The notes: generated from the sequence alone by a model not told the origin. A DNA stretch of 50,287 nt from Perkinsus chesapeaki ATCC PRA-425 (GCA_013115145.1 JAAPAO010000226.1:1-50287), one strand, 5' to 3'; shown: positions 1 to 50,287, counted from the stretch's first letter. A program made the numbers and translations.

Positions 1-1203
1 CACGTACAACATTAAGAAGCTTATACTTAGCACGAGTGTCAGGCTTATTAGTTAATAAGATAGCAGTAGCACCACAACGGAAGAGAGTGTTCTGGACTAA
101 AAATCCGCGCTCATTTCCAGTGTATATAGCTTGAGCGATAGATTCAGTTGATATAACAACGCATTTCATATTCTTCGGGTTTTGTAGAACACGTTGGGCG
201 AGATCGATAGATACACCGTTAGCACTGCAACCCATACCTGAAATGAGTAATGTAAGACTATCAAGCATTCTAGCTTACCTGATAGGTTGTAGGTTAAGAT
301 GTCACTACGCATTCCAAACTTATTGACCATGAGCGCACAGAGGGATGGAGTAGGGGAAAGCAAAGATACGTTAATGATGAGGACCTGATAAAGCAACGCT
401 GGTCATTCATGAACGTTGGGTCTACAAGGGCTTACATCAATATCTTTAGCTGTAAGTCCCGTCTTATCCATCAAACCCTGAAGAGCACCGCCCATGGCCT
501 GTTCAGCTTCGTAGCGAGCATCTTCCAGGGTTGCGGTCCATCTCTCGCCAGTCTTGAGGCTTTTAACCTGTTACAAAACGTAACCGTCACGGCGTCATTC
601 ATAAGAAAGAGTTCACCAGGTTTGGAGGAAATGCGGTATGATCGCTGGTGCCAGAATGTGCTAGAAGCTTCCCGAGGAAGTCGATACTCTCAGGGACAAA
701 ATGGTGATCAGTAGCCAACAACTTAACGATATCGGCACGAGAGACCCTCCACTCATCTGGTGGAGTAAACTCATGGTGATCGATACAATAGACACTTCTC
801 TCAGAGAAGAAATAATGGTAAGTGGCCAAACCAATAATAGCAATGGTGGCAGCCAGAGCACCTATGTAGTCGAGATGATAGCATCGATAAGTATTTTGCG
901 AATATTACTGTTCTGTTGCATCCATCCAAGAGCATCACCATGAGTTATATAGGCTACCAATACAGCGACAAATGCCATCATGATAACAGAAATGAATCGA
1001 TACCTGCATTATGAAGTAAGCAACTCTCGAATGTTGGATAGAATCCCTCACCTGTGGCAAGCCACTGTAATGTAATCCTTAATACGAATAGTCCAATAGA
1101 CTTCATCCGTGAAAGGAACTGAAGCTGTTGGCTCAACTGCTTCAGGAATATCGGGAATTTTCATTCCACCGACAGCACCGGAATCTGCTGCGAGGGAGGG
1201 CAT
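1..1203 (-). CDS. KCS: FAE1-type 3-ketoacyl-CoA synthase (type III PKS fold), copy 1; 3' end runs off the window
   Basis: Hand-spliced across 5 short GT-AG introns: MPSLAADS...SVYCIDHHEFTPP...[28 protein letters not shown]|MGCSANG (catalytic Cys)...[22 protein letters not shown]. Confidence 0.9.
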
Positions 1204-1680
1204 GCGCAGAAACGGGGTAAAAGGCCTCTATCCGCGAAAATCGTCCGAGCTTAATTAGACGGCCTATGATCAACTACAACCCTGACGACCTCGGTATTTC
1301 AGGCAATCAAAGGTTGAGTCCACGGTTCGGAACTTGGGGAACTGGTTACTCACTGGGGGTGGCACTACCGCGCCCCCCCTTGGCATTGAACTTGAGATTG
1401 CACGCATGCCCGCCTCTTGCACGCGTGCGCATATTCAGCGCCGTCGCAATCAAATATTCGCTTTGATTAAGCATTAGCCTCTGTAAGAACGTTGGGACGA
1501 TTCACTTGTTCATGGTGTCTTCGCAATGATACTGCCAACTGTCAACTGCACTGCCCGTTTTGCAGCAAGGTACCGATATGCGGTCTGTAACTCTATCGCC
1601 GCGCCCATAAGTGTGATACGTTTGTGCACGGCTCGTAACGCTCAAGTCGGAGCTCCGCACTCCCTATTTTCGGAGTTCTT

Positions 1681-2545
1681 CTAAGCATTCAATACCATTG
1701 TTCGAGTTAGCCCTTCTCTTTCGCCGGGCCTCCTCGGGTTCACCTGTACTGTGAGAGCATCCAACAATCTCAATTTCAAATATCCGTATGCCAGGAGACC
1801 GGTATCTGCGAATTCGCCCTCGAGTTTGGTGTCTCTCCACGGATAGGAAGCATCACCCTTGCGCACCTGAAATACATCTCCCCGGGCTCATTCTCGCCCC
1901 AGGGCCGGGGCTTGTAATGTATCTTTCCCGAACAGTCCAACGGATGTCACGAAGGGATATAGTAACAACGCTCTCTGGGAACATCCTTTGCAAAGAGCAA
2001 TCAAGGTGGTAGACTATAGTCGAGAATCTAGTAGGATGTTGGTCACTACCACCTGTAGCAGCTTCGGGTCGCGAAACTGACTTCCAGCATGTACGATGCT
2101 AGGCGCAAGGACCCTGGTCAGGGAGAAAGATGAGCTTCGGCATGTCGAGCAGAGAGGTCTCGTGTAACTAGAGATCATGGCTTCGTGGAACTCCCCTCAA
2201 ACCGTTGACTTACATCCTTCCCCTAAAACGTCTAAGGAGCTCTATCAACCAAGCAGAAGGGAATTATTGGAGCACGGTTTGGATGGTTCTACCAGCCAGA
2301 TGTACATGGGATATGGCGAATTACCTCCATTACTCTTCCGAATGTCGCAACATTGCGCGATAGGTGTCCTTTGGTGAGAGTGGCACGTTCCTAGAGCATG
2401 TGGCTTCCTGTCACAATGGGGCTTTAAACTACAAGGTTTACACTCCAAACTCGAGTTAGCGCCAGTGTCCTGAGCGGAGGACAGGTTGGAGCACACATGC
2501 ACTGAACATGCCGTTCATTCTATTGATCTCTGCATCCGAAGTCAT
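1681..2545 (-). CDS. Possible multi-exon hypothetical protein; exon structure not resolved
   Basis: Several open stretches separated by GT..AG segments of intron size, divergent from the kinesin. No family recognised. Confidence 0.3.
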
Positions 2546-2657
2546 GTTGAGTCATCCCAGTGGCAGGGCGGCCATACAATAGTCGGCGAGCAGCCCTTTA
2601 TAAATATTGGAACGGACTCAGTTTTTAGCAACCACTCATTAACAGGCCCATCATCCC

Positions 2658-5600
2658 ATGTCTTTAGCAGACGCTAATATAAAGGTCTACCTACGCTGCA
2701 GGCCTACAGGCAATCCCACTAGTAGAATACGGCCCAGCATAGAGAATAATACGGTATGAGCTCACTCAATGACTACAATTCAAGCCATTTCAGATCGACA
2801 TTACTGTAGGCGATGATGACAGGGGCGTTCAGGTTTGATACCTTGTCACTCCGCACTGCGATATTACATTGGGACCTCTCAGGACTATATAAACAACTCG
2901 CGAAATCGGTATCAGTTCAAATGTGATAAAGTTTTCGGTATGGGTGCTCGACAAGATGATATCTTCGAAGTTGTGGCACGGTACAGGAAGGGAGACACGG
3001 AGCTAAACCTCAGTCTGCTCCTGTGCAGGCCTACGATAGATGAGTGCTTGAGAGGAATCAATGGAACCATATTCGCTTACGGTCAGACGGGCTCAGGAAA
3101 GACTTTCACAATTACAGGAGGAACAGAGCGGTAGGGGAGAGCTCCACGATACAACGGTCACTTCATAACAGATATGCCGACAGAGGTCTCATTCCTAGAT
3201 CAGTATCTTACATCTTTGAGCAGATATCCAAGCTCACTGATGCACAATACAGGGTAGATAGATACCATATATGATCAAAACTGTTTGAAAGGTTTACATA
3301 TCCTATCTTGAGATTTACAATAATGACGGCTACGATCTGCTCTATAGGAATTCTGATGATGTTAGTGAGCTGGTAAGACAATCAAAACGTGGCTATCATA
3401 TCACCAGATGTAGCATAACCTTCCTTCGGTCACTTTACGCGAGGATGAGGAAGGCCAGATACATCTCAAAGGGCTCAGCGTGAATACCGTTCCCAACGAG
3501 CAAGAGGCACTTAATCTACTATTTCTAGTACCAATACAAGATAAGCATCTGTACTGATCCTCAGGGCGATACTAACCGCGTTGTTGCTGAGACTCCTATG
3601 AACGATTCGTCGACTCGGAGTCACTGCATGTTCATTATATGGATTGAGGCTACTATACCGGGTATCGAATAGAGTGATGCCAACTTCAGGACCACTTACT
3701 AGTAGGCTCGGATATCGTACGTCGAAGCAAGCTCCACTTGGTTGATCTTGCTGGAAGTGAACGAATAAAGAAGGTCCGCCACTACCACAGGTCGCTCCCA
3801 TTGAGTCGCTGTTGTTGATTAGACCCAAGTCGATGGTCAATTGGCAAACGAATCTCGTTATATCAACGTGTCGTTACACTTTCTAGAGCAAGTACTCTTA
3901 ATTTCGTCGGCTTCGTTGGCACAAATGACAGGTCATCGTTTGCCTGCACGAGAAGGCAATAGGAAAGCGCAATCATATACCGTATCGTAATAGCATGATG
4001 ACAAGTGTCCTCCGGTACGACCATTCATCTCGACACTGTTGCAAAGCATTAGCTCAGGGACTCTCTTGGAGGCAACTGTCGCACTAGTATGGTAGGGACA
4101 CTCTCAATGGATGGGCGATCACTAGAGGAAAGTACGCTTGAGCCTTGAAAACGCTGCGTGCGCCACGAGAGGAGCAGGTGTCAGTACCTGTCGAGTTGCT
4201 CAACGTGTCGGGCTCATCAAGAATGATGCTCACGTCAACGAGGACGTACGACAAAACGTATAGCGTCTGTGTAGGCGAAGTCAGATCGATCCTAACTTAT
4301 TGATACGACGTCTGAAGCGACAGGTGGCAGAGCTTCAAGAAGAACTCCGGTTGGTAAAGGGTGATGAGCAAGTGAGACAGTGTGACAGGCGTGGGAGTGC
4401 AGATACCAGTATCTCAGGATGAAATACTAACTTCGGAAGACTTGTCTCATTTGAAATCGCAAGTCGAAGCGTTCATTCGTGACGCAGGGTCCAGCGAAAG
4501 CCGGCTTATTTGCGGATCAATGAAAAAGTTAAGTTCGCCCACTGACTCTGCCACGATGGCGCACGTAGCAGATACAGGCATGTTTCTCTATACTGCGTGA
4601 TATGATCATCAAGTCAGCCGGCAGGGGACCGGTGATAGCCACCAGCGCACAACGGCCGAATGGTGGCCATGCTCAGAATGAGCAAGTTGAACAACTAAGG
4701 CTACAGGTGAAGAGCGGCTATGTTCGATAGCTGAGCTTTTGTTCAAGGTGGCACAACGCGATCAAGAGTTAGCTGTATTATTAAGTATGCTCAATAACAG
4801 CAAGGGTGATGATAGTGAAGGAAGGCCGCCGGTGGACAATTGTGAGTGGAAGGATCGGAGATGCTTCAAGATTGTTACTCAGCGACGAGCAGGAAAACCC
4901 ACAATGACTCTACAACCACATCAACACGGCAATCAACATCCACTGGAACACTGCAGGAGTTGGAACAGATCACCGGTTGGCGGCGGCCGTAAGCCACCGA
5001 CCCATCACGCTGTTACCATTAGGCGAATCCGCTGCAACGTTGCTGTTGGATCGACAGCGTTGCTTCGAGGTTTTTCGAAAGTCAATTCGTCGAACTGAGA
5101 CGCTAACGGAGAACAAAGAACTTTTGAGAAAGTTATGCGAAGAAGCGAAAAGACTTGGTGAGATGAGCGCCGGTCGTGAGCAGTGTGCATCCCAGGTAAG
5201 GAGGCGAACGACGCCAGAGAAGTTGTTAACAAAGAAAAAAGCAAAATTGAAAAGATACGCAAAAAAGCCATGGTGCTGGGCCATGAGGGCGATCGGGTGA
5301 GCAGCTTTTTTTTCAGACTAAAAAAGTCTTTACCTGTTGTGGCCCCAGATGCCCGAGGATTGCGCGGTTGAGATACAAATGTGTACGAGTGAGATTGAGA
5401 AGCAAACGGCGACGTATAAAGGATGCGCTGATAAACTGCGTGGAGGTCCTTACAGCCATGGGCTTTGACCGCTCAGAAATATTGCCGGTCAGTCCGGAAC
5501 GATATCGAACGAATCCAACAGATGATGGAACAAAGCCGCAAACGACTTCAGAAGGACTTCGAGAAATGGTACAGCAGCATCAGACGACAAGTGGATGTCG

Positions 5601-5758
5601 CCAGCATAACCAATGAGGATAAGAAAGAAGTAAGTTACCCATGAAGGTTTGTAAAGACCTTTGAAGAGTTCTAGATGCTGGAGGAAGATATTCGCAAATA
5701 TGATGCAGCCAAGGAAAGTATCATGGAAGTTGCTTCCGAGCTGGGAATTGGTCAATAA
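2658..5758 (+). CDS. KIF6: Kinesin-9 family motor, KIF6-like; many short introns
   Basis: IKVYLRCRP, GTIFAYGQTGSGKTFTITGGTERYADRGLIPRS (P-loop, KIF6-type context), NDSSTRSH, LHLVDLAGSER, HIPYRNSMMTSVLRDSLGGN, then a coiled-coil tail ending ...SELGIGQ*. Confidence 0.92.
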
Positions 5759-5914
5759 TTTTCCGTGAACTCGTTCGGTTAGTGTTTGGCAGTGTTGTGA
5801 CTGTGAACACAAGTACACTAACAAGTGGAAGCTAGCCGATAGTGTGTTAATCGCCCAATGGAGGGACGATGGAAATACTATGGAAAACATACGAAAAAGA
5901 GAAAAGGGATATCC

Positions 5915-7583
5915 TTAGTCAGTACGGAGGCACAACCATACCATAGAGTTACACTTGAAACCGCTACCGAAGGCAACCTGGAGAATCCTGTGACCGGGTT
6001 GCAGATGACCCGACCTCTCAATGAAACCGAGCTCGTACCAGATAGAGCTGCTACTGGTATTGCCCATATGATAAAGATCTAATCTTGATGGGAGAATGTC
6101 TCGGTCACTGAGATTAAGGTTCTTTTGGACACCATCAAGGACACCACGGCCTCCAGCATGGATGCAGAAATGGTTAATGCCTTTCTTGAAATCAGGAACG
6201 TATTTTTTGTTAAGAACGGCCTTAACAAGCTCAGGAATGGGTAAGATATGAGGAACCAGTCGTCTGAAGTTAACAGCGATGGTTTTGCCGGCGACGTCGA
6301 CGATGTTCTTGGCGAGGAAAACACCGCGGTGACCCCCCTCATCCTGATCCTCCCAAACACAGCCGTAGTCCTTCTCAGTCTTGGACTGTTGAGCACGTAC
6401 AACATTAAGAAGCTTATACTTAGCACGGGTGTCAGGCTTATTAGTTAATAAGATAGCAGTAGCACCACAACGGAAGAGAGTGTTCTGGACTAAAAATCCG
6501 CGCTCATTGCCATTATAGACTTGTTGAGCTGTTATCTCAGTCGATACAACAACGCACTTCATGTTCTTCCTGGTCTGTAGAAGACGTTGGGCGAGATCGA
6601 TGGATATACCATTCGCACTGCAACCCATACCTGTAAAGATGGGTATCAACGGTAAGCTTATTGTCGACGACACTTACCGGAAAGGTTGTAGGTGAGAACG
6701 TCACTGCGCATACCAAATTTATGAACTAGCATAGCGCAAAGTGAAGGAGTTGGAGAGACCATAGAGCAGTTAACGATGAGAATCTGAAGACGTGAACGCG
6801 ATTAGCTCCAGATTGGGCACGTTGGTTACATCGATATCCTTGGCTGTGATGCCAGTCTTATCCATCAGTCCCTGTAGAGCGCCGCTCATAGTAGTCTCGC
6901 CCTCGAATCGGGAATCAGCCAGAGTAGAGCTCCACCTCTGTCCGTCCTTAAGCGACTTAATCTGACATGAACCAGATCTCCACGACATAGACCGTGGTAT
7001 GATTACCATATTGGGAGGGAAGGCGGTATGATCACTGGTACCAGAGTTGACCAAAAGCCTGCGCATGAAGTCAAGGCTGTCAATAGTGAAGTTTTTGTCG
7101 GTTGAGAATATATTAATAATTTGCTCACGAGACACCCTCCACGACTCTGGTGGTATGAATTCGCAGTGATCAATACAGTAGACGTTGCGTTGAGGGAAGA
7201 AATGGCGTTGAATGAAGAAAACACATCCGGCAAATACAAGGGCTACAACACCTAAAAGACGAAGAGTGACGTCAGCAGGCTACAGGAACGATTACTGTTG
7301 TGCTGTAACCATCCGAGGGCATCACCGTTAGTGATATAAGAGGCAACGACAGCCACTACGGCCATAAGGATAGCCCAGAGGAAACGATACCTGATAGGGA
7401 AGCTTTGATGCTAATAGAAGGGAATGTTTATGAGCACCTGTAGAAAGCCACAGTAATATAGTCCTTCAGACGGATGGTCCATGCAACTCTATTCTCGAAG
7501 GGCACCGATGTCGTGGGTTCATGAACCTCAGCGAACATGGGGGAGGTTGGCAGTTGAGTGACGGGCTTCTTAGTAGAGGACAT
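5915..7583 (-). CDS. KCS: FAE1-type 3-ketoacyl-CoA synthase, copy 2 (complete)
   Basis: Catalytic triad motifs [15 protein letters not shown] and [12 protein letters not shown], plus [15 protein letters not shown]. The 5 intron positions match copy 1. ATG at 7583 directly follows TTTAG. Confidence 0.95.
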
Positions 7584-7845
7584 CTAAAGGCAAGGAACTA
7601 CGTATATCTATCAGACCTCCCCGAAGGCTGGAGACAAGCTTGTGTCGAACTCCGTTATCAGCGATGCGTGTGACGTCTTCACTTCGCAAAGTAACGAAAC
7701 TCGAGTATAGGACCCGCGTTCGAACCCTGGTGCCGCTGTTTCTCTTCCATTTATTTTCGAAAAAGCAAGTTCGCGTCTCGCGCTTGGTTGAGTCGTTAAT
7801 TGGTTTGCAGCGTTTTGGCATCTTCTTCGGCCTCTCTCTGATCTA

Positions 7846-9421
7846 ATGGTTAACCAGATCCCTTCCTTATTAGAAGCCTTCAAACGCTATGCTAAGGAGA
7901 ACGATGTCGAACATTACAACAAGCTAGAAGAGGTGAAGGTCCACTAATCAACCAATTTAGTATCTTTATTATTAGGTTATGCTAGATGGGTTGAGTATCC
8001 CTGTATTGGGTGACCTATCCTTCTTAAAGGACTGCAATGTCGGGTTCCTATCCCTTAGTAACTGTCAAGTCGGAGCTATAGATCACCCGTTCCCTCAAGG
8101 CACCAAGATTGAACGTCTCGAATTAAACTGTAAACATAATATTATATGACGTCCTTATATCGCTCATTGCAGACTAACAGCCTTATATATACCACTCATT
8201 TGCCTGTTCTTATCCCCTGCTATTCGTTCTCTTTCTCAGCTAACGATCTGGCCGATAAGAAGTCACTAGAGGCTCTGGCCAATCTGAAGGATACTCTACA
8301 AGAGCTTCATTTGGCTAATAATAAGTAATATCCTTCCCGATAAGAGAGTCACAGCTAATCACGAGCTTCCGGTAAAATGGCGTACATAATTATTAGACTA
8401 GCTTATGTCTCATTTCAAATCATGCTGACGTGGGCACTATCCCGGCTTAGTCTCATACCGGGCACGTTCAGTTAGACTGTCTGGCTCTTTTTGGGCCACA
8501 TCTTAAGCCCTTTCCCATCGAGAAGGGATATGGTGCTATAAGGCATTTCGATGACGCTTTCCCAATATATCAAACACCATACTTTACAGGCTGTTTCAGG
8601 TTTGCCGATCTAGATGCTCTGACTCCTCTTCACGCTCTCGCCAACATTCGCATTTTAAATCTCATCGAGTAAGTGCGGTGCTCCTCCTAATGGTACTATT
8701 TTATATCTCAGTAACCCCGTCGGTGGGGTTGAAGATGATGACAAGATGGTTAAAGCAGCGTATCGTGAAGATCTGTTGAAAGCTCTCCCGAATCTAGAGG
8801 CTTTGGATGGCTACGATAGAAGTGTAAGGGATGATTCACCAGGATCGTTATGATACTTTATATTTTTAAGGGTGAGGAGGTAGTCTTTGAGGACTCTGAA
8901 CCGGAGGATGATGAGGAGGAGTATTCCAGTGAGGAAGATGAGGATGAAGTGGATGAAGATGAGGAGGAAGAAGAGGAGGAGGTAGTAGTGTAAATGGGAC
9001 GGGGTATCGAGGCAACTCTGGAAATCGGTATCGAATCTAGACCTTACTTGAAGGGCAGGTTATTGCCCTTTACACTTCAAACTGTATTTGAGTAAGACTC
9101 CCAAATGGCCTCTTCGTACAATTCTGTAGTATTATGGATAATAGAACTGCCCAGCAGATTCCGAATTCCATAATCGACCATGATTGAGAAATCTCGGTGT
9201 CGTCAGTATAAAACCTGGTGTGGTAGAGCTTGGGGACTTTACCGGAAGTCAGCAATACGACATTGAGAGAGCAAACAATCAAACATACGGCTAGCCGGCG
9301 ACGACGATTTTCCCGAGTCAGCCCAACTTTATAATGGTTAGTTCTCTTCCTTCAGGAGGAAGAGGATGAAGCTCCCGATGCTAAAAGGAGGAAGACTACA
9401 GGTGATGATGACGAGGAGTAA
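7846..9421 (+). CDS. ANP32: ANP32-family acidic leucine-rich nuclear phosphoprotein
   Basis: LRR exons (LQELHLANNK, IRILNL), LRR cap NPV...YREDLLKALPNLEALDGYD, Asp/Glu-rich tail and C-terminal basic NLS-like KRRK. Confidence 0.85.
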
Positions 9422-9560
9422 TTATGCAAGCTATTATCATTCATTACGCTACACTGAATAGTGTAAAGGGTATTTCAGTATTAAACATCATATATCTTGT
9501 GTTGACTTTAACAAAACCGTTTCATGTTAATATCGTTAAAGGAAACTGAATCTATCTTAT

Positions 9561-11955
<2,395 letters not shown>

Positions 11956-12077
11956 CGTGGTGGTGAAGGAGGAGAGGATAAAACAACAACAACACTACGT
12001 ATCCTCATCATCATCAGCCCCCTTTAGAGAGCCCAACAGCTTATCGCGCCAGAGAGACAGTTGCGGTATTTAAATAA

Positions 12078-15000
12078 TTACCATCCTTCCTTACCATCAA
12101 AGCCGGTGAAGCCAGTGAGAAGGAAAACCGGGAAGTACCTGAGAGTCGTACGTGTGAGATGTGATGTGATGGTGCCCTACGGTTTGTCCTCAATTTGGGA
12201 ACACCAGTTCCAAGCGCTAGTAAGCCTGCCGTCAATACAACTACCTGAGCGAAATAAACAATTTTGAAATACCTGGACTGGGAATCGTACCGGCGTCGAA
12301 GAAGTTGTCACCACCAGAGCCGTCGAAAGCATGACGGAAGAAGTCCGATAAAATAATACGATGAAGATTCTCAACCTGACCGCGCGCCACGATATTATCG
12401 AGTTGATTATGATACTTACACCACCGAAGTTCTTAACCAAATTGGACATGCCTGGTGCATCTTTCATCTCAGCTATCTTATCCAAGCAGAGAACCAGTGG
12501 GCCTAGTATCCGTGGGACCTGTACATAAACCATATAGATTCTACTAAGTGCGAAGAGTCCTCAACGAGGACGAGCTCGGGACTGTGGTATCCATGGTACG
12601 TGCATACACAGCCACTTGCGAAAGTAAGTTAAATAAGAAAGAGCCTTTATTGACTCCTTTGTCGCCCTGTGCTCGTCCTTATGAACAAGCGATAGACTAG
12701 AATGATGATTTCTATAACCGTAATAAGGCAAGAAGGACTTCTTAATGACAACTTGAAGGAAGTGTGGTAGTATTATTACCTGAACGTATTTATCGATAAA
12801 CATGAGAGCATTGGGAACGTTATGGTCTCCAAGATGAACGATAGTGCCTGAAGACAAGTACTGTGGAAGAGGAGGGGAGTGATGATAAGGTGGTAATTAC
12901 TTCCAATCCATTTATCACCAAGCTGTCGTTGCACTCTGGCTACTATTTGTCTCATCGCCTTCATAACCTGCAAAGTTGAGGTGTTAAAGTCGAGAGCGGT
13001 ATGACGATAACCACTACCTTAGGGCTCTTCTGGACTCTATGAAGGCCCTGCCCAGTCTGTTGTAGTGTATAAGGGTTGGTTGGATCCAATAAATCCTCTT
13101 CGGCTAAATGCCATAGTCTGTACATATCACTAATAACCTAATAACCCGACTCATCGCCCATTCGCCCACCATTACGGTACCTCCCGCCACAATGTTAAAC
13201 TTTGCAGCACGAAGTTGTACTGTCGAGCGTGGGAGTGTGTGAGCCTGGAACCATTGTTACCTTCTTGAATGGCCAGTGATACGTTGAATCTGATGAAGAG
13301 GAGGTGGTCTGGATGAAGCCAAGGCTGCTGCTGCTGCTGCTGATGCCGAGGCTGCCCCTACTGTTCGGTGACATCCATATCAATCCTATCGGGAGAGAAG
13401 TAATGTTGCATATACTGTATCATTCTGTCACAAGGAAGGCGATTGAACCGCAAATATGTACCTGTTAAACCGGTGCTACTGAAGAGGATGGAATGTATTC
13501 GGTATGTTACTGTGATCGCCTAAGGCGTAGATGCACTGCTCGATGTCCTCTTGAGTCAGCCGAGCGCCTTCAACTTCCTCACTGTCCAAGGCGTTATCGT
13601 CCCCATCACCTATTAGACACCATGAGACCCAGGTTCGAATCTTGGTGATGGCGTTTTACTGGAGTCCTCATCAGTGCGTCCAGAGAACATATAGGAGAAG
13701 TAACCGCCGAAGTGGCCTTTATTCTTCTTCCGTTGGGTCCCCTTTGCACAATACTTCCGCGATAGTTTCCTTATGGCATTCTCCTTCTGAAAGATGAATA
13801 ATGTGATATAGCCCATGTGGGGATACTGCGGTGGGACGTATTAACGCTACGGCCTTCATAGATCGGAAGGAGAAAAAACAAAAGTCAAACAAGTTACCGC
13901 ACGGTCTCAGTGGACTTTATGAAAATCCCACTACGAGGCTGCAATGCGGCAGTGAGCAAATAATGCTAAACAACTTTCCAGCAATCAATATTGACCCAGA
14001 AATCGATTTTACTTCTCTTGTCTATTTTATTGCGTCGGGCTGGATATCGCCTTCGGAATTATACCGACTTTCCCCCACATTACAGCTTTGATATCCCTTT
14101 GAACCTCCCCTCTAGATCGGCCTTCGCTGTATATCTCCCTAGTAGCAACCTAAACCATAGTACTACCATAACTAACTAATGAGGCCACTACTTCTAATAG
14201 GGGATCATCTAGCATCTTCAATGCCCTAGGGCTGGACTGTAGGGTAGAGTAGACGGTCTTGACAGGCTCTATCACTCCTATGTGCTCGAACAGCCCTACA
14301 GTGTCTGGACGCACCTGAGTAACACCTCATACCGCTCTCTCCGCTATACTCCAAAGAAGCCTGATAGAGGTCCTGCTCTTCAAGATGAATATAGCAACAG
14401 TCCCTTCGAATCGACCACCACCCCTACATCTTGTCGACTTACCGTATCCATGAGAAAGTATATAAGTTTGCCGTAGGTAGATCGCATCCTCTCAGGGTTC
14501 AGTAGCTTATACCGTCTACTAATCTCGAATGCCTTCCGATAAAAGTCCCCATACGCAGCATAATCTCGGCTCTTCACCAATGCTGCCCCTTTACTATAGT
14601 CCTCCGCCACTACCAACCCATTGAGTATAGCACACATCTGTCGAGCTCTTATGGCCATTTGCCTGGCTGGGCTGACATTTGGGGGGAATTGGACATCAAC
14701 TTTATCGGTATAATCGGCAACCTTAAAAGGCAACGGGATGACTAGACTCTAGTAACCTATCCAGTATCACTTGCATGGCGCTCTCTACTAGCCGAAGCAG
14801 CTTCCTTTCGTCGTAGGTCAATCTAAAGGCAATACTCCTCACTAGAACATATAGGCTATCATTCACCTTATAGGAACCCATTTTGCCCGGGCCATCATTG
14901 TGGCTTGATCGTCCATCGCTCCAAGGCCGCCGGCCTCTGGTTCGGATTCCTCAGATGTTTCAACGCCTTTATCTGAAGTTCACTTCTCTACAGTCGTTGG

Positions 15001-15878
15001 AGTGATAATAGCGTGCAATTCATCTTCATTATTTACTCTTCACAAAGTTTCATTGTCTCACCTGCGTATTGGTCCATCTCGGCCTCCCTTTCCTCCTCGG
15101 CACTGGCATGCATTACAGTATCGGATGCAAGATCCTCCGGGACATGTACTGGTATACCAGCAAGCTTAGCTACTTGCAACCTAATAACGATCAACCTCGA
15201 AAAATATCTTTCTCTTTCATCAAAATTTGCCAATGTCTACTGTTTGACCGCGACCTTCGGAAATTAATACGGCCATTTCAACAGGGGATAGAACCCTCGA
15301 CCTCCCTCAAGATAGACGAACGTTCTCCCCACTCGACTAATCGATGCTTTACCTCTCCTCTTCACCACAACTACGCACGTATCCCTGGACAACAGCTACC
15401 AGATCCCGGTGTTTCATGCTCGACACTAGCCCAGCGAGATCGTCATCTGATGGGCTGCTCAAATTTTGTCGGGATTCGACTTCCATGTAACACAAGCAAC
15501 TCCGTAGACGTGCTGTCTCCCTCCCACTTCACACAACAATATAATAGGGAAAGAAGAAACAATTGTACAAAGGTGTACTAATGAGCAGGATACGACAAGA
15601 CATCACGACCATTAACTTCCAATTGGCTGAGACGACTACCAATGGGAATATCCCGCAAACATATTGAAAACGCATCAAAGAGATGAGGGATAACGGTTGC
15701 TGCTGCCTAATGAGAGAAAACGTGGTAACGAATAGGGCTTAGCAATACCGCCTCCTTTCAACGTGGGAAATGGTATAATACCGTTAAGCGAGGCTATACT
15801 GATGGTAAGTGGAAACTTATGAGATTGCGGTAGCCATCTGAAGCATATAGATGCAGAAATGCGCGATAGAGAGGACAT
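12078..15878 (-). CDS. DUF2009/UPF0652-family protein (non-canonical E2-like C-terminal domain); start uncertain
   Basis: RAKWVPIRLTYDERKLLRL, ADYTDKVD, FEISRRYKLLNPERMRSTYGKL, SRLTHSHARQYNFVLQSLTLWRE, HLGDHNVPNALMFIDKY, SCIDGRLTSAWNWCS, GFTGFDG. Family recognised from memory of these motifs. Confidence 0.82.
12994..13004. other. Intronic GAGCGGTATGA motif, copy 1
   Basis: Exact 11-mer inside the intron between ...VQKSPK and VMKAMR. The host sense strand reads TCATACCGCTC. Confidence 0.5.
13620..13653 (+). pseudogene. tRNA 3'-half fragment (His-like), antisense within a 50-nt intron
   Basis: CCATG-AGAC-CCAGG-TTCGAAT-CTTGG-TGATGGC-G followed by TTTT. T-stem fully paired (one G-U). The 3' acceptor strand resembles tRNA-His (cf. 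yeast GCCATC.. / ..GATGGC). No 5' half seen. Confidence 0.7.
14325..14346. other. Intronic TAGCGGA-RR-GAGCGGTATGAGG motif, copy 2
   Basis: The host (minus) strand reads TAGCGGAGAGAGCGGTATGAGG, ending 10 nt before the predicted 3' splice site. Confidence 0.5.
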
Positions 15879-15918
15879 CGATAGTTATGCAAAAATGATG
15901 AGTTATAGCTCAACACGT

Positions 15919-16566
15919 TCAAGAATGGCTAGAACTATCCCTTCTTAACACAGTGTTTACAAAACGCTTGAGAGACTCTTTATTAGTATAGACCAAACGA
16001 GCTTGCTCCAATGCAGCTCTGTCTCTAACAGCTTCCTCTACAGTCTTACGTAAGGGAGCATAGACTCTCTCACGATCAACATAAATAGCAGCTATATAAC
16101 CACCTCTGTTTCTCCATACACCACGCGGAGGATTGTTACCCTTTTTAATTCTAGAACTAGGGGACCTCGTGGGCGGTGATGGCTTCGGCGATGGTGAGCA
16201 TTTACCACGTTGCATAAGATAATGACCCCCTAATGACCTTGCACCGCTCGGAGAAGCCTTGACCAAGGATAAAGGGGGAAAGGAGGATAAAATATCATCC
16301 GGGAAAATCGGCTTGGACAAACCGTTCATAGGACCATCCCCTGATACACCAGAAGATGTAGTAGTGGACGTATCAACAGATAGAGAGTCTTTAACCGTTG
16401 CATTATACGAGGACGGCGAAAAGGTACAAGGCTTCCAGTGGGAAGGTGCGGGTTTAGCTTCGTAATTGGCTGGAGTAATGGCAGCAGTACTGGACAGTAA
16501 TGACCGTCCCAAATTCAATAGGAAATCGTCTTCCTCCGCCTTCTTCTGGTAGCCAATCACGCTCAT
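15919..16566 (-). CDS. AP2-like DNA-binding domain protein (intronless)
   Basis: Low-complexity Ser/Pro N-terminus. The C-terminal PRGVWRNRGGYIAAIYVDRERVYAPLRKTVEEAVRDR has the three-strand-plus-helix pattern of AP2/integrase-type DNA-binding domains. Confidence 0.68.
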   Translation of the reverse strand: MSVIGYQKKAEEDDFLLNLGRSLLSSTAAITPANYEAKPAPSHWKPCTFSPSSYNATVKDSLSVDTSTTTSSGVSGDGPMNGLSKPIFPDDILSSFPPLSLVKASPSGARSLGGHYLMQRGKCSPSPKPSPPTRSPSSRIKKGNNPPRGVWRNRGGYIAAIYVDRERVYAPLRKTVEEAVRDRAALEQARLVYTNKESLKRFVNTVLRRDSSSHS

Positions 16567-16636
16567 GTTGTCGACAGCAGGTGTAAGAGTAAAGCTAGCT
16601 AGCGAGTTAGCCTGATATTAGCGGCGAGCTCGTTAG

Positions 16637-16674
16637 CGTTGAGGAAATACAAGATTGCAAGAACGTCAAGATTT
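16637..16674. promoter_or_regulatory. Composite intergenic motif, copy A
   Basis: CGTTGAGGAAATAC-aagat-TGCAAGA-acgt-CAAGATTT between the divergent AP2-like and PDCD4 genes. Near-identical blocks occur at 43255-43294. Confidence 0.55.
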
Positions 16675-16763
16675 TCGCCTGCGCGACCTTGGTCGCATTT
16701 ATCATCCGCCCTGTTGCTGGTGTAACTTTCTTCGTCCACCTTATCGTCTTAAGTGTAGCTGAG

Positions 16764-19169
16764 ATGCCTCCCGCCCCTAAATCAGTTAGGACCGCAGGAG
16801 GGTCTCATAAAGCAAGTTGGAGCAAAAAAGTAGTAATCGTGGCTAGCTAGCAATGACCCTAATTGCAATCTTTTAGGTCCTGTCATCTGAGGAGGTCGGT
16901 ACAGCTGCGTTAGACAGGTATGAAAGGTATCTTGAGGTTAACGGTGCAGGATACGTTGTTGGTTAGTAACGATCCCAACTATGACGAGATCCTTGACGGC
17001 GATTACAATCTCGATATATACGAATGTGGAACCACATTCCGCACCGTTCGCCAGAGAGCTCCTAGCTACGCTACAGGCCATGTTAATATAGAAGAGCCCA
17101 CGTACTGCGATATTCCAACCTCAAAAATATCTTTACTATCCCTACTAGGCTTTCTCTGCCCGAATTCCAGAAGAAGCTATCGGGTATCTTACACGATTAT
17201 TATGCTACTAAAAACGCCACAGCAGCGGTGGATGATATCAAAGACCTCGAGTGTAGGAGGACCTCAATCGACCTGTTCTGGTATCTTTACGCCCACAGGT
17301 CCGATGTATCATGATGAGCTCGTTTATCGCATCGTGAAGATTTCCCTAGATCGTAATAGTGAGGTTAAGGTGTATGAAAGATATGCTTTAGATGACGAGG
17401 AGTGCCAAGAGCTGGCATCATCGTTGCTGACTCTACTTTACTCGGCCCATGTTGTAACCCAATCCCAGAATCAGAGGGCTTTCGAGAAGCTTATTGAAGT
17501 TTGGGAGGACTTAAGCATCGATGTGAAACAGCCTGAGCAACACCCTAGTATCTATACTACTGGCGTCTTGGACAGGTCCCCAACGCTCCAGAACAGATAT
17601 TGAAGTTCCTAGACTGTGCCCTATGTGACGGTATTGTTGCTGAGAACTTTGTTACTAGACTACCGGAAACCCTCCTCAGAAAGGTATCTTAAAGCATCTA
17701 TCTGCTTCCCCCAGCGATCGTATAGATTCGGGACGCTGATGCGGACGAGTTCATTGACGTTTACGAGCAACTTAATGAGTTGAAAAAGTTTAAGGAGCAC
17801 GCAAAGGTGAGAAGGATCATTTAGTCTCTTTCCGGTTTTTCTATCAAATTCGTCTCAGGCAATCCTCGTTGATTATTTCGCATCTCACGGTGGCGGTGGT
17901 GCCGATGATGTCGCCCAGAGCCTTGTCGCTCTAGACAGGCCCGGAATGCACCACGAATTTGTAAGCCCTCGGAGCAGCCATACAACTTGCCTATGTCTCC
18001 TATAAGGTACGGTCTGCGCTCCAGCTGTCCTTTGATCGTGACGTTCGCACCAGAGCGGAAGTCATTCAACTTTTGGCGGATCTCCGTGACAAGAGAGTCT
18101 TAACCGACGATGACATCTTACTGGGCTTCGGTCGAATGCTAGGTTGGACCAGTACCGTTGCTTGCTTGATCTGCTTGGGTTCTAGGAGCCCTTGACGACT
18201 TCACTCTGGACTGCCCCGGGGCACCGGATATGCTTTCTGGTCTCATTGTTCAAGGCGTCGTTGAAGAGCTGCTTCCACCCGCCTTCTTAAAGAACAGCCT
18301 CAGGTAGTAGCCCTGTGAATAATCTCATACCGCTCCATCCTCTGATCAGGCTCCGCACTGGCAACGATGTCGGTATAAACTGTATTAGACATGCTATTAG
18401 TATTCTAGACAGTGAGAGGCACTGGCGTCAGCGTCACGGTGGCCATGGCCGCTTCAACCTAGCCGGGAGTCCATGTAGTGACCGCATTGGTACTTGTATT
18501 CCCGAGGCCATCATGTCCCCGCCACTCTTAGCGCAATGAGTTCCTCCTTTCCTTTAGCTAATAAGAACAAGGTTGAATTCTCGGCTCTCGAGGAAGAGGA
18601 TATAAAGAAGTGGAAGCTGGAGTTGAGGAACGCTATCGCCGAGTAGGCCTTGCAATGGAGGCGCCGCTCGTCACCAGTCTAGGGGGGCGGTATGCAGGTA
18701 CTTCTGCAGTGCAGATGGCGATGAGTTCTGTAGATTGGCCGCAGAATGGGACATGTCATCTGAGCAGGCGGCCATCTGTGTTAAATACATCCTGATGATG
18801 GCCATGGAGAGGACTGGAGAGCAATGTCTCATGGCAGGTAACTCCACAAGGCTCTTGGACTTGGTAATAGGAAAGCTTTTGCTCAGTGGATCTGCTATGC
18901 CATTGCGTACTCGTGAGGGAGGAGCTGTCCAAGGATGATATCGTGAACGGTTTCAAGCTCATAATGGAGAACATTGCCGATGTCAAATTGGATATTCCGG
19001 ATGCAGGTGAGCAGGTGATGACACCGTCGCCGGGAATCGAACCCGCGTCGTTGGTTCGTCAGTCGATATGTTACGTGCCTTCCGTCGTCTTTGCATCAAA
19101 CGAGGCATTCTAGAGCGTACCGCTCCCGGTGTCGATGATGATGATGGTGAGGAGGAGGAGGGGAAATAG
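16764..19169 (+). CDS. PDCD4: PDCD4-like MA3-domain protein
   Basis: ALD.NDPNYD signature and MA3 repeats (YHDELVYRIVKISLDR...FEKLIEVWEDLSIDV; MHHEF...FGRMLGALDDFTLDCPGA; GFKLIMENIADVKLDIPDAVDML), then an acidic tail. Confidence 0.88.
18325..18335. other. Intronic GAGCGGTATGA motif, copy 3
   Basis: TCATACCGCTC inside a 46-nt PDCD4 intron. Confidence 0.5.
19022..19055 (-). pseudogene. tRNA 3'-half fragment (Glu-like), antisense within a 56-nt intron
   Basis: The minus strand reads ACCAA-CGAC-GCGGG-TTCGATT-CCCGG-CGACGGT-G. B-box GGTTCGATTCC is perfect and 4/5 T-stem pairs form. The 3' end resembles eukaryotic tRNA-Glu (..CCCGGCGACGGA). No 5' half seen. Confidence 0.7.
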
Positions 19170-19597
19170 AGTATCACAACGGTGATCAGCGAAGATATAA
19201 TAAATACTAATCATTTACAAAAGATGGTATGAAATTGTCGATATTGTGGGTCGGGTGTACCCATCGAAGTGATCCTATCATTATTATCATAAGTGCTGCT
19301 GCATCTGTTGTCTCTTTATAATCTCATATTCATTAAATGGAAGGGTATTGTGTTGATGGGGACAGCTCGTTGTGCAACTACTACTACTCAGTTTAATATT
19401 ATCTCCCTTTATTCCTCTTTACAATATCATTTCCTTCATCAAAACGTCGCCACCTACTGGTCCTTCGAATCAGAGCTGTCAAGACCGCTATAGCAGTCGG
19501 CCTCAATGCTCACTCTGATGACACCAACAACATTAAGAGGCAGAAGAATCTCGGAGCCGAATCCCCTTCGTCTTCGACAGCGTCATCTCCTCGCCAC

Positions 19598-20791
19598 TTG
19601 AGCTGCTACTCTCGTGAAATCGATGATTGGCCCTTCGTTGACCAGCTCAGCGTGGAGGTCTGGGCATTTGCTAGGCCCTTCTTTCATTTGGTCGCTCTAA
19701 GACCTCCCTTATTCGCTGCTGGACAATGGCGTGTTGAGTCACCACAGAAGTTGGCTATCCATAACAACCGTCTTCTAACTTGCGATCTTGTCCACGATCG
19801 TATCCTGTCAACATCTCTACAGCGGGATCTCGAAGACACTTATGTCTACTTCGCTGTCAGTAAGCCGCTGGGCCTGTGTTCTGACAACGCTGCTATCGGT
19901 GGTGGCGGCGACGGTGGTATATTCTTCACCCTCATGGACGAGGATAATGTATGTCTTCTAGACCCCGGTGAAGCCGAACCCTACGCCGTAGTCGGCCCTG
20001 GTGTCGACCCGGACTCTGAGGAGCATGATCTCACCGAGCCTCGAGCAGTCCAGTCCTCGAACGGCGGTTCTGTTTTATGGGTTTGTGATTCTGGCAACCA
20101 TCGACTGCTTCGAGTGGATAGGACTTCCTTCACTCCAGTGTCGGTTTGTGCGGACATCGGTCTTCGTTGGCCAGAGGACATCTGCGTTGTAGCTGACTCT
20201 TCGGTGGCCATCGCTGATACCGACAACAATCGCGTCGTTGTCTACACGCCTCGAGATGATGGTCATTCAGCAGTAACAGGCGAAGGGCTGGTGCAGGTTG
20301 TCGTTGGAGGAGCTAGCAGTGGCCGTGGTGATGATGAAGATGATGCTATTACCCTACATGGCCCTGGTGCGGTCACAAGTGACAGCGTCAGGAAGGTGCT
20401 CTACATTGGTGATTCGTATAATGGTCGTATTGTATGCTGCCCTTATAAGGTGGAATGTGATTGTCTGGGAGATAATAATATCAGACACGAGGGTTTCAGT
20501 GTCGAAAAGTCTTCCCCAGAAGAAGAAGCCATTCTCTCTACCAGCTATTTCGAACTACCTGATGTATGCCACAGTATGACTATTTCCTCTTCATGTCGTC
20601 ATCGAGGAGGAGAACAACAGCATGATGAGGAGGAGGAGCATCGGCCGATCCTGCGGTTCGGTGAGCCATTCGTCGCCGCTGATAACGTTGGCAGAGTAAG
20701 CGGTATGGCAGTTAATGAAGAGACTGGTGAACTGTATGTCAGCGACCGTGTGAATCACGTTGTGCGCGTTCTCAGTCCATTGTACTATTAG
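19598..20791 (+). CDS. NHL-repeat beta-propeller protein; 5' end unresolved
   Basis: Repeats LTEPRAV...LWVCDSGNHRLL, LRWPEDICV...VAIADTDNNRVVVY, LHGPGAV...LYIGDSYNGRI, GMAVNEETGELYVSDRVNHVVRV. Confidence 0.75.
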   Translation: MSCYSREIDDWPFVDQLSVEVWAFARPFFHLVALRPPLFAAGQWRVESPQKLAIHNNRLLTCDLVHDRILSTSLQRDLEDTYVYFAVSKPLGLCSDNAAIGGGGDGGIFFTLMDEDNVCLLDPGEAEPYAVVGPGVDPDSEEHDLTEPRAVQSSNGGSVLWVCDSGNHRLLRVDRTSFTPVSVCADIGLRWPEDICVVADSSVAIADTDNNRVVVYTPRDDGHSAVTGEGLVQVVVGGASSGRGDDEDDAITLHGPGAVTSDSVRKVLYIGDSYNGRIVCCPYKVECDCLGDNNIRHEGFSVEKSSPEEEAILSTSYFELPDVCHSMTISSSCRHRGGEQQHDEEEEHRPILRFGEPFVAADNVGRVSGMAVNEETGELYVSDRVNHVVRVLSPLYY

Positions 20792-21076
20792 CAGCATCAT
20801 TGACAATAACATAACAACAACAGTCGTAGCGGTACTATACGGATTATCACTGCATCTATTATTACTATCACCATTATCTCAATAATAACAATAATATTAA
20901 ATCACCACCACCATTCTCTATTCTTCTTCTTGGCATCATCATCATCAACCGTCAAGATGCGGCTATTTATGCACCCTTAGTTTCTTATTAATATGCCGTA
21001 GATTCGAGTTGACAATTTGCGGGCGCTGAGGAAAACCAACATAATACTTTTTCGGACAGCAGCATTGCTCCAGTCA

Positions 21077-22276
21077 ATGTCCGTGGCGATCGACGGGGAA
21101 AATGAGGGCCACTTCAAGAAGTTGTACAAGAAGAATGTTATAAGTCAAATCCGAAAGTACAAACAAGGCAAGATCGACCTGGCCCAGCTCGAGATAAGAA
21201 GCTCGGTTCCCAAGGATGACCTCATCAAGGTCATTGGCCTCGTGGACGGTGAGGGCCTCACTGTGGCCGTGGAGGAGATGCTGATCGATGTTAACAGCCG
21301 GAACAGAGCGGCTCGGCGAGCACACAATAGAGATGCCCATGATGGTGAAGTTGAGGAGATCCTCAAAGTCGCTGAAGGTGCCTTGACCACACAAGTGACG
21401 GTGAAGAAAGTATTGGAGGCGGAGCGAAGCAGATTGGATTGGTCTCAGCTACCTAAACATTTGATACCAGAAATGATGAATATCAGTCTGTATTATCATC
21501 TTAAGAGGGGCGACTACGAGGGGGCTGCGCTGCGTATTAACCATGGAAGGAGGAAGCGAGCTCAGATAGAGCATATGATATCTCTGGTGAGATCCCAGGT
21601 TCAATTCCCGGCTCCAACAAGTGGTCCTGTTAAAATAATTGATCTTGGTGGTGGCCGAGGTGATCTTGCCCTTACACTAGCCCACGTATTCCCAGCTTCT
21701 GATGTAACCGTTCTCGATATCAAAGAGCTCTCTGTACAGCAAGCCCTCTACCGCGCCGACCAGCTCGGGCTCTCCCATCGCGTTCACGGTAAGGTCTGCG
21801 ATCTGGCCGAGTATGCCGTGGATCACTCCGAAGGTTTCGACGTCGCTGTCGGTCTTCACTGTTGCGCCGGTCTCTCGGATGTCGCCATCGATCTGTGTGA
21901 GAGGAATGCTCGTCATCGGCCAACGACCCTGATAGCCTGCACCTGCTGCTTTGGTAAAATGAAGCAATGGTTCCCTCCCCACCTGCAGCAGCAGCGAGGG
22001 TTTCGGTATCCTCGCACGCCACAGCTGGGCCTCGACCTTGAACAGTACGAAGTGATATGCCGTACCGCAGAGGATGACCGTCGAGGGGAGATAAGCCGTC
22101 GAGCAAAGCTGCTAATTAATAAAGATCGAATCAACGCTGCTGCCTTACGTGCATCATCTGGTGGAGCAGCCGGGTCCGGTGAACTGGTCTCTGCGGAGAT
22201 TGTCGAGCTGCCTCCTGTACATAGCTACAAGAACGAAGTCCTTGTAATGAAGTGGGCACCAACTGGCGACAAATAG
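21077..22276 (+). CDS. Class I SAM-dependent methyltransferase (Methyltransf_32-like), intronless
   Basis: IIDLGGGRGDL motif I, VTVLDI, VGLHCCAGLSD and ACTCCF match the GLHxCGxLSD...CC pattern of this family. First ATG at 21077. Confidence 0.85.
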   Translation: MSVAIDGENEGHFKKLYKKNVISQIRKYKQGKIDLAQLEIRSSVPKDDLIKVIGLVDGEGLTVAVEEMLIDVNSRNRAARRAHNRDAHDGEVEEILKVAEGALTTQVTVKKVLEAERSRLDWSQLPKHLIPEMMNISLYYHLKRGDYEGAALRINHGRRKRAQIEHMISLVRSQVQFPAPTSGPVKIIDLGGGRGDLALTLAHVFPASDVTVLDIKELSVQQALYRADQLGLSHRVHGKVCDLAEYAVDHSEGFDVAVGLHCCAGLSDVAIDLCERNARHRPTTLIACTCCFGKMKQWFPPHLQQQRGFRYPRTPQLGLDLEQYEVICRTAEDDRRGEISRRAKLLINKDRINAAALRASSGGAAGSGELVSAEIVELPPVHSYKNEVLVMKWAPTGDK

Positions 22277-22372
22277 CTAACTTGTTTCTCTCTCTTTGAG
22301 GATGGTATGCGTTGTTAATTAACTCATAAGAATTCCCTTAGCAGAGTTATCACTGAAACCCCTGTATACGGA

Positions 22373-23541
22373 ATGGCGAGTAAGATCGTATCTTCTTCTT
22401 CTCCTAATACAGCTCCATCCGTGCCGCCACATGAGGCACAGTCGACCGTCGCTGAGGGCATACACATTCCACGTTCAATAGCCCATTCTGAGGTAGCTGT
22501 CAACAGGCACAAGAGACTACAGAAGACTAAGCTCTGCAAATACGGAGAGGATTGCGCGTAAGCTCCCCTTGTGTGGCGCCGCGCTGCTTGCCACAGCGCT
22601 GCCTCATCTCCAGGTACCGAGCCATCGGTCGCTGCTTCTACGCTCACTCCATCGACGAGGTGCAGCCGAGGCCTCCAAAAACCGAGGAAGAGGTGCAGCC
22701 GAGACTCGACGGGCAGATAAAAGCTCGAAGTGCTGCTTTGTTAGATTGCTGCCGAGCACGCTGAAACTCTCCGTAATCTGGTCCTTCAAGAACAAGCAGC
22801 GGCGATGCTGGCTGCCAATCCATGGTGCAACCCACAGGTAGCCGCCTTGGCTGCGAGCTCGATGGTGAGGCTGGTATATCGACATACATCATCATTGAGT
22901 TGGCCATCCTTGTCAGGGTTTGTCGCCGTTCTCGGCAATGCCTGGTCTACCCAATTCCTACGGTGCTCCCTCTGCCGCTGCCTACTGGGCGTTAATGGCT
23001 CAGGTCGCCACAGCTGGTGAAATGGCCAGGGTAAGCAGCAGCCACCTGAGCCCATATGCCGTAGTCATAGCTTTCAGGCAGCCGGTACCACAGCAATCTC
23101 CAGCCCGCAGCTGATCCCTCCGGAGCTGCTAGCCGCAGCCTCCGGCACAGCTGCAGCCGGCGGTGATCCATCCAGCTTGCTCGCTGGCTTTGGCGGCCTG
23201 CCTCCACCACCCCCGCTCGATCTCGCCCTCTTGGGCCTCCAGGGTGATCATGAGGCGTCCTATTCGCTTTGTATGCAGACACTGCGTCAGGTGACGGTCT
23301 CCTCCCATCCATGACTGGCGGAGCCGCCGGCGGAGATGCTCCTACTCTGGACAGTGGCATACCAGAGTAAGGCGGAATGGCACGCTGTGGCTTCTTTGAA
23401 GCATTTGTTTTATTCAGCTCCTTCCTTCTGACCAAGCCACCAGGCCTGCTGCCTCGTGGCACCACACCCGATGCCTCATCAAGAGCTCCCTCGGTAGATG
23501 CCAATAAGAGCGAGGCCAGTGATGTGGCGAGTAAGGCGTAG
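22373..23541 (+). CDS. Single CCCH zinc-finger protein, copy 1; last exons tentative
   Basis: Spliced KTKLCKYGEDCA|YRAIGRCFYAHSIDE, followed by Ala/Pro-rich exons. Confidence 0.72.
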
Positions 23542-23741
23542 CTGGTTGAAGAGCGACATATTTGTTATCTTCAGATGAAGCTATGGAGACTCAGAGCGCG
23601 TTCGGTGGCAATAAGGATCTCGCTAGTTTTGGGATTACTATGGATAATAAGTGAGATATAGTACAATAATGGATGATGATATGATTTACGATAGGTCCAA
23701 GTCGAGATAATACTGTATTGAAATGATGCCAAAGTATCTTA

Positions 23742-23762
23742 GCTGCTGCTGCTGCTGCTGCT
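23742..23762. repeat. (GCT)7 microsatellite
   Basis: Read directly, in the spacer between the two CCCH genes. Confidence 0.85.
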
Positions 23763-24279
23763 CTGCCATACTGATGCTACTTGAAGTAGACGTCCACCAG
23801 TAGCAGAAGAAAGAGCAATGTCTTTCATCCATCCATATGGACTACTGCCGTATGAGCCGGCTGTATTTACCTAAGGCATCTTCGTCATTATTATTATTGT
23901 TGTTGTCGATGACGTACTTCTATTATTAATGATGCTCATCCTTTATATCCTATTTTTATATCACTAGTTGTTGTACTAGATAGCTTTGTATGCATGAGAA
24001 TAACAAAAACAAGAACAACCGACAACAGCTGCTGCTGCTGAGCAAAGTGTGAGAAACTGTGACAAGTGTGATGGCATTACTACTACTGCGGTGTGTGATG
24101 ATATACCCCTCCCTCCTCCCCTCCCAGCACTTATCATCATATTGTCATGTATGTCGTAGGCATGGATTGTTTGTGTGACTGTTGGCAGCTGCTGCTGCAG
24201 CGGATGCGTCTGGTGGATTACCTTGCGATTTGATTTATTCAATTGGCCCTCAGTTTTGCTAAGATACTCTTTTTCTTTC

Positions 24280-25123
24280 ATGATGAGCGATCAGGATCCT
24301 CCAGCGCCGACAACCCCTTTGAGTCTGCCCGAGTCATGTTACACTGATCAAGTTGGGGGCATTCATATCCCTAGAGCCATCGCCCACTCGGACATCGCTA
24401 TAACCCGCCATAGGAGATTGAACAAGACCAAACTGTGTCGTTATGGAGAGCACTGCACGTGAGCTTACTAAATTCGTGGCGCGCAGGAATTTTTCATCAG
24501 ATACCGTCCTTTGGGGAGATGCTTTTATGCGCACACTGAGGAAGAGCTGAAAGAGCGTCCACCCAAGACAGAGGAAGAGGTTCGATTAGCAACACCAGCA
24601 GCAGCGGTGCCTTGGCAGAGACATCATTCAGATTGCCGCTGAACAAATGGAAGCCGTCCAGAACATAACAATGCAGGATCAGGCTGCCATGTGGGGAATG
24701 TGGCCATCACCACCACCACTGCAATTTGGTTATCCTCTGGTAAGTTGCCTCACGTTGCTTAGCTCGAACATGCCGCTGTTTGTATAGGCATTCAACCCAT
24801 ATTATGGCAACCCTATGTCCGCGTATTGGGCCTTCGCAATGCAGGCCGCTGCCGTGGCCGAGGCAGCTAGGGTGAGCTCATCACGCGGGCATTCCGCCAC
24901 GGTTCTCCCAGGCCGCTACTCCGGCCGATCCGGCTCCGATGGTCGCTACTGATTTCAATACCTATAACGGTTTGGACTATCAATCATGGGTGGCTCTGAA
25001 ATACGCTCAGGATGCTACCAGTAAGACACAGACCTTGCCAGGTTATTCGGTAACCGTGGTTTAGGCGGCTCTAACAGAGATAAGCATCTCGATATCCCGA
25101 CAGCCTCAGCCAGTGCTGCGTAA
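24280..25123 (+). CDS. Single CCCH zinc-finger protein, copy 2; last exons tentative
   Basis: GIHIPRAIAHSDIA...KTKLCRYGEHCT|YRPLGRCFYAH...PPKTEEE|IAAEQ. First introns are at the same positions as in copy 1. Confidence 0.72.
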
Positions 25124-25140
25124 GGTTCAATCTTGCCTTC

Positions 25141-25432
25141 TCACTGGATACTCCTTTTCAGAGGATCAATGACGGCAGAGCATTTCTCTGACCACAGCGG
25201 CAGTATACCGCATGGTACCTCGGAGGCAGGTACCAACGCACAAGGTAAGATGCGCTCTGATAGATATCGAAGGACTCCGTTTAGACGATCCTCTGGAAAC
25301 TCAAAGCGATCACTGTGGCGCAGATGCACGTGCCGATCCGGGCACTTTCTTCGGGGAGAAGTACGCTGATCACATTCGCATGTTTGATAGTAGCCGTGTT
25401 AGGGCGAGGTCGCGATAGAAAGGATTGTCCAT
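25141..25432 (-). CDS. Small hypothetical protein (~76 aa, one intron)
   Basis: Removing a 61-nt GT-AG segment gives MDNPFYRDLALTRLLSNMRIDRFEFPEDRLNGVLRYLSERILP...RSIQ*. No family recognised. Confidence 0.33.
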
Positions 25433-25664
25433 CACTCCCTATTTTCACCGCGATGACGCTGGATAGCTGACGTGCGATGCATTGTGTCGACGTCTACTAT
25501 CGACAGACTATTTTCCATAATCATGATGCTGTTATTCATGGCAACAAGGCTTTGCCAGAACGCGCAGTTGCGCTAATAGGATCTATTGCGTTATTAAGTG
25601 ATATCGATAAAGCTCATACGGAACTGTGGGCAACACGATAAACAAGCCACAGATGAAACTATTA

Positions 25665-28640
25665 TCATTTATAGAAACTACTCCTAAAACGCTCATACAG
25701 TGCAATGCCGAGGCATTCTATCACCACCGTTACCACAATGTGTATGCCACAATAGAGAGCGAGTCTGAAAGGTAAAGGCGATGGTAGACGGTGCTCGGCG
25801 GCCAATGATATGTGAATCAGTTTATATAAAAATATAACAGCATAAACGAGAGCCAATATAAACGCTGGGGGGAGAGGCTTCAAGCTGCTGTACTTCGTAA
25901 CGTCCCTCAGTGTCAACGATATCGCTGCAGAGAGGTAGATGCAGCAAAGCGATTCGTAAAGTGCCCAATTCTCATATGAGCGACACTCCGTCCCAAAGTG
26001 TGGATGGTGAGGTTCGACCGACCATGTCTCAGAATTCACCAGTAGAATTAGCAGCACTTGGAGTCCAATGCCAAGAAGTAGCTGCATCAGCATGAGACAG
26101 GCTTCGACGATGAACGGGCTGGGCTGATGCATTTCCGATATCGACGTCTGGAAGCTCGGTCGTAGGAAGAGGGCAGTGAGCAAGAGAGATGGTAGGGAGT
26201 AGAGGAGGTCAAGCTTGGCGTATTGAGAGTCTGTAAGGTTATCCTCGAAATAATATAGCAATGATACACATGACACTTGGAGAATGGCATACGTCATCGC
26301 GAGACGCATAATAATCACCGCCGCCGCGAAAGCGCCTCGGCCTTGAGCCAGAACTTCGCAGCACAACCATGGCCCCTTGGATGTGTCAACACCCACAAGA
26401 CAGCCTCCAGCGAGATATTGTAGTGCTTTAGCTGTGTTCCATCTTGGGCTGTGCGAGGCCGAGCTTAATACTAGGCCAACCGCCGCAGAAGAAAGTGCCG
26501 GGATATCATTAGTGCCGTCACCGCACATCATCACAGTACGACCTTCGGCATTACAAGAGCGTACATAGCATGCCTTCGACCACGGTGTCATGCGCGTCTG
26601 GACCCTATCATCTTTCACCAGAGGGTCTGTTAGTGTACTATTCGCCTGGAGCAGCCCAATAACACTAGCCGACGCTCGAGCAGTACCATCAGCATCACCA
26701 GTACAAAGGGAACATTTTATGTTCGCCCCAGACAGTTCAGTGACGACTTTATTTGACAGCGGGTGGACTGTCATATGGATGACGACTATACCGATGAATC
26801 GGAGGTTTCCAGGAATCAACCAGTCAGCCTCAGGTACGTTACGATTCTCTCGGCCACCATACGCTATAACGCGGAAGCCACTATTGGTGTACATGTTCAC
26901 TACTTGGTAGAAGTTTGAAGGTATCGTTGCGGAGTTACTCGCAGCGCAAAGGGCTTCAGGGGCTCCTCGAACGTATAAGGCCGTAGGCCCATGGGGAGAC
27001 CCGCAGAGGACGCCAGCAAGCCGAGTGGTCGGGTCGAAGGGAGCATGAGCTATTACTGGGGCCGGGTAAGCAACATCGATGTATGTTGGGATATCGCCAT
27101 TAATCGAGAAGCATGAGGACGTGGCAAAGGAATCCTTGTTGCTGACAAGTGCCAAGCCGTCAGAGTAGTCAAATACTGTTGTCTCACGTGCTTCGTCCGG
27201 GCGAGTCGGGTACGCCGGAAAGTCGTCGCTGGCCATTTCACCAACGAACTCAAGCAGTGCTTCGTCGACAGTATCGGTGCCACGCCGACCAAGTTCTGAC
27301 TGATGGAAGACTGTCACGGCACGACGCAAGGCCCCCCCTTGGGGGGAACCTGCCGCTCGAGATGGCTCCCGTAGAACGGTAAGTGGGTTGCCATAACCAA
27401 CACCGACAACAGTGGCATCGCCAGTAGTGATGGTGTTGGTCTTGTCCAGGACGACCTGGTCCACGAGGCCAGCCAGGACCAGAGGCGGTAGAGAACCGCG
27501 CTGGGCTGCCAAGACTCCGGGAGGAAGGCGCAGAGCCGACGAGCAAGAGAGGTGTAAGACCAAAAGTGCAACAGGTAGAGCTGGAGGCAGCGCATCAGTG
27601 AGAACATCTAGAGAACTCATTATTCGGTAATGCATGGGAGCATGCTCCAATGACAACCAACTGAGCGTAAATGCCACCATGCCTGCCGCGGCCAGGAGTA
27701 GCACACACGCCAGGATAGCCTGTCTCAGACGGAACTCCGCCGCACCCCATTCGTGAGCAATAGTGGCCTCTAGATGGAGTCCTTGGAGCGTCTGGTGGCC
27801 TGTAGCCAGAACGAGAAAAGTAGCGTCGCCGCTGGCATCCAGGAGTCTTCCTCCACACAGAAGCAAAGATTCGGGTCCAGGATGTGATCCTCGAGCAGCT
27901 GGGAGAAGCTTGTACACCTCGGATTCACCCGATATGAAGGAGTGTTCAACAGTCGCAGAACCACACACCAATACGCAGTCAGCGGGTATCGAACCTGCGG
28001 TCTCCAGCTTCACAACATCACCCGGTACCAAAGCAGTAACCGGAACCTCTTCGAACACACCGCGCTGCTTCACGCGAAGGACTACACCTTCCACTGATTC
28101 ATCTGCTGCCGCTTTCATCTCCCGATAGGTTCTATACAGGAGACGCAAATGGAGTCCTCGGGCCAGGATGGTGAGCACCAATATAGTGAGGGCATAGTCG
28201 TAGTAGTGATCTAGTAGCCAGAAGCTAACGGCCACCAATTGAAACCATACAACAGGAGATGATATAAAGTAAGCCCAAAATGCTCGGCGAAACCACAACC
28301 ACGAGCTCGAGGGGAGGGCGCTGTTGAGGGCGGTGCCAGCGTACGCAGCTTTTAAGGTAGCTCGGGCCTGCGGATCTGGGGATGCTAGTTCTTCGGGCAC
28401 TGGCTGATGGAACATGCCTCGTCGGAACGACTCCTCCTCTGGAACGTACATGTAAACAGCGTTACCAATCCGAAACCACATAGCGTGTCCGTGACGGTGA
28501 AGGGGCAGCTTCCTGCCGTTGAGGTAGATGGAAGAGGAGCCTTTACTGAGGGTAGCGGTCACATTTCGCACCGAGTTCACATCGACAAAACGCTTGTAAC
28601 ATCTTGGCATAGCGTCCAGATGGACGGTGAAGGTCTCCAT
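25665..28640 (-). CDS. Divergent P5B-type P-type ATPase (ATP13A-like), intronless
   Basis: 991-aa ORF with LVPGDVV, IPADCVL, SGES, PPALP (P5B M4 signature), DKTNT (for DKTGT), RGAPE, GFRVIAY, TGD, MCGDGTND and multiple hydrophobic segments. Confidence 0.92.
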   Translation of the reverse strand: METFTVHLDAMPRCYKRFVDVNSVRNVTATLSKGSSSIYLNGRKLPLHRHGHAMWFRIGNAVYMYVPEEESFRRGMFHQPVPEELASPDPQARATLKAAYAGTALNSALPSSSWLWFRRAFWAYFISSPVVWFQLVAVSFWLLDHYYDYALTILVLTILARGLHLRLLYRTYREMKAAADESVEGVVLRVKQRGVFEEVPVTALVPGDVVKLETAGSIPADCVLVCGSATVEHSFISGESEVYKLLPAARGSHPGPESLLLCGGRLLDASGDATFLVLATGHQTLQGLHLEATIAHEWGAAEFRLRQAILACVLLLAAAGMVAFTLSWLSLEHAPMHYRIMSSLDVLTDALPPALPVALLVLHLSCSSALRLPPGVLAAQRGSLPPLVLAGLVDQVVLDKTNTITTGDATVVGVGYGNPLTVLREPSRAAGSPQGGALRRAVTVFHQSELGRRGTDTVDEALLEFVGEMASDDFPAYPTRPDEARETTVFDYSDGLALVSNKDSFATSSCFSINGDIPTYIDVAYPAPVIAHAPFDPTTRLAGVLCGSPHGPTALYVRGAPEALCAASNSATIPSNFYQVVNMYTNSGFRVIAYGGRENRNVPEADWLIPGNLRFIGIVVIHMTVHPLSNKVVTELSGANIKCSLCTGDADGTARASASVIGLLQANSTLTDPLVKDDRVQTRMTPWSKACYVRSCNAEGRTVMMCGDGTNDIPALSSAAVGLVLSSASHSPRWNTAKALQYLAGGCLVGVDTSKGPWLCCEVLAQGRGAFAAAVIIMRLAMTYAILQVSCVSLLYYFEDNLTDSQYAKLDLLYSLPSLLLTALFLRPSFQTSISEMHQPSPFIVEACLMLMQLLLGIGLQVLLILLVNSETWSVEPHHPHFGTECRSYENWALYESLCCIYLSAAISLTLRDVTKYSSLKPLPPAFILALVYAVIFLYKLIHISLAAEHRLPSPLPFRLALYCGIHIVVTVVIECLGIALYERFRSSFYK

Positions 28641-28776
28641 TGGTCCAGGTGGGAGTGGAAGCCTACAGTGTAAGACGGTCCGAATAGTAACAACAAGGCA
28701 CCAGTAGTCTTATCATGATGATGAAATAATGAATACATGAACAGTTGTCTACATTGTGTGATATACAGTAGAGTTA

Positions 28777-29468
28777 TCATATATGCCATTGCTTTCCAAA
28801 TTTACCATTCTCTGGTCTGAGAATCTGTCGAAGACTCTTCCGAGGAACGAAAGGACGCTTCTCCTTCTCGGCAATCGGGGAATGGCGAGCCTTGGACACA
28901 CTTCTGGACAGCTTCGGGCTCTTTGGCACAGTCAGCGGTATGTCGTATTGTGGCGTAATCTGAAGTCGCCGCCACTGTAGCGCACCGCACACACTAGCTC
29001 ACCCTTTCCGGGGACTTCTGTCTGTTCAGTTGCATGTATCGTTCGTTCCTTCTCAAACTTCGTTCGAGCATCGCCCGGCCCCTCGCTATCTCCTCGAGCT
29101 AATGAGCCCTCTAACGCGCATCTCGCCGGACAGCCGTGGCACCCACCTGGAGCTCCTCGGTCGATCGGGTCTTTTTCCGAGCGCCAGGAGTTATCGCACC
29201 ACGTGGCGGCACTACTCCTCCTCTAGTCAAAGCTCCCTTACGGATTCTCTTTGCGGCCGGCGGGGCAGAGGCAGGAGCCCGGCGTTGCACAATTCCCTAA
29301 GCATAACGTAAATCCCCATAACGGAACAAACGGCACTTTCTGAGGGGGCGTTCCAGGGGGTGTTTGGCCGCCGCTTTCCAGAGTTCTTTTGTGACCACCG
29401 ACCAGCGCTACTCTTCCACCAACTGGTGGGCTGATGTCGGGATACGTGCATGATGATGATGCATGCAT
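28777..29468 (-). CDS. Small basic protein with TPX2-like motifs (3 introns)
   Basis: Spliced product contains KKTRSTEELQ|LEEIARGR and IPLTVPKSPKL, resembling the TPX2 KSTEELExE and LTxPxSPxL motifs. Confidence 0.48.
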
Positions 29469-29623
29469 TGGTTCTAGCAAACAGTGCAGAGTCGACAAGC
29501 AAGCTGATCGGGCAGAGCAGTATGGCTCCACATGCTGATTGAAGGCGAACGCAATTGGGGACAAATTGATAGGAAAAAATGTTATGAATGAGTCAAGTGT
29601 TCCATCTTACTAGACAGCCATTA

Positions 29624-31463
29624 TCAGGCATGGTCTTGTACCTGAAAGAAGTGCAAAGACTGATAAGCAGTATGTTGGACTCACCATAGCAGCCACGGCC
29701 AAGGCTTCATCGGGTGCTAAAACAGATTCAGCTGCGGCAACCAACTGGGACATTTCCTGGTGGACATTTGCTCCGGTATTCGACCGAACTGCATCTAAGA
29801 AGGCCTCGTATACCTGAGGGACGGAGAACGTAAAGCATGCGGTGGTGTACGATGGTTACCTTTCCCAGCACGCCCATAGGTTGAAGGCCTTCTACACCAG
29901 ATAGAGTCTCATCAAGAGACTTGGACATCTGAGATAGTTGCCTCGCTCTCTCTTCTGGCTCCTTAACCTTCGCGATCTCAGCTCCACGCTGACGGGCATA
30001 GTCGTCACATAAGCGATCGAGAAGGCCATCCAGCGCCGCTTCAGTCTTAGATTTGTCCAGGCCGGGGCAGACAGAGATAGACAGTCGCTCCACAACGGAC
30101 TGTTTCTTTATTTTCCCCAGAAGGCGTATTGTGTCCAATGTCCCCTTATCGGGTGCCCCCCATACCAGCGCTCCATCTCCGCTGAATATATCAGTAACCT
30201 CGCCAAGCATAAGTGAGCCTAGTTCCTGTGCCGTCATACCCTTCCATGCGTCCAGGACCTCCGCCGCCCCGGTAGACAGTGTTCCACAAACCATAACCAA
30301 TGGCCTCTCGCTGCCCGATGCAACACACTCCTGCTGTGCCTCGGTCAGCCTCGCCTGGGTCCACTTCCTCACCGCCATCTCTGCAAAGTGACGTACTTTA
30401 TCCCCAGTTTCATTGTGACTGTTCGCAAAGGAGAGCAAACCAGTAATAGCATCCATATCCGCCGACTCGGCTACCTTACTCAGAGCTGGAGCCAGAGCGG
30501 ATTCACGGAAGCTTTCCTCGAGAATGTTCAACGTTATGAGGGCATCTCGTACTTCAACGTATCGAGGCATGTAGAGCGTGGCTATTTGCTTGGGGGCGCA
30601 TCGTTTGAACAGTTCCCGTAGCTTTATGGACTCTATAGTGCGGAATTCTTGGGAGGCAGCCGTAGTGTCTTTTACTGCCTGGACCATCGCCAAGCGGTCA
30701 GAAGTGCCGAGATCGAAGTCGGCTTTGATTCTGTGCCGTAGCCGACTATCCGCGGCTTCCACAATGTTGAGGCACTTCTCCTCAAGATCGCGGACGGTAC
30801 GGAGGTCTTTGCCGAGCCTATGTAGAGTGCTCTCACAGTTAGCTCTGTAGCCGTTCACCAAGGTAAGGTCGTCTGTTTGTGATGCTAAAGTATCCGGAAG
30901 CTTCCTCAAAGCCTCCAGCTGCTGTACCTGATAAGCCTTAACCACTACGAGGGCTACATGCCGCCGCCGCCCACCCTATCGAGATCCGTAACAGTAGTGA
31001 CCAGTTTCCGGACGGATGGGTCCTCAGTACTGCTGCTTCTTCGAGCGATCTCACCGGCCTCTTCGATTGCCACCTCAGCAGCCCTTGCATCACCGTGATC
31101 TTTGTCCAGGATATCTCCGGTTGTCCGATTGACTTCGCTAACTGCCTTGGCAGCACCCAGGAACTTGGTACAGTTCTCATAGAGGAGCATTCGGAGGTCA
31201 GACTCGAGCTCCGCGCTGCCTTGGGACAGCTTCACATATGCTCGTGTCAGCTCAGACACGCTCTGGCTGTCATAGTCGCCTTCATTCGCAGGCAAGGCCG
31301 AATCGACAGAGTCACTGCGCCCCAAAACTTCACCAGAAGAATCAGCGGACGAACTGTCTGCATAATAGGAACCAAGGAGGAGGCCCAGGCGGCCAGGCCC
31401 CGAAGGTGAGCCCATTGGCGAATCAGGGGGATCGGTAAGTGAAGGGGATATGGCCGATGCCAT
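29624..31463 (-). CDS. VPS51: VPS51-like GARP/EARP tethering subunit
   Basis: LLLGSYY and LESDLRMLLYENCTKFL match the Vps51 N-terminal domain, followed by LRKLPDTL and a long helical region. 3 predicted introns. Confidence 0.78.
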
Positions 31464-31789
31464 TAAAAAAAGGAAATCTGCGGGGCAGGTCTTATTCTGT
31501 GAAAGCTAATTCTCGTAAGTGTTGCAATATTGGTGAGCATTGTCAGTACAACGTATGGTACTAAGGTGAAAGATCCACACACTGCATAAAGTGGCCTAAG
31601 CACCGAAGGACACCGGAGACACACGAGACCACGAGAATCCAATCATGACTTTATGACAGCGGAGCCGAATAAGCCGGTTGCAACTCTGCCGCGGTATGCA
31701 TAGGAAACGTTGACGTGAATTAATCGACCATACAGTGAATACAGCGAACAGCGACACGATGGTGAAATGAGTTAATGAAAACAGGGCCA

Positions 31790-34700
31790 TCAGGAAGGGC
31801 TCAGACGGTCGAACACAATACCTTTCTCGCCTCGGTGGACGTAGCCCCTCGTAAAGAGCTTCTGCAGCCATCTTCGCACAAAAACCATGCCATCAATATC
31901 ATTCGATACCAGCCGAACACCACAGCCGTTTTTGCCGCAAAGGTAAGCGTGAACATCGAGCCACGTTCTAAAGACGCTTCCAACTATGAGGCTAGTGTCC
32001 AGCGAGCACATATGTGCAGCCATTTGCACCGCTAAGTCTTGACCCTCCGGAGAGTCGAAGTCCGGCGTGATGATCTTGGGGACCTTGACCAAAGGCGAGC
32101 CAGGACCAAGTAAGGCTTCCAAAGCATCCGGCTCGTGCTGGGTGGATGGTGATGATGTCTCTTCCGACTCAGTAGATATATCGCGTAACGCTAAGGCAAG
32201 CTCTTGTGCTCTGTGAGCAGCATCAGAGTCATTGAGGACAAGACCAACCACAGGCTTGCCAGATGCTTCAACAGACCTTAGCTTCAGGCTGCGAGTAAGC
32301 CTGGCCAGCTCTTGGGGATCTGGTATGCCATCCACCATCAAAGACTCTAGCAGAGCCCATAGGGAAAATATGGCTCCGGTGACCATGTGCTGGCAGACCG
32401 GCCTAAAGGGGAAATCGAAGCGGGTAACCGTAATGATTCGCTTTACCTCCGATTGGTGTATGCTCTCTCCCATTCCCTTTGGCACTCATCAATGTCCGCA
32501 AAGCTCCTGTACTTCAGTCGAGGAGGCTTCCTCGAGGAGAGTAGCTCGCGTGGCCGCCGTAGCAACTTGTTCGGCAGATCTGGTCGTATAAAGATAAACG
32601 TGGGGCGCCGACCACTAGTAGAAAGCCGAAGGGCAAATCCAAGCCCTGGTTCAGATGGCGGAAGGGGCTCGTACCTACCAGAAAAAAAACGGCTGCCGAA
32701 AAATCGGTCAACTGTTTTAGGGATCTGACTAAGATTCCTAATACAGTTAACCGATTTCTATCAAGTTAGTTAAGCTTAAGTTCTATCTTACTCATAGAAG
32801 CCCTCCGGTATGCCTGCATCTCCTGCGTCGCTGCCAACACTCTGTAGACTGAGCCCACACCTCTTGGAGCCACGCGCGGTAGCCAATGATCGACTAGACG
32901 CCCCTCCTCCTCCATTCCCGTTATAGGAATTGAGATACCGATCGTACACTAGTCCATACGGCGTACCAACATCACTGGAAAGAGTGAGCAAGTGGGTCTC
33001 TGGGCCATTGCCAGCACACAGGAGCTCTGACTCAACCACTTCAATGCTGGACCCAATGCCACTTGAAGCACCCTTGCCACCTATCGAGAGTGGCGATGAG
33101 ACTGGCCGACGGGAGCAGTTGCTGCGTACCGCTACCGTAGGTAAGGAGATCATCCTCCCTCTTGAGAGCATCGTATTGTTCGCTATAATGATAGCTAAAC
33201 CACTTCAACAAAGCATCCTGGATCTCCACTGGCTGTATTAAACATCGATTAAGGAATAGATTAAACGCCGATACCGTCTCGCTGGGAGCGGAGGACTAAC
33301 AAGGACACCACACTTTGTTCTGCGAACCATCTACGGGAGTGGCACGTATTATCAAGGGGACTTCTAGGAGGACTTGATAACTGTTAACCACGAACGGCCT
33401 ACATCCAGAGCTCTTGCTTGTTGTGAGGAAGTGAGACCAGCACTCTCTGCAGCTGCGCAAACAATTCTGAGGAAGTCCCGTGATGATGATGTCCAGGGCC
33501 CGGGCGACTCCCAGACCTGTCTCGGCAAATCCTCCTCGTGGGGCTGAGAGAATCACAGCTCTAACGGCGTCGGAAATGGTGCAAAGAGACTCACCCATGT
33601 ACCATCTTCACTTTCATACTCAGGACCAGCTATCAGCACAAACTGTATCTTCCGCAGAGCCAAGCGGACCGCAGGCAAGTAGTAATCGAACGCACCAAAG
33701 GCCGACGATGCTGCAGGAGATGTAACTGACATGAACAACTCTTGGAGAGAGCCAGAATCGAGGCCACATCTACTACCACAGGCCTCATCGGCTTCATCGA
33801 TAGGAGTTCCAGGGCTACACGGCGTTGAAGGGTTACTGTCTACTTCTGAGCTACTAGTTGCTGGTGTCTCCGCACTGGTCACTTTCTCTACGCCGATGGC
33901 CGAGTTACGGTCGCCTCTGGTGAGGGCGCCCAGCCTAACGAGCCGCCTAGCAACTGCCGAGACAAAACGCAGTTCTCCAAGGAGAGTCGTAACCTGATCC
34001 ACCACCGTAAACCAATGACACCGCTCGATGGCGGCGGACATACCAGCAGAATATACGAAGGAGGTGAGCGTTGATTTGTCCTGTGAACTCGGCCGAGCTG
34101 TTGAACTGTCTTCTCAGCGCTCCATGGTAGCTCAAGCGCTATCATAACCCTCTGTCTGACCAAGGATGACGACCGATAACAATCTCACTCCAAGCTACCG
34201 CTGGCTACCGTCCGCCGCTCTGAGCTCGTGCGTCTGCGTGCAAAGATATGCCTGCACTGGCAGCCTCACTAATAACAGCCACTAGTTTGTCTCCGCGCTG
34301 GAAGGCCTGTTGCTCCTAAACGACGCAACCCTCCCCAGATGCCAGCCCCCACCTCCTCCTTCAAGGCTCACAATGACGTTGATATTATCTCCTGTCCTGG
34401 TAGTTTGTCGAGCTACCAACCTTGTCTTGCCACTGCTGTCAGTTTCCTGTCTTTTAGTCCTGGATAGCACTACCGATGGTAGTTGTAAACCCCTTCCTTA
34501 CCTCCCTGTTAGCTCAGCCACCTTTGTAGGCCCACCCATGAGGTCTATGAGGTCATCCAAGGGATTGGAGGGTAGCTCGAGCTTAGCTGCTTCAGCTATA
34601 TACATTTCGCATAATACAGGATCCTTGTCTCCCAAATGCTTCTTGATAGTGTACTCCAGTAAAGAGCGAGGACCTGCAGCATTCGCCCGGATAGGGGACA

Positions 34701-37700
34701 AGGCGCACAACTCCTCACCTAGACGTTCACCGCCCAGCTCCATCTTATCAGTGGCCTCATCCTCGTCCATTCCAGCTGCTGCCGCATTGAGCCTCGATTC
34801 CATTGTAGTCCATATGGAGAACACCACAGACTTACCCTTCAGCAAGGCTTCATTAGCCCACTGTACCGCAGCGGGCAGCTGACACATGAATCTCAGCTGC
34901 TGGGCGAGCAGGAGTAGCTCACCTTGAAGCTGAGAAGGAGTATCTTGAAGAATCTTTGGGCACTGGAGTAGAGGGCCATACCCGCCAGACTCCCCGAGGG
35001 AAGACTGATGATATCTTGCCACAGATTCGAGCACTGGTCATACAGCCGAATCTGGAGGGAGGGCAGCAGGTACCAAACACCGAGGGCGCGGAGGGCTGGC
35101 TACTTGTGCATTGGTAAGGGCCACCTTATCCACATGAAAGGTGGTGCCTTTAAAGCTGAGACATCGGGCCACCATTGTGCCTCGGGCCTTCATCTCAGCG
35201 GCTAATGCTTCCATACCCGAAGTCCCACCGAGCTTAGCAACGCTATGGAAGGCTTCAAAGTCCTAATAAGGGGAATGGTCGACATGGATAGGCTACAGGG
35301 TTACGTGGAAGGGGGTGTGAGGACCCCACATTCCCAACCTTTCGAGATAGGCAAGATTGTCTATGTCAGCTGCCACTGTTGCACTACAATAAAGGAAGGG
35401 ATGCTCTGGTAGTTTACGACTAAGCTCCAGGATAAGGTCTCCTGTACGCGAGCTGCCCTTCCTTCCTGAAACCTGAACAAAGGCAGGCCTTCTACTATGG
35501 CTTTACTCTAGACTCACGTACCTTGACATTCTTAGCCTTGTGGCATTCATCCAGGCACACAAAACCATTGCCGCCATTAAGCCACTCTAGTAGCTGCTCA
35601 TATCGACTTTTCCCTTTAGTGCCCTCCTAATCAGCACCACCACCGTGGACCCTGCTACAACCCCATCCCTTTGGCCCTTACCTTAGCCTTCTGTGGTGTT
35701 GTCACTAGTATAGCATAAGCTGCAAATAATATACCCTCCCCCTTCCATTCATCAGCCTTTACACCCACCGACGCCCCTTCACTTTGCTTTTTCCGTTTAC
35801 GCCTACTCGTTTTACTAACCGAGGCTTCCTCCTCTTTATGGTGATGATGATGATGCTTGCCCTCCTTATGTCTATGATGCTTCTTCCGTTCATTTCCTTT
35901 ATGGCTGCTATGGCTTGTACACGGTGAGCTCGGTTCCTCAGTATCACCACCCTCAACCTTCCCCTCCACCTCGCACTCCCCCTTCCCAATCCTTGCTTTC
36001 TTAGCTGGCTTTGCCTCGTTTGATTCCTTTCTAGGTCGACCTCTACCCCTAGGAGGCTTCCAATCCGCTATACTAGTACCTGCTGACCCAGCGTTCTAAA
36101 CAGACCTGCCTTCTAGGCTGCGTATAGTTCAGAAACTCCGCAGACTCTAGCAGATCTATCGGCATCTAGCGATGTACTATTCGAAGAGCTCAACTGCGGC
36201 AGCCTAACAAACAATCCCGCAAGATCCGAGATAGCCATCGGCCAAACCCGAGTTAGGCAAACCTGACTTTCCAGGAAGATACTTCTGAAACGCAACCCGG
36301 CGTGCCGAGCTTTGGGTCGTCGGGTGTAGCAATACTGAAGATTCAGAGCCTCCAACTTCACATTCAAAACCGCCTGGGAGTCTGCCTTACGGTGATTTTC
36401 CAATTAGAGAAATGATACGCGCAGAGCCTGTAGCCTAGCACCGGAGGGGCCAGCATTCCCCATATAGCAGTTACCTACCATATCGCCGAACCTTCCTATA
36501 GTCCAGTAAAGGTATATTGGCTGCCCCCAAGTCCTGTAGATCTCTTCGGGCATCCTGGAGTAGATCTGGTGTTGCTGTTATCCAACATAACCTCCTATAG
36601 CCCATATTCCACAGGTGAAGCATTAACGCTGCAATCACTCTACCCTTACCACATCTGAAAAAGTTTACGAAAAGTGACGACGACTAAGGAGCCGTTTGCT
36701 AATCATACTGCGTGCTACTTCCGACTCCACGAAATAGATGCATTCTCCGTGCTCAACGGCAATGGCACGTACATAGCTAAGGTACCCATAAGGTAGCCGA
36801 AACTATAAGGTCTGACAGCCGCCTGCCTCTAGTGGTCCATCGCTACCACCGAACACTATGATGACGATAATGACAATTTTACGCCTCAACGTACCAAATT
36901 TCTTCCTCGAGGAGCAGTGCGGACGCGGCTAGGTTAGTCGACATAGTATTGTCCCCTCCCCAAGGCCATGCGTACACCCCTACTACCCAGTTCCGTCTCC
37001 AAGACAGAAGCCTGATGGCCTCCCTGCCTCCTTATCCAATCTAAACTTCCTAGCAGCATAGGCTACTGCTTCTAACTGTAATGATGATATCATACCAGAC
37101 TCTATTGTGGCCTAAGCAAGCAATACTCAGGCCCATCAACACACGACGCGCCGTCCGGTAGAAATTTCCAGCAGTCTTTCCGATATCACCGACAAAATTC
37201 ATTTTTATATCAGTTTCCGATGAACAACCCTTCTTGATCTACAATCACGCAGCCCCAAAGGAGCATACTCGAAGAGATAGTGCAATAGTACTACTACCTT
37301 AGGTATCCTAATCTCCTCTCTTTCTAATGGAGGCATGGCTGTAGTGGCCATTAACATAGTCTCTGCTAACTCATCTGGATGGGGTAATGCCCCACAGGAT
37401 GGATCCAAACGGAAGGACTAGACAAGAGCATCAATATTGCTATGTACGAAACAGCTCGATGGCCATACAGAATACGAATATGGTACAACTATCGGTGCAT
37501 CGGGAGGTATGAAGTCCGAACAAGTCTCGTCGGCTTATCCGTACATCACCAAAAGGTCATATAGAGGTTAGTATATTACTGTTATTGTTATTGCCTAACT
37601 ACTCGACTCATGTCCCTAGGTTGTACTACCTCCTTCATATGCACCATATGACCGTCTTTAGTAGTAAGGGAGGCTGGAAGGTGTGTAGCATCAGCTATAG

Positions 37701-37761
37701 TGCTAACATATACCCATTCCTCAGAGTTACTATCGGTAATAGAGGATGAGGAGGAGGACAT
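31790..37761 (-). CDS. SBNO: Strawberry notch-family SF2 helicase-like protein; start uncertain
   Basis: PHPDELAET, SSLQLEAVAYA, GFCLGDGTG|CGKGR, DARRDLQDLG, ELPSNPLDDLIDLMGGPTKVAELTGR, LELPWSAEKTVQQLGRVHRTNQRSPP, FVSAVARRLVRLGALTRGDR. C-terminal IVGSVFRTW...VRL lies in the 31790-32485 ORF. Confidence 0.9.
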
Positions 37762-37846
37762 ACAATCATGCCACCCTAGATTATCAATAGACACTATAGT
37801 AACACAATACTAACAATAACACTACGGACAACATCAATACACAACT

Positions 37847-39491
37847 TCATGTCTGTAGTATGCCACCATCAAGCTTGGGTAAAGGAGGCACCACCATGCC
37901 ACCCTACCACAACAGCACCATCACTGAAGTATCTATTCCGAGCATGCCCTACCTGCGCCTGAACCCTCCCACTCGAGGCCGCTGATCCTTTGCTGCGCCC
38001 ACTCCTTCGCGACCGGCATGACTTAGTAGTGTCCGTTCGATAGGATCGGGCGGTATGCAGCGATTCAGCTGCTTTCGGGCGGCCTTCCCATCGCTTGGGC
38101 AACGATGCTTCGCTCCGCCCTGTATCCCTACCACTTTTAATTTCCGCTATCCTATCCCATGCCTGATTTGAGAGAAGTGCGGTATGAACACCTGTTAGCA
38201 TACGTACAGTAGGCCTAGGTTTCGGATATGGAAGGCTCGGCTGGCTTAGCCTATGGTCCACATTTGATACTATATCAAACCCTCTACGATACTCCTCAGC
38301 AAACCTACATACCATAACGCTCCCAACAACCCTCTATGAGGCAAGTACCTATCGTGGCTGATACCGTTCATTCTCCTACTCTTCTCGACATGCCCCCGAC
38401 TCACATCTCGGACCTGCCGCGCAGTAGCTGGCTGCTAGCCCCCACCACTATTATCATTCCCTATATATTACATGCCAATTGTTCTCCATTATATATCTAT
38501 TCTTATACCGCTCCTTCCTCTCATCAGCTGCTATATCCATCACCTCCAATGCCTCTGAGTTATTAACTTCATGGCTCACAGGATTCCAAAAGTTCCCCAG
38601 ACGTCCCCTATAGACACATCTCTCCTCCAACCCCTGAGCACTAATAAGCATGCATTACCTAACACAAGGAGGTTGCTGTGCCAAGGCCCTCTCGACCCGC
38701 TCCACGTCCATGGCTTCAGACACTCTCTTCATGCCTACCAATGAGGCGTAAATCCACGATAGAATCAGCGGTATTACTGTCCTCCTCTCTGGGATCAGTA
38801 AAACGCTGCAACACGGGATCGAACCTGTTTCTCTAAGAGGAACGCCTCTCGCTCTACCATCGGAGCAGATTTCCTACCGCTCTATATTTAGCAGCTGCGA
38901 AAGCCTTCTGTAATGATGCTTCCTTCTCAGCTTGCTTTTCATGATCATACAGATACTTAGTGGTTATAATATTATAGTCCTTCTCTGTATAGGATGGCAC
39001 CAGACGTTCCCCCTATAAGCCCATTGCCACCATTCCCTATCCCTCCTCCTCCTCACTACCTTCCTAACTCCACTGCCATCATCTCCCTTTGGCCTATCCT
39101 TCGGATTTGCCCAATGATGCACATCATGAGACAGGTTTGATAATATATTATAATCCACCAAAGTAGATGGCATACTAGACCTCCCTACCCCTGGCCTCTT
39201 GTATCTGACACCTCTAGCTATCACCACCTCTTACCATCCTATCACCACTCACGTTAAGGTCATAGGATGATCTCCTGTGAGGCCCTGTAGTCTAGACGCA
39301 TTGGTGATGATATCAAATGGTTGCTCTCTAAGCAGCTGTATATCAATTGCCGCGTTAAAATGCCTGCCAATAGACTAAAGTCGCCGCCGCTTTCCCCTGT
39401 TATATCACTTTATCCGAGCCTTCTCCTCTTCAATCCTCAAAGCCAAATCCCCGTCCTTATCCCGAAGGCTGCCTACTATACGAGTGGACAT
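37847..39491 (-). CDS. Repeat-containing helical protein, possibly flagellar; ends approximate
   Basis: Recurrent short motifs FDIITN, YNILSNL, YNIITTKY, FDPVLQRF, FWNPVSHE and FDIVSNV separated by charged helices. The flagellar assignment is inference only. Confidence 0.5.
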
Positions 39492-39645
39492 GTGCAGAAT
39501 CTCCCCTTCTCTCAAACCCCTCCACTGAGTCCAAAGCAAACACCCTAAACTTCACATGAAACTCATATTAACCAAAAACCCACAGGGCTCCACAGACAAC
39601 ATTCAATCATCCGCCATTTCCACTGCCGACGACTATTCATACCAA

Positions 39646-41176
<1,531 letters not shown>

Positions 41177-41343
41177 TTCACTAGTAGCATTTTCCTATCC
41201 CATACCCTATCTCTTTCTAACCCCCCACAAGTGCATTTCTACGATACTTCCCATAGCTCCCCTAATGGCTCAGTCACCAACCAACTAATGCAGAGTCACT
41301 TTGCTATGTAAAAGTTCGGCAAAGAATCCATATTTTGCGGGCC

Positions 41344-41655
41344 TTATTCACCGTGGGCCCATCTCCCAGAGAGTCTGTGAGTTTTCAAAGATATTAGAAG
41401 GTAGGATATGCCTGATATCCTATACCCTTGGTAGCCCCCCGCCCCCTCACCTGGATTAGCCATATAAGGATCACCAGTACCGGCAACAATAGTAGTTTTG
41501 ATAGTAGCCTGCCCGCTGTTCTTAGCACCCTCTGAGAAGCTACCAGACCAACGAATAGCCATCCTTGTAGTGGCCGCTTTAATAGCAAAGCTCAGAGTTG
41601 TTGAAGCACTGCTGCTGCTGATGCTGCTGCCTACCGCTGCTGCCTTAGATAACAT
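41344..41655 (-). CDS. Ser/Ala-rich ORF: a separate small gene or the N-terminal exon(s) of HPD
   Basis: MLSKAAAVGSSISSSSASTTLSFAIKAATTRMAIRW... has no acidic residue in its first 41 aa. Likely donor CCAG|GTGAGG near 41451. Confidence 0.35.
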   Translation of the reverse strand: MLSKAAAVGSSISSSSASTTLSFAIKAATTRMAIRWSGSFSEGAKNSGQATIKTTIVAGTGDPYMANPGEGAGGYQGYRISGISYLLISLKTHRLSGRWAHGE

Positions 41656-41742
41656 ATCAATTCACTGCTAACATCGCCGCACTATGGATAATTAAGATGA
41701 ACCAAATAGATATGATAGAAACAACATATTTAACTCCGACCA

Positions 41743-43199
41743 CTAGCGGTGGTCACTATATATGAATTCATTGAAAACAGTGCCTTTATCAGCGATGGGT
41801 GTACTTCTCCTTTTTACACTACCAAGAGACTCATCTTCCTCACTTTTCCTTTTCCTTGACGGGCTGCTATGCTGCCCTTTTCTGACACCTCCATGAGCCA
41901 TGAGGTAGTCCTTAACTTCGTCACTACACCCCCTTTCCTCTGCCATGTCCAATATACTCTCCCCTGTAGCCTTATCTATCACTGTAAGTTTACATCCTAT
42001 CCTATTAACCAACTGCAATGCCCCTATAGGATCACTACTCTCCATACACCTACACCACATACTCCCACCATTCACCTCCATTACCACACCTTACCGCACA
42101 AGTAGCTGAAAGGGCCGTTGCTGGACCATCTGCCCGAGTCCAACCAAAAAGAGGTTAACATCCGACCATACCTCGACAGGTAGACAGCTCTCCAATTGCT
42201 GCCGTGTGGCCTCCGGCGAACCTAAGCCATGCTATCGGCCGCTGCCCAATGATCATCCTTACCAGCATTCTTGGTCCATCCTAGCTTAGTCGCAATACGA
42301 TGCACATGGGTATCTACACATATCCCAGCATCACGTCGGCCATGACCTATTTCCATCATCTAAAGTAATGTTCCTATCAATACACGATACTAACAACCGC
42401 TTACTAAGACCGCCATCTTAGGCCCAACTCCTGGCAAGGACATAAGCCCCTCCATAGTGTCCGGTACCTAACAACAGTCCACTTGTGAGCTTGATTCCCC
42501 TAACGCTACTCATATCTGCAAAACCCCCCTGTAGAATGTCATTGAATATTTCGAGACATAAACCACCAGGTGTGCACATCATCCCTACTACTATTCACCT
42601 TGCCATCAAACTGCTCCAAGAGGATCTCAGCAACCTTCTTTATATTCTTAGCCTTGGTATTATGAAAGCCGACCCCTTTGATCTGCTCATCGATTTCCTT
42701 CTCTGTCATTGATGCCACATTATACCGAGTGAGTCCTCCTTTATCCTTTAAGCACTTGTGTAGATTACCCATAGCTTTGGCATTCTCCTAAACCCGGCCC
42801 AGTCCAACTCTACCACCACAGGAGCCCTTACTTGATCCTTAGTTTGGCTACTTAACATAGCCGCCACTAATAGCTGGTATCTTCTATCATCCGGCTTCCC
42901 CTTAGGATCTGTCAGCATATGACACCCCATAGTGTCAACTGGTGCATCTCGTACTGCCCTCAGTTCCTTGACTATTGCCCATACCTTAACCACCCTTTCC
43001 ATACTCCAGCCCACCAGCCCTCCTTGCCTTTTCAAAGTCCTGTGGTTTCCGGACCGTTTCCTTATTACCCTTTACTTTATTAAAAGTATTGCTTTCCTTC
43101 GATGGTTTATCCTCGAAACTGGTCTAAAGCCATATCGGTAATCGAATGCCACTTGTTAGAAGGAGAGCCCACCTGAATGAGCCGAGGAGATCTCCGCAT
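41743..43199 (-). CDS. NTH1: Endonuclease III / NTH1-like DNA glycosylase with an atypical C-terminus
   Basis: MRRSPRL..., APVDTMGC, LVAAMLSSQTKDQ, VGFHNTKA, HhH LPGVGPKMA (catalytic Lys), VDTHVHRI (catalytic Asp), VNLFLVGLGQ. Confidence 0.92.
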
Positions 43200-43254
43200 T
43201 CATGAAAACTGCAACATCAACGTCGCGTGCATCAAAATCCGAGATGCGTAGGTA

Positions 43255-43294
43255 CGTTGAGGAAATACGAGAGAGTGCAAGATACGCAAGATTT
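43255..43294. promoter_or_regulatory. Composite intergenic motif, copy B
   Basis: CGTTGAGGAAATAC-gagagag-TGCAAGA-tacg-CAAGATTT between the divergent NTH1 and galactokinase genes. Confidence 0.55.
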
Positions 43295-43501
43295 CATGGA
43301 AGTCCTAAGCGTAGTGATACATCATAAATTGCCACTCTCTGTAGACGAGAAGTCCCGCTGTGTGTGGCATTGGTTATCTGATAGCTCAATGTCTCAGGAA
43401 TGACAATAAGTTAGCTCAAGTCTAGGGACCTTCACTGGGGACAGGTTGCACAATAGAGTCGGTGGCATGCTGCTGCTAGGGTGTTAGCATAGATTGTATT
43501 A

Positions 43502-45164
43502 ATGGCCATTACACCATCCAACAGCATGCCTCTGGCTGATGACGTTAAAGCTGCCTACTTAGCAGACTTTAAGGATACCTCTCCAAATGTTATAGTGAGA
43601 TCCCCAGGTCGGGTCAATCTCATTGGTGAACATATAGACTATAATGGCTTTGGTGTGCTTCCTTGTGCTATTGAGAGGTATGCTCTCTCCAATCTTCCAT
43701 TGCCTATGTATCCATCTCCAGGTACACCTTTATTGCCGCTGGCTTGTCAAAGGACAATAGCTCTGATTTGATGTCTCTGAGACATTTAGATGAGAAGGAG
43801 TTCCCAGCCAAGGTCATCTCTTCCCTACCTACCAAAACTCCCATACCGGTACTTCCTCTAATAACCTTGAATTGCATCATATACCTCTCTAGGCTCACCA
43901 TTGGACTAACTATGTCCTAGCTGCTTATATGGGCCTAATTGAACGCCTTGGCTCCGATGCTATACCAACAGATAAATGCATCCAGATGGTTGTTGCCGGT
44001 GATCTTCCCAGGGCAGCCGGCGTCTCATCCAGTACTACTCTAACCCTCAGCTTGTATACCATTCATTCCGCTCTAGGTTCCTCTCTGGTTGTTGCCGCTG
44101 CTTTGGCCATCCTTGGTGTCTTCGGCCTGGAGGATAAGCTCACCCGTCTGGAGCTGGCTAACGTCTGTGCCGACTGTGAAAGGTCAGTCTCCACTTTATC
44201 TGCTGTTCTCCAAATAACAGCCTCAGGTTTGTAGGGACTGCCGGAGGCGGAATGGATCAGGCGGCAATATTGCTATCGAAAAGGGGTGCAGCCACTCATA
44301 TAACTTTCACACCGGTTCTCAAGGCCGAGCCAGTTCCCCTTCCCAAAGGTTCTCAGTTTATAGTAGCCAACTCACTGGTGTCCAGTGCCAAGGCTGAGAC
44401 CGCTCCTTTCCGGTAGGACACTTATCGGTATTGTCAGTTCAATGTTGTTGGAAGGTATAATAAAAGAGTATTTGAATGCCGTATTGCCGCTTATATGGTC
44501 CATAAGGGTCTGGGCCTGGATGATGCCCTCATCAAGAATATTTGTAACTATAACTTCGCCGATCTAATGAACAACGCAGGTTGTACCGATCTTCTCGAGA
44601 TGCTTTCAAAGTGCGAGGCTATCCTGCCAGGGGAGCCTCAAACCCGCCAGCAGGTAGTCCCTCCTCCAATCGTGCTTCGTCACTTTGTTCTCCCAGATAG
44701 CCTCCGCTGTCCCCCAGCCTATCATCGATCAGCTCCTAGATCATCGTTGCGGCCGTTCCGTTTGGGATCTCAACGATGATTTTCATCTACTTGAAAGGAC
44801 GCGTCATGTCTACACTGAAGCCAACCGAGTGTTGGCATTTGCAGCTGGCGGCAAGTCTCTCACCGCCCTCGGCCAGATGCTCACCGACAGCCATAAGTCT
44901 TGTTCCGGTGACTATGATTGCTCGTGCCTCGAGTTGGATGACTTGGTCCATTGCTTCCTTGATGCTGGTGCCCTCGGTGCTCGCTTGACAGGTGCTGGCT
45001 GGGGTGGCTGTGTGGTGGCAATGGTCCACGAGGGTGAAGGCGATAAGGTTATGGCCGAAGTCCGCAAGTCGTATTATGATAAACATTCCCTCGTGGGCTC
45101 GAGTGATGTGATGTTCTCTTTCGAGCCAGCTGATGGAGCCCAGGTTCTCTATTTGGCCCAGTAA
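43502..45164 (+). CDS. GALK: Galactokinase / N-acetylgalactosamine kinase (GHMP family)
   Basis: [75 protein letters not shown]. Confidence 0.93.
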
Positions 45165-45423
45165 GATTCCCGTTTTTAAAAGGGTGGGGCCTCCGACACT
45201 GTACAGATTGCTATCTACTAAATTTGTTTAGCTTCTTCTAATCCTCATGTCTGTTGTGTGCTCAGTGGGTCTAATGTCTGAGGTAAACCTTTCGGATGTC
45301 GGTGCCGATCACGCAGGATGAGCTGGTGGCTATGCAGCCGCCAGAGCCAGAGGCTGCTAGGGCGATGCCAATCGATGAAGTTAGGGCTAGGAGAAGGCAA
45401 ATGAAGAATAGGGAGTTCCGGTA

Positions 45424-46219
45424 ATGCCGACAGGGGAGAAGGGGAGATCAATGTGGTGGTTCAGACAGTATTTGGTGGACGCTGGTCTGGTCGAGGCCAT
45501 TGTTAAAATGTTTGTGGGGTTGCTGGAGGCGGACCAGCTGCCTCACTTGGATGATAATAGACCGGAAACACACGCTGAAATGGGGAGCACAATTCTGACG
45601 GTTAGGCCATGGAAGGAGGAGCTACTACTGCTGGCTTAGGATTTTTTTGGGAAGTATAGAGATCCTGCGTGGGATGAGGTAGAGGCACTAGAGGCGGAGA
45701 ACGAGGAGCTTAAAAGGTCTATTGAAGAGCTTGAAGGGAAGATACCTCAACTTAATGAAAGTATATTCATAGCCAAAATCGATAGAACAGCATCTCAATG
45801 GTGGACAGCAGTGACGGCTAAGACGACCAATGCCACGGTAGGGTCAGGAGCGGTAGGGGGACACAAATTGTGTTAATAGGCGACGACATTGACGCCGAAG
45901 GAGATAATCGCGGTGCTGCAGCCGGTAGGCGATGCTCTGGAGAAGGTAAAGAAGAGTGATGATCTTACAAAGGAGGATGTAAGGTTGATGGAGAAGGACT
46001 GTTGATTAGGGATGGTCTCAGGTAATGGGTTTCATACGCGCCCTGGCTGGAGGAGATAATGAGGTAGACGTCGTAGAAGTAACACTGAAATGGGCAACCT
46101 TTCTGTCACCACCTGCTGAGGGGCAAGTGGCTGAGGCTCCGGACTCTGAAGCAGTCTCCTCCTGGTGGGGAGCATTCTTTGACTGGAAGATGGCCAAGGA
46201 TAGCTCGGAGCAGGCATGA
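45424..46219 (+). CDS. Protein with a MYCBP/AMY-1-like N-terminal docking domain and coiled coil
   Basis: FRQYLVDAGLVEAIVKMFVGLLEADQLP resembles MYCBP FRRYLEKSGVLDTLTKVLVALYEEPEKP, followed by EVEALEAENEELKRSIEELE. Predicted introns near 45583, 45838 and 45980. Confidence 0.55.
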
Positions 46220-48488
46220 TACAAATCATTCTGGTGTGATGAGGTTATTGTGTTGGTCACTGTTGCTGATCAAGCGAGGCTCGTTCCTTTTTCTAATGGC
46301 TGGGCTGCCTAAGAAGATCGATCCCGCGCGGCTACGTAAAACCTGGGTACGCTTAGTTGTTGATGAGCACTTGTAGATACCTTCTTCGCACGATGTAGCG
46401 TGGTGGCCAACTTGCTGCAGTCGAGGCTAGCTATGCCTATCATGTAAAACGCATGGCTTGTCGAGTCGCTTATGAGCCTATAGGTATCCTTTGAACCCAC
46501 AGCTCGGCCAATTGAAGGATCGTAACCCTATCGCGGTATCACGGTTCTCCCAAGTGAGCAGCAGCAGCATGACAACTTCACATAGGACTTTGGTCTTCTG
46601 TAGGAGCAAGTGGCGCAGACATTATCCCATGTAGCACCAGCAGTAGTGGGCCTCACTCATATGGCAAGGGTCCTCAAAGCCGGCCATGCCCTGGAGTATT
46701 ACGCCACAAGTGGAGGTCGGAGGCGTTTCCGTCGACGTGAGAAGAGCTTGCCAAAGGATAAGGTGAAGTACAGGTAAGCCGGGGGCTTTGAGCGTTGAGA
46801 CTGGAGGGTGTCACAGATGGCATCGATTGCGCGTCCAACATCATAAGAAATTTGGCATCGTTTCAAAGACAGGGCTGGCGCACGGGTGGAGCAGGTAGGA
46901 TGCGAAGTTTGTGTAGTGTCTCTGACCTGCTGGTTGGTAGATACGGTGGAGGACGACCGGCAGATGCATGGCTGAATACCCTTTATAAATGATAACATGC
47001 TTACTTTCCTGACGATATGTTTCAGAGCTCACAGGTGTTTGTTGTTGTATGATACAGTGCTATATGGAACAGTATAACAATCGAACGAGCCGCAAGTGGT
47101 TTACGGTCTCATCGCCACAAAATAGGCTCGCCTATCGTACACAAATGATGTTTACAGAGTAGACAAGGTTAGTTGGGCCACACGCGCTAGTCATATTATA
47201 ACACAAATAGGAATCCGGGCGGGCGAGGGTTGGCCCTAGCTTGTGCAGCGTGAACAGACTGTACATTCCTTGGTTTGTCATTAGTAATGGTTAGGTATTT
47301 TGGCTTAAGTTGTGGCATCCTTTTTTTTCTTTCATTTCACCCTACTGTCACGGTGGAGGTGATGCGCGAGCTCGTGTAGAGTACTCGCCATCATCTCGCA
47401 GTGCTGGCGTAGGATTTCTCGTACTATTGGACCACCACCCCCATCCGGAACTCGTGCGTTGTCCTGCGACCTATGCGGCGCAAAACGGCGTGCTAAGTTC
47501 CCGGGTTGGGTGTTTCGCTAGACACGCGTTTTTGGTGGTCCTGCCAGCCCTTGCTGCGCTACTCCCACTCCCGTGGCCGTAGGGAAGCGTGACGCCCAAC
47601 TAACACTCATAGGCGACAAGTAAGCAAAGATAGCAGCGCGTACGAGTCAAATTAATTGGGTTCAAACATGAATCGCTCTGTTCAGAGACTTGGAATATAT
47701 CCATTTTCCGCATTCGATACCTAGCCTGACCAGTGGTGTCTTGGCTGGTATCCACTTCACAAGGATCGCTTGGTAATATTCCTCACCACCGATTTCGGCT
47801 GAGAAGATACCCTTAGGGAGCGGGAGGCCACGAAAGCCGTCTTGCACCAGTCCAACAGATGACTGGTAGATAATGCCAATAATAGCAAAGAGTAGTTTCT
47901 TGAAAAGGAGCTACACTGGATGAGGGGTTGATTTCACGAATAAGCGGGATTAATCATCACTAGTTGATGCGTGACGCGGTCGACGACGTGGTATTCTCTG
48001 TCACAAAAGCGTGACTTAGATCTGCTATCAATTGTTGGCCCATTGCCGAATAGTCAGTAATACCAACCGAGTATCCGGAAGTGCGAAAACCTATGCGGTG
48101 TCAATGATGAAGATACTCCTGCCTGGGTGCACTGAAGTTCAGCGACGTACTGTACAGTGGCTATAGCATGGAGCCGAGGCCTGTCTGATGGCTCTCAAAA
48201 CGATTTCTTCCAGCTGAAAGCCAGATGCCTGATGAAAACGGATAAGTGGCTCATGCAGTATTAAGTTTCGAGTTTTTAGAGATATTATAGTTCCTAAAAT
48301 GATGAGGCAAGTTGTAACCCCACGGCAAGTTGCAACTTGGGCACAAGGGACACGATACAAATCCTTCCAGGACCGAACTACTACAGCTAGATTGAGTGTG
48401 GTGTCTACTTCAATCAATTCATTCATGAATAGTTACATTCGGAAATATTTCATAATTCTTCAAGTTATTTACTTTTCCGGTTCCTCCA

Positions 48489-49355
48489 ATGCGTTTCTCA
48501 GTTTCTACCATTGCCATCACCAGTATTGTTGCGGTAGCCACTGCCACCGAAGATGCTTGCTCGAAGATGTGCAACGATATCAACGGTTGCCGTGTGTCAA
48601 AGCATGGCTCATACTGCAAAGGATGGATGACACCTTCTGTATGCTTTGGTATCGTTAAGATAACCGACGGGTCCTACTGCTTCCAGCCCGGTGATGACAG
48701 CTGCGTTGGTGAAGCCGTGTCTTGCAACATGGGCCCCGTGACCACCGCTGAGCCTACCGAATCTCCGGTGACAACTCCTACAGCAACTACAACTGAATCC
48801 TATACCACTGGTGCTCCTGTTGAGACCACCACTACTGCAGTAGTAACCACGGCTGCACCCGCGACCACCACTGAAGGAGTAGCAACCACTACGACTCCTA
48901 AGGAGACTACTGTAGCAACCACTACCACTCCTAAGGAGACTACTGTGGCAACCACTACCACTCCTAAGGAGACTACTGTAGCAACCACTACGACTCCTAA
49001 GGAGACTACTGTAGCAACCACTACTGTTGCTTCTACTACTACAACCACTACCACAACCAAGGCAACTACCGCGGCCCCTCCTTTCGGTGGCCAATTCTGC
49101 GGTAATGTGATGGGTCAGAGTTTCAAGGTTGACTTCGCCTCTAATGGCCGCGCTACTATTAATGTGATGGGTATGTCAGCTGGTGCTGACTACACTGTTG
49201 ATGGAGATGCTATCGAGTTCTCCAATTATGATCCTATGCTTGCCAAGTTGATGAATCAGTTTGGTATTAACAGCATTGATGCTACCATTGTTAGCCCAGA
49301 TTCTGTTCATATTAAGATCGGTTTCCTTGTCAACACCACTATCACCAAGTGCTAA
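48489..49355 (+). CDS. Secreted mucin-like protein: signal peptide, 8-Cys domain, Thr-rich stalk, C-terminal globular domain
   Basis: 288-aa intronless ORF: MRFSVSTIAITSIVAVATA, C..C..C..HGSYCK.W..P.VCFG..CFQP.D..C..C, Thr-rich repeats. No obvious TM or GPI tail. Confidence 0.9.
   Translation: MRFSVSTIAITSIVAVATATEDACSKMCNDINGCRVSKHGSYCKGWMTPSVCFGIVKITDGSYCFQPGDDSCVGEAVSCNMGPVTTAEPTESPVTTPTATTTESYTTGAPVETTTTAVVTTAAPATTTEGVATTTTPKETTVATTTTPKETTVATTTTPKETTVATTTTPKETTVATTTVASTTTTTTTTKATTAAPPFGGQFCGNVMGQSFKVDFASNGRATINVMGMSAGADYTVDGDAIEFSNYDPMLAKLMNQFGINSIDATIVSPDSVHIKIGFLVNTTITKC
48882..49013 (+). repeat. 33-bp coding tandem repeat x4 (ATTTTPKETTV)
   Basis: GCAACCACTAC(G/C)ACTCCTAAGGAGACTACTGT(A/G) at 48882, 48915, 48948 and 48981, with a partial unit at 49014. 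Confidence 0.95.
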
Positions 49356-50287
49356 GCTTCCACTTTTTGACCAATTTTCCGTCGCTGCTTGAAATGCTGT
49401 TCATAAGAATATCACACAGAAGGTTGAGTTGTATGAGTCAATGAAATGCTCAGTCTTCACTTTCTCCGTCGCTTTTGTTTGTGTAACGACTAACGCCTGT
49501 GAACTCTCAAACGTATGGTCATGGAAGGCAGCGCTCCGTGTCGTGTCCGTCTGGATTTCGATCATTTAGGGGAAGTATTTAGCCATTCGTCTGCCAGACA
49601 TCCACCATCCCATCTAGTAGCCTGTCGTCATTCAATTCCATCTTCTAGGCGAGACCACACTTCATCCTCTCATTATCACCGAGTCGATGTCACCGGTTTG
49701 ATAACCTCTTGCACTGACGACTGCTGTAGCGGGGCCGCCTTGCGGCACAGTGTTCTCTGATAACTTACTTCCATCCAACGTGTCTTAGACTTGTTTAGCG
49801 CTTTATAGACAATATAGCTCACCTTTAGAAATGAAAGACAGTGTAAAACAATGGCAGACTGGTTTCGATCATGTCTCCAAGCTCCATTTGTAGGTACTTC
49901 AACTGAGTCGATGCTCTACTAGTAGTCTGTTTTTAAGTGCAAAGAAGCTACAGACACAGACCGAAGGACTTGCATGAGACCGGAACGGAGTTGTCGGGTT
50001 ACATATGGCCGCTCAGCCATCTATATGTGACGCAATTTGAGGACTATATACAGGAATGTCGGCAGCCACCACTGAGGCTTCGAAGGCCGCAGTAAACTCT
50101 CATCAGCTTTGATCTCCTTCTAGGACACTTACGGAGAGAATACAAGGACAACGAATCAGCTTATATACTAGCTTTTACCCATTGATTCACTTACACACCC
50201 ACGCAATACAAAAGAACTAAACAGATAAGTGTTGAGGTCTATTCGTTCAAGCGAATTTAACCTACAGTCAAACAGAGACAAACGATA

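Follow-up and report, generated by a model that had tools for sequence, protein, structure and literature searches.

Two short introns on opposite strands of a stretch of DNA from Perkinsus chesapeaki ATCC PRA-425 (GCA_013115145.1 JAAPAO010000226.1:1-50287) each contain a piece that reads like part of a tRNA, antisense to the host gene. What are these pieces, and does anything hold them in place? A preliminary description, made from the sequence of the whole 50,287-nt stretch (hereafter the window), had proposed a possible system of introns built around antisense tRNA 3' halves spanning tRNA positions ~39-73. Both strings that it quoted are present exactly where it placed them, and each 17-mer is unique in the window.

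Two position-conserved introns with T-arm copies

Exons were located by tblastx against the P. olseni and P. marinus loci, and the intervals between them were taken as introns. Three ab initio intron finders were tried and dropped because they over-called introns or merged genes and missed RNA-supported introns. The features of the two loci are as follows.

13512-13609, minus strand: exon downstream of intron 1 (tblastn, 69-78% identity to both sister loci, the match starting at the acceptor)
13610-13659, minus strand: intron 1, a 50-nt GT-AG intron (GTAAAA...TAATAG) in a DUF2009-domain coding region
13629-13645, plus strand: T-arm-like hairpin of site 1 (CCAGG TTCGAAT CTTGG), antisense to the DUF2009 host gene
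13632-13642, plus strand: B box of site 1, GGTTCGAATCT, a 10/11 match to the consensus
13660-13786, minus strand: exon upstream of intron 1 (tblastn, 83-86% identity to both sister loci, the match ending at the donor)
18886-19006, plus strand: penultimate exon of the PDCD4 gene, matching the sister loci and covering MA3 profile positions 67-95 of 113
19007-19062, plus strand: intron 2, the 56-nt last intron (GTGAGC...GTCAG) of the PDCD4 (MA3-domain) gene
19030-19046, minus strand: T-arm-like hairpin of site 2 (GCGGG TTCGATT CCCGG), antisense to PDCD4
19033-19043, minus strand: B box of site 2, GGTTCGATTCC, an exact 11/11 match
19063-19169, plus strand: last PDCD4 exon, with the stop codon at 19167-19169

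The position of intron 1 is common to P. olseni and P. marinus, whose orthologous introns measure 50 nt (L002:7142-7191, minus) and 51 nt (L003:7919-7969, minus) and interrupt the gene in identical codon phase. DUF2009 profile segments flank the intron on both sides, and reading through it unspliced leads to a stop codon. Intron 2 likewise shares its position with both sister species. Its flanking exons match both sister loci at 94% and ~80%, the annotated P. olseni and P. marinus proteins are continuous over the junction (...KLDIPDAVDMLRAF...), and the orthologous introns are 186 and 141 nt long. The RNA evidence came from two small runs, the contigs of which support splicing of neighbouring introns and reach neither intron 1 nor intron 2. 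One contig spans 13676-13786, within the exon upstream of intron 1, and is spliced to 14084; a loose end links 13461 to ~13512, at the downstream exon. Judged by their shared positions and by flanking exons that continue the same protein domains, both are real spliceosomal introns, in agreement with the preliminary description of a pair of introns on opposite strands, each with an antisense tRNA-like piece.

At site 1 the T-arm has a 5-bp stem with all five pairs formed (including one G-T) and a 7-nt loop, TTCGAAT; at site 2, four of the five stem pairs form around the 7-nt loop TTCGATT. Inside the T-arm lies the B box, the internal Pol III promoter element of tRNA genes, which we scored against the consensus GGTTCGANTCC.

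As scored by ARAGORN and Rfam, the tRNA likeness of both sites, presumably 'His-like' and 'Glu-like' pieces, is confined to this arm. ARAGORN at default settings found no tRNA gene in the window, and Rfam returned no tRNA hit at E<=10 anywhere in it. No Rfam tRNA hit was obtained at site 1 even with 91 bases, and at site 2 Rfam matched the T-arm alone, via the tmRNA model (13.7 bits). The supposed acceptor, variable-loop and anticodon-stem parts brought no gain under the Rfam tRNA model. Relaxed ARAGORN searches gave counts equal to those of shuffles at every threshold, and sites 1 and 2 were called only at the 80% threshold, where 24 hits were observed versus 25.4 per shuffled window. The claimed acceptor and anticodon-stem strands are unpaired and offer no signal that can be tested, and P. 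olseni and P. marinus have not kept them. Support for a likeness to tRNA positions ~39-73 ends with the T-arm. At site 1 the would-be acceptor strand differs freely among the three species, which speaks against the suggestion that these are split-tRNA halves. On the plus strand, no A box (TRGCNNAGTGG-like) occurs 30-60 nt upstream of site 1, and neither the window nor any of the four sister loci contains a Perkinsus tRNA gene.

Conservation of the two sites and the background in the window

The T-arm window at site 1 was chosen from the P. chesapeaki sequence alone, prior to comparison with the relatives, and the alignment of intron 1 is trivial because the orthologous introns are equal in length (50/50/51 nt). 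The antisense T-arm is kept in all three species. Across the intron, 20 of the 40 interior columns are identical three-way; they cluster on the T-arm, whose 17 columns include 11 of them. Equal conservation occurred in only 4 of 1,777 control 17-nt intron windows (0.23%), all four within one other intron, and in the other orthologous intron triples (n = 42) the best 12-column window usually held 3-5 identical columns. The neutral baseline is near saturation, with three-way identity of 19% at 797 four-fold sites and pairwise identities of 32-43%.

The substitutions that did occur follow the B-box pattern. The orthologs of the site 1 B box are GGTTCAATTCT in P. olseni (10/11) and GGTTCGATCCC in P. 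marinus (11/11; L003:7940-7950); positions G52, G53, T54, T55, C56, A58 and C61 are invariant across the three species, which vary only at 57, 59 and 60, where the consensus is degenerate, and at 62. From intron match frequencies, we put at ~1e-6 the probability that two unconserved sister introns would both match at 10/11 or better with orientation and location unchanged. With the T-arm conserved against scrambled sequence in the remainder of the intron and at four-fold sites, the comparison indicates that the site 1 T-arm is selected, and that site 1 is an element under purifying selection no younger than the last ancestor shared by the three species. Separately, intron 12379-12413 also holds a fully conserved block, unrelated to tRNA; conserved intronic elements therefore exist in this region.

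The history of site 2 is different. Neither P. olseni nor P. marinus has its B box in the orthologous intron. It is the sole 11/11 match among 126 orthologous introns (0.065 expected), with a chance probability of ~0.02-0.05 when all surveyed introns are counted. Site 2 is either a lineage-specific member of the class of site 1, younger or differentially lost, or a coincidence.

Counts across the window gave no system-level enrichment. The heptamer GGTTCGA alone occurs 8 times versus 4.5 expected, near chance frequency as had been remarked, and B-box matches with at most one mismatch number 12 versus 8.9 expected. In the ~73 introns of the window we found three matches of at least 10/11, where ~1.2 were expected. 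The motif is present in 2-3 of the ~73 introns, close to chance by count, and a system of such introns is not borne out in the window. The third intronic match (15285) has no other support; the 'tRNA-Lys(ctt)' reading at 15274-15347, which lies in a 139-nt intron, was rejected as noise, having neither Rfam support nor conservation.

Exact B boxes occur three times in the window, and two of them (21598 and 38815) are coding. All exact B boxes of the sister loci are orthologous to a B box of the window. One of the coding matches is possibly related to the intronic sites:

21598-21608, plus strand: exact B box GGTTCAATTCC inside a methyltransferase coding exon

All three species keep this 11-mer unaltered although the encoded amino acids have changed, a type of conservation with a background rate of 4% in aligned exons. 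The B box at 38815, followed by 11 nt and TTTTAC and preceded by a D-arm-like stretch, was considered as a decayed whole tRNA and rejected as chance; its P. marinus ortholog is a coding exon (RNRFDPVLQRF) with no B box there. A hit at 27985 proved to be a coding P-type ATPase motif. For a further T-arm-like site at 7714-7730, the sister-locus search yielded a 542-nt contig only. Most tRNA-like readings in the window, namely the acceptor and anticodon strands, the T4 terminator, the 'tRNA-Lys' and the 38.8-kb 'decayed tRNA', were noise or coding, so genome-wide claims need a conservation filter rather than motif spotting.

A putative TFIIIC docking site and its alternatives

We propose, at about even confidence, that the element in the DUF2009 intron is a putative ETC-like TFIIIC docking site, and that the PDCD4 element belongs to the same class or is a coincidence. 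Two ordinary introns at conserved positions each carry a 17-nt T-arm copy, B box included, antisense to the host gene. In the DUF2009 intron, purifying selection has held the T-arm while the remainder between the splice sites was randomised, and the lone B box may dock TFIIIC without making a tRNA, as an ETC site does. A barrier or chromatin role for this site is conceivable. Among the roles suggested beforehand, that of TFIIIC/ETC-like B boxes is the one favoured for the DUF2009 intron by its three-species conservation, and it is set back at PDCD4 by the absence of the site from the relatives. Function is most likely at the DNA level, because what has been preserved is the B-box consensus pattern itself. 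The conserved block spans ~22 nt versus 11 nt for the B box, so another sequence reader, protein or RNA, is possible; and as the conservation consists of sequence identity and not of compensatory change, a DNA site and an RNA hairpin are inseparable by it.

That block could accordingly be read as a pre-mRNA element, such as a splicing enhancer, an RNA-binding-protein site or a small hairpin, that merely resembles an antisense T-arm, with site 2 due to chance. We consider this unlikely. The block does overhang the B box on both sides, but its variable positions match the degenerate B-box positions (57, 59 and 60, plus 62). The centroid folds of the P. olseni and P. marinus introns do form a hairpin over the T-arm, yet the folding z-scores of the three orthologs (-2.1, +0.4 and -0.1) give no shared RNA stability and stand out in one species at most, and the stem is weaker in the pre-mRNA sense, in which A-C replaces each G-T pair of the tRNA sense. 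Intron 12379-12413, with its fully conserved block unrelated to tRNA, provides a precedent for such an element, and the lack of B-box enrichment in the window introns would agree with it; the exact exonic B box at a distance of 8 kb, which the three species likewise share, would not. Nor does the conserved GAACC core recur in introns: it is present in 1 of 106 and is no general intron or branch-point motif, and a branch-point reading of it was ruled out as these introns have no such consensus.

A decayed tRNA gene once nested in the intron is a plausible origin for site 1, and to that extent the earlier idea of eroded nested tRNA genes may hold, although no tRNA score is found outside the T-arm. 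That both elements are neutral, functionless and still decaying relics of intronic tRNA genes is quite improbable. The T-arm stem and loop are the part that a relic would keep longest, but a neutral relic should by now be unrecognisable, because neutral sites are almost saturated and the other introns cannot be aligned, and the B box is intact in all three species while tRNA signal is nil elsewhere. The TTTT that follows the would-be discriminator at site 1 in P. chesapeaki, which would suit a relic, has no counterpart in either ortholog or at site 2 and is itself the complement of the GTAAAA donor.

The introns themselves might have been created by inserted tRNA halves or by a tRNA-derived mobile element, in an introner-like intron gain. 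Each contains little beyond splice signals around its tRNA-like piece, and intron 2 is wholly unlike its orthologs in length and sequence. This origin, the capture of tRNA halves in the preliminary description, is nonetheless very improbable, given that both positions are older than the divergence of three species with nearly saturated silent sites, that the PDCD4 intron is present without the element in both relatives, and that the two elements share the T-arm core only, their exact 17-mers being unique with no further copies. We regard it as equally far-fetched that both sites are coincidences and the conservation of site 1 an artefact of alignment or selection. The chance-level count of near matches in the window (12 versus 8.9), the coding nature of two of the three exact matches and the convincing-looking decayed tRNA at 38.8 kb that proved coding all counsel such caution, but the T-arm window was fixed before the relatives were compared, control windows reach its conservation so rarely, and matches at the same place in both sister introns would otherwise be expected at ~1e-6.

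The preferred reading, a putative TFIIIC docking site in the DUF2009 intron, admits a broader version that we put forward as possible though doubtful: a set of intragenic TFIIIC docking sites in Perkinsus, with B boxes from old tRNA genes or newly evolved ones selected in tiny introns and possibly in coding exons (21598), would punctuate chromatin or transcription in a gene-dense, trans-splicing genome, and certain tiny introns would be retained chiefly as carriers. Were the intron 1 motif to function as a TFIIIC site, ETC-type sites would extend to alveolates, namely to a shellfish parasite. It would also be a rare case of selection on the content of a 50-nt intron beyond its splice signals, and would give a concrete reason for the retention of some tiny introns. 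P. marinus is culturable.

Comparison with known systems

Yeast ETC sites are mostly intergenic or near promoters. Unlike them, the intron 1 motif, a putative TFIIIC site known from sequence, sits in the middle of a 50-nt spliceosomal intron in a coding region. ETC sites have been described as 'conserved (extended) B-box motifs' that are bound by TFIIIC without TFIIIB or Pol III (PMC12409998). As with ETC sites of budding yeast, COC sites of fission yeast and TFIIIC-only sites of human, mouse and C. elegans, the intron 1 B box is lone, lacks a tRNA gene, is conserved between species and extends more widely than the 11-mer. Our literature search found no published ETC or TFIIIC-only sites in Perkinsus or other alveolates.

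TFIIIC can bind a B box without productive transcription. The Perkinsus elements resemble intronic tRNA genes and pseudogenes and the B boxes of SINEs in being Pol III promoter elements inside Pol II genes, in either orientation. The B boxes of tRNA-derived SINEs are bound by TFIIIC, Alu being an example (PMC7014570). Unlike nested tRNA genes and SINEs, the Perkinsus elements have no A box, cloverleaf or repeat family, only 17-22 nt surviving; and where SINEs are dispersed, the Perkinsus element occurs as a single copy, orthologous between species. Introners and other intron-generating elements are known from Micromonas, fungi and the dinoflagellate relative Amoebophrya (PMC7789003). Introns 1 and 2 share with these their shortness and an interior that is a recognisable element. 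Introners, though, are multi-copy, recent and variably present between relatives, whereas introns 1 and 2 are old, unique in sequence and fixed in position.

Two introns and their T-arm-like elements

Both sequence strings given in the preliminary description, one from an intron of the DUF2009 gene (intron 1) and one from the last PDCD4 intron (intron 2), were found in the window, once each. The introns, the T-arm-like elements within them (sites 1 and 2) and the related features are as follows.

13610-13659 (-): intron 1, 50 nt, GTAAAA...TAATAG
13629-13645: site 1 T-arm, sense on + and antisense to the host gene, CCAGG/TTCGAAT/CTTGG, 5/5 pairs
19007-19062 (+): intron 2, 56 nt, GTGAGC...GTCAG
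19030-19046: site 2 T-arm, sense on - and antisense to the host gene, GCGGG/TTCGATT/CCCGG, 4/5 pairs
L002:7142-7191 (-): intron 1 ortholog in P. olseni, 50 nt
L003:7919-7969 (-): intron 1 ortholog in P. marinus, 51 nt
13787-14083, 14148-14189 and 14823-14866 (-): neighbouring introns spliced in RNA contigs
13461 to about 13512 (-): join made by a loose end of an RNA contig

A PDCD4 exon used as query retrieved P. olseni and P. marinus proteins, and syntenic loci from P. olseni (L001, L002) and P. marinus ATCC 50983 (L003, L004) were compared. Gene order was identical in the three species (DUF2009/adenylosuccinate-lyase gene on one strand, PDCD4, NHL, methyltransferase, P-type ATPase). Protein identity over aligned codons was 87-91%, and identity at four-fold sites was so low (32-43% pairwise, 19% three-way) that silent sites are near saturation.

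Judged by their flanking exons against both sister loci, introns 1 and 2 are genuine: exon matches reached the splice sites in equal phase, and both positions were common to P. olseni and P. marinus, in answer to the suggested check in sister species. At the PDCD4 junction the annotated proteins of both relatives were continuous over the intron 2 position (...KLDIPDAVDMLRAF...), the exon 5' of it corresponding to MA3 profile positions 67-95 of 113. Intron 1 splits the DUF2009 domain (profile 41-116 upstream, 211-419 downstream). The RNA contigs, from two small runs, showed splicing of neighbouring minus-strand introns only and covered neither intron 1 nor intron 2.

Six minus-strand introns (12531-12776, 13793-14071, 11388-11586, 9781-9948, 14315-14439 and 15210-15348) were 2-6x the length of their P. 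olseni/P. marinus orthologs (e.g. 246 vs 41/40 nt; 279 vs 75/104 nt), and 13787-14083, among those lengthened, was spliced in the RNA contigs. At 12379-12413 (-), a 15-17-nt block, TTTCGTGGCGCGCGGTC, with an E2F-like GGCGCGC core, adjoins the acceptor of a DUF2009-gene intron and was identical in three Perkinsus species, the rest of the intron being unalignable. The block is intronic since the DUF2009 profile is continuous over the flanking exons.

Extent and frequency of tRNA likeness

Against the 11-nt B-box consensus, the internal Pol III promoter element of the T-arm, site 1 (GGTTCGAATCT) scored 10/11 and site 2 (GGTTCGATTCC) 11/11. ARAGORN at default settings found no tRNA, and Rfam returned no tRNA match at E<=10 in the whole window or in 91-base stretches around each site; at site 2, the tmRNA model matched the 18-nt T-arm only. 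ARAGORN reported the two sites solely at its 80% threshold, where 24 calls compared with 25.4 +/- 4.6 in shuffles (7 vs 4.9 at 85%; 1 vs 0.5 at 90%). No testable signal comes from the acceptor strand, the variable loop or the strand of the anticodon stem, because none has a partner strand. Of the described likeness to tRNA positions ~39-73, only the T-arm stood, at both sites; the remainder had neither an Rfam tRNA match nor an ARAGORN signal above shuffles. The TTTT after the would-be discriminator of site 1 is the complement of the window species' GTAAAA donor and is absent in both relatives.

GGTTCGA occurred 8 times in the window (4.5 expected from shuffles), in keeping with the earlier remark that alone it is about as frequent as chance. 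B boxes with at most one mismatch numbered 12 (8.9 expected) and exact B boxes three (0.29 expected), two of the latter being coding (21598, methyltransferase exon; 38815, exon reading RNRFDPVLQRF). Introns were defined as gaps between exon matches to sister loci, giving 42 three-way introns plus intron 1, and 30 further two-way gaps. The 126 introns of the orthologous set, 8.5 kb in total from three species, held 10 matches at 9/11 or better (19.6 expected), one at 10/11 (1.7 expected) and one at 11/11, site 2 (0.065 expected); the 30 further gaps held none. In the ~73 window introns, three B boxes scored 10/11 or better where about 1.2 were expected, a count that does not bear out a 'system' of tRNA-like introns; one of the three, at 15285, had no other support.

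Look-alikes were also found elsewhere. The stretch 38773-38832 (-) resembles site 1, with an exact B box, then 11 nt and TTTTAC, and a D-arm-like stretch upstream. It was rejected as a decayed tRNA, being the coding exon RNRFDPVLQRF; its P. marinus counterpart (L004:576-635) keeps the protein but has no B box in its DNA. A 'tRNA-Lys' at 15274-15347 that also looked convincing did not survive comparison with the orthologs. All exact B boxes in the sister loci were orthologous to window B boxes, and other exonic B-box-like matches dropped to 7-8/11 in relatives, with one exception:

21598-21608 (+): exact B box in a methyltransferase exon, shortly before the GxGxG SAM motif
L002:14895-14905 and L003:14738-14748: its counterparts

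This B box (GGTTCAATTCC in the window, GGTTCGATTCC in relatives) was exact in 3/3 species and the encoded residues differed (SQVQFPA / SQVRFPG / SRVRFPG). As 4% of 11-mers in aligned exons were as conserved, it is no more than a suggestive lead. A palindromic T-arm-like 17-mer at 7714-7730, CCGCGTTCGAACCCTGG, scoring 10/11 on either strand, lies between a 3-ketoacyl-CoA synthase gene (5915-7135, -) and the next plus-strand gene; near-identity of 89-202 and 6482-6595 indicates two tandem paralogs of this FAE1/KCS-type gene.

Conservation and interpretation of the two sites

The decisive result is the conservation of the intron 1 T-arm, which lies antisense at the same position in all three species. 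Their B boxes (GGTTCGAATCT, GGTTCAATTCT, GGTTCGATCCC) share G52, G53, T54, T55, C56, A58 and C61, and changes are confined to positions 57, 59, 60 and 62, free or nearly free in the consensus. Three-way identity was 20/40 over interior columns and 11/17 over the T-arm, and the would-be acceptor and anticodon-stem parts were scrambled. For the other 42 intron triples, the most conserved stretch of 12 columns mostly had 3-5 that were identical, and 4/1,777 control 17-nt windows reached 11, all in one other intron. With the neutral rate of 19%, a binomial calculation gave about 5e-5, and no position correction was needed because the T-arm was defined from the window genome before the relatives were examined.

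Site 2 was lineage-specific. The intron position is conserved (ortholog lengths 186 nt in P. olseni and 141 nt in P. marinus) and neither ortholog had a B-box match, even at 9/11. Since the window species branches outside P. olseni plus P. marinus, a single gain explains this as parsimoniously as a single loss. Considered by itself, an exact B box plus T-stem anywhere in the surveyed introns had a probability of about 0.02-0.05, calculated from the 126-intron match frequencies, which is suggestive without amounting to proof.

An RNA-level role for site 1 was also considered. No branch-point-like consensus was found in these introns (GAACC in 1/106), and folding z-scores of the three intron 1 orthologs (-2.1, +0.4, -0.1) indicated no unusual structure common to them. 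Read in the sense of the pre-mRNA, the stem has A-C mismatches in place of its G-T pairs. The stem is kept as sequence without compensatory changes, so a hairpin and a DNA site are not distinguished by its conservation; the latter is favoured by the variation, which follows the shape of the B box. Regarding origin, intron gain from captured tRNA halves is unsupported, as both intron positions are ancient, and so are split-tRNA halves, given the freely varying acceptor strand. A tRNA gene formerly nested in the intron is a plausible, if unproven, source of site 1 because the full T-arm is recognisable, beyond the 11-mer. The proposal of TFIIIC/ETC-like B boxes is favoured for site 1, whose motif is conserved in three species, but not for site 2, whose motif is absent from relatives.

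A literature search found no paper connecting Perkinsus to TFIIIC, B boxes or tRNA-derived introns. The best-supported account of site 1 is a lone B box held by selection, to which, we infer, TFIIIC may bind. It would be analogous to ETC sites, a class defined by conserved, extended B boxes at which TFIIIC is bound in the absence of TFIIIB and Pol III, and to which barrier and insulator functions are ascribed (PMC12409998).
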